64,000 nucleotides of DNA, from NCBI GenBank assembly GCA_965227515.1, contig CBDDFZ010000001.1, forward strand, positions 864,001 through 928,000, in the 5' to 3' direction. The notes under the pieces were generated by a model. It was given only the letters and a program-made list of their open reading frames with translations, did no database searches and was not told where the DNA came from. This document shows positions 1 through 64,000 of this stretch, piece after piece. Position 1 is the first letter of the stretch. The number at the start of each line of letters is the position of its first letter. The stretch comes from Alphaproteobacteria bacterium. Its GTDB lineage: Bacteria > Pseudomonadota > Alphaproteobacteria > CALKHQ01. The position numbers and the translations under genes are program-made.

Positions 1-74
1 GCGTCGGGCGCACCGATCAAGGCGGCGTTGGGGGAAAGCTCCGGCGCTGTCGCCGTATCCGGATGTTGTGTCAC
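1..74 (-). CDS. Possible 5' end of a gene running off the left edge
   Basis: GTG at 74, open to the edge (VTQHPDTATAPELSPNAALIGAPDA); purine-rich RBS-like run and TGCTATAG -10-like motif upstream (90-98). Confidence 0.3.
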   Translation of the reverse strand, partial: MTQHPDTATAPELSPNAALIGAPD

Positions 75-109
75 GTCAGCCTGCCTTTTCTATAGCACGT
101 CTTGTTCGA

Positions 110-194
110 TCTGGTTCAGCCCGCACCTCTACCCGGCCGCCCAACGATAGTATCCTGTCTGGGCGGCCGGGTGGGGGTGCGGGCCGGTGCCGAC
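110..194. repeat. Palindromic REP-like repeat family A, copy 1
   Basis: Arms ACCCGGCCGCCCA / TGGGCGGCCGGGT around a loop containing TATCCTG; four further copies in the window. Confidence 0.9.
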
Positions 195-215
195 ACAGCG
201 TAAGCGAAAAACGCT

Positions 216-530
216 CTATCCGCCCGATTGCTCTATGCGCTCGATCTCGGGCCAGAACTCGTTGAAGACCTGGGCGCGCACCCCGGATTCGAAGGCGCTG
301 CCATGGTCGTTGTTGGGGTGGTAGTAGCGGGCAAAGGCGCGCTTGACCGCGGTGAACCTGCCGGCCTGGGCGGCCGGATCGTTGGCCACCGCCGCGGCGG
401 CGACCTGGGGCTGGCGCAGCCGCTCGACCTCCAGCTTCAGCATCGAGGCCCGGTTCTCCGCCTTGCGGGCGCGGTCCTCCGCTTTCGCCAGCCGATCCTG
501 CAAATCTTTAATCTGATCCATTGCCGCCAC
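216..530 (-). CDS. Small protein: N-terminal coiled coil plus partial J-domain-like segment
   Basis: 104 aa, heptad-like N-terminus, KRAFARYYHPN resembling J-domain helix II-HPD; TGCTATAG -10-like motif at 555-563. Confidence 0.7.
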   Translation of the reverse strand: MAAMDQIKDLQDRLAKAEDRARKAENRASMLKLEVERLRQPQVAAAAVANDPAAQAGRFTAVKRAFARYYHPNNDHGSAFESGVRAQVFNEFWPEIERIEQSGG

Positions 531-623
531 ATTTTCGCCGCCGACCGGTCGAAGCTATAGCACCCTCGAAACGGGGGCAGAAGGGTTCGGTTGAACACCA
601 GTCGTTCGTGTCTTGGACGTGAA

Positions 624-707
624 GTCGGCTCCGGCCCTCACCCCCACCCGGCCACCCCGCAGGATAATGTCGTGGGTGGCCGGGTGGGGGTGAGGGCCGG
701 CGCAGAC
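624..707. repeat. REP-like family A, copy 2 (inverted relative to copy 1)
   Basis: GTCGGC..CCCCCACCCGGCCACCC..CAGGATA..GGGTGGCCGGGTGGGGG..CAGAC. Confidence 0.9.
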
Positions 708-889
708 TCAGTGTCAACGTCCGACGACACAGCTCCGCGGTTGGCCTTGAGGTGCGGCGAAACTCAAGGGTCGTTCCGCGTCCGTCACGGACGCGGGCGT
801 GACCCGGGATTGTCACTGCCCTGGCGGCGAATTCGCGGTAGACTGTCGGCACCGGCCTAGCGCGATTTCACTCTTGCCAGGAGTCAATA

Positions 890-3052
890 ATGACATTGTT
901 CGATCGACCCGATTCAGGGCGACCCGATTCTAGGCGACCCGATACGGGACGACGCCGCTGGGGGCGGGGCAGCACGATGCTGGCCGGCTTCGTGATTGCG
1001 GCAACCCTGCCCATGGCCTCGGCCTGGGCGCAGGACGACCTGACATTGCGCCGGGTCATGCTCTCCACGGGCGGCGTCGGCTATTTCGAGTACGAGGCGA
1101 CCATTTCGGGCGATGCCGCGCTGACCCTCGATGTGCGGCTGGACCAGGTCAACGACATCCTGAAGAGCATCGTGGTCTATGACGACCAGGGCGGCATCGG
1201 CGAGATCAGCCTGCCCGGCCGCGAGCCGCTTTCCGACGTGTTCCGCGAGCTGCCGTTCGGGCCGGAGGCGCTGTCGTCGCCGGTGGCGCTGTTCAATGCG
1301 CTGCGTGGCGCCGAGGTGGAGGCGCGCGGGTCGCGCAACGTCACCGGGCGCCTGATCGCGGTCACCGCCGAACAGGTGCAGCTGCCGAACAATGGCGGCC
1401 TGATCACCCAGCACCGGGTCAGCCTGATGACCGCCATCGGCGTCCAGCAGCTGATCCTGGAAGAGGCGGACGCGCTGAGCTTCGTCGATCCGGAGCTGCA
1501 GGAGCAGGTCAGCACCGCGCTGGCCGCGCTGGCGCAGCACAACGAGCGCGACCGCCGCGAGATCTCGGTGCAGACCTTCGGCGAGGCGGAGCGCACGGTC
1601 CGCGTCGCCTACGTGGTCGAGGTGCCGCTGTGGAAGTCATCCTACCGGCTGACCATGTCCGACGATCCGGCCGCCGAGACCGCCGAATTGCAGGGCTGGG
1701 CGGTGATCGAGAACATGAGCGGCGAGAACTGGGCGGACGTCGACCTGACCGTCGTTTCCGGCAATCCGGTCACGTTCCAGCAGGCGCTCTACCAGTCCTA
1801 CTACGTCGACCGGCCGATGGTGCCGGTCGAGGTGCTTGGCCGGGTGATGCCGCGGCTGGACACCGGCGCCATCGACATGCGCGACCAGTCGCCGGCCCCA
1901 CCGCCGGCCGCGCCGATGCCCGACGGGCTGGGCCGGATCGAGGCCGAGCAGGCCGTCGCCGGCATGATGGCGCCGGCCGACACCGCCGAGGAGTATTTCG
2001 GCGGCGACGCCATCGGCTATGACATGGACGACCAGCCCATGGGCCAGGCCCAGATCGTGGCGGCCGCCAGCGTCGAGGCGACGACCCAGGTGATGTTCCA
2101 GTTCCCGGAGCCGATCACGGTCGACAGCGGCCATTCGGTGCTGGTGCCGATCGTCAGCCGGGAGATTCCGGCTGAGCGGCTGTCGCTCTACCAGCCGGAC
2201 ACCCATCCGACCCACCCGCTGGCGTCGGTGCGTCTGACCAACGACAGCGGCAGTGGCCTGCCGCCGGGCGTGCTCACCATCTACGAGCGGACCAGCGCCA
2301 ATGGCCTGGTGGCGTTCGTGGGCGATGCCCGCCTCGCCGCCCTGCCGGTGGGCGAGGAACGGCTGCTGAGCTTCGCGGTCGACCAGAAGGTGAAGGTGCT
2401 GACCGATTCCGCGGGTAGCCAGGAGATCGCCAGCGGCCGCATCGTCGACGGCGTGTTGATCCTGACCCTGCAGGAGCAGTCGACCACCACCTACACCATC
2501 GATGGCGCCGCCACCGAGCCTCGTGTGGTGATGATCGAGCATGCCCGCCCGTCCGGCTGGGAGCTGATCGTCGACGAGACGCTGGAAGTGGAGATGACCG
2601 ACAACCACTACCGCATCGAGCAGCCGGTGGGTGCCGATGAGACGGTGGAGGTCGAGGTCACGCTGGAACGCCCGATCTCCCAGCGCGTGGAATTGCTCAA
2701 TATGTCGAGCTCGCTGATCGAGTTCTACTCGTCGGCGGAGGCGCTGTCGGACGAGGCGCGCGCGGCCATTGCCGAGATGGCGGAATACCGTGCCGTCGTG
2801 GCGGAGATCGACCGCGAGATTTCCACGCTGGAGGACCGCTACCGCGAGGTGGTGACCGACCAGGCCCGCATCCGTGAGAACCTGGACACCATTCCGCGCG
2901 ATACCGACCTCTACCAGCGCTATCTCGACCAGTTGGCGACCCAGGAAGACGAGCTTGGCGCGCTGGCGGTTTCCCTGGCCGATGCCAAGGAGCGTCTGGC
3001 CGAGGCCCGCGAGGTGCTGGGCGAGTACGTGGTCAACCTTAACTACTTCTGA
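890..3052 (+). CDS. Exported DUF4139/DUF4140-family protein
   Basis: 720 aa, AGGAG RBS, signal peptide (ASAWA|QD), LRRVMLSTGGVGYFE, WKSSYR, GWAVIENMSGENW motifs, C-terminal coiled coil. Confidence 0.8.
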   Translation: MTLFDRPDSGRPDSRRPDTGRRRWGRGSTMLAGFVIAATLPMASAWAQDDLTLRRVMLSTGGVGYFEYEATISGDAALTLDVRLDQVNDILKSIVVYDDQGGIGEISLPGREPLSDVFRELPFGPEALSSPVALFNALRGAEVEARGSRNVTGRLIAVTAEQVQLPNNGGLITQHRVSLMTAIGVQQLILEEADALSFVDPELQEQVSTALAALAQHNERDRREISVQTFGEAERTVRVAYVVEVPLWKSSYRLTMSDDPAAETAELQGWAVIENMSGENWADVDLTVVSGNPVTFQQALYQSYYVDRPMVPVEVLGRVMPRLDTGAIDMRDQSPAPPPAAPMPDGLGRIEAEQAVAGMMAPADTAEEYFGGDAIGYDMDDQPMGQAQIVAAASVEATTQVMFQFPEPITVDSGHSVLVPIVSREIPAERLSLYQPDTHPTHPLASVRLTNDSGSGLPPGVLTIYERTSANGLVAFVGDARLAALPVGEERLLSFAVDQKVKVLTDSAGSQEIASGRIVDGVLILTLQEQSTTTYTIDGAATEPRVVMIEHARPSGWELIVDETLEVEMTDNHYRIEQPVGADETVEVEVTLERPISQRVELLNMSSSLIEFYSSAEALSDEARAAIAEMAEYRAVVAEIDREISTLEDRYREVVTDQARIRENLDTIPRDTDLYQRYLDQLATQEDELGALAVSLADAKERLAEAREVLGEYVVNLNYF
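905..949 (+). repeat. 3 x 15-bp in-frame tandem repeat (RPDSG/RPDSR/RPDTG)
   Basis: cgacccgattcaggg cgacccgattctagg cgacccgatacggga. Confidence 0.85.
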
Positions 3053-3176
3053 TAGTCGATCAGAGGGTTAGGTTCGCCTGACAGGGCCGCGTCGGCAACA
3101 GCCTGCGCGGCCCTGACTTCGAACGGGATCGACCCGTTGGCCTGTACAGGCTCATAGTTCGTGTGCATCGAGGACA

Positions 3177-3293
3177 CCCCCTCACCCTCCCAGCCGTTGG
3201 CTGGGTCCCTCCCTCTCCCGCGCGGGGAGAGGGATAATGCGAAGCCGACACCCCCTCTCCCGCAAGGTGGGAGAGGGACGGGAGTGTGAGGGC
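3177..3293. repeat. REP-like family D doublet between convergent genes
   Basis: CCCTCACCC..CCCTCTCCC-n-GGGAGAGGG unit followed by an inverted CCCTCTCCC-n-GGGAGAGGG..GTGAGGG unit. Confidence 0.75.
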
Positions 3294-3327
3294 CGCCTGG
3301 CCGCCACCATGCGCAAGGCGCATCGCT

Positions 3328-3759
3328 TCAGTACCACCCCATGTCGCGTATGGGCACGGTCTCGCCGTCGGCCATGACGACCACGCAGTCGTCGATCCAG
3401 ATCGGCCCCTCGGGCGGAGGCGGCAGCAAGGTGAGGGTCTCCACCATCGCCTGGATGCGCTGCCAACTGCCCAACAGATCCGCGCGGCCCTCTGCGGAGA
3501 GGCCGCACGAGATCAGGATGTCTTCCGGCATGGTCTGGGTGTAGCCACACGCACCTTGCGCGTCCTCGCCATCGATGGTGTGAACCATCATGAAGCTGGC
3601 GCGGGCGGGGTGCGGCATCTCGATGGCCGCTGGCGCGCATGTCTCCAACGCATCGACCAGGTCGCGCAGGGCGGGCACCAGCACCTCGGGGTCGGCGGCG
3701 CTCGCCGTGGCAGTGCAACCGACGAGCAGTGCCAGGGCTGAGGCGAGACTCATCCGCAT
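3328..3759 (-). CDS. Hypothetical lipoprotein/exported protein
   Basis: 143 aa, GGAGG RBS, hydrophobic leader ending LVGC, four further Cys. Confidence 0.7.
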   Translation of the reverse strand: MRMSLASALALLVGCTATASAADPEVLVPALRDLVDALETCAPAAIEMPHPARASFMMVHTIDGEDAQGACGYTQTMPEDILISCGLSAEGRADLLGSWQRIQAMVETLTLLPPPPEGPIWIDDCVVVMADGETVPIRDMGWY

Positions 3760-3836
3760 GCTGTCCTCCTTGTTCTTGTTCTTTGACAGACGCCAGCTTT
3801 GTCGCGGCTGGCGGAGGACAGGTTCAAAATGCGGCG

Positions 3837-4670
3837 TCAGCTATCGTCGCGCACGCCCACGATCTCGGCCAGAACCGTGTGCCCGTTGACGAAATTCGCG
3901 ACCATGTTGGCGTACATCTCCCAGAACCGGTCGCCCATCATGATGTGGAGCCCGATCTTCGGGCGGCCCGCCTCCGCCACGCGCGCCCGCATCGCCTCGA
4001 ACCATTTCAGCGCGCTATCTGTCTTGTCGCGGTGCGAGCGGATGGCAAACCCCGCCGCCGTCACCAGGTCGGCCACTTCGTCGGGCGTCTTCAGAAAACT
4101 GGTGCTGGCGTCCGTCGCCCACGGCGTCGGATAGCTGGGGTCGCCCGCCGGCCCCAGGCAGATGTCGTAGAGCCCGAACGTGGCGCCCGGCCGCAGCACG
4201 CGGGCGATCTCGCCATAGAGCGCGGCGCGGTCGGCGATGTTCATCGCCACGTGGATCGTGAAGGCGCCGTCGAACACGTGGTCGTCGAACGGCATCGCGC
4301 ACGCGTCGGCAACCTGGAACACCACCGTGTCCGACATGCCGACCGCGTCGGTCAGGCGCTCGGCCGCCGCGATGTAGGACGGCGTCAGGTCGATGCCGCT
4401 CACCGTCGCCCCGCTGATGGCGGCGATGCGGCGGGCCGGACCGCCAACCCCGCAGCCGACATCGAGCACGTGGTCCGTCGATGCGAAACTCAGGGCCTCG
4501 GCGAACTCCACCGTCGCGTCGCGGCCGCGCACATGGAATTCGTCGACCGGTGCCAGGTCGTCGATGGTGAGGTTGTTCGGGTCCTTGGCCGCCGACCGTG
4601 CGGCCGTTAGCAGGCTCTCGGCCAGGTCGTCGCGGCCGTAGTGGCGGGCAACTGGGTTGTCGGCAACCAT
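3837..4670 (-). CDS. Class I SAM-dependent methyltransferase (sarcosine/dimethylglycine N-methyltransferase-like)
   Basis: VLDVGCGVGG motif I, DEFHVRG, YPTPWA; ATG 4670 with GAGGAG RBS. Confidence 0.85.
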   Translation of the reverse strand: MVADNPVARHYGRDDLAESLLTAARSAAKDPNNLTIDDLAPVDEFHVRGRDATVEFAEALSFASTDHVLDVGCGVGGPARRIAAISGATVSGIDLTPSYIAAAERLTDAVGMSDTVVFQVADACAMPFDDHVFDGAFTIHVAMNIADRAALYGEIARVLRPGATFGLYDICLGPAGDPSYPTPWATDASTSFLKTPDEVADLVTAAGFAIRSHRDKTDSALKWFEAMRARVAEAGRPKIGLHIMMGDRFWEMYANMVANFVNGHTVLAEIVGVRDDS

Positions 4671-4816
4671 GGGCGATCCTCCTCTGCCGCATCCGCTGGA
4701 ATTCATAGCGCGTTCGACGCCCACAATCATTCGTGATTGCGCGGGTCTCGGCCGGGCGGTGCCCTATAGTCGAGAGCTCCAACCATGAACACCAAAACAA
4801 TGGCGAGGGCGAGGTG

Positions 4817-5731
4817 ATGAGAGGCTTGGCATTTGGCGTGGGCGCGGCGGTACTGGCCGTGGCACCCGCCGCTATGGCACCGGGGGCAATAGCGCAGCAG
4901 GACTTCGATGCCGTGGAGATCGAGACCATCGATCTGGGCAGCGGCGTCTACATGATGGTCGGCGCGGGCGGCAATCTGGGCGTTTCGGTGGGCGACGACG
5001 CAACCGTTCTGATCGACGACCAGTTCTCGCCGCTGACCGACAAGATCAATGCGGCCATCGCCGCCCTGTCAGACAATCCGGTGGAGGTGGTGATCAACAC
5101 CCACTGGCACTTCGACCACACCGGCGGCAACGAGAATTATGGCAACCAGGGCGCGATGATCTTCGCCCACGACAATGTGCGGGTGCGGATGAGCGGGCCG
5201 CATCGTTTCGAGGCGTTCGACATGGATCTGCCGGCCTCGCCCGATGCTGCCTTGCCGGTTGTGACCTACGATGACGGCCTGACCCTGCATCTGAACGGGC
5301 AGACCATCGACGTCATCCACGTCGACCCGGCACACACCGACGGCGACAGCATCGTCGTGTTCCGCGAGGCCAATGTCGTCCACCTGGGCGATGTGTTCTT
5401 CAACGGCCTCTACCCGTTCGTCGATCAGAGCTCGGACGGCAGTGTCGCCGGCGTGATCGCCGCCGCCGCGATGGCGCTCGACATGATCGACGACGACACC
5501 AAGGTGATCCCCGGCCACGGCCCGCTGGCGACCAAGGCGGACCTGCAGGCCTATCACGACATGCTGGTGGGTGTGTCGGGCGCGATCCAGGCCGGCATCG
5601 ACGCCGGCCAGAGCCTGGAGGAGATCATCGACGGCGGTGCGACGGCGGCCTACGACGAAGCCTGGAGCGGTGGATTCCTCAAGGGGCCGGACTTCGTCAC
5701 GATCCTGTACGGGATGATGGCGGAGCAGTAG
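4817..5731 (+). CDS. Exported metallo-beta-lactamase-fold hydrolase (cyclase-like)
   Basis: NTHWHFDHTGGN, AHTDGD, HLGD, IPGHG; signal peptide. Confidence 0.9.
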   Translation: MRGLAFGVGAAVLAVAPAAMAPGAIAQQDFDAVEIETIDLGSGVYMMVGAGGNLGVSVGDDATVLIDDQFSPLTDKINAAIAALSDNPVEVVINTHWHFDHTGGNENYGNQGAMIFAHDNVRVRMSGPHRFEAFDMDLPASPDAALPVVTYDDGLTLHLNGQTIDVIHVDPAHTDGDSIVVFREANVVHLGDVFFNGLYPFVDQSSDGSVAGVIAAAAMALDMIDDDTKVIPGHGPLATKADLQAYHDMLVGVSGAIQAGIDAGQSLEEIIDGGATAAYDEAWSGGFLKGPDFVTILYGMMAEQ

Positions 5732-7520
5732 AGGCGGCCCTGGCCAGATCGCGCGCGACCGCGCCGACCACGCTGGCCCAGTCGTTCAGCGCCGGCTGGC
5801 GGTAGAGCCGCATCGACGGGTACCACGGTGTCGCGGTGCCCGTCTGCCGCCAGCGCCACTCCGCGCCGAACGGCAGCATCGTCCACACCGGCCGGCCAAG
5901 CGCGCCGGCCAGGTGGATGGGCGCGGTGTCGACCCCGATCACCAGGTCCAGCTTGGCCATGATAGCGGCGCTGTCGGCGAAATCCTTCGCCGTCAGATCG
6001 GCGCGCACCAGCCCACCGCCCAATGGCGTGGCCGACGCGCGGTCCGCCTCGGCCCCGAATTGCAGGCAATGGAAGGCAACGCCGTCGATGCCAAGCACCG
6101 GCGCCATCGCCTCGAAGCGCAGCGAGCGGTAGCGGTCGTCGGAGTGGGACGGCCGGCCGGCCCAGACCAGGCCGACGTTCAGCATGCCGGCCACGCAGCC
6201 GTCATAGGCCGCATCGGTGGGCGGCCGCATGTACGGCATCGGGCCGGGCAGGTCGGCAACATCGATCTTCAGCCGCGCGGCAAGCGACAGCAGGGGGATG
6301 TGATAGTCGAATTCGGCGCAAGACTCGGTCGACACCGCGACCGCGTCGACCCCATCGACGGTGGCGATCAGCCGCGCCAGCGCCCGCTCGCACAGTACGA
6401 CGATGCGCGCGCCTTGAGCCACCGGCCGCCGCCGCAGTATTGGCACCAGCCGGATGAATTGCAGCGTGTCGCCGAACCCCTGCTCGGCGTGGACCAGCAG
6501 GGTCTTGCCGGCGAGTGGTGTGACACCGTCCCACATCCGGTCGTCGGCGCCCTTCACCTTGGCGAGGTGGCCATGCAGGTCCAGCCGCGCCTCATAAGCC
6601 GGCCAGCCCGCCGCGAGGTCGCCTGAAATCAGGTGCAGGTGCCCCATGGCGTAGCGGGTGCGCGGGCTGCCGGGCGAAAGCCGTTGCAGGCGGGCCATGG
6701 TCTTGTGCGCCGCGTCGAGCCGGCAGAGTCGGATTTGAGCCGCCGCCAGCCAGAACAGGGTGTCCGCGTCGTCGGGGGCCAGCATGGCGGCGCGTTCCAG
6801 CAGGACGACAGCCGGCAATGCGCGGGTCTGGCGCAAGTGCACGCGGGCAAGCCACCGAAGCGCGCCCACATTGTCCGGGTCCAGAGACAGGGCTGCCTGG
6901 AAGGCGTGCTCGGCGGCATCGAAGTTGCCGAGCCTGTTGTGGGCGGCGCCGGCCAGAATGCGCAGGTCGGCGCGGCGCGGCGCCAATGCGCACGCACGCT
7001 GGGCCATCTCTTTCGCGGCAAGGGTATCGTCCTTGCTGCCCCGGTTCATGCGTTGGGTCGCACCGGCCAACAGGGCATCCAACAGGTCCGGGGCGGTTTC
7101 CAGCGCGCGGTCGAAGACCTGGATGGCGTCGTCGGTGTGGCCACGCCGGGCCAGCAGATTGCCCAGGTTCTTCCACGCGGCAGCGAAACCGGGCGACAGT
7201 GCGACCGCCTCGCGGAAGGCCTTTTCGGCGCCGTCCGGATCGCTGTCGAGGGCAAGGCCGAGCTGGTTGTGGGCGTCGGCGAGCTGCGGATTGCGGGCGA
7301 TGGCCTGTCGCGCGGCGCTTGCCGCCATGCCGCCATGGCCGGTCACCCGCAGCGCATGGGCGAAGAAGCTGAGTTGGGCCGCCGATGCGCCGTCGTCCGC
7401 CACGGCCGCGCGCGCCTGGTCGGCCGCCAAGGGCAGGTCGCCACGGGCAAGCGCCGCACCGATCGACCGCTGCGCGGCGTCGGCGGATAGGTCCGTTTCC
7501 TGGGGCGCGATTTGCGGCAT
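5697..7520 (-). CDS. TPR-repeat protein with C-terminal GT9-like glycosyltransferase domain
   Basis: Multiple TPRs, then EQGFGDTLQF, GLVWAG, DLVIGVDT..HLAGALG, WRW, PWYPS. Confidence 0.88.
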   Translation of the reverse strand: MPQIAPQETDLSADAAQRSIGAALARGDLPLAADQARAAVADDGASAAQLSFFAHALRVTGHGGMAASAARQAIARNPQLADAHNQLGLALDSDPDGAEKAFREAVALSPGFAAAWKNLGNLLARRGHTDDAIQVFDRALETAPDLLDALLAGATQRMNRGSKDDTLAAKEMAQRACALAPRRADLRILAGAAHNRLGNFDAAEHAFQAALSLDPDNVGALRWLARVHLRQTRALPAVVLLERAAMLAPDDADTLFWLAAAQIRLCRLDAAHKTMARLQRLSPGSPRTRYAMGHLHLISGDLAAGWPAYEARLDLHGHLAKVKGADDRMWDGVTPLAGKTLLVHAEQGFGDTLQFIRLVPILRRRPVAQGARIVVLCERALARLIATVDGVDAVAVSTESCAEFDYHIPLLSLAARLKIDVADLPGPMPYMRPPTDAAYDGCVAGMLNVGLVWAGRPSHSDDRYRSLRFEAMAPVLGIDGVAFHCLQFGAEADRASATPLGGGLVRADLTAKDFADSAAIMAKLDLVIGVDTAPIHLAGALGRPVWTMLPFGAEWRWRQTGTATPWYPSMRLYRQPALNDWASVVGAVARDLARAASTAPPSSRTGS

Positions 7521-7612
7521 CTCGGTCCGGTCGGAACTGCTGCGACCGGACCAGTCTAGTCAGGCGATGACACCATACGGTTAATTGCCGTTAGGGCCTG
7601 GGGGCGCCAGCC

Positions 7613-9382
7613 TCATCTGAACAGGCTGCTGCGCCCCTCCTCGAACGCGGACAGCTCGTCGTCCCAGCGCGCCGCGTTGGCGTCCAGCGCCCAGTCCGCC
7701 ATCACCACGCCCAGGCTGGGCGCGTCGATCTCGAACGCGATGGCCCGGTTGGCGACGTCCAGGCCGATCACCTCGTTCATCGTCAGCACCACCACCAGGT
7801 CATGGGTCGGCGAGACGACGATGTCGATGATGTCGACCGTCATGTCCATGATGGCGTCCGCATCCAGCGGCATGTCGTTGGACGGCGTCAGGTTGGACGG
7901 GGCCGGCCCCAGCCCGGTCTCCAGATAGGCCGAATAGCGCGGTGTCAGCGCGTAATAGGCGGGCACCGTGGCAAACGTGCGCGCAAACCATTGGCCGAAA
8001 TAGCGGTCGATATGCACCGGCATGTAGCTGAAGTCGGGCTCGCCGAGGCTGTGCAACTCGGCGACCGAGATGTTGACGTCGGATTCGCCGCGCGCATAGG
8101 CGGCATAGAGTTCCTCCACCGCATAGTCGAACGCGGCGGGTTCAAGCACCTGGCGCGCATCGACCTGCAGCAGGTCGGCGGCAAGGCCCTCGCCGATCCA
8201 GCGGCAGTCGCTGCCCCAGTCGGTCGAGGGGTGCGCCCACATCGGATAGGACAGGAAGCTCTCGTACGACCAGCACACGGCGCCGTTCACCACCGCGGTG
8301 ACGTAGCCGTATTCCTCATGCACGAAAAAGTCGTGGTTCTGGGCCAGGGCCTCGAAGTCCTCCGGGATCAGGGACTGGCGGATCGCGGCCGTCGCCTCCG
8401 GCTGCCGCGATACCCATACGGTTGCGACGTCGAAAGAGCAGTCGTCGCCGACGCAGAACTCCTGCGGCCGGTAGTCCACCTGCCCGATATGCCACCAGCC
8501 CTGCTGCTGGGGCGTGATGAGGTGATCGGCGATCAGGCGCCCGTCGCCATAGCCGTTCTCCAGCGTCATGTAGTAGGTGGCGTAGCCGTCGTCCTGCCAG
8601 GTGCCGAGGACCAGGCCCACCGGCCGGCCCTGCGGCGACAGCGTGGCCGCGGCCATGTCGAGGATGCGGGACAGGGCGTCGTCCAGGTTGGCGGCGGGCG
8701 GCACGCCCCCATCATTGCCCAAACCATCATTACCAAGGCCGTCATTGCCTAAGCCATCATCGATCTTGCCGTCGCCGGGGTCGGAACCCGGCACCTGGTT
8801 GTCGACGATGTTGGCGCCGCCGTTCTGACCGGGCGTGTCGATCACATTCGCCCCTGACTGGTTGACCGGGGACCCGTTGCAGAAGTCCTCCATCCGCTCG
8901 ATGGCCTGGCGCGACCCGTTCAGCGTGAAGCTGACGGACAGGTTGCTGCCGTCCGCCGCGAACAACTCCAGGCGCTGACCGCTGGCAAGGATCTCGCGCG
9001 TGTCCAGCCAACGGTCGAAGGAATCGCCGCTCACCGGTGTCATGTAGACGTCGTTCAACCCGTTGTAGACGTCATACCTGCCCAGGAAGGTCGTGCCCAC
9101 ATAGAGGTCGGCGAGCGAGAAAGGCGGCTCGGGCTGGTAGGTCGCGGGACCGCCGAGCACGAAAACGCCGTCGCACTGGATGCCGAACGAATATTGGACG
9201 TCGCCGGAGGCGACGATGGCGGTCGGGGGGTAATAGCACTCGTCGCCGCACTCGCCCTCTTCGGCGGGGAATGCCTGCCAGCTTTGCGGGGATTGGGCGT
9301 GTGCGCCGGTTGTGATCGCGGCGACGGCGAAACCAAAGGCGACGGCGAGCGGGAATCGGGGAAATGCGTGCATGTGTGCCAT
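7613..9382 (-). CDS. Secreted acidic two-domain hypothetical protein
   Basis: 589 aa, signal peptide (AHA|Q), low-complexity linker with GLGND x3. Confidence 0.75.
   Translation of the reverse strand: MAHMHAFPRFPLAVAFGFAVAAITTGAHAQSPQSWQAFPAEEGECGDECYYPPTAIVASGDVQYSFGIQCDGVFVLGGPATYQPEPPFSLADLYVGTTFLGRYDVYNGLNDVYMTPVSGDSFDRWLDTREILASGQRLELFAADGSNLSVSFTLNGSRQAIERMEDFCNGSPVNQSGANVIDTPGQNGGANIVDNQVPGSDPGDGKIDDGLGNDGLGNDGLGNDGGVPPAANLDDALSRILDMAAATLSPQGRPVGLVLGTWQDDGYATYYMTLENGYGDGRLIADHLITPQQQGWWHIGQVDYRPQEFCVGDDCSFDVATVWVSRQPEATAAIRQSLIPEDFEALAQNHDFFVHEEYGYVTAVVNGAVCWSYESFLSYPMWAHPSTDWGSDCRWIGEGLAADLLQVDARQVLEPAAFDYAVEELYAAYARGESDVNISVAELHSLGEPDFSYMPVHIDRYFGQWFARTFATVPAYYALTPRYSAYLETGLGPAPSNLTPSNDMPLDADAIMDMTVDIIDIVVSPTHDLVVVLTMNEVIGLDVANRAIAFEIDAPSLGVVMADWALDANAARWDDELSAFEEGRSSLFR
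8711..8760 (-). repeat. 3 x 15-bp in-frame repeat (GLGND)
   Basis: atcattgcccaaacc atcattaccaaggcc gtcattgcctaagcc; synonymous differences only. Confidence 0.85.
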
Positions 9383-9640
9383 TCTCCGGCGCGAATGTGG
9401 CGGGCGTGGGATGTGCCGCGGACCGGCCCGTTAAACCATCGCTGCGGTATGCCGGGCAATGGCGCAGACCTGCCGCCAAGCCACGTTTTTGTTGCCCCGG
9501 CGCGCGCGGACGCGATATGCAGCGCCAAGTGCGCCTGATCGACCGCTGCCCAGTGGTTGCCACAAAGGCCTGAGATACCGCTGGCCTGACGGTCGCGACG
9601 CCAGAGCGCCAACCGCAGCGTGTCCACCCCCCGCAGGACC

Positions 9641-10600
9641 ATGATTACTGTCACCGACCTCGTTTACGACTATCCGGGCCTGCGCGCCCTGGACGACGTG
9701 TCGTTCACCATCCAGCCGGGCACCATAACAGCGCTGGTGGGTCCGAACGGCGCCGGCAAGTCGACGCTGATGCGCTGCATGGCGGCGCTCGACCGCCCGA
9801 TGGCGGGCAACGTGGTGATCGACGGCATCGATGCCCACGAGCATCCGCGCGACACCCACGCCCGCATGGGCTATCTGCCGGACTTCTTCGGCCTCTATAA
9901 CGACCTGACCGTGCGCCGCTGCCTGGAATACAAGGCGGCGGCCCAGGGCCTGCCCAGGGACAAGCGGGTCGAAGCGGTGCGCACCGCGGCCGGGCGGATG
10001 AACCTGGAAGACCGCATGAACCAGCGCGCCGGTGCGCTGTCGCGCGGCCTGCGCCAGCGGCTGGCCATCGCCCAGGCGATCATCCACGAGCCGAAGGTGG
10101 TGATGCTGGACGAGCCGGCATCGGGCCTGGACCCGGAAGCGCGCATCTCGCTGTCGGAAGTGCTGCGCGGCCTGTGCGCCGACGGCATGACGTTGATCGT
10201 CTCCTCGCACATCCTGTCGGAGCTGGAAGACTACGCCACCGACATGCTGATCATCCGCAACGGCAAGCTGGTGGACCATCGCGCACTGGACGGCCGCGAC
10301 GCGGCCTCCGGCGCCGCGCCGACCCAGCGCATCAACGTGTCGCTCGCGGCCGCGGATGCGCGGCTGGCCGAAGTGCTGGAGGGGATCGAGGGCGTCAGCA
10401 TCCCGGCGGTCGAGGGGCGCAACGCCACCTTCAGCGCGCCGGCCGACCCGCAGGCGCATGCGGCCATTCTGGCGGCCCTGCTGGCGGCCGACCTGGCGGT
10501 GTGCAGCTTCGGGCCCGACAAGGCGCGGCTGCGCGACGCCTACATGGCCCAGCTCGGCGACGGTGCCGGTGGTGGTGCCGGCGCGGGAGGCGGCGCATGA
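9641..10600 (+). CDS. ABC transporter ATP-binding protein
   Basis: Walker A GPNGAGKS, signature LSRGLRQR, Walker B MLDEP, SSH. Confidence 0.95.
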   Translation: MITVTDLVYDYPGLRALDDVSFTIQPGTITALVGPNGAGKSTLMRCMAALDRPMAGNVVIDGIDAHEHPRDTHARMGYLPDFFGLYNDLTVRRCLEYKAAAQGLPRDKRVEAVRTAAGRMNLEDRMNQRAGALSRGLRQRLAIAQAIIHEPKVVMLDEPASGLDPEARISLSEVLRGLCADGMTLIVSSHILSELEDYATDMLIIRNGKLVDHRALDGRDAASGAAPTQRINVSLAAADARLAEVLEGIEGVSIPAVEGRNATFSAPADPQAHAAILAALLAADLAVCSFGPDKARLRDAYMAQLGDGAGGGAGAGGGA

Positions 10601-12054
10601 ACCCGGAATTCGTGCGCAACATCTGGCTGGAGCTGACCGGCGCCCGGCTGGTTCTGGTGATCGGCCTGATCGGCATCATCTCGCTGGCGGTGTGGATCAG
10701 CCCGACCACGCCGATCTCCGCCGTCGAGCTGGTCTCGCTCATCCTGTTCTACATCATCACCGTGTTCTGGGGCTGCCGGCGCGCGGCGAACACGGTGGCG
10801 GGCGAGGTCGCGGGGCACACCTGGGAGGGCCAGGTGATGTCCGCCATGGGCGCGTGGTCGATGAGCTGGGGCAAGCTCTTCGGCGGCACGTCGCTGATCT
10901 GGCTTGCAGGCCTGATCTGCCTCGCCAACTCGTTCGCGGCCGAGATCCACACCCTGGACGTCGGCACCGCGCTGGCCAATGTCGGCCTGCGCATGGGGAT
11001 CGCCTTCTTCGGCCAGGCGGTGGCGTTCACCGGCGCCCTGGTGATCCTGCGCAAGACGCCCATCGGCAAGCCGATCGGCGCCACCATGAGCCAGTTGCTG
11101 GGCATCGCGGCCGCCATCGGGATCAGCTGGGCGCTGGCGCCGACCGCGACCCAGTACGACTGGATCTTCGATATCGCCCAGGCGCAGACCACCGGCTTCT
11201 TCGACGTCAGCTGGTACGGGCTGGACGCCGGGTCCAACGTGTTCCGCCTCGCTTCGATGGCCGTGTTCCTGGCCTGGGTGTGGCTGGCCGCCAACCGGAT
11301 GATGCGCGGCGCCCTGCAGTACCAGAGCTGGCCGTGGGCGTGGACCGCGTTCGTCATCTTCATGATGGTCTATATGTGCGGCTTCATCTCCGCGATCGCG
11401 GACTACGAGCGCTACATGGCGGTGGCGTTCACCACCTCGGTGGTCCTGCTGTATCCGGCGGTGCTGAGCGATCTGAAGGACCCGATCACCTATCGTTGGC
11501 TGGGCAACAACCTGAAGCGCCGGCAGTGGGGCATGGCCCTGACGCGCATGCCGTTGTGGATGGTCGGCATGGCGCTGACCGTGATCGTTGCCGTGCTCCT
11601 GGCGCCGATGGTGCCGTTCACCCGCGAGGGGACGACCGCGTTCTGGGAATACATTGCGCTGGCCGCCCTGGACCCCAACGCGGAGTCCACCTCCGGCATC
11701 ACCAGCGCCTACATCCTGGCGGTGCTGCTGTTTGCGGTGCGCGACATCTGCGTGGTCCACATGCTGGCGTTCTCGCAGGCCGGCCGCTTCTCCGACGTGT
11801 TGGCACTGATCGTGCTTCTGGTGCTCTACTCGGTGCTGCCGATCGTGGCGCTGGCGGTCAAGCTGGGCGACTTCACCGCCGCCTTCGTGCCGGTGGATAT
11901 CGGCCGCCCGGCGGTGACGCTGATCCCGATCGCGGTGCAGGCGCTGGTGATGCTGTTCCTGGTCCGCATGGTGGCGCGCAACGCGATGAAGCCGGTGGTG
12001 CGCAAGCCGGCGGAAGCGGCGCCCGCGCCGGCGGCAACCGAAACGGCTGGCTGA
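10597..12054 (+). CDS. ABC-2-type permease-like membrane protein
   Basis: ATGA overlap with the ATPase; MNPEFVRNIWLE start; many hydrophobic segments. Confidence 0.8.
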   Translation: MNPEFVRNIWLELTGARLVLVIGLIGIISLAVWISPTTPISAVELVSLILFYIITVFWGCRRAANTVAGEVAGHTWEGQVMSAMGAWSMSWGKLFGGTSLIWLAGLICLANSFAAEIHTLDVGTALANVGLRMGIAFFGQAVAFTGALVILRKTPIGKPIGATMSQLLGIAAAIGISWALAPTATQYDWIFDIAQAQTTGFFDVSWYGLDAGSNVFRLASMAVFLAWVWLAANRMMRGALQYQSWPWAWTAFVIFMMVYMCGFISAIADYERYMAVAFTTSVVLLYPAVLSDLKDPITYRWLGNNLKRRQWGMALTRMPLWMVGMALTVIVAVLLAPMVPFTREGTTAFWEYIALAALDPNAESTSGITSAYILAVLLFAVRDICVVHMLAFSQAGRFSDVLALIVLLVLYSVLPIVALAVKLGDFTAAFVPVDIGRPAVTLIPIAVQALVMLFLVRMVARNAMKPVVRKPAEAAPAPAATETAG

Positions 12055-12105
12055 GCCGCGCCGGCCGCTTCTGACCTTGTTGGCGTATTTTTGGGGGGTG
12101 GACGC

Positions 12106-13494
12106 ATGACGGATCGACGGTTGCTGGCGCGTGACAGCAGCCCGGTGGATGGCGATGCCGTCGCCGCCTTCGCGGCCGGCCTTGCCGGACATGCCATCGC
12201 ACCGGGGGATGGCGACTACGAGACCGCGCGGCGGATCTGGAACGCCCATGTCGAGAAGCATCCCGGCCTGATCGTGCGCTGCGCGGGCATCGCCGACGTG
12301 GCGGCGGCGGTGAAATTCGCTCGGACCCACGACATCCTGGTGTCCATCCGGGGCGGCGGCCACAACGTCGGCGGCCGGGCGCTGTGCAACGACGGCATGG
12401 TGATCGACCTCTCCGGCATGCGCGCCATCTACGTCGACCCCGAGACCCAGACGGTCCGCGCCCAGGGCGGTGCGACCCTGGGCGACCTGGACCGCGAGAC
12501 CCACGTGTTCGGGCTTGCGGTGCCCACCGGCGTTGTGTCGCGCACCGGCATCGCCGGTCTTACCCTGGGCGGCGGGGTCGGCTGGCTGGTGCGCAAGTAC
12601 GGCTTCACCTGCGACCACCTGCTGTCGTGTCAGCTCGTGACCGCGGACGGCGACGTGCTGACCGCCAGCGCGACGTCGCACCCCGACCTATTCTGGGCGC
12701 TGCGCGGCGGCGGCGGCAATTTCGGCGTCGTCACCTCGTTCGAGTACCAGGCGTTCCCGGTCTCCACCGTGCTCGGCGGCATCATCGCCTTTCCGCGCGA
12801 ACTGGCCCGCGACGCAGTGCGCCACTACCGCGCATTCATGGAGACGGCACCCCTGGAGCTGACCGCGCACACCGCACTGGTCACCCTGCCTGACGGCACC
12901 GAGGCGGTGGCCTACCTGCTGTGCTATTGCGGCGACATGGCCGAGGGCGCGCGCGTGATCGCGCCGCTCCGCGAGATCGGGACGCCGGTGCTGGACACGG
13001 TGGCCGAAACCCCGTTCCCGGTGCTGCAGAAGATGCTGGATGCCGGCAACCCCGACGGCGCCTACTACTACTGGAAGTCGACCTTCATTCGCGACCTCAG
13101 CGACGAGGCCATCGACGCCATCCTGGCCCAGGCGGACCGGCTGCCCTCGGAGCTGTCCGGCATCGTGATCGAGCTCTATGGCGGCGCCACCAATGTCGAC
13201 ACCGCACGGGCCGCGTTCGCCCAGCGCCAGTCGGAGTACGACATCGGCTTCATGGCGCAATGGCGCGACCCGGCGGACACCGACGCCCATGTCGGCTGGG
13301 CGCGGGCGGCGACCGACGCGATGCAACCGTTTGCCAGCGGGGCCTTCCTGCCGAACTTCCTGGGCCAGGAGGGCGACGACACCATCCGCGCCGCGTTCGG
13401 CGATGCCTATCCGCGGCTGCAGCAGATCAAGGCGCGCTACGACCCAACGAACTTCTTCTCGATCAACCTGAACATCAAACCGGCCGCTGGTTAG
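12106..13494 (+). CDS. FAD-binding oxidoreductase (VAO/berberine-bridge family)
   Basis: RGGGHN FAD-attachment motif, LFWALRGGGGNFGVVT, KARYDPTNFF. Confidence 0.93.
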   Translation: MTDRRLLARDSSPVDGDAVAAFAAGLAGHAIAPGDGDYETARRIWNAHVEKHPGLIVRCAGIADVAAAVKFARTHDILVSIRGGGHNVGGRALCNDGMVIDLSGMRAIYVDPETQTVRAQGGATLGDLDRETHVFGLAVPTGVVSRTGIAGLTLGGGVGWLVRKYGFTCDHLLSCQLVTADGDVLTASATSHPDLFWALRGGGGNFGVVTSFEYQAFPVSTVLGGIIAFPRELARDAVRHYRAFMETAPLELTAHTALVTLPDGTEAVAYLLCYCGDMAEGARVIAPLREIGTPVLDTVAETPFPVLQKMLDAGNPDGAYYYWKSTFIRDLSDEAIDAILAQADRLPSELSGIVIELYGGATNVDTARAAFAQRQSEYDIGFMAQWRDPADTDAHVGWARAATDAMQPFASGAFLPNFLGQEGDDTIRAAFGDAYPRLQQIKARYDPTNFFSINLNIKPAAG

Positions 13495-13627
13495 GGCGGG
13501 TACCCGGCCTACCTATTCACACCCGTCATGCCCGCACTTGTGGAGCCTGTCCTCGGACTTGATCCGAGGAGGCATCCACGTCTTGTTGGCCGCTTCGGCG
13601 GCCATACTCGTGGATGCTCGGGACAAG

Positions 13628-14907
13628 TGTTCGGCCCGGGGAGATAGCTTACAGGCGTTCGGGGACATGGTTGACACTCTTATTGGTGTGGTTGGCTTCC
13701 GATTTTGGAGTCGGCCATGCCTTGGCAAGAGGTGTCGATCGTGGATCAACGGCGTGAGTTTGTGATGCTTGCCTCTCTGGATGGCGCGAACGTGAGCGCG
13801 TTGTGCGCGCGGTTCGGGATCAGCCGCCAGACCGGGCACAAATGGCTGCGTCGGGCGGGCTGTGCGGGGGAAGGGTTGGCGGATCGCTCGCGTCGGCCGC
13901 GCCACAGCCCGCGCCGCACGGAGGCGCGGATCGAGGCGGCCGTGCTGGCGGTGCGCGATGCGCATCCGGCCTGGGGCGCGCGCAAGATCGCCCGTTGCCT
14001 CGAACGCGACGGGATCGCCCCGCCTTCGGCATCGACCGTTCATGCGATCTTACAGCGCCACGAGCGGGTGCCGCCGCGACGCCAGACAAGCCACGCCTAC
14101 ACGCGCTTCGAGCGGCCGGCGCCGAACCAGTTGTGGCAGATGGACTTCAAGGGACGGGTGCAGGTCGACCGCGGCCTGTGGTGCCACCCGCTCACGGTGC
14201 TGGACGATCACTCGCGCTTCTCGTTGTGCCTGCACGCATGCGACAACGAGCGCACGGCCACGGTCAAGCAGCTGCTGGCGCGCACGTTCCGGCTCTACGG
14301 TCTGCCCGATGCGTTCTACCTCGACAACGGCTCGCCCTGGGGCGGTGGGGTGCCGGGGCAGTGGACCCCACTCAGGGTGTGGCTCTTGAAGCTCGGCGTC
14401 GAGGTCATCCACGCTCGTCCATATCACCCGCAAGGACGCGGCAAGAACGAGCGCTTCCACCGCACCCTGGACGCCGAGGTGTTCGCGCTGCGACGCTTGC
14501 GCGATCTCGACCAGGTGCAACAGGCCTTCGATGAATGGCGCCCGGTCTACAACTCCGAGCGGCCGCACCAGGCCTTGGACATGAACGTGCCGGCCAGTCG
14601 CTACCGGCCCTCGACACGACCCATGCCCGACACCCTACCCGAGCCCGAATACGGACCCGACGACATCGTCCGCAAGGTCGGGGCAACCAAGTTCTACGTC
14701 AGCTTCAAGGGAAGGCTATGGCCCGTGCCACGCGCCTTCGCCGGCGAGCGTCTCGCCATCAGGCCGCGCGGCAACGACGGACGCTACAGCATCTTCTTCG
14801 GCGCAACCCAGATCGCTGACATCGACCTTACAATATGAGAAAAAACCAACCATCAATGTGTCAGCTATGTCTCCGAACAACTGTCAACCATGTCACCGGG
14901 CCATACA
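13628..14907 (+). mobile_element. IS481-family insertion sequence, 1280 bp, apparently intact
   Basis: TGT...ACA ends, about 50-bp imperfect terminal IRs, 5-bp flanking direct repeat ACAAG (13623-27 and 14908-12). Confidence 0.93.
13717..14838 (+). CDS. IS481-family DDE transposase
   Basis: MPWQE start, HTH, WQMDFKG, LDNGSPW, HPQGRGKNERFH. Confidence 0.95.
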   Translation: MPWQEVSIVDQRREFVMLASLDGANVSALCARFGISRQTGHKWLRRAGCAGEGLADRSRRPRHSPRRTEARIEAAVLAVRDAHPAWGARKIARCLERDGIAPPSASTVHAILQRHERVPPRRQTSHAYTRFERPAPNQLWQMDFKGRVQVDRGLWCHPLTVLDDHSRFSLCLHACDNERTATVKQLLARTFRLYGLPDAFYLDNGSPWGGGVPGQWTPLRVWLLKLGVEVIHARPYHPQGRGKNERFHRTLDAEVFALRRLRDLDQVQQAFDEWRPVYNSERPHQALDMNVPASRYRPSTRPMPDTLPEPEYGPDDIVRKVGATKFYVSFKGRLWPVPRAFAGERLAIRPRGNDGRYSIFFGATQIADIDLTI

Positions 14908-14946
14908 ACAAGCCCGAGTATGACGACGAAGGTGGAAGCGGACGCC

Positions 14947-15816
14947 TCAGCCCGCCCGCGCGGCCATCCGCTCCGCGATGGCGAGCACGCGGTAGGCGCT
15001 GCGCACCACCGGCAGTTCGACCAGCTTGCCGTCGACCACCACCAGCCCGCTGTCGGCGGCCTCGAACGCCTGGGTGACGCGGCGCGCCTGGGCGATGGCC
15101 TCGTCGCTGGGCGTGAAATGCGGCTCGATGACCGGCAGCTGTTTGGGGTGGATGGCGCCCTTGCCGGTCATGCCAAGCTCGGCCGCCAATCGCGCCTCGC
15201 GGTCCAGCCCCGCCTGGTCCTGCAGGTCGAGCCACGGCACGTCGATCAGGTCGATGCCGGCGCTGGCGGCGGCATGCACCAGCCGGGAGCGGGCATAGAC
15301 CAGCGCTTCCCATGTCGGCGCGACCCTGAGCTCGGCGGCCATATCGACAGCGCCGAACAGCAGGGAGTCGATGCGCGGGCTGGCGGCGGCGATCTCGTGG
15401 CAGGCGGCCAGCCCCTCGTTGGTCTCGATGATGATCTGCAGCCGGATCGGGCTCGCCACCGCGGTCAGCAGGTCGTCGATCAGCCGCACCTCGTCGGGCG
15501 ACTTCACCTTCGGGACCATCAGGCCCGGCGGCGGCTTCGCGCTATCCAGGATCGCGGCCATGTCGGCGAGCCCGTCCGGGCAACGCAGGCTGTTGACCCG
15601 CACCAGCAGCTCGATGGCGCCGTCGTCCTCGTGGGCGGCGAACATGGCGAGGGTGTCGGCGCGCGCCTGGGCCTTGTGCTGGGGCGCGATGGCGTCTTCC
15701 AGGTCGACGCACACGATGTCGGCGCCCGATTTCAGCGCCTTCGGGAACATGGCAAGCCCGCTGCCTGGCACGAACAGGAAGCTGCGGCGCGGGCGAATCC
15801 GGTGGTTTTCTGTCAT
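14947..15816 (-). CDS. CoA-ester lyase (CitE/malyl-CoA lyase family)
   Basis: RRSFLFVPG, DLEDAIAP, VRVN, IIET, GKGAIHPKQ. Confidence 0.9.
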   Translation of the reverse strand: MTENHRIRPRRSFLFVPGSGLAMFPKALKSGADIVCVDLEDAIAPQHKAQARADTLAMFAAHEDDGAIELLVRVNSLRCPDGLADMAAILDSAKPPPGLMVPKVKSPDEVRLIDDLLTAVASPIRLQIIIETNEGLAACHEIAAASPRIDSLLFGAVDMAAELRVAPTWEALVYARSRLVHAAASAGIDLIDVPWLDLQDQAGLDREARLAAELGMTGKGAIHPKQLPVIEPHFTPSDEAIAQARRVTQAFEAADSGLVVVDGKLVELPVVRSAYRVLAIAERMAARAG

Positions 15817-15831
15817 GGGGATATGGTGGCT

Positions 15832-17067
15832 TCAGCCGGTGGGCGGCGCAATATGGCGGGCTGTTTCGTCGCGCGGCACGCCAAGCCACAGCACGGCGAT
15901 GGCGCACGCCACGCCGGCGACCATCACCATGGGCATGGCCAGGATCGGCAGGCCAAGCTGCAGGAAGCTGACCGCGACCGCGCCGATGGCCCCGCCGGTC
16001 ATCTGGATGAAGCCCTGGAGGGCGGAGGCGACCCCGGCCCGTTCGGGAAAGCGCGACAGCACCTGGGTCACGGCGGTCGGCATGAAGATGCCGAGGCCGG
16101 CGACATTCACCACCATGGTGCCGACGAACAGGAACTTGTGGACCAGGCCGAACAGCGGGAACGCCAGCATCAGCCCGACGGCCATCGCCATCAGGGCCAG
16201 GCCATAGGCCGCCAGCCGCCGCGGTTCGATCTTGCCGGCCGCGCGGCGGGAGACCATGCCCCCGATGATGAAGCCGGTCACCGCCACCGGCGGATAGAGG
16301 CCGTATTCGGAGGGGCTGACGCCAAGCTCGTCGATCAGCAGCGCCGGGGAGCCGGCGAAGAACGCCGCCATGCACGAGAACACGCAGCCGGCGGTCAGCG
16401 CGTAGGCCATCGCCGCACGGTTGGACAGGACGACGCCGTAGCTGCGCACGATGGCGCGCGTTTCGATCCGTTCCAGCCGCTTGCGCGCGGTCTCCGGCAG
16501 CTTGACGGCGGCGAAGGCCAGCACCGTCGCGCCGACCGCCAGGGTCAGCCAGAACGTCGCCCGCCAGTCCAGGTGCTCTTGCGCGATGCCGCCGATCAGC
16601 GGCGTCACCCCCGGCACCAGGGCGAAGGCGATGGTGATGGCGGCGATGGTGCGGGCAAGCTCGACCCCGTCGAAGCTGTCCCGGGTCGCGGCGCGCGACA
16701 CCACCATCGCGCCGGCGGCACCCATCGCCTGGACCGTGCGGGCCGCCAGCAGGGTGGCGATGTCGGTGGAGAGCGCGCAGCCGAGCGTACCGGCCAGGAA
16801 CAGCGACAGACCGACGAACAGCACCGGCCGGCGGCCATAGCGGTCGGTCAGCGGGCCGTATACGAGCTGCGCGCAGGCATAGGCGAACATATAGATCGCC
16901 AGCGTCTGCTGGGCGACGCCGGCCTCCACACCCAGCGCGCGGGCCACGAACGGCAGCGAGGGCGTATAGATGTTGGAGGCGAACTGGCCGACCGCGGCCA
17001 GCGCCGTCAACAACACCACGCTGCCCAGGCCCGGCGCGAGGCGCCGCGACCGTGTCTCGATCGCCAT
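15832..17067 (-). CDS. Bcr/CflA-family MFS efflux transporter
   Basis: IYTPSLP, GPLTDRYGRRPV, about 12 TM segments. Confidence 0.92.
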   Translation of the reverse strand: MAIETRSRRLAPGLGSVVLLTALAAVGQFASNIYTPSLPFVARALGVEAGVAQQTLAIYMFAYACAQLVYGPLTDRYGRRPVLFVGLSLFLAGTLGCALSTDIATLLAARTVQAMGAAGAMVVSRAATRDSFDGVELARTIAAITIAFALVPGVTPLIGGIAQEHLDWRATFWLTLAVGATVLAFAAVKLPETARKRLERIETRAIVRSYGVVLSNRAAMAYALTAGCVFSCMAAFFAGSPALLIDELGVSPSEYGLYPPVAVTGFIIGGMVSRRAAGKIEPRRLAAYGLALMAMAVGLMLAFPLFGLVHKFLFVGTMVVNVAGLGIFMPTAVTQVLSRFPERAGVASALQGFIQMTGGAIGAVAVSFLQLGLPILAMPMVMVAGVACAIAVLWLGVPRDETARHIAPPTG

Positions 17068-17139
17068 GCCGCCTTGTGGTCACCTCCTCGCGTGACCTTC
17101 CCCCAAGGCGGCCAGCACCCGCACCCTATAGGCGTGGCG

Positions 17140-18807
17140 CTAAGGGATCAAAACGTAATCGGAGGCGTCGACCTGCCCAGCGGCGCCGACCAGGCGCACC
17201 GTGTCGATGTAGGTCCAGGCGGCATCGAACATATCGATGTAGGCGTCGGCCCCGGCGTCGTTCACCACCACATTGTCCACCCCATAGAGCTCGATCAGGT
17301 CCAGCCCGTCCTGAAAGTCCTTGATGGTGTCGTAGCCGTGCCCGGCGCCGGTGTCGGTGATGCGGAAGATGTCGGCACCGCCGTCGCCGATCAGGGTATC
17401 GTCGCCGGAGCCGCCGTCCAGCGTGTCGCTGCCGGCACCGCCGCGAAGCTGGTCGTTGCCGTCCAGCCCGTACATATCGTCGTCGCCGGCCCGCCCCTCG
17501 AAGCGGTTGCTGTTGGCATCGCCATAGAGGCTGTCGTCGGCGCTGCCGCCGATGGCGCCTTCCATCTCGATCAAGGTCTGGAACCGCGCGAAGCCATCTG
17601 ACCCGTACATCGAGAACAGGTCGACGAACACGTCGGTGGTGGCGGCGCTGAAGTCGGCGGTGTCCAGGCCGGCCCCGCCGATCAGCACGTCGCCGCCATA
17701 GCCGGTGCCGCCGTCCAGCAGATCGTTGCCCCGGTTGCCGATGAGGGTGTCGTCGCCGTCGCGCCCGATCAGCGTGTCGCTGCCGCCGCCGCCGCGGATG
17801 ACGTTGCGGCCGGCATCGCCGGCGATGATGTCCGCCCCGCTGCCGCCGGTGACGTTCTCGATGTCCTGCAACTGGTCGATGCCGGTGCTGCCGCTGGCGA
17901 TGGCCTGGTCGACCGCGCGCTCCAGGTCGATATCCAGGTCGTCGCCGGAGTTGCCATAGTCGGCGAGGTCGATGCCGTCGCCGCCGGCCAGGGCGTCATT
18001 GCCCGTGCCGCCGCGCAGGGTGTCGTCGCCGACGTCGCCGAACAGGTCGTCGTCGCCACCGCGCCCGACCAGCGTATCGTCGCCGGCCAGCCCCCACAGG
18101 TACTGATCGTCGCCGTCGCCGCGCAGGATGTCGTCCTCATAGGTGGCCCAATATTCCTCGAACCCGGTAACGGAGGCGGTCAGCAGCCCGCCATGGGATA
18201 CCAGCTCGTTGCCGGTATCGAGCAGGTCCAGCTCGGCGCCGTCCGCGTTGTAGATCAGCAGCAGCCGGTCGCCAGTACCGGCGCCACCGTCAAGCACGTG
18301 GTCGCCGTACCCGTGGATGTAGACGTCGTCGTCGCCGTCACCGGCGAAAATGGTGTGGTCGCCGCCAAGTGCCGCATCGACGGTGAACCAGTCATCGCCC
18401 GCCCCGCCATAGGCGGTGTCGCTGCCGCCGCCGACGACGATCTGCAGGATGTTGCCGGTCGGCGCCGCGCCGGAGGCGTCGATGATGTCGTCGCCGGCGC
18501 TGGCGAAGACGGTGAACCAGGAATTCGGCGCGCCGGTGCCGCCCTGGGCGACCATCGCGGTGTCGATCTCGATGCTGGCCGCGCCGTCGAGCTGGATGTT
18601 CTCGATGCCGGACATGCCGGCAAAGTCGGCGGCGGCGTAGGTGCCGCCCCCGAGATGGACCGTGTCGAGGTCGCCGCTGCCGCTGCTCAGCCCGCCGGCG
18701 ATGATGTCGCCGCCGGAAAGCGTCGTGGGGTTGAGAAAGAAGTCGTCGGCCAGATAGTCGGCGCCATTGAAGACGTCGAGGCCGGCCGTTCCGGTGAAGG
18801 TTGTCAT
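17140..18807 (-). CDS. RTX/hemolysin-type Ca-binding repeat protein
   Basis: Many GGxGxDxL nonapeptides, IENVTGG, C-terminal DTIKDFQDGLDLI. Confidence 0.9.
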   Translation of the reverse strand: MTTFTGTAGLDVFNGADYLADDFFLNPTTLSGGDIIAGGLSSGSGDLDTVHLGGGTYAAADFAGMSGIENIQLDGAASIEIDTAMVAQGGTGAPNSWFTVFASAGDDIIDASGAAPTGNILQIVVGGGSDTAYGGAGDDWFTVDAALGGDHTIFAGDGDDDVYIHGYGDHVLDGGAGTGDRLLLIYNADGAELDLLDTGNELVSHGGLLTASVTGFEEYWATYEDDILRGDGDDQYLWGLAGDDTLVGRGGDDDLFGDVGDDTLRGGTGNDALAGGDGIDLADYGNSGDDLDIDLERAVDQAIASGSTGIDQLQDIENVTGGSGADIIAGDAGRNVIRGGGGSDTLIGRDGDDTLIGNRGNDLLDGGTGYGGDVLIGGAGLDTADFSAATTDVFVDLFSMYGSDGFARFQTLIEMEGAIGGSADDSLYGDANSNRFEGRAGDDDMYGLDGNDQLRGGAGSDTLDGGSGDDTLIGDGGADIFRITDTGAGHGYDTIKDFQDGLDLIELYGVDNVVVNDAGADAYIDMFDAAWTYIDTVRLVGAAGQVDASDYVLIP

Positions 18808-18949
18808 GGGGGTGCTCCGGGTTGCCGCAAGTGCCCTGAACAGGCTCAGCGTCGTGCCGATTGGCACCACGCCCCGGTGCTACGCGCGCAGGCGAATGAC
18901 CCTGCGCGCCAGGCGCTCAAATCACGGAATCACCCCGGATGGGGCGGGA

Positions 18950-19477
18950 TCAGGGCAGGTGGTCTTCCGCCCAGCCGATGCGGAAATAGCCGGTACCCTC
19001 AATGGTCAGGCACGGCAGGTCGACGCCCAGCTCCGCCATCGGGTCGTGCTCGGACGCGCAGGCGGCGGCCGGATCGACGAAGATGGTGCCGCCTGTTTCC
19101 AGCACCCGCTCGGTGCCGCCGACCAGGTCGCAGGCGATGGCATCGCAGGCACAAGCGCCGCCGGTGATGACCGTGCGCTCGGCCTCGCTCAGCACCACCA
19201 TGCCGTCCTCGACCGCCCAGGTGCCGGCGCGGCGGGGCACCGTTTCCTCATGCAGCGCGCCATCGGCCTCGCACAGATACTGGTCGCCGAATTCCCAGCG
19301 GCCGTCGCGGAACAGCGCGAAGTGGTCGGCATAGCCAGCGCCGATGCCGCCGGGCGTGATGTAGTAGAAGCCGGCGAGGTCGTCCTGGCCGAACGCGGAG
19401 CCGCTGCCTGCCAGTAACAGCGCGGCGAAGGCTATCGGCGGCAGGCGGTCAGTTCGACGCTTCGCGCAGCTTGGCAT
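18950..19477 (-). CDS. Hypothetical exported Cys-rich protein
   Basis: Signal-like segment (SAFG|QDD), CACDAIAC and other Cys; start uncertain. Confidence 0.6.
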   Translation of the reverse strand: MPSCAKRRTDRLPPIAFAALLLAGSGSAFGQDDLAGFYYITPGGIGAGYADHFALFRDGRWEFGDQYLCEADGALHEETVPRRAGTWAVEDGMVVLSEAERTVITGGACACDAIACDLVGGTERVLETGGTIFVDPAAACASEHDPMAELGVDLPCLTIEGTGYFRIGWAEDHLP

Positions 19478-19892
19478 TTGTCACCTCCAGCCGGTGCGCC
19501 AGCTCGCGCATGATCTCGATCGCCATCTGGGGGAACTCGGTGATCAGGCGGAAGAACAGGTCCTTCGAGATCTTCAGGGTCTCGAGGTCGGAATTCGCGG
19601 TGACGGTGGCGGTTCGCGGCACGTCGCACAGGATCGCGATCTCGCCGACGAAGTCGTTGCGCCCCAGATTGGCCACCCGGATCGCGCCCTGCGGGCTGGC
19701 GATGTCCACGCCGGCCTCGCCGTCGATGATGATGTAGGCGGCATCGCCGGGCTCGCCCTGCTTGAACAGGGTGCGGCCGGAGCCGAATTTCAGGCGCTCG
19801 CTGGTGAAGGCCAAAAGCTTCAGCTTCGAAGGCTCAAGATTGGCGAACAGAGGTATGCGGCGCAGCAGGTCGACTTCTTCTTGCAAGCTCAC
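19449..19892 (-). CDS. Stand-alone cyclic-nucleotide-binding domain protein
   Basis: IPLF, QGEPG, VGEIAIL..VPRTATV; no HTH. Confidence 0.92.
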   Translation of the reverse strand: MSLQEEVDLLRRIPLFANLEPSKLKLLAFTSERLKFGSGRTLFKQGEPGDAAYIIIDGEAGVDIASPQGAIRVANLGRNDFVGEIAILCDVPRTATVTANSDLETLKISKDLFFRLITEFPQMAIEIMRELAHRLEVTNAKLREASN

Positions 19893-19967
19893 CGGTCATC
19901 TCCCCCTTCACGCGTCTGCCGCTTGCGTCCAAGCGGCATCTGACAGACTAGAGCACTATTCGGTTGA

Positions 19968-20052
19968 TCTGCGCCAGCCCTCTCCCCCACCCGGCCGCCC
20001 AGACAGGATACGATCGTTGGCCGGCCGGGTGGCGGAGAGGGCTGGAGCCGAC
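19968..20052. repeat. REP-like family A, copy 3 (loop inverted relative to its ends)
   Basis: TCTG..CCCGGCCGCCC AGACAGGATACGATCGTT GGCCGGCCGGG..GCCGAC. Confidence 0.9.
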
Positions 20053-20097
20053 CTAGCTTAGGCAAAAACCGATCTGGCGCGAGCTTCGGCATGTTCG

Positions 20098-22755
20098 CTA
20101 CTCCGATGCGATCAGGTCGTTCAGCGCCGACCCTTCGCCGCTCAGGTCTTCGTAACTGCCGGACTCGATCAGCCGCCCGCCCGACATCACCATGACGTGC
20201 TGGAAGTACATGGCGTGGCCCGGCCGGTGCAGCACCCACAACATGCCCTGGTCCTCGCGCAGCTTGATCAGGTTTTCCATCAGGCGGGTGTGGGTCGGCC
20301 CGTCCAGCGCCGACGTGGCCTGGTTCAGGATCAACAGCTTCGGGCGCTTGAGCAGCGAGCGCGCGATGGCGACCTTCTGGCGCTGGACGCTGGACAGGCG
20401 CGCGCCGGCGACACCGGCCTGATAGGTCGTGCCCACCCGCATCACGCTCTTGCGCAGGTCGCGCGCGTCCAACACCTCGCCGACCAGCGTGCCGATGCGC
20501 TGCTCGGCCTCCGGCTGGCCATAGGCAATCTTGCCGAACAGGATGTTGTCCTGGATCGAGGCCGGCGCGTTGTACTCGTCCGGTGCGTAGAACGCGATGC
20601 GGCCGTTCAGGTCCGCCGGCAGATTGTCGTGGAACAGCTTGCGCGCCGCCACCAGCTTCGTCTCGATGGTTTCGTCGATCAGACCCAGGCGATGGCGCGC
20701 CGGAATGATCTTGAACGGCAGCGACAGCAGCCGGTCGCGGTCCTCGTCCTGCAGCTCCTCCAGCGAGCCGCGGCCAACCCGGTTCAGGATCGACTGGAAC
20801 TCCGGCAGGTCGTCGGACTGGATGAAGCTGAACTGCTCGAAGAACTCGTGGCCCGGCGGCAGGTCGGCGAACAGCTCGACCATCGTCTCGGCGACCTGCC
20901 GGCCCATGTTCAGGAAGGTTCCGGTCAGGTCCGCCTTGTCCAGCACCCAGCGGACATATTCGTGGTTGGCGACCCGATCGACGTCGATGGCGTCGCCGAC
21001 CGGATTGCCGAACAACAGGTTTTCCGCCACCGAGGCATTGCTGTTGTAGCTGTCGCGGTCGAAGCGCTCGACCAGGGCGCCGTCGTCGGGGTGCTCGGCC
21101 AGCGTGTCGCGCAGGGCCGCGCGCGCGTCCAGGATGTTGCTGGCGATATCGGCCTGGCGCTCCGGGTCGATGTGGCCGCGCAGGCCGAACTTGTAGATGT
21201 CCTGTTCCAGCTCGACCGCGCGCAGGATTTCCAGCGCTGCCTCGATCAGGCCCTCGCGGTCCTCGACCCCGGCGGCGGCGTAGTCGATCCAGTCCAATTC
21301 GGAATCGTAGGGCGAGTTGCCCGCGTGCATCGCCTCGGCAAGCCATGCCTTGCGGTCGTCGTCGGCGCTCGCCTCGGCGCCCGCGTTCGGCCGGTGGCGC
21401 AGCCCGTAGGTCAGGTTTTCGGCCACCGAAGCGGCGAACAGATAGGCCGACGGGCCGACATAGCCGATATCGCGGCCGATGATCGCCTCCGGGATCGTCG
21501 CGGCCGGCTGGTCGCCAAAGCTCAGCGAACCGCTGGTCGGCGCCAGCAGCCTTGCGACCAGCAGCGCCAGATCGTCCTTGCCGCTGGCACCGTCGCCGAC
21601 CACGGCCACGTGCTTGTCCATCGGCAGGGTGGCCGAGACCGCCTGGATGCGCGGGCTGCCGTCCTCGTCCGCCAGGCCGGTGTTCGACAGCGTAATCGGG
21701 CCCGACAGCGGTGGCGCGTCCTCGGCCGGCGCCTCCTGCTGCGCCTCGTCCATCAGGCCGGGCGGGTCGAACTGCTCGATCACCTGCTCGTACTTGATCC
21801 GGGAGTCGGCCTGAAGTTGGTAGAAGGCCAGCAGCTCCTTCCACGGGCCGGACAGGTCCTTGTAGGCGGCCAGAACCGCCACCAGGGCGCCGAACGTCAG
21901 GTCGCCGTTGATCACCAGGTAGCCGCCGACCGAGTAGAAGAAGAAGGGCGTCAGCTGGGCGATGAAGTTATTGAGAAACTTGATGAAATACTTGCGGCGG
22001 AAAATCTCGTAGCGGATCTCGTAGATGGTGCCCAGGCGGTCGGAGATATCGGTCCGCTCCAGCGCGGACGTGTCGTGGGCATGCACCTCGCCCACCCCGG
22101 CGATGGTCTCGCCGATGCGGTCGGCCAGCTTGCGCACGGTCCGCACCCGTCTCTTGGCGAGTTGGTTGACCCGCGCCTGCAGCTTCGGGATCAGGTACAT
22201 CTGGATCGGGTAGAGCGAGATCGCCAGCACACCCAGCATCCAGTCCTGGATCATCATGAAGCCGATCAGGGTCAGCAGGTAGCCGCCCTGGAACGCCGGC
22301 GTGATGATCGCCGCCCCCATGAACCCGCCAAGCGGCTCCACCTCCGACGTGATCATCGGGATGATCTCGCCCTGGCTGACCTTGCGGAAGTGGGGCAGCG
22401 GAAACCGCAGGATGCGGCCGTAGAGCGTGTAGCGCAGCCGGCGCAGCAACTGCTCGCCCAGCCGTCCCTGGGAGACGTTCAGGTAGTATTTGATGCCGCC
22501 GTTGATCACCACCATCAGCAGGAACAGCAGGCTGAGCACGATCAGGAAGGTGATCTGGTCGAAGTCGATCGTGATGTCGGTGAACGGCACGGTCAGAAAA
22601 TACGGATCCTGACCGCCGATGGCTTCATTGACGATGACTTTCGGCAGGTCGAGCGAGAAATACAGCACCGGAAACGTCAGCACGGTAACGAACAGCAGCC
22701 AGATTTGCTGCCCGGACGAATGGCGCCAGATGTAGCGGTAGATATTTTGGTCCAT
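20098..22755 (-). CDS. Fused ABC exporter (TMD plus degenerate, insert-containing NBD)
   Basis: Type-1 TMD; GDGASGKD, LSSVQRQK, LLILNQAT; long insertion in the NBD. Confidence 0.88.
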   Translation of the reverse strand: MDQNIYRYIWRHSSGQQIWLLFVTVLTFPVLYFSLDLPKVIVNEAIGGQDPYFLTVPFTDITIDFDQITFLIVLSLLFLLMVVINGGIKYYLNVSQGRLGEQLLRRLRYTLYGRILRFPLPHFRKVSQGEIIPMITSEVEPLGGFMGAAIITPAFQGGYLLTLIGFMMIQDWMLGVLAISLYPIQMYLIPKLQARVNQLAKRRVRTVRKLADRIGETIAGVGEVHAHDTSALERTDISDRLGTIYEIRYEIFRRKYFIKFLNNFIAQLTPFFFYSVGGYLVINGDLTFGALVAVLAAYKDLSGPWKELLAFYQLQADSRIKYEQVIEQFDPPGLMDEAQQEAPAEDAPPLSGPITLSNTGLADEDGSPRIQAVSATLPMDKHVAVVGDGASGKDDLALLVARLLAPTSGSLSFGDQPAATIPEAIIGRDIGYVGPSAYLFAASVAENLTYGLRHRPNAGAEASADDDRKAWLAEAMHAGNSPYDSELDWIDYAAAGVEDREGLIEAALEILRAVELEQDIYKFGLRGHIDPERQADIASNILDARAALRDTLAEHPDDGALVERFDRDSYNSNASVAENLLFGNPVGDAIDVDRVANHEYVRWVLDKADLTGTFLNMGRQVAETMVELFADLPPGHEFFEQFSFIQSDDLPEFQSILNRVGRGSLEELQDEDRDRLLSLPFKIIPARHRLGLIDETIETKLVAARKLFHDNLPADLNGRIAFYAPDEYNAPASIQDNILFGKIAYGQPEAEQRIGTLVGEVLDARDLRKSVMRVGTTYQAGVAGARLSSVQRQKVAIARSLLKRPKLLILNQATSALDGPTHTRLMENLIKLREDQGMLWVLHRPGHAMYFQHVMVMSGGRLIESGSYEDLSGEGSALNDLIASE

Positions 22756-23041
22756 GCGCGTCCTGGGCGCGTTCTGGCGCCTGCGTGTCGACCGGTTTCC
22801 CGATTCTCAGACACCCGCACATGGCGGGCGGTCACAGGTATAGATCATTTTCAGCCATGGGGAAATCGGCTGCCGCAAGGCAGAATTGGCGGCGTCATGT
22901 GTTGGTCGCGGGCGGGCTTGCGTGCCATAGTGCCCGCGCCTGCGCACGCAGGGCCGGCCGACACCGGCTGCGGCGGTTGCGTCCGATCGGGAAACCGGGT
23001 GGCAGGGGAGGCCGCCCGAAAGGCGACGTGGGGGAGGGACG

Positions 23042-24265
23042 ATGGAGGCGACGGCGAGCATCCGCATCCTGATCTATAGCCACGACACGTTCGGCCTCGG
23101 CCACTTGCGCCGGTGCCGCGCCATCGCCCACGCCATGGTCGAGCGCAACAAGAACCTGTCGGTGCTGATCCTGTCCGGTTCGCCGATCATCGGCAGCTAC
23201 GACTTCCGCGCCCGGGTCGATTTCGTGCGCGTGCCCGGCGTCATCAAGTTGAGGAACGGCGAGTACACGTCGCTGTCGCTGCTGGTCGACACCCAGCAGA
23301 CACTGGACATCCGGGAATCGATCATCCGCCACACCGCCGAGATCTTCGACCCGCACCTGTTTCTGGTCGACAAGGAGCCGCTTGGCCTGCGCGGTGAGGT
23401 GAAGCCCACCCTGGAGGTGCTGAAACACCGCGGCACGCGCCTGGTGCTCGGCCTGCGCGACGTGATGGACGAACCGGCCAGCCTGGCGCCGGAATGGCAG
23501 CGCAAGAACGTGATGCCCGCGCTGCAATACCTCTACGACGACATCTGGGTCTATGGGCTGCGCGAGATCTGCGATCCGCTGGAAGGGCTGTCGATCCCGC
23601 CATCGGTCCGCGCGAAGATGCAATACACCGGCTATCTGCAGCGCAGCCTGCCGGCCACCGCCAGCGGTGCCGAGCTGGATGAGCGCATCGGCCGGCGCTA
23701 TGTGCTGGTGACGGCTGGCGGCGGCGGCGACGGCGAGAGCCTGATCGACTGGGTGATCTCCGCCTACGAGCACGACCCGACGCTGGAGCCGGCCGCGCTG
23801 ATTGTGTTCGGGCCGTTCATGGCGCCGGACCATCGCGACGCCTATCTGGCGCGGATCTCCAAGCTGGACAATGTCGGCGCCCTGGTGTTCGACGCCCATA
23901 TCGAATCCCTGATCGACGACGCCGTCGGCATGGTCACCATGGGCGGCTACAACACGTTCTGCGAGATCCTGTCGTTCGACAAACCGGCGGTGATCGTGCC
24001 GCGCACGGAGCCACGCATGGAACAGTACATTCGGGCCGAGCGGGCGGAGGCGCTGGGCCTGGCCCAGATGCTGCCCGACGACGGCAGCCGCGTGCCGCAG
24101 GCAATGGCCGATGCCATTCGCCAGTTGCCGCATCGCCGCAAGCCGTCGAGCGCGATGATCCCCGGCATGCTGGACGGGTTGGACATGGTGAACCGGTTGA
24201 TGCTGCGCGCCATCGGCCAGCCCGACCACGGCCTTGAGGATGTAGCCCGGCGGGTCGGGTCGTGA
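23042..24265 (+). CDS. Predicted GT-B glycosyltransferase (GT28 C-terminal-like)
   Basis: YSHDTFGLGH, TAGGGGDG, MGGYNT, PR..PRMEQ. Confidence 0.88.
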   Translation: MEATASIRILIYSHDTFGLGHLRRCRAIAHAMVERNKNLSVLILSGSPIIGSYDFRARVDFVRVPGVIKLRNGEYTSLSLLVDTQQTLDIRESIIRHTAEIFDPHLFLVDKEPLGLRGEVKPTLEVLKHRGTRLVLGLRDVMDEPASLAPEWQRKNVMPALQYLYDDIWVYGLREICDPLEGLSIPPSVRAKMQYTGYLQRSLPATASGAELDERIGRRYVLVTAGGGGDGESLIDWVISAYEHDPTLEPAALIVFGPFMAPDHRDAYLARISKLDNVGALVFDAHIESLIDDAVGMVTMGGYNTFCEILSFDKPAVIVPRTEPRMEQYIRAERAEALGLAQMLPDDGSRVPQAMADAIRQLPHRRKPSSAMIPGMLDGLDMVNRLMLRAIGQPDHGLEDVARRVGS

Positions 24266-25593
24266 GCATGGCGGACGTGATGAACCGGCCCGGTGGCGGG
24301 CGCCTCGCCGTGGTGGTGAAGGGCTATCCCAGGCTGAGCGAGACCTTCATCGCGCAGGAAATTCATGGCCTGCAGAAGCGCGGCATCCCGCTGGTCATCG
24401 TTTCGCTGCGGCACCCCTACGACCCCGGCACCCACCCCATCCACGACCAGATCGACGCGCCGGTGATCTACCTGCCGGAGTACCTGGAGGACGACCGCGA
24501 GCGGGTGCGGCGCGCCTGGCGCACGGTGCGCGAGCGGCCCGGCTATCGCGAGGCCTGGAACACCTTCCGCGCCGATTTCGCCCGCGACCGCACCGACAAT
24601 CGGATCAGGCGCTTCGGCCAGGCCATGGTGATGGCGGCGGAACTCCCGGAGGATGTGAGCGCGATCTACGTCCACTTCCTGCACACGCCGGCCTCGGTCG
24701 GCCGCTATGGCGCGCGGATTCTGGGGCTGCCCTGGGCTTGCTCCGCCCATGCCAAGGACGTGTGGACCACGCCGGAGTGGGAGATTCGCGAGAAACTGGC
24801 CGACATGGAATGGCTGGTCACCTGCACCAAGATCAACGCCGAGCACTTGCGCGGCCTGGCGGATGATCCGGACAAGGTGTCGCTGCTGTACCACGGCATC
24901 GATCTCGATCGTTTCGGCGAGGTCCAGGGCTCGGGCGAAGTGCGCACCGGTTTCGATCCGGACAAGCCGGTACGCCTGTTCAGCGTCGGCCGGGTGGTGC
25001 CGAAGAAGGGGTTCGACGACCTGATCCGCGTGCTCGCCAGCCTGCCGCGCACCCTGCACTGGCACTGGACCCACATCGGCGGCGGCGCCCAACTGGAAGA
25101 GATGAAGCACCTGGCGCGGGGTCTCGGCATCGCCGACCGGGTCGACTGGCTGGGACCGCAGAACCAGGACGTGGTGCTGCTGGGCTACCGGTCTTCGGAG
25201 CTGTTCGTGCTGCCGTGCAAGATCGCGGAGGACGGCGACCGCGACGGGCTGCCCAACGTGCTGATGGAGGCGCAGAGCCAGGCGCTGTGCTGCCTGTCGA
25301 CCGATGTCTCCGCGGTGCCGGAGCTGATCGAGGATGGCGTCACCGGCGTGCTGGTGCCGCCGGGCGACAAGATGAGGCTGGCCGAGCAGTTGATCCGGCT
25401 GATCGGCTCGCCCGGCCTGCGCGGGCAGCTTGGCCGCAATGGCGCCGCCAATGTGCGCAACCGCTTCAACCACGAGGACGGCATCGGCGGCCTGGCCGAC
25501 CGGCTGAACCGCCTGCGCGGCGCCGATCCGGCGGCCGTGCGCGCCCCGGGCTCCGGCGCGGCACCCGACCTGACGCCCGCCAACCAGCCCTGA
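24262..25593 (+). CDS. GT4 glycosyltransferase (WcaL-like)
   Basis: YPRLSETFI, HAKD, VGRVVPKKG, DRDGLPNVLMEA. Confidence 0.9.
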   Translation: MSMADVMNRPGGGRLAVVVKGYPRLSETFIAQEIHGLQKRGIPLVIVSLRHPYDPGTHPIHDQIDAPVIYLPEYLEDDRERVRRAWRTVRERPGYREAWNTFRADFARDRTDNRIRRFGQAMVMAAELPEDVSAIYVHFLHTPASVGRYGARILGLPWACSAHAKDVWTTPEWEIREKLADMEWLVTCTKINAEHLRGLADDPDKVSLLYHGIDLDRFGEVQGSGEVRTGFDPDKPVRLFSVGRVVPKKGFDDLIRVLASLPRTLHWHWTHIGGGAQLEEMKHLARGLGIADRVDWLGPQNQDVVLLGYRSSELFVLPCKIAEDGDRDGLPNVLMEAQSQALCCLSTDVSAVPELIEDGVTGVLVPPGDKMRLAEQLIRLIGSPGLRGQLGRNGAANVRNRFNHEDGIGGLADRLNRLRGADPAAVRAPGSGAAPDLTPANQP

Positions 25594-25600
25594 TAGTCCC

Positions 25601-26746
25601 GTGCGCGTCGCCTTCTATGCGCCACTGAAGGCGCCGGTCCATCCGGTGCCGTCCGGCGACCGGCGCATGGCGCGCCTGCTGTTCCAGGCGCTGCGGACCG
25701 GCGGCCACGATGTCGAACTGGCCTCGACCCTGCGCGCCTACTGTGCTTCGCCGGACTTGCTTGGCGAACGACAGCGCGCGGCGGAAGCGGCGGCGGCACG
25801 ATTGGCCGGCGGTTTGCGTGCCCGGCCGATGCGCGACCGGCCGCGGGCGTGGCTGACCTATCACCTCTATTACAAGGCGCCGGACTGGATCGGCCCCACC
25901 GTCGCCCGCGCGCTCGAGGTGCCGTACCTGGTGGTCGAGGCGTCCTCGGCCCCGAAGCGCCTGGCCGGCCCATGGGCGCCCGGCGAGCGGGCAGTGGCGG
26001 CGGCGCTGGCGCGCGCCGAGGCGGTGCTTTCGCTGAACCCGCGCGACGACGACGGTGTGATCGCCCATCTCGACCGTAGCGACCGCCTGTTCCGGTTGCC
26101 GCCGTTCCTGGACGTGACGGCCTATGCCGATGCGCCGGCACGGCGGGAACGGGCGCGCGCGGACCTCGCGGCCGAATACGGCCTGCCATTGGATGGCACG
26201 CCCTGGCTTGCCACCGTCGCGATGATGCGTTCGGGCGACAAGCTCGCCTCCTACCGTCTGCTGGCGGCGGCGCTGGACCGGCTGGCCGGCACGCCGCTGC
26301 GGCTGCTGGTCGCGGGCGATGGCGAGGCCCGCGCGGAGGTGGCGGCGTTGCTCGGCAACCGCGCCGTCTTTCTGGGCGAGCTCGGTCCCGACCGGCTGCT
26401 CGACCTCTATGCCGCGGCCGACCTCTATGTCTGGCCGGCGGTCAACGAGGCATTCGGCATGGCGTTCCTGGAGGCACGCGCCGCCGGCCTGCCCGCGGTC
26501 GGCGGCAACGAGGGCGGCGTCGCCGGCGTGATTTCCGACGGCGAGACCGGTCTTTTGGCGAATCCGCGCGACCCGGATGCGCTTGCCGATTCCATTCTGT
26601 CGCTATTGCGCTATCCTGAAACCCTGCGGCGGATGTCGCGGGAAGCACTCCGGTCCGCCGCGGCCGACCACAATATCGATCAGGCAGCGCAGCGGCTGAC
26701 CGCAGCCATTGCGTTCGCACGTGAAAACCGCCGAACGGGCTCATGA
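25601..26746 (+). CDS. GT4 glycosyltransferase
   Basis: PSGDR, YHLYYKAPD, EAFGMAFLEA. Confidence 0.9.
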   Translation: MRVAFYAPLKAPVHPVPSGDRRMARLLFQALRTGGHDVELASTLRAYCASPDLLGERQRAAEAAAARLAGGLRARPMRDRPRAWLTYHLYYKAPDWIGPTVARALEVPYLVVEASSAPKRLAGPWAPGERAVAAALARAEAVLSLNPRDDDGVIAHLDRSDRLFRLPPFLDVTAYADAPARRERARADLAAEYGLPLDGTPWLATVAMMRSGDKLASYRLLAAALDRLAGTPLRLLVAGDGEARAEVAALLGNRAVFLGELGPDRLLDLYAAADLYVWPAVNEAFGMAFLEARAAGLPAVGGNEGGVAGVISDGETGLLANPRDPDALADSILSLLRYPETLRRMSREALRSAAADHNIDQAAQRLTAAIAFARENRRTGS

Positions 26747-27387
26747 CGCAACTCGCCATCATCCGACACGGTCCCACCCAATGGAACGCGGCGCGCAAGC
26801 TGCAAGGCCACACCGACGTACCGCTCAGCCGCGAGGGCCGGGCGATGGTGCGCGGCTGGCGGCTGCCGGACGAGCTGCGCGACCACAGATGGGTCTCCAG
26901 CCCGCTGAGCCGGGCGCTGGAAACCGCGCGCATCATGGGCGCGCCGACAGATATCGGCCTCGAGCCACGGTTGCGCGAAGTCGGCTATGGCGACTGGGAG
27001 GGGCGGACCTACGCCAGCATCGTGCGCGAGATCGGCGAGGATGCGATGAACGCGCTGCAGGCGCGCGGCCTGGACTATCAGCCGCCCGGCGGCGAGAGCC
27101 GTCGCGAATTCCACGACCGGCTGAACGACTGGCTGCGCGACATCGCCCACGAGGGCGGCCGCGTGCTGGCCTTCGCCCACCAGGGCGTCATTCGTGCCCT
27201 GGCCGCCATCGCCCACGACTGGGACTATCTGGGCAAGCCGCCGGGCCAGCTCTCAAGCCTGAAGATCCGCGCCGTGGCCCACTATTTCGAGGTGGCGGAC
27301 GGCGGCAAGCTGACCATCCGCACCCTCAACGTGCCGCTGGCCCAAAGCGCGCACGCCGTCAGCGCCGACCCCATGGTCGGCCGCTAG
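26743..27387 (+). CDS. Histidine phosphatase (phosphoglycerate mutase family)
   Basis: IRHG, SSPLSRA, GDWEG, PPGGES, AHQG; ATGA overlap. Confidence 0.92.
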   Translation: MTQLAIIRHGPTQWNAARKLQGHTDVPLSREGRAMVRGWRLPDELRDHRWVSSPLSRALETARIMGAPTDIGLEPRLREVGYGDWEGRTYASIVREIGEDAMNALQARGLDYQPPGGESRREFHDRLNDWLRDIAHEGGRVLAFAHQGVIRALAAIAHDWDYLGKPPGQLSSLKIRAVAHYFEVADGGKLTIRTLNVPLAQSAHAVSADPMVGR

Positions 27388-27390
27388 TTC

Positions 27391-28500
27391 ATGAGCCAGT
27401 CGCCGAACATCCGCACGTTCAAAATCGCCGTGTTCCCCGGCGACGGAATCGGGCGGGAAGTGATGGCGCCGTGCCTGGTGCTGCTGAACGACGTGATGGC
27501 GGCGGCCGGTGATGCCCGGCTGGAGTTCGTGGAGATGGAGGCCGGCGCCGACCTCTATCACCGGACCGGCGATGCGCTGCCCCAGGAGACACTGGATGAG
27601 GCCGGCCGCGCCGACGCCATCCTGCTCGGCGCCATGGGCGACCCCAACATTCGCTATGCCGACGGCCGGGAGATCGCGCCGCAGGTCGACATCCGCGAGG
27701 CGTTCCAGCTCTTCGCCGGGGTGCGGCCGATCCGCACCTGGCCGGGCCTGCCGTCGGTGCTGAGCGATCCTCGCGCGGCGGCGCTGGACGTGATCCTGAT
27801 CCGCGAATCGACCGAGGGCATGTTCGCCGGCCGCAAGTCGGGCGTGGTCACCGCCGATGTGGCCCACGACACCATGACGATCACCCGTCCCGCCAGCGAG
27901 CGGCTGTTCGACTTCGCCTTCACGCTGGGGCGGCGGCGCAAGGCGGCGGGCCATCCCGGCCGGGTCACCTGCGTCGACAAGGCCAACATCTTCGGCTCGT
28001 TCGCGTTCTTCCGCTCGATATTCGACGAGCGCGCCACGCACTATGCGGACGTCACCGCGGAGCACTGCCACGTCGACGCGGCGGCCATGCACATGGTGCG
28101 CAGCCCGTGGTCGTTCGACGTGATGGTGACCGAGAACCTGCTGGGCGACATCCTGTCCGACCTGGGCGCCGGGCTGATGGGCGGCATGGGCATGGCGCCG
28201 TCGGCCGACATCGGGGCCGAGAACGCCGTGTTCCAGCCGTGCCACGGGACCGCGCCGGATATCGTCGGCTCCGGCAAGGCCAACCCGACGGCGATGTTCC
28301 TGTCGGCGGCGATGATGCTGGACTGGCTGGGCGAGCGGCATGCGGTGCCGGGCTGCCGCACGGCGGCGGGCATGATCGACGGCGCGGTGCAGGCCGCGTT
28401 CGCGCACGGGACGCTGAAGCCTTTCGAACTCGGCGGCGACGCCGGGCTGGACGCAATCACCGGTGCGATCCGCGGCGAGCTGGAGCAGCCGGCGGGTTGA
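27391..28500 (+). CDS. Isocitrate/isopropylmalate/tartrate dehydrogenase family protein
   Basis: PGDGIG, RESTEG, DKAN, GDILSD, HGTAPDI. Confidence 0.9.
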   Translation: MSQSPNIRTFKIAVFPGDGIGREVMAPCLVLLNDVMAAAGDARLEFVEMEAGADLYHRTGDALPQETLDEAGRADAILLGAMGDPNIRYADGREIAPQVDIREAFQLFAGVRPIRTWPGLPSVLSDPRAAALDVILIRESTEGMFAGRKSGVVTADVAHDTMTITRPASERLFDFAFTLGRRRKAAGHPGRVTCVDKANIFGSFAFFRSIFDERATHYADVTAEHCHVDAAAMHMVRSPWSFDVMVTENLLGDILSDLGAGLMGGMGMAPSADIGAENAVFQPCHGTAPDIVGSGKANPTAMFLSAAMMLDWLGERHAVPGCRTAAGMIDGAVQAAFAHGTLKPFELGGDAGLDAITGAIRGELEQPAG

Positions 28501-28507
28501 TCGTGGA

Positions 28508-28613
28508 CAGCTTGCGCTGAGTTCTGCGCCAGCCCTCTCCCCCACCCGGCCACCCACGAGAGTATCCTGTCTGGGTGGCCGGGTGGGGGAGAGGGCCGGT
28601 GCCGAATTGAACG
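28508..28613. repeat. REP-like family A, copy 4 with CAGCTTGCGCTGA flank
   Basis: Same arms, loop with TATCCTG; flank identical to that of copy 5. Confidence 0.9.
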
Positions 28614-28681
28614 ACAAGGAATAGACCGAATACCCTGGGTCCCCAATATCAGCAGGGGCAAATGTTTGATGGAGGCGCGAC

Positions 28682-29671
28682 ATGGGCGTGATGATCGACG
28701 GCCAGTGGTTCGAGGGGTTCCACAAGACGCGCAAAACCGGCGAAGGCGGCCGGTTCGTTCGCCAGCAGTCCAAGTTCCGCAGTTGGGTCACCGCTGACGG
28801 CAGCGCCGGTCCCACCGGCGAGGACGGCTTCGCGGCCGAGGCGGGCCGCTATCACCTCTATGTCTCCCTGGCATGCCCGTGGGCGCACCGCACCCTGATC
28901 TTACGCGCGCTGAAACGGCTGGAGGACGCGATCTCGCTGTCGGTGGTCGACTACTTCATGGGCGAAAACGGCTGGGAGTTCAGCGACCGGCCCGGTGCGG
29001 TGCCGGACACGGTGAACGATGCCGCCTTCCTGTATCAGGTCTACACCACGGCGGAGCGCACCTATACCGGACGGATCACGGTGCCGGTGCTGTGGGACAA
29101 GCAGCGCAAGACCATCGTCAACAACGAGTCCGCCGAGATCATCCGCATGTTCAACACCGCGTTCGATGGGTTGGGCGGCGGTGTCGGCAACCCGGACCTG
29201 GACCTCTATCCCGAGGACCTGCGCGACGAGATCGAGGCGGTGAACGACCGCGTCTACGACACCGTCAACAACGGGGTCTACAAGTGCGGCTTCGCCACCA
29301 CCCAGGACGCCTATGACGAGGCCATCGGCCCACTGTTCGACACGCTGGACTGGCTGGAGGCGCGGCTGTCGCGGCAGGCGTTCGTCGCCGGCGACCGGCT
29401 GACCGAGGCCGACTGGCGCCTGTTCACCACCCTGGTGCGCTTCGACCCGGTCTACAACACCCACTTCAAGTGCAATGTGCGCCGTTTGGTCGACTATCCC
29501 AACCTCTGGGCCTACACGCGCCAGCTCTACCAGATGCCGGGGGTCGCGGGGACGGTGAACTTCGACCACATCAAGGGCCACTACTACACCAGCCACGAGT
29601 CGGTGAACCCGCACCGCATTGTGCCTGCAGGCCCGCTGGTCGACTTCGACGAACCTCACGGGCGCGGTTGA
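28682..29671 (+). CDS. yqjG: Glutathionyl-hydroquinone reductase (Xi-class GST)
   Basis: ACPWAHR, TVPVLWD, NNES, NNGVYKCGF, HFKCN. Confidence 0.92.
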   Translation: MGVMIDGQWFEGFHKTRKTGEGGRFVRQQSKFRSWVTADGSAGPTGEDGFAAEAGRYHLYVSLACPWAHRTLILRALKRLEDAISLSVVDYFMGENGWEFSDRPGAVPDTVNDAAFLYQVYTTAERTYTGRITVPVLWDKQRKTIVNNESAEIIRMFNTAFDGLGGGVGNPDLDLYPEDLRDEIEAVNDRVYDTVNNGVYKCGFATTQDAYDEAIGPLFDTLDWLEARLSRQAFVAGDRLTEADWRLFTTLVRFDPVYNTHFKCNVRRLVDYPNLWAYTRQLYQMPGVAGTVNFDHIKGHYYTSHESVNPHRIVPAGPLVDFDEPHGRG

Positions 29672-29696
29672 ACGGTCTGGCCGCCCCCTGAGATCT

Positions 29697-29872
29697 GTCG
29701 TCCTCGCCCTTGTGGCGAGGACCTATTTGTGTCCAATACGCCAATAGACCCAATAGACTACGAGTGTGACTGGCGTTTGCGGCGGCTACGGAGCGGTTCG
29801 TCAGGCTCAAGCCACCGGGCACGGACCACGCCGTCGGCGAAATGGGCCCTCGCCACGGCGGGCGAGGGCGAC
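29697..29872 (+). repeat. Family B element copy 1 (176 bp, 115-bp core)
   Basis: Inverted hairpin ends GTCGTCCTCGCCCTTGTGGCGAGGACCTAT ... ATGGGCCCTCGCCACGGCGGGCGAGGGCGAC. Confidence 0.9.
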
Positions 29873-29885
29873 GAGAGATGGATGG

Positions 29886-30488
29886 ATGATGCCCGAAGCA
29901 CCCCGACCTGACCGCTATGGCGCGGTCGCCCAGGCCCTGCACTGGATCATGGCGCTGCTGATCGGCGCCATGCTGGTGGTCGGCATCTACATGCTGCGCC
30001 TGCCGCAGGCGGAGAAATTCCCCGGCAAGATCGGCTACGACCTCTACCAGCTCCACAAGTCGGTCGGGCTGGTGGTGCTGGTGCTGGCGGTGCTGCGGAT
30101 CGGCTGGCGGCTGACGCACCGCGCGCCGCGCCTGCCGGCGACCCTGAAGCCCTATGAAAAGGGGCTGGCCCATGCGAGCCACCTGGCGCTCTATCTGCTG
30201 ATCCTCGCCATGCCGCTGAGCGGCTGGCTGATGGTCTCGGCCAGCGAGCTGGCCCATGGCATGCTCCCAACTCGCTTCTTCGACCTGTTCACCGTGCCGA
30301 ACCTGCTCGCCGCCGACGAGGCCGCCGAGGCCACGCTCGGCCAGGTCCACACGGTCCTCGCTTTTGCCGCAATCGCGGTGCTTGTGCTGCATGTCGGCGC
30401 GGCGCTGAAGCATCATTTCGTATTGAAGGACAACGTGCTGTTGCGCATGTTGCCGTTCACCCGGCTGAGGTCGACGCCCGGGGATTGA
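29886..30488 (+). CDS. Cytochrome b561 (YceJ-like)
   Basis: LHW, LHKSVG, ASHLALY, HVGAALKH; adjacent to YceI. Confidence 0.92.
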   Translation: MMPEAPRPDRYGAVAQALHWIMALLIGAMLVVGIYMLRLPQAEKFPGKIGYDLYQLHKSVGLVVLVLAVLRIGWRLTHRAPRLPATLKPYEKGLAHASHLALYLLILAMPLSGWLMVSASELAHGMLPTRFFDLFTVPNLLAADEAAEATLGQVHTVLAFAAIAVLVLHVGAALKHHFVLKDNVLLRMLPFTRLRSTPGD

Positions 30489-30518
30489 TCCACCACACAC
30501 AGGTAGGAGCCCGCATCC

Positions 30519-31091
30519 ATGATCCGTCCCGCCATCGCCGCTGCGACAGTCGCCGCCCTGGCCGTTTCCGCAGTCACAGGCCAGGCCATGGCCGCCACCT
30601 GGGCGGTGGATGCGACCGAGGACGCGCTGACCTGGATCGTGCCGTTTGCCGGTGAGACCCGCCTGGGCCGATTCGAGCGTTTCGACGCCGATATCCAGTT
30701 CGATCCGGCCGATCCGGCGTCGGCCAGCGTGACCGTGGTCGTGGATATGTCGAGCGTGTCCACCGACAACGAGGAAGAGGACCTGGAACTGGCCAAGCCG
30801 GAGTGGCTGGATATCGCCGGCCAGCCGACCGCGACGTTCACCGCCCAGGGCTTCGAGCCGCTGGAGGACGGTCGCTATCGCGCCGCCGGCACGCTGACCT
30901 TGCGCGGCGCCTCCAACCCGCAGGTGCTGGAGTTCGCCTTCGATGTCGAGGGCGCGACCGCCCATGTGGTGGGCGGCACCGTGATCGACCGCATCGCCTA
31001 TGGGGTGGGCCAGGGCCAGTGGGAGAACGACGACGTCGTCGGCTTCTCGGTCCAGGTCAACTTCGACCTCGCGCTGCACCTTGCCGACTGA
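30519..31091 (+). CDS. YceI-family periplasmic lipid-binding protein
   Basis: Signal peptide, GRFERF..I.FDP, GTLTLRG, IDR..YGVG. Confidence 0.9.
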   Translation: MIRPAIAAATVAALAVSAVTGQAMAATWAVDATEDALTWIVPFAGETRLGRFERFDADIQFDPADPASASVTVVVDMSSVSTDNEEEDLELAKPEWLDIAGQPTATFTAQGFEPLEDGRYRAAGTLTLRGASNPQVLEFAFDVEGATAHVVGGTVIDRIAYGVGQGQWENDDVVGFSVQVNFDLALHLAD

Positions 31092-31761
31092 CGAACCGAC
31101 CGCCGCACCCCGGCAACCGGACACGCCCGCGCAACCGGAGACGCCGGAGGCCAAGGACGGCGGGCATGATGCCTCGCCACGCCCGCTGTCGCAGGTGCTG
31201 GTCGAAATGACCGAGCGCGGCAGCGAACGCATCTCGCTGGAAGAGATCGCGACCGCGCTGGCGGACCGCAGCTTCGCGGCGATGCTGCTGCTGTTCGCGG
31301 CACCTAACATGCTGCCGCTGCCGCCGGGCGCCTCCGGCGTGCTGGGCGCGCCGCTGGTGCTGATCGCGTTCCAGTTGATGATCGCCCGCGATCATCTGTG
31401 GCTGCCGAATTTCTTGCGCAAGCGGTCGGTGGACCGCAGCAAGTTCCGCCGGGTGGCGGAAAAGCTGCGCTCCAAGCTGGAGCGGCTGGAGAAGCTGGTG
31501 CGGCCGCGGATGTGGCCGTTCCCGCGCGCGTTGACCGAGCGCTATGTCGGCGTCGTCACCCTGCTGCTGGCCGTCATCCTGGCGCTGCCGATCCCGTTCA
31601 ACAACATGCTGCCGGCGTTTGCCATCGTGGTGCTGAGCCTGGGCCTGATGGCGCGCGACGGCCTGTGGCTGCTGTTCGGCACGCTGTTGTTCCTGGGCTC
31701 CGTCGGCATCATCGTGGCACTCGCGTTCGCGCTCGACTTCGCGGCGTCGGAACTGCTGTAG
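31081..31761 (+). CDS. exoD: ExoD-family membrane protein
   Basis: DRSF..LLLFAAPN.LPLPPG, LPIPF.N.LPA, RDG; TTG start inferred. Confidence 0.82.
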   Translation: MPTDEPTAAPRQPDTPAQPETPEAKDGGHDASPRPLSQVLVEMTERGSERISLEEIATALADRSFAAMLLLFAAPNMLPLPPGASGVLGAPLVLIAFQLMIARDHLWLPNFLRKRSVDRSKFRRVAEKLRSKLERLEKLVRPRMWPFPRALTERYVGVVTLLLAVILALPIPFNNMLPAFAIVVLSLGLMARDGLWLLFGTLLFLGSVGIIVALAFALDFAASELL

Positions 31762-31805
31762 CAGGTTCCGCTCGCCGCATTGCGCTTAACCGTTTCCCCC
31801 TAACC

Positions 31806-31981
31806 GTCATCCTCGGGCTTGTCCTGAGGATCCATTTTTGTCCAATCCGCCAAAGGGTTAAGTGCTGCTCGCACAGCTACGGGGCGATCGCCTGATATGG
31901 CAATCTGCATCACGATCGGATCAAGCCGGACCCATCCGGTCCCGCGGCAACATGGGCCCTCGCCACAAGGGCGAGGGCGAC
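31806..31981 (+). repeat. Family B element copy 2 (176 bp, 116-bp core)
   Basis: Variant left hairpin GTCATCCTCGGGCTTGTCCTGAGGATCCAT, canonical right end. Confidence 0.88.
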
Positions 31982-32043
31982 GATGGTGGGGGTTTTCTGT
32001 TTGGTCGAACCATCTGTGCTGATTGGAGAAATGACATTCAGCG

Positions 32044-32090
32044 CGTGAAATTCACGGCTTGACGTTCAATCAAGCTGCCAGTACCCATGG
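32044..32090 (+). promoter_or_regulatory. Candidate promoter and palindromic operators of the MarR-like gene
   Basis: CGTGAA-A-TTCACG and GCTTGA-N7-TCAAGC, the latter overlapping a TTGACG -35-like hexamer. Confidence 0.4.
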
Positions 32091-32093
32091 CAC

Positions 32094-32756
32094 GTGAGCG
32101 ACAAATCGAAAATCGAGACCGAGCTGGACTTCCTCACCGCGCTGGAGGAAGGCACGGTGGTCACCCAGATGACGCTGGCCAAGCGCGTCGCGGTCTCCGT
32201 CGGCCTGATCAACGCGCTGCTCAAGCGCGCCGTCGGCAAGGGCTTCGTCAAGGCCAAGTCGGCGCCCTACAAGCGCTATGCCTACTACATGACGCCCACC
32301 GGCTTTGCCGAGAAGGGGCGGCTGGTCCGCGAATACCTGGAAGCGTCGCTGAAGTTCTTCCGGTCCGCGCGGCTGGAGTACTACACACTGGCGATGCGTG
32401 CGCGTGGCGCCGGCAAGAACCGGCTGGTCTTCGTCGGTGCCGGCGAGCTGGCCGAGATCGCCCTGCTGGCGGCGCGCGAGGCCGAGGTCGATATCGTCGC
32501 CGTGATCGACACCACCACCAACCGGGCGAAGTTCTGCGGCCTGCCGGTGGTGCGCGATCCGGCCGACCTGAAGAATGGCGCCCTGAATGGGGCACTGAAT
32601 GGCATCGACGGCGTCATCATCACCGACCGCACCCGGCCGCAGGAAGCGTTCGAGATGATGCGTACGCACTACGCCGACACCGAGATATTCACCCCGCCGC
32701 TGCTGCGCATATCGCGCCGGCCGGTGGAGTTCAGCCCCAAGGTCGCCGGATCGTGA
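32094..32756 (+). CDS. EPS-associated winged-helix (MarR-like) regulator with Rossmann-like C-terminal domain
   Basis: TQMTLAKRVAVSVGLIN, YAYYMTPTGFAEK, FVGAGE. Confidence 0.85.
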   Translation: MSDKSKIETELDFLTALEEGTVVTQMTLAKRVAVSVGLINALLKRAVGKGFVKAKSAPYKRYAYYMTPTGFAEKGRLVREYLEASLKFFRSARLEYYTLAMRARGAGKNRLVFVGAGELAEIALLAAREAEVDIVAVIDTTTNRAKFCGLPVVRDPADLKNGALNGALNGIDGVIITDRTRPQEAFEMMRTHYADTEIFTPPLLRISRRPVEFSPKVAGS

Positions 32757-32778
32757 GCATGCCGGCGAGAGCTAGATC

Positions 32779-33279
32779 ATGAAAGCCTGGTACGTCGTCA
32801 GCACCCTGCCCAACCAGGAGGTTCGGGCCCAGACCAATCTGGTGCGCCAGGGGTTCCGGCCCTGGCTGCCGATGATGAAGCGGTCGCGGCGGCACGCCCG
32901 CAAGCTCGACACCGTGCAGGTGCCGCTGTTTGCCGGCTACCTGTTCGTGGAACTGGACGTTGAGCGCGAGCGCTGGTCGCCGATCAACGGCACGTTCGGG
33001 GTGCGCAAGCTGTTGAGCCAGGGCGACCGCCCGGTCCCGGTGCCGCATGACTTCGTGGAGGCGCTGTCCGCGTCGCTGGACGACGACGGCACGGTGAAGG
33101 TGCCGGCGCCGGCCTTGCGCCCCGGCCAGAAGGTGCGGATGATCGCCGGCCCGTTCGTCGATTGCGTCGCCACCCTGATCAATCTGGCTTCGGCCGACCG
33201 TATTGCGGTACTGCTCAACGTGCTGGGCCGTGACGTTTCGACCGTGGTTTCGTCGCGCATGGTGGCCCCCGCAGGTTGA
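32779..33279 (+). CDS. NusG paralog (RfaH-like antiterminator)
   Basis: WYVV, NL.RQG, PLFAGYLFV, C-terminal KOW PGQKVRMIAGPF. Confidence 0.88.
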   Translation: MKAWYVVSTLPNQEVRAQTNLVRQGFRPWLPMMKRSRRHARKLDTVQVPLFAGYLFVELDVERERWSPINGTFGVRKLLSQGDRPVPVPHDFVEALSASLDDDGTVKVPAPALRPGQKVRMIAGPFVDCVATLINLASADRIAVLLNVLGRDVSTVVSSRMVAPAG

Positions 33280-33338
33280 CCGGACGGTAGAAGCGTGGCC
33301 GGCCCACGGTCCGCCGAGCGCGAGGGCGTGCAAGTTAC

Positions 33339-34355
33339 ATGGCAGTATTGGTCACCGGCTCGGCAGGCTTTATCGGCTTCCACACCGCGCGCGCGCTCTT
33401 GGACCGCGGCGACACGGTGGTCGGCGTCGACAGCATGGACCCCTACTACGATCCGGCGCTCAAGCGCGCCCGGCATGACATCCTGGACGGGCTGGCAGGG
33501 TTCAGCCGGCATGAGATCAGCGTCGCCGACCGCCCCGCGCTGGAAGCGGTGTTCGCCGAGGTCAAGCCGAAGCGGGTGATCCATCTCGCCGCCCAGGCCG
33601 GCGTGCGCTACTCGGTGGAGAACCCGCACGCCTATGTCGACGCCAATCTGGTCGGCTTCACCAACATCCTGGAATGCTGCCGGCACGGCGCGGTCGAGCA
33701 TCTGGTGTTCGCCTCCACCAGCTCGGTCTACGGCGCCAATGCACTGATGCCGTTCGAGGAGCATCACGGCGCCGGCCACCCGATGAGCTTCTATGCCGCC
33801 ACCAAACGCGCCAACGAGCTGATGGCGCACGCCTACGCCCACCTCTATGGCTTCCCCTGCACGGGCCTACGGTTCTTCACCGTCTACGGGCCATGGGGCC
33901 GCCCCGACATGGCGCTGTTCCGCTTCACCGAGGCGATCCTGGCCGGCCGGCCGATTCAGGTTTTCAACAATGGCGACATGGAGCGCGATTTCACCTATGT
34001 CGACGACATCGTCGACGCGGTGGTCGCGGTGAGCGATCGCCCGCCGGATGCCGATCCGGCCTGGGATGCGGCAAGCCCGCACCCGGCGACCGGCCGCAGC
34101 GGTGTCGCGCCCTATCGCATCTACAACATCGGGCGTGGCCAGCCGGTGCAACTGATGGACTTCATCCGCGTGCTGGAGGACAAGCTGGGCGCCAAGGCGG
34201 AACTGGAGATGCTGCCGATGCAGGCCGGCGACGTGGCCGCGACCAGGGCCAGCATCGACGCGCTGACGGCGCTGACCGGCGTGGCGCCCTCGGTGTCGGT
34301 GGAGGAAGGTGTGGGCCACTTCGTGGCGTGGTACCGCGACTATTATGGCGTCTGA
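33339..34355 (+). CDS. NAD-dependent epimerase (UDP-glucuronate 4-epimerase-like)
   Basis: TGSAGFIG, AAQAGVRYS, YAATK, GPWGRPDMA. Confidence 0.93.
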   Translation: MAVLVTGSAGFIGFHTARALLDRGDTVVGVDSMDPYYDPALKRARHDILDGLAGFSRHEISVADRPALEAVFAEVKPKRVIHLAAQAGVRYSVENPHAYVDANLVGFTNILECCRHGAVEHLVFASTSSVYGANALMPFEEHHGAGHPMSFYAATKRANELMAHAYAHLYGFPCTGLRFFTVYGPWGRPDMALFRFTEAILAGRPIQVFNNGDMERDFTYVDDIVDAVVAVSDRPPDADPAWDAASPHPATGRSGVAPYRIYNIGRGQPVQLMDFIRVLEDKLGAKAELEMLPMQAGDVAATRASIDALTALTGVAPSVSVEEGVGHFVAWYRDYYGV

Positions 34356-34356
34356 G

Positions 34357-35658
<1,302 letters not shown>

Positions 35659-35662
35659 GTTC

Positions 35663-37588
35663 ATGTGTGGCGTGGCCGGGATATTCATTCCGGGCGGTGC
35701 ACCGAACGATGCGCTCCACGGCGGCATTCGCGCCATGACCGAGCGGCTGCATCATCGCGGGCCGGACGGCGGCGACACCTGGCTGGATGCGGATGCCGGC
35801 ATCGCGCTCGGCCAGCGGCGGCTCGCCATCATCGACCTGTCGCCGGCCGGCGCCCAGCCGATGCAGTCCAAGTGCGGGCGCTATGCGATTACCTACAACG
35901 GCGAGATCTACAACGCTGCGGAGATGCGTGCCCCGCTGGAGGACGCCGGCCTCTGTTTTCGCGGCCATTCCGACACCGAGGTACTGCTGGAGGCGATCGC
36001 GCGCTACGGCGTGCTCGCCGCCGTGCGTCGGACGGTGGGCATGTTCGCGTTCGCGGTGTGGGACCGGAAGGACCGCACGCTGACCCTGGTGCGCGACCGG
36101 CTCGGCATCAAGCCGCTGTACTGGGGCCCGGTCGGCGGCGACGGGACGCTGGGGTTCGCCTCGGAGCTGTCCGCGTTTGCCGCGCACCCGGCCTGGCGCG
36201 GCGAGATCGACCGCCGGGCGCTCTCCGCCTATCTGCAACTCGGCTATGTGCCAGCGCCGTTGTCGATCTGGCGCGGCATCGCCAAGCTCGCGCCCGGCAC
36301 CATGCTGACGATTGCCGCCGACGGCAGCCAGCGGACCGAGGCGTTCTGGTCTCTGCCGGCCCAGATCGCCAACCTGCGGGTGTCGTCCAAGCCGCCGACG
36401 GCCGAGATGCTGGCACCGCAGATCAAGGCCTGCATCGCGGACGCCGTGAAGTGCCGGCTGGTGTCCGACGTGCCGCTTGGCGCGTTCCTGTCAGGCGGCA
36501 TCGACAGCTCGCTGGTCGCCGCGCACATGCAGGAAGCCTCCACCCGCCCGGTGAAGACCTATTCCATCGGGTTCGAGGATGCGGCCTATAACGAGGCCGA
36601 CTATGCGGCCGCCGTCGCGCGCCGGCTCGGCACCGACCATACCGAGCTCACCATCAGCGAGGCGGCGCTGCTGGACATGGTGCCGGACATCCCGTCTATG
36701 CACGACGAGCCGTTTGCTGACTCCTCGTCGATACCGACCCATGCGCTGAGCAAGCTGACCCGCGCGGAGGTGACGGTGGCGCTCTCCGGCGACGGCGGCG
36801 ACGAGCTGTTCGCCGGCTACCACCGCTATCTCTACTCGGCGCGGGTGGAGCGGTGGCGCAACCGCCTGCCGGGCCCGGCCAGGGCGCTGGCCGCCGGCAC
36901 GCTGAAGGCGATCCCGCCCTCGGTCATTGCCGGCGTGGCGGGTGCGCGCGGGCAAGGCATGGCCGACCGCGTCACCAAGTTCGCCAATGCGCTCGCCGCC
37001 GCCGATGCCGATGCGGCGTACGGTGCTACCGTGCGCTTGTGGCACGAGGGCGACCCGGCCGACTGCCCGGCGCCGGAAGCGCCGCCACCATTGCTGCGGC
37101 GGCCGGAAGAGCGCATGCAGTATTTCGACATGCTGACCTACCTGCCCGACGACATCCTGACCAAGGTCGACCGGATGAGCATGGCGGTAGCGCTGGAGGT
37201 GCGTGTGCCGCTGCTTGATCACCGGCTGGTCGGGCTTGCCTGGCAGTTGCCGTTCGAGGCCAAGCTCAGCGGCGGTGTCGGCAAGCGCATCCTGCGCGAT
37301 ATCCTGGCCGAATACCTGCCGGCGGACCTGATCGACCGGCCGAAGATGGGGTTCGCGGTGCCGTTGCGGCGCTGGCTGTCGGGGCCGCTGCGCGAGTGGG
37401 CCGAGACGCTGGTGGCCGATACCGACTGGCAGGGCGCCTATGGGCTGGCGCCGGAGACGGTGCGGCGGGACTGGCAGGGTTTCGTGCGCGCCGGACGGCC
37501 CAATGCGCACCGCATCTGGTCTTTGCTGGCGCTGGCCGGCTGGGGCGCCGGCATGGCGTCCACCAACACGAGGGCTGCTGCCGCATGA
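35663..37588 (+). CDS. asnB: Asparagine synthetase-like glutamine amidotransferase
   Basis: MCG start, HRGPD, NGEIYN, SGGIDSS, SGDGGDE, KVDR; context suggests sugar amidation. Confidence 0.92.
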   Translation: MCGVAGIFIPGGAPNDALHGGIRAMTERLHHRGPDGGDTWLDADAGIALGQRRLAIIDLSPAGAQPMQSKCGRYAITYNGEIYNAAEMRAPLEDAGLCFRGHSDTEVLLEAIARYGVLAAVRRTVGMFAFAVWDRKDRTLTLVRDRLGIKPLYWGPVGGDGTLGFASELSAFAAHPAWRGEIDRRALSAYLQLGYVPAPLSIWRGIAKLAPGTMLTIAADGSQRTEAFWSLPAQIANLRVSSKPPTAEMLAPQIKACIADAVKCRLVSDVPLGAFLSGGIDSSLVAAHMQEASTRPVKTYSIGFEDAAYNEADYAAAVARRLGTDHTELTISEAALLDMVPDIPSMHDEPFADSSSIPTHALSKLTRAEVTVALSGDGGDELFAGYHRYLYSARVERWRNRLPGPARALAAGTLKAIPPSVIAGVAGARGQGMADRVTKFANALAAADADAAYGATVRLWHEGDPADCPAPEAPPPLLRRPEERMQYFDMLTYLPDDILTKVDRMSMAVALEVRVPLLDHRLVGLAWQLPFEAKLSGGVGKRILRDILAEYLPADLIDRPKMGFAVPLRRWLSGPLREWAETLVADTDWQGAYGLAPETVRRDWQGFVRAGRPNAHRIWSLLALAGWGAGMASTNTRAAAA

Positions 37589-38595
37589 GCTATACGAACT
37601 CCGCCTACGACCGGGACATCGGTGCCGAGGGCCGGCAGGCGGACGAAGGCGCCGTGCGCCGGATGTACGAGCACGCGCCCTACCCGGACTTGGGCGCGAA
37701 CCTGAAGGACGCCGCGTCGTTCTTCGCGCCTGTTGTGGCGCGTTACGGCGCGCGGGCCGACCGCCTCAGCTTCATCGATGTGGGCTGCGGCACCGGCCAC
37801 CTGCTGGTCGGCGCGGCGAAGGCGTTCCCCGGCTGGACCTGCCATGGCGTGGACCTGTCGCAGGCATCCCTGGATGTCGCCCGGCAACTGGCCGACAAGC
37901 ATGGCGCGACGGTGGAACTGGCGCGCGCGAGCTACCTCGACCCGCTGCCGTTCGAGACCAAGACGTTCGACCTGATTTCGGCCCAGGGCACGATCCACCA
38001 TGCCGCCGACCCGGCCGGCGCGCTCGGCCGGCTGCGCGAGGTGCTGGCCGACGACGGCTATCTCTCGATGCACCTCTACGGCTGGCGGCTGGACCGCGGC
38101 AAGTTCGAGGTCAAGGAGATGCTGTCGATCCTGGAGCCGGACCTGTTCGCCCACGACACGCGCTTTAAGCGCTATCGCGAGCTGATGGCCTACCGCAACC
38201 GCTGGACGCTGCGCCGCCTCGCCGCGATATCCCCGCTCGACATCTATGTCGGCCTGAAGACGGCATTGCGCAACGCGCGCCGCCGCCGCCGGGGCCAGAG
38301 CTGGTCGCCGCCGTGGACCGACGACTACACCAAGGTCGACGCGCCGTGGATCGACCATTTCTGCCATCCGTGCGAGCGCGCCTATGAGGTGCCCGACGTC
38401 GAACGGCTGGTGCGCGACAGTGGTTTCGAGGTGGTGGAGATGCGCACCCAGGGCCGGCCCGACGAGCGCTGGCTGCCGCCGGAATGGCGCGCGCAGTTCC
38501 GCAGCCTGGACCCGTGGCAGCAGTATCGCCTGATGGAGTTGCTGTCGCCGTCTGAGACGTCGTTCAACATGGTGCTGAAGAAGGCGGGCGTTTAG
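37585..38595 (+). CDS. Class I SAM-dependent methyltransferase
   Basis: YEHAPYP, IDVGCGTG, GTIHH; ATGA overlap. Confidence 0.87.
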   Translation: MSYTNSAYDRDIGAEGRQADEGAVRRMYEHAPYPDLGANLKDAASFFAPVVARYGARADRLSFIDVGCGTGHLLVGAAKAFPGWTCHGVDLSQASLDVARQLADKHGATVELARASYLDPLPFETKTFDLISAQGTIHHAADPAGALGRLREVLADDGYLSMHLYGWRLDRGKFEVKEMLSILEPDLFAHDTRFKRYRELMAYRNRWTLRRLAAISPLDIYVGLKTALRNARRRRRGQSWSPPWTDDYTKVDAPWIDHFCHPCERAYEVPDVERLVRDSGFEVVEMRTQGRPDERWLPPEWRAQFRSLDPWQQYRLMELLSPSETSFNMVLKKAGV

Positions 38596-38622
38596 CACCT
38601 TCCTGCAACCAACCACCAACTC

Positions 38623-38797
38623 GTCGCCCTCGCCCTTGTGGCGAGGGCCCATTCGTAAGCAATGTCAGGTATGTGCGATCTTCGCACATCGTCGATGCAG
38701 CAAGGTCCTTCGGTGACTGCCACAGTGCTCCGAGAACGGCCGTCAACCATTGGCATGTCGGACATAAATGGGTCCTCGCCACAAGGGCGAGGACGAC
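38623..38797 (-). repeat. Family B element copy 3 (175 bp, 115-bp core, reverse orientation)
   Basis: Canonical ends; TGTCC..GCCAAT core motif on the minus strand. Confidence 0.9.
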
Positions 38798-38896
38798 GAT
38801 AAGGAGCAGTGATCGTTGTTCGGAACTGTCAGCATGCCGGTCGGCACGGCGCCGTAGGCGGTTCGCGATGACGAGTAGCGTTGGTGTGACCCTTGC

Positions 38897-39778
38897 CTAC
38901 CCCGCCGGCGGTGGGGCCACCGTCGTGGTCTGCTTGATCCGGCTTTCGCGGTAGGCGATGTAGATCGAGCTGGCGAAGATCACCGCGCCGCCGATCCAGG
39001 CATAGGGGCTTGGCACCTCGTTCAGCACCAGGTAGCCGAGCACGCTGGCCCAGACGATCTTCAGGAAATCGAACGGCATCACGGCGGTGGCGTCGGCGCG
39101 GCGCAGCGCCTCGGCCAGGGTGAACTGGGCGCAGTTGCCCAGGATCGCGATCACCACCAGCCAGCCCATCTGCGGCCATGTCGGCCAGTCCCAATAGACC
39201 AGGGCCGGCACCAGGATCAGCACGGTCATCATGGCCGACGAGTAGGCGGTGATGGTGGCGCTGTCGGCGTATTGGGTCAGGCGCTTGATCACCAGCATCG
39301 ACACCGCCCAGATCAGCGCCGACGTCAGGGTGAGGTAGGGGCCCAGTTCCATCGGGCCGAAGCCGGGCCGCAGCACGACTAGCACGCCGGCGAAGCCCAG
39401 CACCAGGGCGACGATGCGGCGCGACCGCCACTTCTCGCCCAGGAACAGCCAGGCACCGGCGGCAGCGAACAGGGGTGCTGTGAACATCAGCGAGGTGACG
39501 GTGGTCAGCGGCGTCATGCTCAGCGCGGCAAAGAACGACAGCATGGCAGCCGTGTTCATGAACGCGCGCACCCCGATCAGCTTCAGCCCCTTGCCGCGCG
39601 GCACCGGCACCCGTCTCGGGATCAGCCAGGCGAACAGGAACATCGCCCCCAGCCCGCAGCGGAAGAACGCGACCACGAACGGATGCAGTTCCTGCACCGC
39701 AGTCAGTTCACGCACGCATACGTGCATCAGCGAGAACGAGATCGTGCTCGCGATCATAAAGGCCAAGGCTGCGAGCAT
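38897..39778 (-). CDS. DMT/EamA-family transporter
   Basis: About 10 TM segments, FTAPLF..LGEK, VLRPG, MPFDF. Confidence 0.9.
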   Translation of the reverse strand: MLAALAFMIASTISFSLMHVCVRELTAVQELHPFVVAFFRCGLGAMFLFAWLIPRRVPVPRGKGLKLIGVRAFMNTAAMLSFFAALSMTPLTTVTSLMFTAPLFAAAGAWLFLGEKWRSRRIVALVLGFAGVLVVLRPGFGPMELGPYLTLTSALIWAVSMLVIKRLTQYADSATITAYSSAMMTVLILVPALVYWDWPTWPQMGWLVVIAILGNCAQFTLAEALRRADATAVMPFDFLKIVWASVLGYLVLNEVPSPYAWIGGAVIFASSIYIAYRESRIKQTTTVAPPPAG

Positions 39779-39839
39779 GCGTTCTCCGGATCGGCGGGGC
39801 GCCGAGCTTACCAGTCAGGCGATGAGCTGTGGCCTGCAA

Positions 39840-40718
39840 TTATCTTCTGGCAGCCCTGCGGCCGACAACGCTCTCGCGGTAGTACATGTAGACACCGCTG
39901 ACCACGATCACGCCGCCGCCGATCAGCGTCCAGTGGTTCGGCACCTCGCCGAACACGATCAGCCCGCCGAGCGTGCCCCAGATCAAATGCACGTACAGGA
40001 ACGGCGCCAGGTTGGAGGCGCTGCCGTGCCGATAGGCGTAGATCAGGAAATAGTGGCCGCCGGTCGCCAGCACCGCGAAGCCGAAGAAGCTCAGCCAGTG
40101 CACCAGGTCGGGCGGCACCCACACGAACGGCATGTAGACGCTGTAGGCGGCCGAGCCCACGGCGGTCGACCAGAACAGCACGCAGATCGGGTCGGTGTTG
40201 TCGCGCATGGCGCGGGTGATGATGATGACGAGCGCATAGAAGAACGCCACCGCCAGCGGCGCCAGCACGATCAGGCCCAGATCGTCGGACTGCGGCTGCA
40301 CCACCAGCAGCATGCCGACGAAGCCGAACCCGACAGCAGCCCAGCGGCGCGGGCCGACGTGCTCGCGCAGCAGCGGCACCGACAGCGCGGTCATGATCAG
40401 CGGCGAGACGTACTGGATCGAGAGCGCCGTTGACAGCGGCATCCGGCTGATGGCGGTGAAGAACAGGCCGGTGCAGATGGTGAGCAGGATGCCGCGCGCG
40501 AACGCCAGGCGCGGCTGGCGCGGCCACCAGCCATGGTCCGGGTGCGGCTTGCGCAGCACCATCAGCGCGGTGATCGACAGCAGGCTGAACGTGAACCGCG
40601 CCCAGATCACCACGTCGATGGGCAGGTCGCGCGACAGCGCCTTTGCCAGCACTTCCATGCCGGCAAAGCACGCCGTTGCCATGACGACCAGCAGGATGCC
40701 GCGGGTGGCGGCGGTCAT
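39840..40718 (-). CDS. DMT/EamA-family transporter
   Basis: About 10 TM segments, SPL..LLREHVG.RRW, LAPFLY. Confidence 0.9.
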   Translation of the reverse strand: MTAATRGILLVVMATACFAGMEVLAKALSRDLPIDVVIWARFTFSLLSITALMVLRKPHPDHGWWPRQPRLAFARGILLTICTGLFFTAISRMPLSTALSIQYVSPLIMTALSVPLLREHVGPRRWAAVGFGFVGMLLVVQPQSDDLGLIVLAPLAVAFFYALVIIITRAMRDNTDPICVLFWSTAVGSAAYSVYMPFVWVPPDLVHWLSFFGFAVLATGGHYFLIYAYRHGSASNLAPFLYVHLIWGTLGGLIVFGEVPNHWTLIGGGVIVVSGVYMYYRESVVGRRAARR

Positions 40719-43700
40719 TGGGCGTCCGGTTCAGAATCCGGGTCGGAGGACGGCGTTCGACCGTCGCCGATGAGCAGCCATTGCATGCGGCCGGGGCCGG
40801 TGTTCGCGCCGTCGACGGCGGTCGCCGGGTCGCTTGTGCCATCTGTCGGCACGATGGAGGGCAGGACGCCGTCGTCGGGCGCGTCGCCGCCCATCGGAAT
40901 GACCGCCGCGTTGGCCCCCAGTGCCAGCAGCATCAGCGCCAAGTCACCGGCGACGCGCGGGCTCTCCGGCGGCAGCGCTGCCCACTGGCCCGTGACGTCG
41001 CCGAGTGCGGCCAGCACCGGCGGCCAGCCGCCCTCGCCCGGCGGCGGCAGTTCGGTCCAGCCGGCGGAGGCTGCGCCGCGGCGGGTCGCGCGCCAGTGCG
41101 TCAGCGATGGCACCAGACTGGCGCCGACCGGCAGCCGGCGCAGCGTGTCCAGGGTCGCCGGCAGGTCGGCCCAATAGGACGGACCGGCGGCCACGAAGAT
41201 GTGGGCGGCACCGTCGAGCGCGTCCGTCAGTGCGGCGCGGTCGACCCCGAACGGCCCTCCGTCGCCGTCCTCCGGCATCAGCACGTGCAACGCATCCGGG
41301 CGGATCACCCACACCACACCGGTGCCCGACACACCTTCGCCGACCGCCATCATCAGCGCCTCGTCGCCTGCCATGGCCCGCCGCAGCCGCCAAAGTGCCA
41401 CCGGCCTGGCCGTCACCAAGGTCGTCAGCAGGGGCGACTGGCCCTCTAGTGCGTCATTGGCGGCGGCGACGCGGGCAAGCGCGTCGTCGCGGCCGGCCGC
41501 CAACGCGTCCATGGTGGCGGAGACGCGAAAGCGCGGCAGGACCGCGTATTCGGCCATGAGCTGCCGGTCGAGCTGGTGCCATCGCGCCACCGCGTCGGCA
41601 CGCTCGGCCAGCCCCGATGCGGCCGCATTGCCGCGCGCCGCCAGCACCGGCACCAGCCGGTCGACGACAGTGGCGGACAGCCGCTGGCTGGTCGCGATCT
41701 GCGCGGCGGCCAATGCGTTGGCGTGCGCGCTCAGGTCCGAGGTCTCGTCCTCCACCGCCGTGCGGGCGAGCGCGATGGCGATGTCGGCGGTCTCGCGGGC
41801 CAGACCGTCGCTGGCGAGCCCGTGGGTCAGAGCGGCTTCGGCCGCGCGCAGGGCGGTGTCGAAACGCTGCCGGGCAACGGTGCGCGCGCCGTCGTCCGCC
41901 GCAAGTGCCGCCTGCCCGGAGACGGCCGCGACCATCAGCGGGTGCTGGCTGCCGAGCGACAGGCCGATGGCGGTCTGGGCGACGGCGAACAGCGGCTCGG
42001 CCCGCACCGGTTGCCCGTCGCGGGCCAGCAGCCGCGCCAGCATCGTCGCCGCTTGCCCGAGCTGCGGGGTGTTGGGCCCGTAGGTCGCCTCGATGGCGTC
42101 CAGCATCGCGCGCTGGGCCGCGATCGCACCGACCCGGTTGCCGGTGGACTGGGCCAGGGCGACGCGGGCGCGGTAGGCGGCGATCAACGCGCTGTCGTCG
42201 GTCGACCGGTCGTCGATGGCGATGGCTTCGGCCATCCGCACCAGCCGGCCGGCATGGACCGGCTGGTCCAGCGCCAGCCAGTGCTGCGCCAGTTGCGCCG
42301 CCAGCGATGCCGCCACCGGCGCCGGCAGCACCAACTCGGCATCGGGCACCCGCTGGCCGCTCTCGTCGTAGATGCGGCTCAGGTCGCGTTCGACCGCGGT
42401 CATCACCAGGTCGGCCTGCACCGGATCGCTGGCCAGCCGCAGCGCCTGGGCGAAGGTGATCAGGGCGGTCAGGCGCAGGTCGCTCTGCGGGTCGGTGTCG
42501 TTGGACACCAGGCTGACCGCGGCGCGCGCCGCCTCGACCGCGACGTCGGCGCGGCCGACGATCAGCGCCAGCCGCGCCCCGGTCGCCAGCACGGCGGCAC
42601 GCTCGCGGCGCAGGGCGACGTCCTTGCCGTCCACTTCCATGGCCAGCGCCAGCGCATCGCCGGCGACCTCGTTGGCGCGGGAGAGGCGGCCGAGCGCGCT
42701 GAGCGCGGTGGCGTACTGGCGCATGGCGTGCAGGCGCAGCAGCGGGTCGTCGATACCGGCGGTGTCGATGCGGGCGACGATCTGGCCCAGCAGGGCCTCG
42801 GCATCCGGCATGTTGCCGCGCTTCAGCTCGTAGTCGGCCAGCCTGAGCTGTGCCGCCACCGCGCGGTTCACGTCGCCGCTGGCCAACGCCTGCGCCATCA
42901 GGCGGCGGGCGGCACCGACCGCGGCCTCCACGTCCAACGCCTGCACCCGCGCCTCGGCCAGCATGTCCCGCGCCGCCAGTGCCTCCGGCGCATCGGCCCG
43001 GGCTAGCACCACGACGGCGGGTTCCAGCAGGTCGACGGCATCCGGCGCCAGCCCGTTCAGCATCAGGGTCTCGGCATACTCGAACGCCAGCCGCGCGGCG
43101 GCCGGATGGGCGGCGCCGAAGCCGGTGCGCAGAGCGTTCAGCGCATCGTCATAGAGGCTGAGCGCCTCGGTCACGTCGTCGGTCAGCCAGGCCAGCGTCG
43201 CGGCGGCCTGCCCGGTCGCCGGGTGCACCGGCCCCCAGATGGCGTCGAAGATCGCCAGCGCCTGGCGCGTGTCCGCTTCCGCCTGCTCCAGATCGTCGAT
43301 GGCGATGTACTGGTTGGCGCGGCCCATGAAGGCATTGCCGGCAAAGTTGTTGTCCAGGCCCTCGCCGGCCTCGCTGCGGGCGATCGCCTCGTCGTAGAGC
43401 GCGATCGCCGCTTCGGTGTCGCCGCGTTCCGCCGCCAGCGTCGCCTGTCCGGTAATCGCATCGACGGTGCGCCAATGGTTCGGCCCCAGCGCGTCTTCGA
43501 ACAGCGCGCGCGCCCGGTCGTAGTGGGCCGCGGCAGCATCGAAATCGCCGGCCAGCGTGTGCGCCTTGGCAAGCTGCAGCAGCAGGAAGCCGGTGGTCTC
43601 GGGCTGGTCGCCGAATGCCTCCTCGCTCAGCGCCAGCGCAACCTCGCCAACCTCCGCCGCCGCCGCGAAATCGCCGGCCTGGAACAGGTCGCGGAACGCG

Positions 43701-43804
43701 GCCACCTGGTCGCGCAGCTGCACGTCGGGGGGCACTTCCGGGGTGTCCTGCGCCACGGCACCGCCTGCGGCGAGGCAAAGTGCGACCAACAGCGCGGATG
43801 CCAT
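40715..43804 (-). CDS. Exported TPR-repeat protein with truncated CHAT-like C-terminus
   Basis: Signal peptide from ATG 43804; kinesin-light-chain-like TPRs (LGPNH, WGPVHP, LGSQHP). Confidence 0.78.
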   Translation of the reverse strand: MASALLVALCLAAGGAVAQDTPEVPPDVQLRDQVAAFRDLFQAGDFAAAAEVGEVALALSEEAFGDQPETTGFLLLQLAKAHTLAGDFDAAAAHYDRARALFEDALGPNHWRTVDAITGQATLAAERGDTEAAIALYDEAIARSEAGEGLDNNFAGNAFMGRANQYIAIDDLEQAEADTRQALAIFDAIWGPVHPATGQAAATLAWLTDDVTEALSLYDDALNALRTGFGAAHPAAARLAFEYAETLMLNGLAPDAVDLLEPAVVVLARADAPEALAARDMLAEARVQALDVEAAVGAARRLMAQALASGDVNRAVAAQLRLADYELKRGNMPDAEALLGQIVARIDTAGIDDPLLRLHAMRQYATALSALGRLSRANEVAGDALALAMEVDGKDVALRRERAAVLATGARLALIVGRADVAVEAARAAVSLVSNDTDPQSDLRLTALITFAQALRLASDPVQADLVMTAVERDLSRIYDESGQRVPDAELVLPAPVAASLAAQLAQHWLALDQPVHAGRLVRMAEAIAIDDRSTDDSALIAAYRARVALAQSTGNRVGAIAAQRAMLDAIEATYGPNTPQLGQAATMLARLLARDGQPVRAEPLFAVAQTAIGLSLGSQHPLMVAAVSGQAALAADDGARTVARQRFDTALRAAEAALTHGLASDGLARETADIAIALARTAVEDETSDLSAHANALAAAQIATSQRLSATVVDRLVPVLAARGNAAASGLAERADAVARWHQLDRQLMAEYAVLPRFRVSATMDALAAGRDDALARVAAANDALEGQSPLLTTLVTARPVALWRLRRAMAGDEALMMAVGEGVSGTGVVWVIRPDALHVLMPEDGDGGPFGVDRAALTDALDGAAHIFVAAGPSYWADLPATLDTLRRLPVGASLVPSLTHWRATRRGAASAGWTELPPPGEGGWPPVLAALGDVTGQWAALPPESPRVAGDLALMLLALGANAAVIPMGGDAPDDGVLPSIVPTDGTSDPATAVDGANTGPGRMQWLLIGDGRTPSSDPDSEPDAQ

Positions 43805-43988
43805 TGTGCGGGCGGATCGGGCCTTGCGCTCGACCGCTTTGGCGACGATGTTAGGCGCCGTCTTTGCGCGTGGTCCGCCCGGCACCCGGGTGTGGCTGCC
43901 GACCGGCGCACTGCACGATCTGCGCAAACAACAAATCGAAGTCCGCGCCAGGTTTGGGCGCAGCGACCTTACGGAGGGGAGACGGGAT

Positions 43989-45044
43989 ATGAGAACAATC
44001 AAGGGACCGGCCATTTTCCTGGCCCAGTTCGCCGGCGACAATCCGCCTTTCAATACGCTGTCGTCCATCGCCGACTATATGGCCGGACTGGGGTACAAGG
44101 GCCTGCAAATCCCCTCCTGGGACAGTCGCATGATCGACCTGGAAAAGGCGGCAGAAAGCCCGACGTATTGTGACGACCTCAAGGGCATGCTCGCCGACAA
44201 GGGCCTGGAAATCACCGAGCTGTCAACACATTTGCAGGGCCAGTTGGTGGCGGTCCATCCGGCCTATGACGCAGCCTTCGATGCCTTCGCGCCGGAGAAG
44301 GTGCACGGCAATCCGGCCGCGCGCCAGGAATGGGCGGTCAGCCAGCTTCATCTGGCGGCGCAGGCCTCCAAGAACCTGGGTCTGTCGGCGCACGCCACGT
44401 TCTCCGGCGCGCTGTTGTGGCCGTTCATGTACGCATGGCCGCCGCGCTCCGCCGGGTTGGTCGAGGCGGGCTTTGCCGAGCTCGCCCGGCGCTGGCGGCC
44501 GATCCTGGATGCGTTCGACGAGGCCGGGGTCGATGTCTGCTACGAGGTGCATCCCGGCGAGGACCTGCACGACGGCGCCACGGTGGAGATGTTCCTGGAC
44601 GCGGTCGACCAGCATCCGCGCGCCAACATCCTCTACGATCCCAGCCACTTCGTGCTGCAGGCGCTGGACTACCTGGAATACATCGACCTCTATCACGAGC
44701 GGATCAAGATGTTCCACGTCAAGGACGCGGAGTTCCGTCCCAACGGCCGGGTCGGCGCCTATGGCGGCTACCAGGGCTGGGTCGACCGCGCCGGGCGCTT
44801 CCGCTCGCTGGGCGACGGTCAGGTCGACTTCAAGTCGATCTTCTCCAAGATGGCGCAGTACGACTTCGAGGGCTGGGCCGTGCTGGAGTGGGAATGCGCC
44901 CTCAAGCACCCGGAGGACGGTGCCCGCGAAGGCGCGAAGTTCATCGCCGACCACATCATCAACGTGACCGAGGTGGCCTTCGACGACTTTGCCGCCGGCA
45001 GCGTCGACGAGCAGGCGAACCGCCGCATGCTCGGCATTTCGTAG
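43989..45044 (+). CDS. Sugar phosphate isomerase/epimerase (xylose-isomerase-like TIM barrel)
   Basis: IKGPAIFLAQF, EVHPGEDLHDG, YDPSH, FHVKD, LEWEC. Confidence 0.9.
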   Translation: MRTIKGPAIFLAQFAGDNPPFNTLSSIADYMAGLGYKGLQIPSWDSRMIDLEKAAESPTYCDDLKGMLADKGLEITELSTHLQGQLVAVHPAYDAAFDAFAPEKVHGNPAARQEWAVSQLHLAAQASKNLGLSAHATFSGALLWPFMYAWPPRSAGLVEAGFAELARRWRPILDAFDEAGVDVCYEVHPGEDLHDGATVEMFLDAVDQHPRANILYDPSHFVLQALDYLEYIDLYHERIKMFHVKDAEFRPNGRVGAYGGYQGWVDRAGRFRSLGDGQVDFKSIFSKMAQYDFEGWAVLEWECALKHPEDGAREGAKFIADHIINVTEVAFDDFAAGSVDEQANRRMLGIS

Positions 45045-45054
45045 GGAGGCCGGG

Positions 45055-46224
45055 ATGAGCGAGACCTCACAACGCCGCCTGCGGCTGGGCATGGTCGGCG
45101 GCGGCCAGGGCGCCTTCATCGGCGCCGTGCACCGGCTGTGCGCGCGGATGGACGATTGCTTCGAGCTGGTGGCCGGCGCCCTGTCGTCGTCGCCGGAGCG
45201 GTCGCGGGCCTCCGGCGCGGAGCTGGGCCTGGCGCCCGATCGCATCTACGACGACTACCAGACCATGGCGCGCGAGGAGGCGGGCCGCGACGACGGCATC
45301 GATGCGGTTGCCATCGTGACGCCGAACCACATGCACCACGGCCCGGCGGTCGCGTTCCTGGATGCCGGCATCCACGTCATCTGCGACAAGCCGATGACGA
45401 CCTCGGTCGCCGATGCCGTCGATCTTGTCACACGGGTCCGCCAGTCGGGCCTGGTGTTCGCGCTGACCCACAACTACACCGGCTACCCGTTGATCCGTGA
45501 GGCGCGCGACATGGTGGCGTCGGGCGAACTGGGCGAGATCCGCGTGGTGCAGGCCGAATACGCGCAGGACTGGCTGGCCACCAAGCTGGAAGACACCGGC
45601 ATGAAGCAGGCCGAATGGCGCACCGACCCGGCGCGGTCGGGGGCCGGCGGCTGCATCGGCGACATTGGCACCCATGCCTACAACCTGGCGAATTTCGTCA
45701 CCGGCATGCGGCCCGACACCCTGTCGGCGCAGCTCACGACTTTTGTGGACGGGCGGGCGCTGGACGACGATGCGCAGATCGCGCTGCGCTACGGCAACGG
45801 CGCGCGCGGCCAGCTTTGGGCGAGTCAGGTCTCGGTCGGCAACGAGAACGGCCTGACGCTCCGGGTCTATGGCGAGAAGGGCGGGTTCTCGTGGGGCCAG
45901 GAGAACCCAAATGTGATGACCTTCGCGCGGCTCGGCGAGCGCCCGCAGGTGGTCACCCGTGGCGGTGGCGGCCTGGGTGGGGCGGCGGCCGCCAGCACCC
46001 GCGTGCCGCCGGGCCATCCGGAGGGCTATCTGGAGGGCTTCGCCAACATCTACCGCGATGCGGCGGCGAAGATCCGTGCCCATACGGCAGGCGAGGCGCC
46101 GCCGGAGTCGGCGATGCTGGTGCCGACGGTGGAAGACGGCGCCCATGGTATGAAATTCATCGAGGCGGCGGTCGAATCCAGCCGCAACGATGCGGCTTGG
46201 GTCAGTCTGGAGCTGGACATCTGA
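45055..46224 (+). CDS. Gfo/Idh/MocA-family oxidoreductase
   Basis: [33 protein letters not shown]. Confidence 0.93.
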
Positions 46225-47618
46225 GCGACGATATCGCGCTGGAGCCCGGCGTCGGCCGGCTCCGGCGTTTCTTAGCCCTGTTCGGTGCCGGCGCCGACGG
46301 CCCTGCCGCGGTCGGCGAAGCGATTCGTCGTGCCGAGCTGGCGGGTTTGCGCGTCGCCACCATGGCGCGGCTGATCGCGATCGGCGTGGTCTTCGTCTGG
46401 CTCACCATCCTGATCGGCAATTTCGACATCGTCGCCTTCTACTGGGCGATGCTGGCGCTGTTCGCGCTCAGCACCATCGCGCAATACCAGGTCGGCAAGC
46501 GCGAGCCGCCGTTCTGGATCTCCAGCATCGCGTTCCCGACCCTGGATATCGTGCTGATCTGCCTGGCCGGTCTGTGGCCCAACCCGCTGGACCCGGAGGC
46601 AGTGCCGCCGCCGATGGGGCTGAAGCTCTCCAACCACATCTATTTCATGCTGATCCTGTGCACCAACGCGCTCAGCTATGTGCCCGGCCGGGTGGCGTGG
46701 ACCGGCATTGCGTCCGGCGCGGTCTGGCTGGCGGCGGCGTTCATCATCAGCTTCATGCCGGGCATGACCACCGAGTTCGTGCTGATGGAGGACGGCGGCG
46801 CGCCCTGGTACGAGCAGGCGATGCGGGCCGATTTCGTCAATTTGAACGACGCGATCACGGTCGCCATCGTCTATGTGCTGGCCGGGCTGACCCTGGCGGC
46901 GGTGGTGCAGCGCGCCCGCCGCATGGTGCTGCGCCAGACCGCGACCGCGCGGGCGCGGGCCAACCTGACCCGCTATTTCCCGCCCAACGTCGTCAAGCAG
47001 TTGCAGGAGCGCGACCAGCCGTTCGCCGACGTGCGCCAGCAGAAAGTGGCGGTGATGTTTGTCGACATGGTGGGCTTCACCCGCCAGGCCGAGGGGATGA
47101 CGCCGCAGCAGATGGTCGGCTTCGTGCGCCAGTTCCACCGGCGGATGGAAGGCATCGTGTTCGCCAATGACGGCACGCTGGACAAGTATCTGGGCGACGG
47201 CCTGATGGTCACCTTCGGCACGCCGGCCACCGGGCCGCGCGACGCCGCTGACGCGGTGTCGTGCGCACTGGCCATCCAGGTCGACATGGCGGCGTGGAAC
47301 CGCGAGCGCGCCAGCCATGGCTTGCCGCCGGTGCGGGTCGGCGTCGGCATCCACTATGGCGACGTGGTGATGGCGGACGTGGGTGCGGCCCGCCGGCTGG
47401 AGTTCGCCGTGCTCGGCGACACGGTCAATGTGGCGAGCCGGCTGGAGGAACTGACCCGCGGCCTCGGCGCCGACATCGTCGCCAGCGACGAGGCGATCCA
47501 GGCGGCCCAGGCCCAGGGCGCCGATGTGTCCGGCTTCCGGCGCGCGCCGGCCCAGGCCCTGCGTGGCCGCGACGCGCCGATCGAGGTCTGGCTCTGCGGC
47601 GTCGAAGCTGACAGCTAG
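46221..47618 (+). CDS. Membrane-bound class III adenylate cyclase
   Basis: About 6 TM segments, FVDMVGFT, DKYLGDG, GDTVNVASRLE; start uncertain (CTG 46221 or ATG 46362). Confidence 0.88.
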   Translation: MSDDIALEPGVGRLRRFLALFGAGADGPAAVGEAIRRAELAGLRVATMARLIAIGVVFVWLTILIGNFDIVAFYWAMLALFALSTIAQYQVGKREPPFWISSIAFPTLDIVLICLAGLWPNPLDPEAVPPPMGLKLSNHIYFMLILCTNALSYVPGRVAWTGIASGAVWLAAAFIISFMPGMTTEFVLMEDGGAPWYEQAMRADFVNLNDAITVAIVYVLAGLTLAAVVQRARRMVLRQTATARARANLTRYFPPNVVKQLQERDQPFADVRQQKVAVMFVDMVGFTRQAEGMTPQQMVGFVRQFHRRMEGIVFANDGTLDKYLGDGLMVTFGTPATGPRDAADAVSCALAIQVDMAAWNRERASHGLPPVRVGVGIHYGDVVMADVGAARRLEFAVLGDTVNVASRLEELTRGLGADIVASDEAIQAAQAQGADVSGFRRAPAQALRGRDAPIEVWLCGVEADS

Positions 47619-47695
47619 AGTGCCTGTGTTTATGGTCTAGCGGCGCCATTCGGCGCCAACATGCCAACAGCATCGTTCTCGTCATGGGGGGAGAC

Positions 47696-48358
47696 ATGAC
47701 AGGACCTCAGGAACGGCCGTCGCTGCGCCACCGCCTGTTCGCCGACTTCATGGCGAAGGCGGACGACGAGAGCCACCGGCTGTATGCGGAGAAGAAGCAG
47801 GCGCTGCTCAGCGCGTTGCGCGGCCGCGTGCTGGAGATCGGCCCCGGCACCGGGGTCAATCTGCGCTATCTGAGCCCCGAGGTGACCTGGATCGGGGTCG
47901 AGCCGAACACCGCCATGCACCCGCACCTGCGCGCCGAAGCGGAGCGGCTGGGCCTTGCCGTCGAGCTGCATACCGGCATGTCGGAGGCGCTGGGTGTCGA
48001 GGCCGGCAGCGTCGACATCGTGCTCAGCACGCTGGTGCTGTGCTCGGTCAGCGACATGCGCCAGGTCATGGCGGAGGTCCAGCGGGTGCTGAAACCTGGC
48101 GGCCGGTTCGTCTTCCTGGAGCACGTCGCCGACCGGCGCTGGACCTTCCGCTGGATGGTGCAGAAACCTATGCCGTTCACGCCGTGGCGGTTCTTCTCCG
48201 ACGGGTGCGATCCGGGGCGCGACATCGGCGCGGTCATCGCCGCCGCGGGGTTCGAGGACGTGGACTGCACGCCGTACATGCAGGACGGCCCCGGCATCAT
48301 CCTGGCGATCAACCGCCCGCACATCTGGGGCTCGGCCCGCAAGCGGACAACTGTGTGA
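47696..48358 (+). CDS. Class I SAM-dependent methyltransferase (METTL7-like)
   Basis: LEIGPGTG.N, GVEPN, LVLCSV, FLEHV. Confidence 0.88.
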   Translation: MTGPQERPSLRHRLFADFMAKADDESHRLYAEKKQALLSALRGRVLEIGPGTGVNLRYLSPEVTWIGVEPNTAMHPHLRAEAERLGLAVELHTGMSEALGVEAGSVDIVLSTLVLCSVSDMRQVMAEVQRVLKPGGRFVFLEHVADRRWTFRWMVQKPMPFTPWRFFSDGCDPGRDIGAVIAAAGFEDVDCTPYMQDGPGIILAINRPHIWGSARKRTTV

Positions 48359-48388
48359 TCAGGCGCCTTGCAGTGCCCGCGCCGCGGG

Positions 48389-49108
48389 TCAGGCAGAGAC
48401 GAGAGTCCAGAGTTGCCAAAGGCCCAATGCCATAACAGCGGCAAATGCAGCGCGCCCGCCATCGCGGAGTAATTTGGTCCACCATGTGATTTTCATATCG
48501 CTGGGTTGGTCCTGCAGTTCGTACACCCACCAACTCATCAGACGAATGGCGACCATGATCAGGGTGCGTCGTACGACATCGACATCTGAAATCCTGAGTG
48601 CGAATGAAAGCACATCGTCAGCCTCAGGTCGTCCGACAGGCTTGTACACATAGTCTTCCGGATCATCGATTTCTCCGGAATTTCTAATGTAGTCCTCGCT
48701 AATCTCCTGAACGAATTCATACCTCAACATGAACAGATAATCGTGGACCACGGAAGCTTCGGTGTGCCCGCCCGTCCTGGAGATCAGCCACCGAAACACC
48801 CAAGGAATGCTTGAAAAATCGGTATGCACAATCTTGTGCGCCTGACAGCAAGTGATCGGGCAGTTTCTAGATTTGCAATCTCGCTTGCACTCTTCGCCCA
48901 GGACCGGGTTTAGCTTGCTCTCGAGGATCCATTGGTAAGGGGGAATGACAAAATTCTTCGTCTCATCGCCGACTGTGTAAGAAAAATGATAGGGTTTATC
49001 GAAGAAAAACAGATCACCGAAGTCGACGTTATCTGGGCACGGGCGCGCGTTGAATCTGATCAGTGCCATATGACTTTCAAATGCGAACTCTGTAATAGGT
49101 TTTCGCAT
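48389..49108 (-). CDS. DUF1353-like protein, low GC
   Basis: TDFSSIPW, ASVVHDYL, EAD; GGAG RBS; AT-richer codons than the flanks. Confidence 0.75.
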   Translation of the reverse strand: MRKPITEFAFESHMALIRFNARPCPDNVDFGDLFFFDKPYHFSYTVGDETKNFVIPPYQWILESKLNPVLGEECKRDCKSRNCPITCCQAHKIVHTDFSSIPWVFRWLISRTGGHTEASVVHDYLFMLRYEFVQEISEDYIRNSGEIDDPEDYVYKPVGRPEADDVLSFALRISDVDVVRRTLIMVAIRLMSWWVYELQDQPSDMKITWWTKLLRDGGRAAFAAVMALGLWQLWTLVSA

Positions 49109-49284
49109 AATAAACTCCTAAGAAATACAACTATGAGTTGGATTATGCCGGACCTGATCCGATATCGTCAAACTAATTAGGGCGCGCACGGACTGAGCCG
49201 GATGTCCGGCCAACGTTCCCATTCAACGTCGCGGCGCCACGTCAACGCATCCCTCCAGATCCCAGATAGACCGCCCCACGTATT

Positions 49285-49313
49285 TTGCGATTGCGAGTGA
49301 GTTGCAACTGCAA
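49285..49313 (+). promoter_or_regulatory. Putative alphaproteobacterial Fur-type iron box
   Basis: Quasi-palindrome TTGCGATTGCGAGTGAGTTGCAACTGCAA upstream of the imelysin operon. Confidence 0.6.
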
Positions 49314-49426
49314 TATAGATCGACGGCAGAAACAACCTGCATGATGGCCATGAGGGGAACGGCGCGGGCACGCGCGCGCCGCTGGGGCGGTTGTGCCTGG
49401 CAGCCACGTAAAGGAGGCACTGAGCC

Positions 49427-50707
49427 ATGCGAATCTCAACGGAAACGACACGACAATTCAGGCTATTGGCGCCGGCTGCGGCGGCACTGGCGCTGGTACC
49501 GCAAGCGGCCAGCGCGGCGGATGAAGCGGCGGTCATGGCCAACTATGCCGACATCGCGCATGCGATCTATGCCGATGCGCTGACCACCGCCGGGACCCTG
49601 AACGAGGCGGTGCAGGCGTTGGTGGAGAGCCCGTCGCCGGTGACCATGGCGGCGGCTCGCGGCGCCTGGCTGGAAGCGCGCGCCGCCTATCAGCCGTCGG
49701 AGGCGTTCCGCTTCGGCAACCCGCTGGTCGACGACTGGGAGGGCCGGGTCAACGCCTGGCCGCTGGACGAGGGCCTGATCGACTATGTCGACACCGGCGC
49801 CTATGGGTTCGAGAGCGACGAGAACATGCTCTACACCGCCAACGTCATCGCCAACCCGACGCTGACCTTCGGCGGCGAGACGGTGGATGCCTCGGTCATC
49901 GATGCCGCGCTGCTGCAGGACACGTTGCAGGAGGCCGACAATATCGAGGCGAACGTCGCCACCGGCTACCACGCCATCGAATTCCTGCTCTGGGGCCAGG
50001 ACCTGAACGGCACCGATGCCGGTGCGGGCGACCGCCCCTACACTGACTATGACGCCGCAAACTGCACCGGCGGCAATTGCGACCGGCGGGCGGAATACCT
50101 GCTGGCCGCCGCCGAGCTGCTGGTCGCCGACCTGGAAGAGATGGTGGCGCTGTGGGACGACGACGGCGCTGCGCGCGCCGAGGCGGCGGACGCCGGGCCG
50201 ACCGCGATCGTCACCGGGCTCGGCAGCCTGTCATATGGCGAGCTGGCCGGCGAGCGCATGCAGCTCGGCCTGTTGCTGCACGACCCGGAAGAGGAGCATG
50301 ACTGCTTCTCCGACAACACCCACCACAGCCACTACTACGACCAGGTGGGCATGCAGGCGGTCTATCAGGGCCAGTATGTCGGCATCGACGGGCATGTGGT
50401 GGCCGGGCCGTCGCTGTCCGACCTGGTGGCCGCGGCCGACCCGGCCCTGGACGCGCGGGTGCAGGCGCTGATGGATGCGACCTCTGCGCGCATGGCGCAC
50501 ATGGTGGCGGTGGCCGAAGGTGGCGTCGCCTATGACCAGATGCTGGGCCAGGGCAACGATGCCGGCAACGCCGTGCTGCAGGGGGTGATCGACGCCCTGG
50601 TCGCACAGGCCGGCGGCTTCGAGGAGGTGGTCGCCACCCTGGGCTACGACGTCAGCGGGTTCGAAGGCTCCGACAGCCTGGACGATCCTGACGCCGTGTA
50701 CGAATAA
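49427..50707 (+). CDS. Imelysin (peptidase M75) iron-regulated periplasmic protein
   Basis: NAWPLDEGLIDY, TGYHAIEFLLWGQD, EEEHDCFSDNT. Confidence 0.93.
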   Translation: MRISTETTRQFRLLAPAAAALALVPQAASAADEAAVMANYADIAHAIYADALTTAGTLNEAVQALVESPSPVTMAAARGAWLEARAAYQPSEAFRFGNPLVDDWEGRVNAWPLDEGLIDYVDTGAYGFESDENMLYTANVIANPTLTFGGETVDASVIDAALLQDTLQEADNIEANVATGYHAIEFLLWGQDLNGTDAGAGDRPYTDYDAANCTGGNCDRRAEYLLAAAELLVADLEEMVALWDDDGAARAEAADAGPTAIVTGLGSLSYGELAGERMQLGLLLHDPEEEHDCFSDNTHHSHYYDQVGMQAVYQGQYVGIDGHVVAGPSLSDLVAAADPALDARVQALMDATSARMAHMVAVAEGGVAYDQMLGQGNDAGNAVLQGVIDALVAQAGGFEEVVATLGYDVSGFEGSDSLDDPDAVYE

Positions 50708-50733
50708 GCGGCCGGCGAGCCGCGGGAGCTGCA

Positions 50734-52220
<1,487 letters not shown>

Positions 52221-52221
<1 letters not shown>

Positions 52222-53267
52222 TGCGCATGGCATCCGTCTTTCTGGCCGCGAGCATGGCCGCGGGCGTGGCCGCGCTGGCCGCCGGCCCAGCCTCGGCACA
52301 ATTGCCCGACACGCTGCAGCCGGGCCTCAACGCGCGCATCGCTGCGGCCCACGCGGATCTGGCCGACGCTGCGGCGGATCTGGTCACCCACGTCGGCGCC
52401 TTCTGTGCCGGCGACGCCGACCGTTCTGCGGCCGCCGACGCCTATCACGCCGCGGCCGACGCATTTATGCCGATCCAGTGGGCCGGCATCGGCATCGCGA
52501 TCGCGTTCGACCGCCGCTTCCGCCTCAACTTCTGGCCCGACGACACCAACGCGATCAGCCGCCAGCTTGCCGAGGCGGTGACGGACCAGCCGCCGGAGCT
52601 GTTGACGCCGGAGGGCATGGCGGACGCCAGCGTCGCCCTGCAGGGCCTGCCGGCATTGGAGCGCCTGCTGTTCGGCCAGCCGCTGGCCGAGCCGGGCACT
52701 TACGCCTGCGATCTGGCTGTCGCCATCGCCGGCAGCGTATCGGCGGTATCGACCGAGCTGGCGGACGGTTGGGCCGACCCAGCCGGCCCGATGCTGGCGA
52801 TGGATGCCGAAACCTATCTGGATCACGTGTTGAGCGGCATCTACGGCCATCTGGAACTGGTCGGCGACCGCAAGATCGGCCGCGTGGCCGGACCGACCCT
52901 GGACGAGGCGCGGCCGCGCCGCAGCGAGGCGTGGCGCTCCGGACGGTCGCTGCGCAATATCGCCCTCAACCTGGAAGCCGTGGAGTACGTTCTGTTCGGT
53001 TCTGGAGGAGAGGGCCTGTTGGTGGATTTCGCTGGCACGCCGGCGGCCGAGGCGCTTGCCCAGCTCGAGGTCCACATCTCCGTCGCCCGGGCGCTCGCCG
53101 AACCGATGCGCGACCACACCATGGCCGACATGCTGGCGACCCCCGAGGGCCACGCCGCGTTGCTGGACTTGCGCAAGGCCATCGACGCGATCCGCCAGGA
53201 CCTGGCGCTGTCGGTCTATCCGGCGCTGGGGCTCAGGGTCGGCTTCAACAGCGCGGACGGCGATTGA
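52221..53267 (+). CDS. Imelysin-like periplasmic protein
   Basis: FWPD, QGLPALERLL, EAWRS, terminal GFNSADGD. Confidence 0.88.
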
Positions 53268-54391
53268 TGGCCCATTGGCTTTCCCGCCGCGAGGCCCTGG
53301 GTGGGGCGGCCGCTTTGGCGGCGGCAACGCTCGTCGGATCGGCGCGGTCGACCTTTGCCGCACCAGCTTCGGTGCGATTGTTCGGCAGCGCGCTCGATCG
53401 TGGGGGCGACAACGCGCTGCGGCTGGCGGTTCCCGGCGGCGAGGCGATGCAAATCGCGTCGCTGCCGGGCCGCGGTCACGAGGTTTGCGTGTCGGACGAC
53501 GGCTCCGTCGCGGTGGTGGTGGCGCGCCGCCCCGGTACCTTTGCGGTTGCATTCGATCCGGCAAGCCTGGAGATCCTGCGGCGTTTAGAAAGCCCGCCTG
53601 ACCGGCACTTCTATGGCCATGGCGCGTTCTCGCGCGATGGGCGGCTGTTCTTCGCCACTGAGAACGCATTCGACGAGGACGGGGCCGGGCGGATCGGCAT
53701 CTACGACGTGGCGGACGGGTTCGCGCGGGTCGGCGAGTGGTCGAGCCATGGCATCGGCCCGCACGACCTGGTGCGCGCGCCCGGCGGCGACTGGCTGGTC
53801 GCCGGCAATGGCGGCATCCGCACCCACCCCAACACCGGGCGTGCCAAGCTGAACGTCGACACCATGCAGCCGAGCGTGGTGGTGGTGGATGGTGCCACCG
53901 GCGCGCTGGTGGCCGAGCACCGGCTGCCGGCCGAGCTGCGTCATCTCAGCCTTCGCCACCTCGCGATCCGCGACGATGGCCGGCTGGTGGTCGGCGGCCA
54001 GTGGGAGGGCGATCCGACCGTCCACACGCCGCTGGTGGCCGTGGGGTCGCTGGCGGACGGCATCGCGCCGGTCCCGATGGCGGACGGGCAGACCGCGGCG
54101 CTCGCCAACTACATCGGCAGCGTCAGCCTGTCACCGGATGGACGACTGGCCGCCGCCTCCGCGCCGCGTGGCGGGCACTGCGCCATCGTCGCGGTCGACG
54201 GCCCGCTTCTGGTCGACATGCTGGCGATCGAGGATGTCTGCGGCACCGCCCCCGCGCCGGCCGGCAGCGGCCTCTACCTCAGCGACGGCCTGGGCCGCCT
54301 GCATACCTATGACGGCGGCCAACTCACCCCGGTCGACGTGGTGCAGGCGCCTTACGCCTGGGACAACCATTTGGCCGTACTGCCTGGTTGA
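53267..54391 (+). CDS. DUF1513-family Tat-exported beta-propeller protein
   Basis: SRREAL, RGH, ARRPG, HFYGHG, GIGPH, SLRH, WDNH. Confidence 0.9.
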   Translation: MAHWLSRREALGGAAALAAATLVGSARSTFAAPASVRLFGSALDRGGDNALRLAVPGGEAMQIASLPGRGHEVCVSDDGSVAVVVARRPGTFAVAFDPASLEILRRLESPPDRHFYGHGAFSRDGRLFFATENAFDEDGAGRIGIYDVADGFARVGEWSSHGIGPHDLVRAPGGDWLVAGNGGIRTHPNTGRAKLNVDTMQPSVVVVDGATGALVAEHRLPAELRHLSLRHLAIRDDGRLVVGGQWEGDPTVHTPLVAVGSLADGIAPVPMADGQTAALANYIGSVSLSPDGRLAAASAPRGGHCAIVAVDGPLLVDMLAIEDVCGTAPAPAGSGLYLSDGLGRLHTYDGGQLTPVDVVQAPYAWDNHLAVLPG

Positions 54392-54424
54392 AGGCACAAG
54401 GCGCCGTCCTCACCACCCGCCTTC

Positions 54425-54600
54425 GTCGTCCTCGCCCTTGTGGCGAGGACCCATTCCTGTCCAATGCGGCTGCGTTTCACTGGTTTCGCAGTCGAATGGG
54501 GACGACCTTGGGCCATTGGCCCGCGGCGACGACCAAGCCATGGGCGCACGTATCGCATCCGGCATTGCGATGGGCCCTCGCCACGGAGGGCGAGGGCGAC
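54425..54600 (+). repeat. Family B element copy 4 (176 bp, 115-bp core)
   Basis: Canonical ends, TGTCCAAT next to the left end. Confidence 0.9.
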
Positions 54601-54648
54601 GAGGTGTTTGGTTGCGAACATCGAGTGTCCGCGCGCCCGCTCCTGAGC

Positions 54649-55959
54649 CTACCAATAGCTCTGGGTGAGTTCGGCGTAGGTGTCGTAGAAGGCGCGCGCG
54701 TCGACCGCCATGTTCCAGTCGAACGGCCCGCTGTCGTTGAACAGCACGGCACTCTCGATGGCGATCACGTAGTGGCGCCCGCCCATCACCACCATGAACG
54801 GCGAGCCCGAGTCGCCCTGCAGCGTGTCGCACTCGTGGAACACGGTATTGTCGTCATAGACCTCGGTCAGGCGGCAGCCGATGTGCGCGCTGAGCTGGTA
54901 CTCGCTGTCGGCGCTGTAGCCGGCCTGGCTGACCGCCAGCCAACGGCCCAACGCGGCGTCGCGCAACTCGTCGGACGTCACCGGGTACACCGGCACGAAG
55001 CCGGCCTGGGCGCCGATCCGCTCGTCCAGGATCACGAACGCCCAGTCGAAGCCGTCGACGTCATGGGTCTGCATGCTCAGCACGTTGTCGTAGTTCGGCG
55101 AGATGTAGACCTCCGAGATGCCGGCGCGGGCGACGTAGTTGCCGCCGTTCTCGCCGGCGACGAACTCCACCGGCCAGTCGCGGTCATTGCTGTCGGAATA
55201 CATGAACAGGCAGTGGGCCGCGGTCAGCACCACCTGCTCGGAGACCAGCACGCCGGAGCAGATGCCGCCGCCCTGCATGTAAAGCTTGCCGATGGCGCTC
55301 CACGGCTGCTGGGAGGAGTCGACGAACACCCGGTCGTCGCGGCCGAAGAACACGCGATAGGCGTCGTCGACGGTGTAGCCGCCATATCCGCCGCCACCGC
55401 CCCCATAGCCGGGATTGGGGTACCCGCCACCGCCATAGCCGCCACCTCCTCCGCCGCCGCCGCCATAACTCGGCGTCCATTCGTCGATGATGTTGGGGCC
55501 ATTGCCATAGCCGCTGGCATAGTCGTCGATGATGTTCGGGCCGTTATAGCCACCCCCGCCGCCACCATCGCCGTAGATGCCACCCCAGGCGCTGTATCCG
55601 CCCTGGCAGTCGGCGACATCGGTGCCGTACAGGCACGCACCGGTGCCTTCGCCCGGATGGTCGCATTCGTTGTCGTAGGCAAAGACGCAATCGTTGGCGC
55701 CGAGCGCGTAGTTGCGTCCGCAGTCGTAGCTGTCGGTGCCGAACGCGCAATAGGCCGGGTCGACGAGGCCAAGCTCGTCGCACTCGCCGTCATAGGCGTA
55801 CTGGCAGGAATTGTCGTTGGCCTGCGCCGTCCCGGAAATCGACAGCGTCACGGCCATCAGCGCGCCGCCGAATGTGGCGGCAACGGCGAATGGTCTCAGG
55901 CCGATGCGACGGAGATCGTGTCGGTTGCGGCCGTTGGTCATGTGCGTGTGCGTCAGCAT
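54649..55959 (-). CDS. Secreted trypsin-like (V8-type) serine protease with N-terminal Cys-rich repeats
   Basis: LTAAHC, FDWAF, GDSGSP triad; signal peptide; start uncertain. Confidence 0.88.
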   Translation of the reverse strand: MLTHTHMTNGRNRHDLRRIGLRPFAVAATFGGALMAVTLSISGTAQANDNSCQYAYDGECDELGLVDPAYCAFGTDSYDCGRNYALGANDCVFAYDNECDHPGEGTGACLYGTDVADCQGGYSAWGGIYGDGGGGGGYNGPNIIDDYASGYGNGPNIIDEWTPSYGGGGGGGGGYGGGGYPNPGYGGGGGGYGGYTVDDAYRVFFGRDDRVFVDSSQQPWSAIGKLYMQGGGICSGVLVSEQVVLTAAHCLFMYSDSNDRDWPVEFVAGENGGNYVARAGISEVYISPNYDNVLSMQTHDVDGFDWAFVILDERIGAQAGFVPVYPVTSDELRDAALGRWLAVSQAGYSADSEYQLSAHIGCRLTEVYDDNTVFHECDTLQGDSGSPFMVVMGGRHYVIAIESAVLFNDSGPFDWNMAVDARAFYDTYAELTQSYW

Positions 55960-56348
55960 GGTGCCCACCTTGTCTGTCTGCTCTCATCCGACCCCATGTG
56001 GGGGATGCCTACCGGGCCGCTGCCGCGCGCGGATTCTATGGGGTAGACACCGAGCACCCGCGCCGGCCGGGCCGCGCGCCGATATCGCCGCAACTATCGC
56101 CGTCCGGCACCGGGCCGGCGCAGTCGATGCTCTAGGCGGGGACCATGCCGGGCCACCACGGCGAGAGCATGACCGGATTGTGGCAAGGCGGGGTAAATGC
56201 GCCGCGTCTCCCGGGGTTCAATGAAATGCCCGGCCTCGGTGATCTGGTTCACAGGTTGGCGCGGCTGGCGTTCCCAAATCCAACTCATCGGCAGGGCAAG
56301 CTATCGACCACTGGGCCCACAGCCACTTGGAAAACGGGAGCAACCATC

Positions 56349-56678
56349 ATGTTCAAGACCATCCGGAATACCGCAGTCGCCACCATCGCCGCCGCCGGCG
56401 TGCTGGCCGCCGCCACCGCCGCCCAGGCCGCGTCGAACCTGTCCCTGGAAAATGCCAGCGGCATGGACATCCACTACGTCTACATCTCGCCGGACTACGC
56501 GGCCGACTGGGGCACCGACGTGCTGGGCAACGACATCCTGCCGGCCGGCGGCGTCTATGAGCTGAGCTCCAACGGCGACCACTGCATCTACGACGTGCTG
56601 GTCGTCTGGGCCGACGGCTACGAGATGGACGGCTACGGCTTCGACTTCTGCGCCAACGACACGCTGGTGATCGAGTAG
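56349..56678 (+). CDS. Small secreted hypothetical protein
   Basis: GGAG RBS, signal peptide (AQA|A), YISP..WG.DVLG, two Cys. Confidence 0.82.
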   Translation: MFKTIRNTAVATIAAAGVLAAATAAQAASNLSLENASGMDIHYVYISPDYAADWGTDVLGNDILPAGGVYELSSNGDHCIYDVLVVWADGYEMDGYGFDFCANDTLVIE

Positions 56679-56680
56679 AT

Positions 56681-56787
56681 CAGCTTGCGCTGAAGTCGGC
56701 ACCGGCCCTCTCCCCCACCCGGCCACCCAGCAGGATACTTTCGTGGGCGGTCGGGTGGGGGAGAGGGCTGGCGCAGACTTGAATGAG
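56681..56787. repeat. REP-like family A, copy 5 with CAGCTTGCGCTGA flank
   Basis: GTCGGC..arms..CAGGATA..arms..CAGAC. Confidence 0.9.
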
Positions 56788-56844
56788 AAGCGACAGCGCA
56801 TCACAGATATGACCGGGTGACCAACGCCGCAATCGCCCGGGCAT

Positions 56845-56876
56845 AAGCCCTCCCCCACGCACGCGGGGGAGGGCTT
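56845..56876. terminator. GC-rich hairpin between convergent genes
   Basis: AAGCCCTCCCCC-N8-GGGGGAGGGCTT; weak U tract; may be a family D derivative. Confidence 0.5.
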
Positions 56877-56911
56877 CTCGCGTTTGGAACCTGACCAGCG
56901 CAAGCTGACCA

Positions 56912-58330
56912 TCAAGCCAGCATGATGCCCTGCACGTTGGCGTCGTAGCCCGGCATCCAGAACTGCGCCACGCCGGCATCATCGAACGTCACCGTGTAGG
57001 TCAGGCCGGCATCGTTGGTGATCACCAGGAAACTGGTGCCCGAGACGCGGTCGCCCTCGGCGGCGTCATAGTCCTCGATCCGGTCCAGCTCGGCGAAGTT
57101 GGCGGCTGTCTCGGCCGGCGTGTCGCCGAACAGCGGGATGCCCGGCGCGCGGTCGTCCTCCACCATGATGAAGGTGTCGGCGCCGGCACCGCCAACGAAG
57201 GTGTTGTCGCCATAGCCGCCCATCAGGGTGTCGTCGCCCTCGCCGCCGACAATCAGGCGGCGGCCGTCGGTGTCGGAGGCATAGATCCTGTCATTGCCGG
57301 CACCGCCCAGCAGGATGTCGTTGCCCGGCCCGCCGGTGATGGTGTCGTCGCCATCGCCACCGTCGAGCGTGTCGTCGCCTGAGCCTGCGACCAGCCGGTC
57401 GTTGCCCGCACCGCCCAGCAGCGTGTTGTTCCCGCCCGAGCCGAACAGCTCGTCGTCGCCGTCTCCGCCGTTCAGGACATCGTCGCCCTGGCGGCCGTCC
57501 AGCCAGTCGTTGCCGGCGCCGCCATCCAGCACGTCGTTGCCCGCGCCACCGTCCAGAACGTCGCTGTCGGCACCGCCGAACAGGATGTCGTCACCCTGGA
57601 AGCCGCGAATCTCGTCATTGCCATCGCCACCGTACAGCGTGTCGTCGCCATCGTACGGCGACAGCGTGTGGAGGTAGGTGCCGCCGACGATCAGGTCGTC
57701 ACCGGTGCCGCCGCGCACGATGTCGTTGCCGTCGCCACCCTCCAGATAGTCGTTGCCGTCATGTCCGTTCAGGGTGTCGTCGCCGGCATCGCCCAGCATT
57801 GTGTCGTCGCCACTGCCGCCGATCAGCTCGTCATTGCCGGAATAGCCGGTCAAATAATCGTTGCCGGCATCGCCATCGAGGACGTCGTCGCCCGACCAGC
57901 CGCCAAGCTCGTCATCGCCGTCGCCCCCGGCCATGACGTCGTCGCCCATACCGCCGAACATGGTGTCGTCGCCATCCTGGCCGTCCATGATATCGTTGCC
58001 GACACCGCCTTCCATGATGTCGTCGCCGGTGCCGCCGAGCACCCGGTCGTCGCCTTCGCCGGCGATCAGCCGGTCGTTGCCGTCACCGCCCAGCAGCGTG
58101 TCGTTGCCGGCAAGCCCGATGACGGTGTCGTCGCCGCCCGCGCCGTTCAGCGTGTCCTGGGCGCCGCCGCCGGCGATGGTCTCCGGTTTGTCGGTGCCGT
58201 CGATCACCCGCGACGTGTCGAAGCCGTAGATCAGCTTCTCGGGATCGAAGTCGACGATCGGCTTCTTGAATGACAGCGACCAGTCGAGGTCGCGGTCGAA
58301 CTTGCCGCGCAAGAAGGCGCCGGTGGCCAT
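56912..58330 (-). CDS. RTX/hemolysin-type Ca-binding repeat protein
   Basis: Long run of GGxGxDxL repeats, C-terminal DRIEDYDAAEGD. Confidence 0.92.
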   Translation of the reverse strand: MATGAFLRGKFDRDLDWSLSFKKPIVDFDPEKLIYGFDTSRVIDGTDKPETIAGGGAQDTLNGAGGDDTVIGLAGNDTLLGGDGNDRLIAGEGDDRVLGGTGDDIMEGGVGNDIMDGQDGDDTMFGGMGDDVMAGGDGDDELGGWSGDDVLDGDAGNDYLTGYSGNDELIGGSGDDTMLGDAGDDTLNGHDGNDYLEGGDGNDIVRGGTGDDLIVGGTYLHTLSPYDGDDTLYGGDGNDEIRGFQGDDILFGGADSDVLDGGAGNDVLDGGAGNDWLDGRQGDDVLNGGDGDDELFGSGGNNTLLGGAGNDRLVAGSGDDTLDGGDGDDTITGGPGNDILLGGAGNDRIYASDTDGRRLIVGGEGDDTLMGGYGDNTFVGGAGADTFIMVEDDRAPGIPLFGDTPAETAANFAELDRIEDYDAAEGDRVSGTSFLVITNDAGLTYTVTFDDAGVAQFWMPGYDANVQGIMLA

Positions 58331-58417
58331 GGCTGAGGCTCCGTTGTTGACTGCCCGCGAAGAGGTGGTGCCGACGTAGATTGGCGGCGAATGTGGCGAC
58401 GGCGTGCAAAGGCGCGG

Positions 58418-58432
58418 GCAAGGCGCGTACCG
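58418..58432 (-). promoter_or_regulatory. Possible sigma-54 -24/-12 promoter for the RTX gene
   Basis: CGGTACGCGCCTTGC (GG-N10-GC with TTGC), 88 bp upstream of the ATG. Confidence 0.3.
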
Positions 58433-58608
58433 CCATTCACATGGCCGTCACGACGGATTTTGGAGTACCGAACGGGCTGTGCGCCGCACCGCGCCCTATC
58501 CCCGGTGACGCGACCGCACTATTGTTGGCGCCGATCCCATTGCGGAACCATCGACACACACAATGCGCAGGCGCGCGGGCACTCGCCCGCTGCGCGACAG
58601 GAGGCACC

Positions 58609-59775
58609 ATGACAGGCTGCATCGTGGGCTGGGCCCATTCCAAGTTCGGCAAGCTGGAAGACGACGATCCGGAATCGCTGATCACCGGGGTGGCCCGCGC
58701 CGCCCTGGCGGACGCCGGGGTCGAGGCCAAGGACGTCGATGCCATCTACCTCGGCTGGCATAATGGCGGCTTCTCGAAGCAGGACTTCGGCAGCTCGCTG
58801 GTGCTGCAGACCGACGACGACCTGCGTTTCGTGCCGGCAACCCGGGTCGAGAACGCCTGCGCCACCGGCAGTGCCGCCATCCACCAGGGGCTGAACCACA
58901 TCGCCGCCAACAAGGCGCGGTTCGTGCTGGTGGTCGGCATGGAGAAGATGACCGCCACGCCGGGGCCTGAGATCGGGCCGCTGCTGCAGCGCGCGGCCTA
59001 TCTGAAGGAGGAGGCCGACATCGAGGGCGGCTTCGCCGGCGTGTTCGCCCGCATCGCCCAGATCTACTACCAGGCCTATGGCGACCAGTCCGACGCGCTG
59101 GCCCACATCGCCGCCAAGAACCACCACAATGGCTGCGCCAACCCCTACGCCCAGTTGCGCAAGGACCTGGGCGTCGAGTTCTGCCGCGAGGTCTCCGACA
59201 AGAACCCGATCGTCGCCCCGCCGCTGAAGCGCACTGACTGCTCGCTGGTCTCCGATGGCGCCGCCGCCGTGGTGCTGAGCGACGTCGACACCGCGCTCGG
59301 CATGGACAAGGCGGTGGTGTTCCGCGCCCGCCAGCAGGTGAACGACTACCTGCCGATGAGCCGGCGCGACATGACCCGGTTCGAGGGCTGCGCGCTGGCC
59401 TGGTCGCGCGCGTTCGAGGAGGCTGGCGTCACCCTGGACGATTTGAGCCTGGCCGAGACCCACGACTGCTTCACCATCGCCGAGCTGATTCAGTACGAGG
59501 CGATGGGCCTGACCGCGCCCGGCCAGGGCGCCCGTGCGGCGCTGGAGGGCTGGACCGCCAAGGACGGCAAGCTGCCGGTGAACCCCTCCGGTGGGCTCAA
59601 GTCGAAGGGCCACCCCATCGGCGCCACCGGCGTGTCGATGCACGTGATGGCGTCGATGCAGGTGAAGGGCGAGGCCAACGATATGCAGGTGCCCGACGCC
59701 AAGCTCGCCGGGGTGTTCAACATGGGCGGGGCTGCGGTCGCCAACTACGTCTCGATCCTGGAGGCGCTGCGGTAG
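58609..59775 (+). CDS. Thiolase (SCP2-type acetyl-CoA acetyltransferase)
   Basis: ENACATG, DGAAA, HDCF, GHPIGATG, NMGG. Confidence 0.92.
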   Translation: MTGCIVGWAHSKFGKLEDDDPESLITGVARAALADAGVEAKDVDAIYLGWHNGGFSKQDFGSSLVLQTDDDLRFVPATRVENACATGSAAIHQGLNHIAANKARFVLVVGMEKMTATPGPEIGPLLQRAAYLKEEADIEGGFAGVFARIAQIYYQAYGDQSDALAHIAAKNHHNGCANPYAQLRKDLGVEFCREVSDKNPIVAPPLKRTDCSLVSDGAAAVVLSDVDTALGMDKAVVFRARQQVNDYLPMSRRDMTRFEGCALAWSRAFEEAGVTLDDLSLAETHDCFTIAELIQYEAMGLTAPGQGARAALEGWTAKDGKLPVNPSGGLKSKGHPIGATGVSMHVMASMQVKGEANDMQVPDAKLAGVFNMGGAAVANYVSILEALR

Positions 59776-59833
59776 TTCTCCGACGTCTCGTCCTTGACCG
59801 GAGCCAAGCCATCTTCGGTGGTTTACCTATCTC

Positions 59834-59921
59834 GTCATGCCCGCACTTGTTGCGGGCATCCACGCCTAATAGGCCGCTGCGCGGCCTTCTCGTGGATGCT
59901 CGGGACAAGCCCGAGCATGAC
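59834..59921. repeat. REP-like family C doublet, intact (88 bp)
   Basis: GTCATGCCCGCACTTGTTGCGGGCATCCACG - inner hairpin - CGTGGATGCTCGGGACAAGCCCGAGCATGAC. Confidence 0.9.
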
Positions 59922-59989
59922 GATGTTGTTGTTGGCGGCTCTTGCGCGCGCAATGTTGCCGTGACGGAAATCTGCGATCCAATCCGTTT

Positions 59990-60991
59990 ATGACCGAGCA
60001 CTCCAACCTCCTTCCCGTCCTGCGGGACATGGGCCTGGTGGGCGCGGACGAGACGCCTGCATTCATCGCGCTGACCGGCGGGGTGGCGTCGGACATCTGG
60101 CGGGTCGACGCGGCGCGCGGGCCGTTCTGCATCAAGCGCGCGCTCGCCAAGCTGAAGGTCGCGGCGGACTGGCGCGCACCGGTGGAGCGCAACGCCTATG
60201 AAGTCGGCTGGCTGCGCGCGGCCGACCGTATCGTGCCGGGCGCCGCACCCGCCGTGCTGGGGCATGCGCCCGACGAGGGTCTGTTTGCGATGGCCTGGCT
60301 GGACCCGGACCGGCATCCGGTCTGGAAGGCGGAACTCTTGGCCGGTCGCGCCGACCCTGATTTCGCCGCCAAGGTCGGCGACGCCATCGGGCGCATCCAT
60401 GCCGCCACCGCGGGGCGCGACGATATGGCGGCGACCTTTCCCACCGACGCGGTGTTCTGGGCGATCCGGCTGGAACCCTATCTGATCGCCACGGCGACGG
60501 CGCACCCCGACCTTGCCGGTCACCTGCGCGCGCTGGCCGAACGCACCCACACCACCAAGCGCACGCTGGTCCACGGCGACGTTAGCCCGAAGAACATCCT
60601 GGTCGGTCCCACCGGCCCCGTGTTCCTGGATGCCGAGTGCGCCTGGTATGGCGATCCCGCCTTCGACGTCGCCTTCTGCCTCAACCACCTGCTGCTGAAG
60701 TGCGTGCCCCAGCCCGGAGCGGCACCCACCTTCCTGGCCGCGTTCGATGCGCTGGCCGACGCGTGGCTGGCCCGGATCGACTGGGAGCCGGCGGCGGAGG
60801 CGGAGGCGCGCGCCGCGACCCTGCTGCCGGCGCTGACACTGGCGCGGATCGACGGCAAGTCGCCGGTCGAGTACATCACCGACACAGCGGCGCAGGACCG
60901 CGTGCGCACCGCCGCGTGCAGGATCGTTCAATCCGGCGCCGACACCCTCGCCGCCGTGCGCGCCGCCTGGAACAAGGAAATCGCCGCATGA
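59990..60991 (+). CDS. Phosphotransferase (APH/methylthioribose-kinase-like)
   Basis: GGVAS, CIKRA, HGDVSPKNIL, LDAE..YGDPAFD. Confidence 0.88.
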   Translation: MTEHSNLLPVLRDMGLVGADETPAFIALTGGVASDIWRVDAARGPFCIKRALAKLKVAADWRAPVERNAYEVGWLRAADRIVPGAAPAVLGHAPDEGLFAMAWLDPDRHPVWKAELLAGRADPDFAAKVGDAIGRIHAATAGRDDMAATFPTDAVFWAIRLEPYLIATATAHPDLAGHLRALAERTHTTKRTLVHGDVSPKNILVGPTGPVFLDAECAWYGDPAFDVAFCLNHLLLKCVPQPGAAPTFLAAFDALADAWLARIDWEPAAEAEARAATLLPALTLARIDGKSPVEYITDTAAQDRVRTAACRIVQSGADTLAAVRAAWNKEIAA

Positions 60992-62277
60992 CCGACACCC
61001 GCATCACTGCCGTCACCGGCCGCCGGGTGTGGGATTCGCGCGGGCGCCCGACCGTCGAGGCCGAGATCGCGCTGGCGAGCGGCGTCACCGGCCGGGCGAT
61101 CGCACCCGCCGGGGCCTCCACCGGGCGCCACGAGGCGGTCGACAAGCGCGACGGGGGCACGGCGTTCGGCGGGCTCGACGTCGCAGGCGCGCTGGACGCA
61201 CTTACCGTCGAACTGGCGCCGGCCCTGATCGGCCGGAATGCGGCGGACCAGGCCGGCATCGACAAGGTGCTGAGCGAGACCGATGGCACGCCTGATCTGG
61301 CCCGTTGCGGCGGCAACGCGGTGATCGCGTGCTCGATGGCCACCGCCCATGCCGCGGCCGCCGCCGCCGGGCTGCCGTTGTGGCGTTGGCTGGCCGCCAA
61401 CGCGCCGGTCACCGACATGCCGATCCCGGAGATCCAGGTCTTCGGCGGCGGCGCGCACGCCAGCCGGCGGGTTGACATGCAGGACTTTATGGTGGTCGCG
61501 GTCGGCGCCGCCCACATCGCCCAGGCATTCGACTGGACCGCCGAGGTCTATCGCGCTGCCGGCGGGCTGATGGCCGAGGCCGGCAAGCTCGCCGGGGTGG
61601 CCGACGAGGGCGGCTGGTGGCCGCAATTCGAGGGCAACGAGGACGCACTGGATTTCCTGGTCCGCGCCATCGAGCGCGCGGGCCTGCGTCCCGGCGAGGA
61701 TGTCGCCATCGCCCTCGACATCGCCGCCACCCAGTTGCTGGACGGCGAGCATTACCGGCTGGCGGCGGAGGATCGGCGCCTGGACGGCGACGAATGGCGC
61801 GAACTGCTGCTCGGCTGGTGCCGGCGCTACCCCATCGTGTCCATCGAGGACCCGTGCGCGGAGGACGACTTCGACGGCATGGCGGCGTTCGTGGCCCAGG
61901 TGCCGGCCGGCATCATCACGGTCGGCGACGACCATCTGGCGACCGCGCCGGAACGGATCGCCGATGCCGCCGGCGCGCGTTCCTGCACCGCGGCCCTGAT
62001 CAAGCCCAACCAGGCCGGCACGCTGACCCGCGCGCACCACGCCCTGAACGACGCCCGCGCCCATGGCTGGGCCACCATCGTGTCGGCCCGCTCCGGCGAG
62101 ACCGAGGATGTGACCGTGACCCATCTCGCCGTTGGCTGGGGCGCCGATCAGCTCAAGGTCGGCTCCTTCACCCGTTCCGAACGGATGGCGAAGTGGAACG
62201 AGTGCCTGCGCATCGACGAGGCCCTCGGTGGCGGCCTGCCGCTCCGGCGGCCCCGGGCGTGGGTTGGAGGATCGTAG
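60988..62277 (+). CDS. Divergent enolase paralog
   Basis: DSRGRPTVE, GASTG, DEGG, SIEDP, VGDD, IKPNQ, RSGETED, RSERMAK; ATGA overlap with the kinase. Confidence 0.9.
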   Translation: MTDTRITAVTGRRVWDSRGRPTVEAEIALASGVTGRAIAPAGASTGRHEAVDKRDGGTAFGGLDVAGALDALTVELAPALIGRNAADQAGIDKVLSETDGTPDLARCGGNAVIACSMATAHAAAAAAGLPLWRWLAANAPVTDMPIPEIQVFGGGAHASRRVDMQDFMVVAVGAAHIAQAFDWTAEVYRAAGGLMAEAGKLAGVADEGGWWPQFEGNEDALDFLVRAIERAGLRPGEDVAIALDIAATQLLDGEHYRLAAEDRRLDGDEWRELLLGWCRRYPIVSIEDPCAEDDFDGMAAFVAQVPAGIITVGDDHLATAPERIADAAGARSCTAALIKPNQAGTLTRAHHALNDARAHGWATIVSARSGETEDVTVTHLAVGWGADQLKVGSFTRSERMAKWNECLRIDEALGGGLPLRRPRAWVGGS

Positions 62278-62327
62278 CCCGGGTGAAACGAAGTGGAACC
62301 CGGGTTTCGCTGCGCTCCACCCAGGCT
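62274..62327. repeat. GTAG-type REP, interrupted at its terminal CT|AC by the IS110 element
   Basis: GTAGCCCGGGTG..CACCCAGGCT plus AC at 63757-58; its TAG is the enolase stop codon. Confidence 0.87.
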
Positions 62328-62349
62328 TCTGTAACGGGCCATTGTTGGT

Positions 62350-62600
62350 CAATCCCTTTTTCGTCGTCCCGGCGCCTGGGTCATGCTTCTGTACGGGGTC
62401 GGCGCACGGCCGCCACCAAGATGGATATGCGAGGATCGGTCGGTCCAATCTACGGAAGCGTGCTCTCGTGCGAGGCGACATCCTGGATGGCGGCCTGACC
62501 TGATCCATCGTCCCGGCGCGGGACGGCGCTTGACGGGCCGGTGTCTGCGCCCGCCGAAGCTCGTGTGCTGGTTCTCCCTATGCGGCGGTCGTCTTTGCCA
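62350..62600 (-). ncRNA. Predicted bridge/seek-type guide RNA
   Basis: Two stem-closed internal loops matching target and donor sequences; transcript ends unknown. Confidence 0.75.
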
Positions 62601-63644
62601 TTAGGCCGCTGCCATCGCCGGGCGCACCGGTCCGGCATGGTTGAACGCGGTGCCGTCAACCCACATCCGGTGCATGATCACGGCGAGCCGGCGCGCCAGC
62701 GCGACCTTCGCCTTCCTCATGCCCGCACGCCTGGCCAGCTTCATCGCCCAGCTCTTCAGCCAGCCGCCCTCGATCGGCCGGGTCAGAACCACGTGTGCCG
62801 CCTCATAGAGGGCCGAGCGCACATCGGCGTCCCCTACCTTCGATATCCGCCCCATCACCTCGCTCTCGCCCGACTGGCGCTTGGTCGGCGTCAGGCCGAA
62901 GTGCGCACCCACCAGGCGCGACGAGGCAAACCGCCCGGGGTCGTCCACTCCCGACAAGTAGGTCAGTCCGACAATGCTCCCCACGCCCGGCACCGTCATC
63001 AGCAGGCGAGCGCGATCGTCGGCCTGCGCCGCCGCCCGGACCTGCCGGTCCAGCGCCGTGAACGATAGCAACAGGCCATCGCGTGCCGACAGCAGCGCCC
63101 CCGCCACCGCCTCCAGTACCGGATGCCCCGCCACAAGCTCCGAAATACGTGTCGAAAAGCTGCGCCTGGTGGTGTGCCCTACCTTCAGCCCGAAGTTCCG
63201 CAGCTGACCACGAAGGTGCATCTCAAGATCGTGCAGCTTCGCGCGGAGCTGGTCGCGACCCTTCAAAAGGGCCCGCATCTCCTGGGCCGCCAAAGACTTG
63301 CAGTGAACCGGCCGAAACCAGCCCACACGCATCAGCTGAGCAATCCCGCGTGCGTCCGAGCGGTCCGACTTCACCGGCATCGTCGAAAGGGCCCGCGCAA
63401 CATGACGCGTCTCCAGCAACTCAACCGAAAGACCGCCCTGCGCGCACTCCCGCACAAGCCATTGCGACAACGGCCCCGCCTCAAGACCAATCCGCTCAAC
63501 CGAAATCCCCAAAGACCCAAACCACAACAACAAACCCGCCGGCGTGCTCGCAATACGAGCCTCGCAGACAATCCCGCCCGCGCCGTCAACAACGCATACC
63601 GATGACCATTCCAAAGAAACGTCAATCCCGGCATAGTAGTTCAT
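62601..63644 (-). CDS. IS110-family DEDD recombinase/transposase
   Basis: GIDVS, GLEAG, KSDRSDA, TVPGVG, GLTP..RQSG; GAGGAG RBS. Confidence 0.95.
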   Translation of the reverse strand: MNYYAGIDVSLEWSSVCVVDGAGGIVCEARIASTPAGLLLWFGSLGISVERIGLEAGPLSQWLVRECAQGGLSVELLETRHVARALSTMPVKSDRSDARGIAQLMRVGWFRPVHCKSLAAQEMRALLKGRDQLRAKLHDLEMHLRGQLRNFGLKVGHTTRRSFSTRISELVAGHPVLEAVAGALLSARDGLLLSFTALDRQVRAAAQADDRARLLMTVPGVGSIVGLTYLSGVDDPGRFASSRLVGAHFGLTPTKRQSGESEVMGRISKVGDADVRSALYEAAHVVLTRPIEGGWLKSWAMKLARRAGMRKAKVALARRLAVIMHRMWVDGTAFNHAGPVRPAMAAA

Positions 63645-63773
63645 GGTCGTCTCTCCTCGATGTCTTGGAGCGGCAAACCCGACTCCGTGTATGACACCGA
63701 CATCTTGAGGGACGACCACTCATGCACGCCACCAAACAAGGGCCGTTAGCCCATCTACAACGTCCGGTGCGCC

Positions 63774-64000
63774 TCAACCCGCCGCGATGTACTGCTCCAG
63801 TGCGTCGCGTTCGTGCTGCAACTCGCCCAGGCGGTGCTTCACCACGTCGCCGATGCTGATTATGCCGACCATGCGGTCGTTGCGCATCACCGGCAGGTGG
63901 CGGATGCGGTGGTCGGTCATCAACTGCATCAGCTTGTCGAGCGTGTCGTCCGGCGTGCAGGTGATGACGTTCGCGGTCATGTAGTCCCTGACCGGCCCGT
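63774..64000 (-). CDS. CBS-domain protein, 3' part (5' end beyond the window)
   Basis: MT..VITC.PDD, RIRHLPV, GIISIGDVVK. Confidence 0.9.
   Translation of the reverse strand, partial: GPVRDYMTANVITCTPDDTLDKLMQLMTDHRIRHLPVMRNDRMVGIISIGDVVKHRLGELQHERDALEQYIAAG

Follow-up and report, generated by a model that had tools for sequence, protein, structure and literature searches.

The region between positions 62384 and 62526 of the window (the whole 64,000-nucleotide stretch of alphaproteobacterial DNA analysed) is, with a probability of about 0.9 and as judged from its sequence and that of its relatives, the guide RNA gene of an IS1111-type insertion sequence (IS) of the IS110 family. This 143-nt bridge or seek RNA region lies on the minus strand, and its limits are those set by covariance model R1 (107.6 bits). 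The terms bridge RNA and long seekRNA refer to the same guide RNA. Comparisons between copies of the element, and between the element and its relatives, demonstrate at the level of sequence the anatomy of this RNA, the covariation of its structure, and the covariation of its guides with both target and donor.

The element spans positions 62326-63754 on the minus strand and, with the AG core counted once, at the right tip, is 1429 bp long; it belongs to the first of two variants, A and B, described below. Its own genome (5.5 Mb, two contigs searched) contains 20 full copies, plus one with an internal deletion. The full copies are 1414-1429 bp long and have identical ends (20/20). With a slash at each IS boundary, their end alignment reads ...GTAG/ATGGGCTAACGG...GTTACAGAAG/CCYGGRTG..., and the tips GTAG/ATGGGC...ACAGAAG/CCYGG are common to all 20. 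Since these tips are shared by 20 aligned copies, the element corresponds to window positions 63754-62326, and the IS ends and circle junction that had been assumed in an earlier reading made from the sequence alone (the sequence-only reading) were right. The AG core has one copy in the flank and a second at the right tip.

Insertion is specific for both site and orientation: all 20 copies are located at GTAG/.../CCYGGRTG in a single orientation. There is no target duplication beyond the shared core, and joining the two flanks restores an unsplit REP end, GTAGCCYGGRTG, which is the end of a palindromic REP of ~53 bp. In agreement with the earlier proposal that a multicopy REP end is the target, all 20 copies are inserted at REP ends and the unsplit end is present at ~130 further sites of the genome. 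A looser REP-end pattern gave 162 matches; the two variable positions were C,G in 66, T,G in 36, C,A in 21 and T,A in 6. In the window the target REP (62273-62325, minus strand) is an imperfect palindrome of ~53 bp that is split by the IS at one end, and 55-bp matches to this stretch are found tens of times in the genome. On the other side of the element the REP remnant GTAG (63755-63758, minus strand), which ends in the core AG (CT on the plus strand), precedes 20/20 copies, and its longer form CGTAG, the consensus left flank, precedes 14/20.

A repeat search identified subterminal inverted repeats of 18 nt that are located 6 nt inside each tip (left, 63731-63748; right, 62332-62349; both given for the minus strand). 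The arms are 78% complementary and contain a 9-bp core with one mismatch. The non-coding regions measure 110 nt at the left end, up to the ATG, and 275 nt at the right end, from the stop codon to the tip at 62326. The left end also contains a stem-loop (63644-63718, minus strand; inverted repeat of 12 nt, 92% complementary) whose 3' arm lies over the ribosome-binding site and start codon; homologues show the same arrangement, and the stem-loop may function in translational control. Elements of the IS1111 subgroup are described as having subterminal inverted repeats of 7-17 bp that are set in from the tips. By its subterminal repeats, long 3' non-coding region and insertion pattern the element is assigned to this subgroup. 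A megablast search of the whole IS against a plasmid collection gave no match.

The gene of the element (62601-63644, minus strand), identified as an open reading frame and by its Pfam and NCBIfam matches, encodes an IS110-family DEDD transposase, or recombinase, of 347 amino acids. Pfam domains PF01548 (DEDD_Tnp_IS110) and PF02371 (Transposase_20) match residues 5-150 (E 1.6e-12) and 212-287 (E 2.3e-20), respectively, and with 238.4 bits the protein is well above the 140-bit cutoff of the NCBIfam equivalog NF033542 ('IS110 family RNA-guided transposase'). The reading frame is intact in all 20 copies (345-347 aa). The C-terminal domain aligns to the solved transposases of IS621 (8wt6, E 2.9e-10) and ISCro4 (E about 3e-10), and this alignment places S258-G259 on the SG motif: GLTPTKRQSG aligns with GLTPRRYESG of IS621 chain 8wt6 and fits GL-P----S(T)G. 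The serine of this conserved motif is reported to be the catalytic nucleophile in IS621 and is the putative nucleophile here. The sequence-only reading had called the protein compact; its length is instead ordinary, given that the published account of the subgroup puts IS1111 transposases at 330-350 aa (PMC11187229).

Read from 5' to 3' on the minus strand, the guide RNA region has first the 5' hairpin, then a target loop that contains two guides (LTG and RTG), a handshake dinucleotide and a donor loop that contains two more (LDG and RDG). The coordinates given by the sequence-only reading for the hairpin, the P1 strands, the four guides and the donor hairpin were all confirmed on this strand. 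The 5' hairpin P0 (62509-62525), CGUCCCG-CGC-CGGGACG, is evident from the sequence and is also recovered by RNAalifold. Helix P1 closes the target loop by pairing of its 5' strand GGAUCAGGUC (62497-62506) with its 3' strand GACCGAUCC (62433-62441). Within this loop the LTG, CCAUCCAGG, together with the core positions AU forms CCAUCCAGGAU (62480-62490), which pairs with the gene-strand sequence AG-CCTGGRTGG beside the insertion point. The 9/11 match that had been reported for this guide holds: CCAUCCAGGAU differs from the plus-strand sequence CCACCCAGGCT (62317-62327) at two positions, one of which is an rU:dG wobble and the other of which is at the core. An inner hairpin (62460-62479), taken from the constrained fold, follows the LTG; its length varies among homologues and it was left out of the covariance model. 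Variants A and B differ once within this hairpin, in its loop. The RTG (62450-62454) had been read as GUAG (62453-62450) and extends to CGUAG, as judged from the sequence and from the flanks of the copies; it has the same sense as the left flank CGTAG and so pairs with the opposite strand.

Immediately 3' of the RTG is the dinucleotide AU (62448-62449), the same as the AT with which the IS starts. In IS621, the handshake guide pairs with the donor only after exchange of the top strands and so favours insertion (Hiraizumi et al. 2026, PMC13626964). By analogy with that role (PMC13626964), the AU at 62449-62448 behaves as a handshake guide. In the donor loop, the LDG CCAU-CU-U (62418-62424) is complementary to A-AG-ATGG of the circle junction, and the RDG UACAGA-AG (UACAGAAG, 62386-62393) matches the final 8 nt of the IS exactly. 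Between them lies the donor-loop hairpin (62395-62417), which is supported by compensatory changes; by eye, the difference between variants A and B in this hairpin is a U to C change that turns a U-A pair into a C-G pair.

Viewed in the CT-core frame (plus strand), the target reads CCACCCAGG-CT-AC and the circle junction ...GCCCAT-CT-TCTGTA.... The LTG and LDG are top-strand in sense and so pair with the bottom strand; the top strand is the partner of the RTG and RDG. Both target guides overlap the core, and the first core base of the LTG is unpaired: the LTG base that faces the core G is A, rather than C, in 20/20 copies. The LTG core bases are AA in the sister locus L034, CA in L032 and L053, and the fully pairing CU in a more distant clade. 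A scan of positions 61800-64000 against Rfam 15, with E values up to 1, gave 0 matches.

Conservation of the RNA was analysed using 29 related loci, whose transposases are 43-69% identical and which are mostly from Alphaproteobacteria by their record titles. The right ends of these loci share the layout of a target loop and a donor loop. RNAalifold applied to 20 homologue sequences recovered three helices: the 5' hairpin, the long-range stem that closes the first loop and, in the second loop, its hairpin. Covariance model R1, which was built from this 20-sequence alignment, gave 20 full matches and 1 partial match in the element's own genome, with no solo copies. When 150 other genomes of the class were sampled, 5 had matches. 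In the alignment of 35 covariance-model matches (33 distinct rows), 92.3% of the paired cells can pair, versus 78.5% in shuffled alignments (0/500 as high) and 35-57% when the partners are slid, and both-side, compensatory changes are present in 14 of 18 pairs; the fitting of this alignment to the model makes the pair counts lean towards the structure. For the individual helices, helix 1 (the 5' hairpin) is paired in 88% with both-side changes in 2/3 pairs, helix 2 (P1) in 90% with such changes in 6/8 pairs, and helices 3 and 4 (the donor-loop hairpin) in 94% and 99%, with both-side changes in 6/7 pairs.

Folding of the 143-nt RNA with the four guides held open (-46.0 kcal/mol) reproduces the drawing that accompanied the sequence-only reading. 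The unconstrained 143-nt fold is ~16 kcal/mol better (-62.1 kcal/mol) and has the LTG strand paired with the LDG strand, and the stability of a 271-nt fold is unremarkable (z-score -1.43). A single sequence therefore fails to establish the structure on its own; rather, the structure is established by sequence comparison with the relatives. The minimum free energy fold in which LTG and LDG are paired (271-nt and 143-nt) was rejected as a working fold because the comparative analysis gave no support for it. No conserved stem that closes the donor loop was found, either among the relatives or in the window, by search and by eye. Short complementary pairs are present in the donor loop of some relatives (GCAC/GUGC in L032 and L034; UCCUC/GAGGA in L052). 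In addition, GRCCGC just 5' of the LTG is a candidate to pair with GCGGYC of the donor hairpin; this pairing shows one G-C to A-U switch among close relatives, has an exception in L031 and is absent from other clades.

The relation between guides and targets was analysed across elements by scoring the longest Watson-Crick run, starting beside the core, between the 5' segment of the first loop and the right flank. The set comprised 19 elements with a parsed right tip and about 10 different targets. Left out of the LTG, RTG and RDG counts were loci with a degraded (L031), interrupted (L042) or unparsed (L047, L054) right end or tip, second copies from genomes already counted (L035, L045, L048), partial loci (L037, L051, the left side of L052, L057, L058 and L059) and the G056 loci, which have no left end within 1500 nt. 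The LTG matched its own flank over a mean of 6.7 nt, and over at least 5 nt in 16/19 elements, versus a mean of 2.8 nt for 322 non-own pairs with different flanks, where runs of at least 6 nt occurred in 4 pairs, all between related targets; the homologues are related, so that counts across them overstate independence. The individual own-flank runs were 5, 9, 8, 3, 8, 7, 9, 10, 7, 3, 8, 5, 9, 6, 7, 8, 5, 2 and 9 nt. The window element has a run of 5 nt, or 9 nt if the rU:dG wobble is allowed, and the three elements in which the LTG missed its flank are L033 (3 nt), L041 (3 nt) and L056 (2 nt). The RTG behaved similarly, its identity to the own left flank beyond the core having a mean of 2.5 nt versus 0.43 nt for non-own flanks, with at least 2 nt beyond the core in 11/15 own versus 13/202 non-own pairs. 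In a second genome the guides AAUUU and AAUUG adjoin the flanks AAATT and CAATA in three copies, and in two copies G stands against an A flank. The handshake dinucleotide was counted in the aligned rows with a left-end candidate, and it equals the first two IS bases in 16/19 of these (13 AU/AT and 3 CU/CT), with misses in L071, L044 and L074.

The donor guides bear directly on the least improbable alternative, which is that only the first stem-loop (the target loop of ~80-100 nt, resembling a 'peak' seekRNA) works as a guide, and that the protein reads the IS ends through the subterminal repeats. The RNA bound to the transposases of ISEc11, ISPa11 and ISKpn4 is reported to be mainly 82-96 nt long, with two target matches, and the ~150-nt form of the seekRNA to be less abundant (PMC11187229). 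The presence of the 18-nt subterminal repeat and the lack of a conserved closing stem in the donor loop are also what this alternative would lead one to expect. Against it, the RDG equals the own right tip over 7-8 nt in 19/19 elements (one parse being corrected by position), and it does so across several tip variants: ACAGAAG, AGAGAAG and AGCGAAG, with ACGGAAG and ACCGAA in further loci. The LDG likewise tracks variants of the left end, GGCAU occurring with ATGCC (L049) and CGCCA with ATGGCG (L071). The compensatory changes of the donor-loop hairpin point in the same direction, and the donor loop of IS621 has been proven to act as a guide (PMC11208160). We therefore regard a working target loop without a working donor loop as unlikely, and favour an RNA in which both loops are guides.

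Less probable still, indeed very improbable, is that the motifs are internal copies of the ends and the target that function as DNA, for example as decoys or as sites bound by the transposase, and that there is no guide RNA. The RDG stretch CCCGTACAGAAG is nearly a copy of the right tip CCCGTTACAGAAG and could in itself serve as a protein-binding repeat. The compensatory changes in four helices, however, show that a fold of RNA or of a single strand is under selection. Moreover, two of the guides are complementary to their DNA partners and two have the same sense, an arrangement that fits pairing with both strands and not a repeated protein site, and homologous ISs are reported to require the RNA in trans (PMC11187229). 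A functional guide RNA remains the preferred reading of the region.

Independent of the comparisons between elements, the 20 copies within the genome form two variants that differ at one LTG base, the seventh, which is A or G. Variant A (7 copies, 1423-1429 bp) carries the LTG CCAUCCAGG (..CCAGG) and adjoins CCTGG in 7/7 copies. Variant B (13 copies, 1414-1420 bp) carries CCAUCCGGG (..CCGGG) and adjoins CCCGG in 11/13 copies; the remaining 2 adjoin CCTGG, which gives an rG:dT wobble. The association between LTG allele and flank base is significant (Fisher's exact p=4.6e-4), and the probability of 7/7 T for variant A against the background of free sites is 3.9e-4. For variant B, an A is present at the sixth flank base in 9/13 copies versus 21/87 free CCC sites (p=7.5e-4). 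Covariation of guides with their partners, which the sequence-only reading had named as one way to check its proposal, is found both within the genome and across homologous ISs. The possibility that the matches arose by chance in a 3' untranslated region rich in GC, suggested by the shortness of the guides (4-11 nt) and the non-significant single-sequence fold, is contradicted by the own versus non-own comparisons, the allele-target association and the shuffle and slide controls, and its probability is negligible.

Occupancy, as arithmetic from the copy flanks and the free-site counts, also differs among the site types. Classified by the bases at positions 3 and 6, sites of type C,A, which are a perfect match for variant B, are occupied in 9/30 cases, those of type T,G in 8/44 and those of type T,A in 1/7. 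Type C,G, which pairs with a wobble in variant B and with a mismatch plus a wobble in variant A, is the commonest and the least used (2/68). These data allow a tentative reading, which taken as a whole we put at slightly below even odds, of natural retargeting: two intact IS lineages that are one LTG nucleotide apart would split the REP family between them (CCTGG versus CCCGG), with occupancy graded from Watson-Crick over wobble to mismatch, and in this clade the LTG would also have ceased to pair at the first base of the core. If true, the lost LTG pairing at the first core base would represent a core-recognition rule that is looser than the strict one of IS621.

Expression of the RNA may be linked to excision of the element. 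The hexamer TTGACC (62347-62352, minus strand) is likely a -35 box that is completed into a promoter only in the excised circle, where the junction reads TTGACC-N17-GAAGAT. In an integrated copy, GAAGCC takes the place of GAAGAT. TTGAC is located 20-22 nt from the right tip in 19/19 elements scanned. By analogy with ISEc11 and ISPpu10, TTGACC is probably the -35 box of a circle-only promoter. A search of positions 62200-63850 detected no sigma-70-like promoter within the element. Three terminator-like matches coincide with inverted repeats of the IS ends; they were not read as terminators. Among sequencing runs, five of DNA type were listed for the sequence and none on record as RNA.

The preferred reading can be put as the following sequence of events. 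The circle-only promoter would drive transcription of the transposase mRNA and then of the guide RNA, so that the latter would be made with, or directly after, the mRNA and trimmed later. In the RNA, the LTG CCAUCCAGG would pair with one strand of the REP end and the RTG CGUAG with the other, across the AG/CT core, and the LDG CCAUCUU and RDG UACAGAAG would pair likewise with opposite strands of the joined IS ends. By analogy with IS621 and ISEc11, a tetramer of the transposase together with the guide RNA would bring the circle and the REP end together, and strand exchange at the core would insert the IS in one orientation and with no duplication beyond the core. The handshake AU could pair with the incoming end of the IS once the strands have been exchanged, and not before.

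Among known systems, RNA binding, necessity of the RNA and reprogramming were shown for four IS1111 members, and for ISEc11, ISPa11 and ISKpn4 guides in the same order, co-purification of the RNA and reprogramming are reported (Siddiquee et al. 2024, PMC11187229). Like the IS1111 seekRNAs of ISEc11, ISPa11, ISKpn4 and ISPst6 (PMC11187229), the RNA described here is encoded in the non-coding region 3' of a gene for a DEDD transposase, in an element with subterminal repeats. Further likenesses to these systems are that the guide for the gene (top) strand is located 5' of that for the other strand, that insertion produces no duplication beyond the core, and that a -35 box at the right end forms a promoter in the circle (PMC11187229). 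ISPa11 also targets a REP (PMC11187229). What sets the present element apart from the IS1111 seekRNAs covered there is its target, a REP with GTAG/CCYGGRTG, the guide sequences, and the presence of two guide alleles in one genome (PMC11187229). A bridge RNA in the right end is likewise predicted by covariance models for ISPpu10 and other members of the IS1111 group, and a bridge RNA was predicted for 93.0% of the IS1111 elements in ISfinder (Durrant et al. 2024, PMC11208160).

The likeness to IS621 extends to the order of the guides, which in the CT-core frame is LTG-RTG-(handshake)-LDG-RDG, and to their assignment to strands (PMC11208160). Both elements have a CT core and target a REP end, ...GGCTAC here versus ...GGCCTAC in IS621 (PMC11208160), and both tolerate a wobble against the commonest natural target, rG:dT in IS621 and rU:dG in variant A (PMC11208160). 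In addition, the AU of the target-loop handshake faces a donor AT in either case (PMC13626964). The guide order matches those given in PMC11208160 and PMC11187229, in agreement with the earlier view that this is the layout of IS110 bridge RNAs and that IS1111 members encode theirs 3' of the gene. Unlike IS621, whose RNA is in the left end, the element encodes its RNA 3' of the gene, on the AG-core strand. Also unlike IS621 it has long subterminal repeats, and the two proteins have no detectable similarity outside the C-terminal domain (E 2.9e-10 within it). The LTG is 9 nt here versus 7 in IS621, and its first core position is unpaired; in IS621, pairing with both core strands is reported as strongly preferred (Durrant et al. 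2024, PMC11208160). A phrase search of the literature for two target-binding loops returned unrelated papers only.

The mechanism (since 2024) and the encoding of the RNA 3' of the gene by IS1111 members are already published, as are natural retargeting and the targeting of REPs, and the element is a well-supported new example of a known mechanism. Existing knowledge is unchanged by it: the prevalence of guide RNAs in IS1111 elements is in the literature, and annotation pipelines already name the protein RNA-guided. The features that are unusual here, namely the guide alleles within one genome and the unpaired LTG core base, are modest additions. The sequence-only reading had considered the recombinase to be probably reprogrammable; the natural guide variants, with A and G alleles of the LTG at T and C sites, support this view and suggest that it may be so. 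What the element adds is a multi-copy bridge recombinase system of the IS1111 type, found in an alphaproteobacterium, which has clear limits and is apparently active, and in which the four guides and the handshake dinucleotide are all readable from the sequence. The two guide alleles provide a ready test of specificity, one RNA base versus one DNA base, with ~130 free sites as background, and the unpaired core base of the LTG bears on the design rules for bridge editing.

In all 20 genome copies of the element, the base of the target-loop guide LTG that faces the core G is A and not C (core positions 62480-62481). These positions are occupied by AA or CA in sister elements, and by CU in a more distant clade. 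The core pairing of the donor-loop guide LDG varies roughly opposite to that of LTG, being CU in the window element and GC, GA or GG where the LTG of a clade has CU.

The strand GGCCGCC, located directly 5' of LTG (62491-62497), has its complement, GGCGGCC, within the hairpin of the donor loop (62403-62412), and pairing between the two also drives the alternative MFE fold of the RNA. Among related loci from homologous IS elements, L032 and L033 display a two-sided change of the pairing, in which GACCGC is matched by GCGGUC, and in L031 it is broken. Pairing of this type is absent from the other clades.

The tail 3' of the donor-loop guide RDG (62355-62385) holds GGCGCCGGGACGA, which nearly repeats the sequence CGCGCCGGGACGA that forms the 3' arm of the 5' hairpin, together with the motif CCNGGCGA, which is conserved among relatives. 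In 19 of 19 relatives, the sequence TTGAC(C) (62347-62352 in the window) keeps a constant spacing of 20-22 nt to the right tip; this analysis indicates that it is likely the -35 box of a circle-junction promoter. The left end contains a stem-loop on the minus strand (63644-63718), kept in homologues, in which GGTCGTCCCTC pairs with GAGAGACGACCA. The latter arm covers the ribosome-binding site and the ATG start codon. The stem-loop probably blocks translation of read-through transcripts.

Two copies in the same genome are diverged or defective. The defective one (L021/L022, contig C1, 998353-999208) is internally deleted by ~590 bp. It retains the left end and the first ~720 bp, as well as the final ~150 bp with a part of the RNA region that scores 38 bits with the covariance model. 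The most diverged copy, c19 (contig C1, 694702-696206; 90% identity), adjoins a short fragment of the palindromic REP target, with a second complete CGTAGCCTGGGTGG site immediately after this fragment. Among the copies, only at c19 does the site (CCTGGATGG) match the LTG of variant A perfectly.

Outside the window, two relatives from one Hyphomicrobium MAG, L047 (2268-2779) and L092 (1500-1800), share 76% identity. Both contain an extra target-loop-like module 3' of the donor loop, giving the order first target loop, donor loop, second target loop; L054, which is related to them, has one target loop only. In L047, pairing of the right flank, GGACGGAA, with the guide of the second module, UUCCGUCC, extends across 8 nt and the core; with that of the first module, UUCGAUCC, it is limited to 6 of 8 positions. 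No description of bridge RNA loci with a second target loop came up in a phrase search of the literature. Loci of the L047/L092 type could be bridge RNA loci with two alternative target loops.
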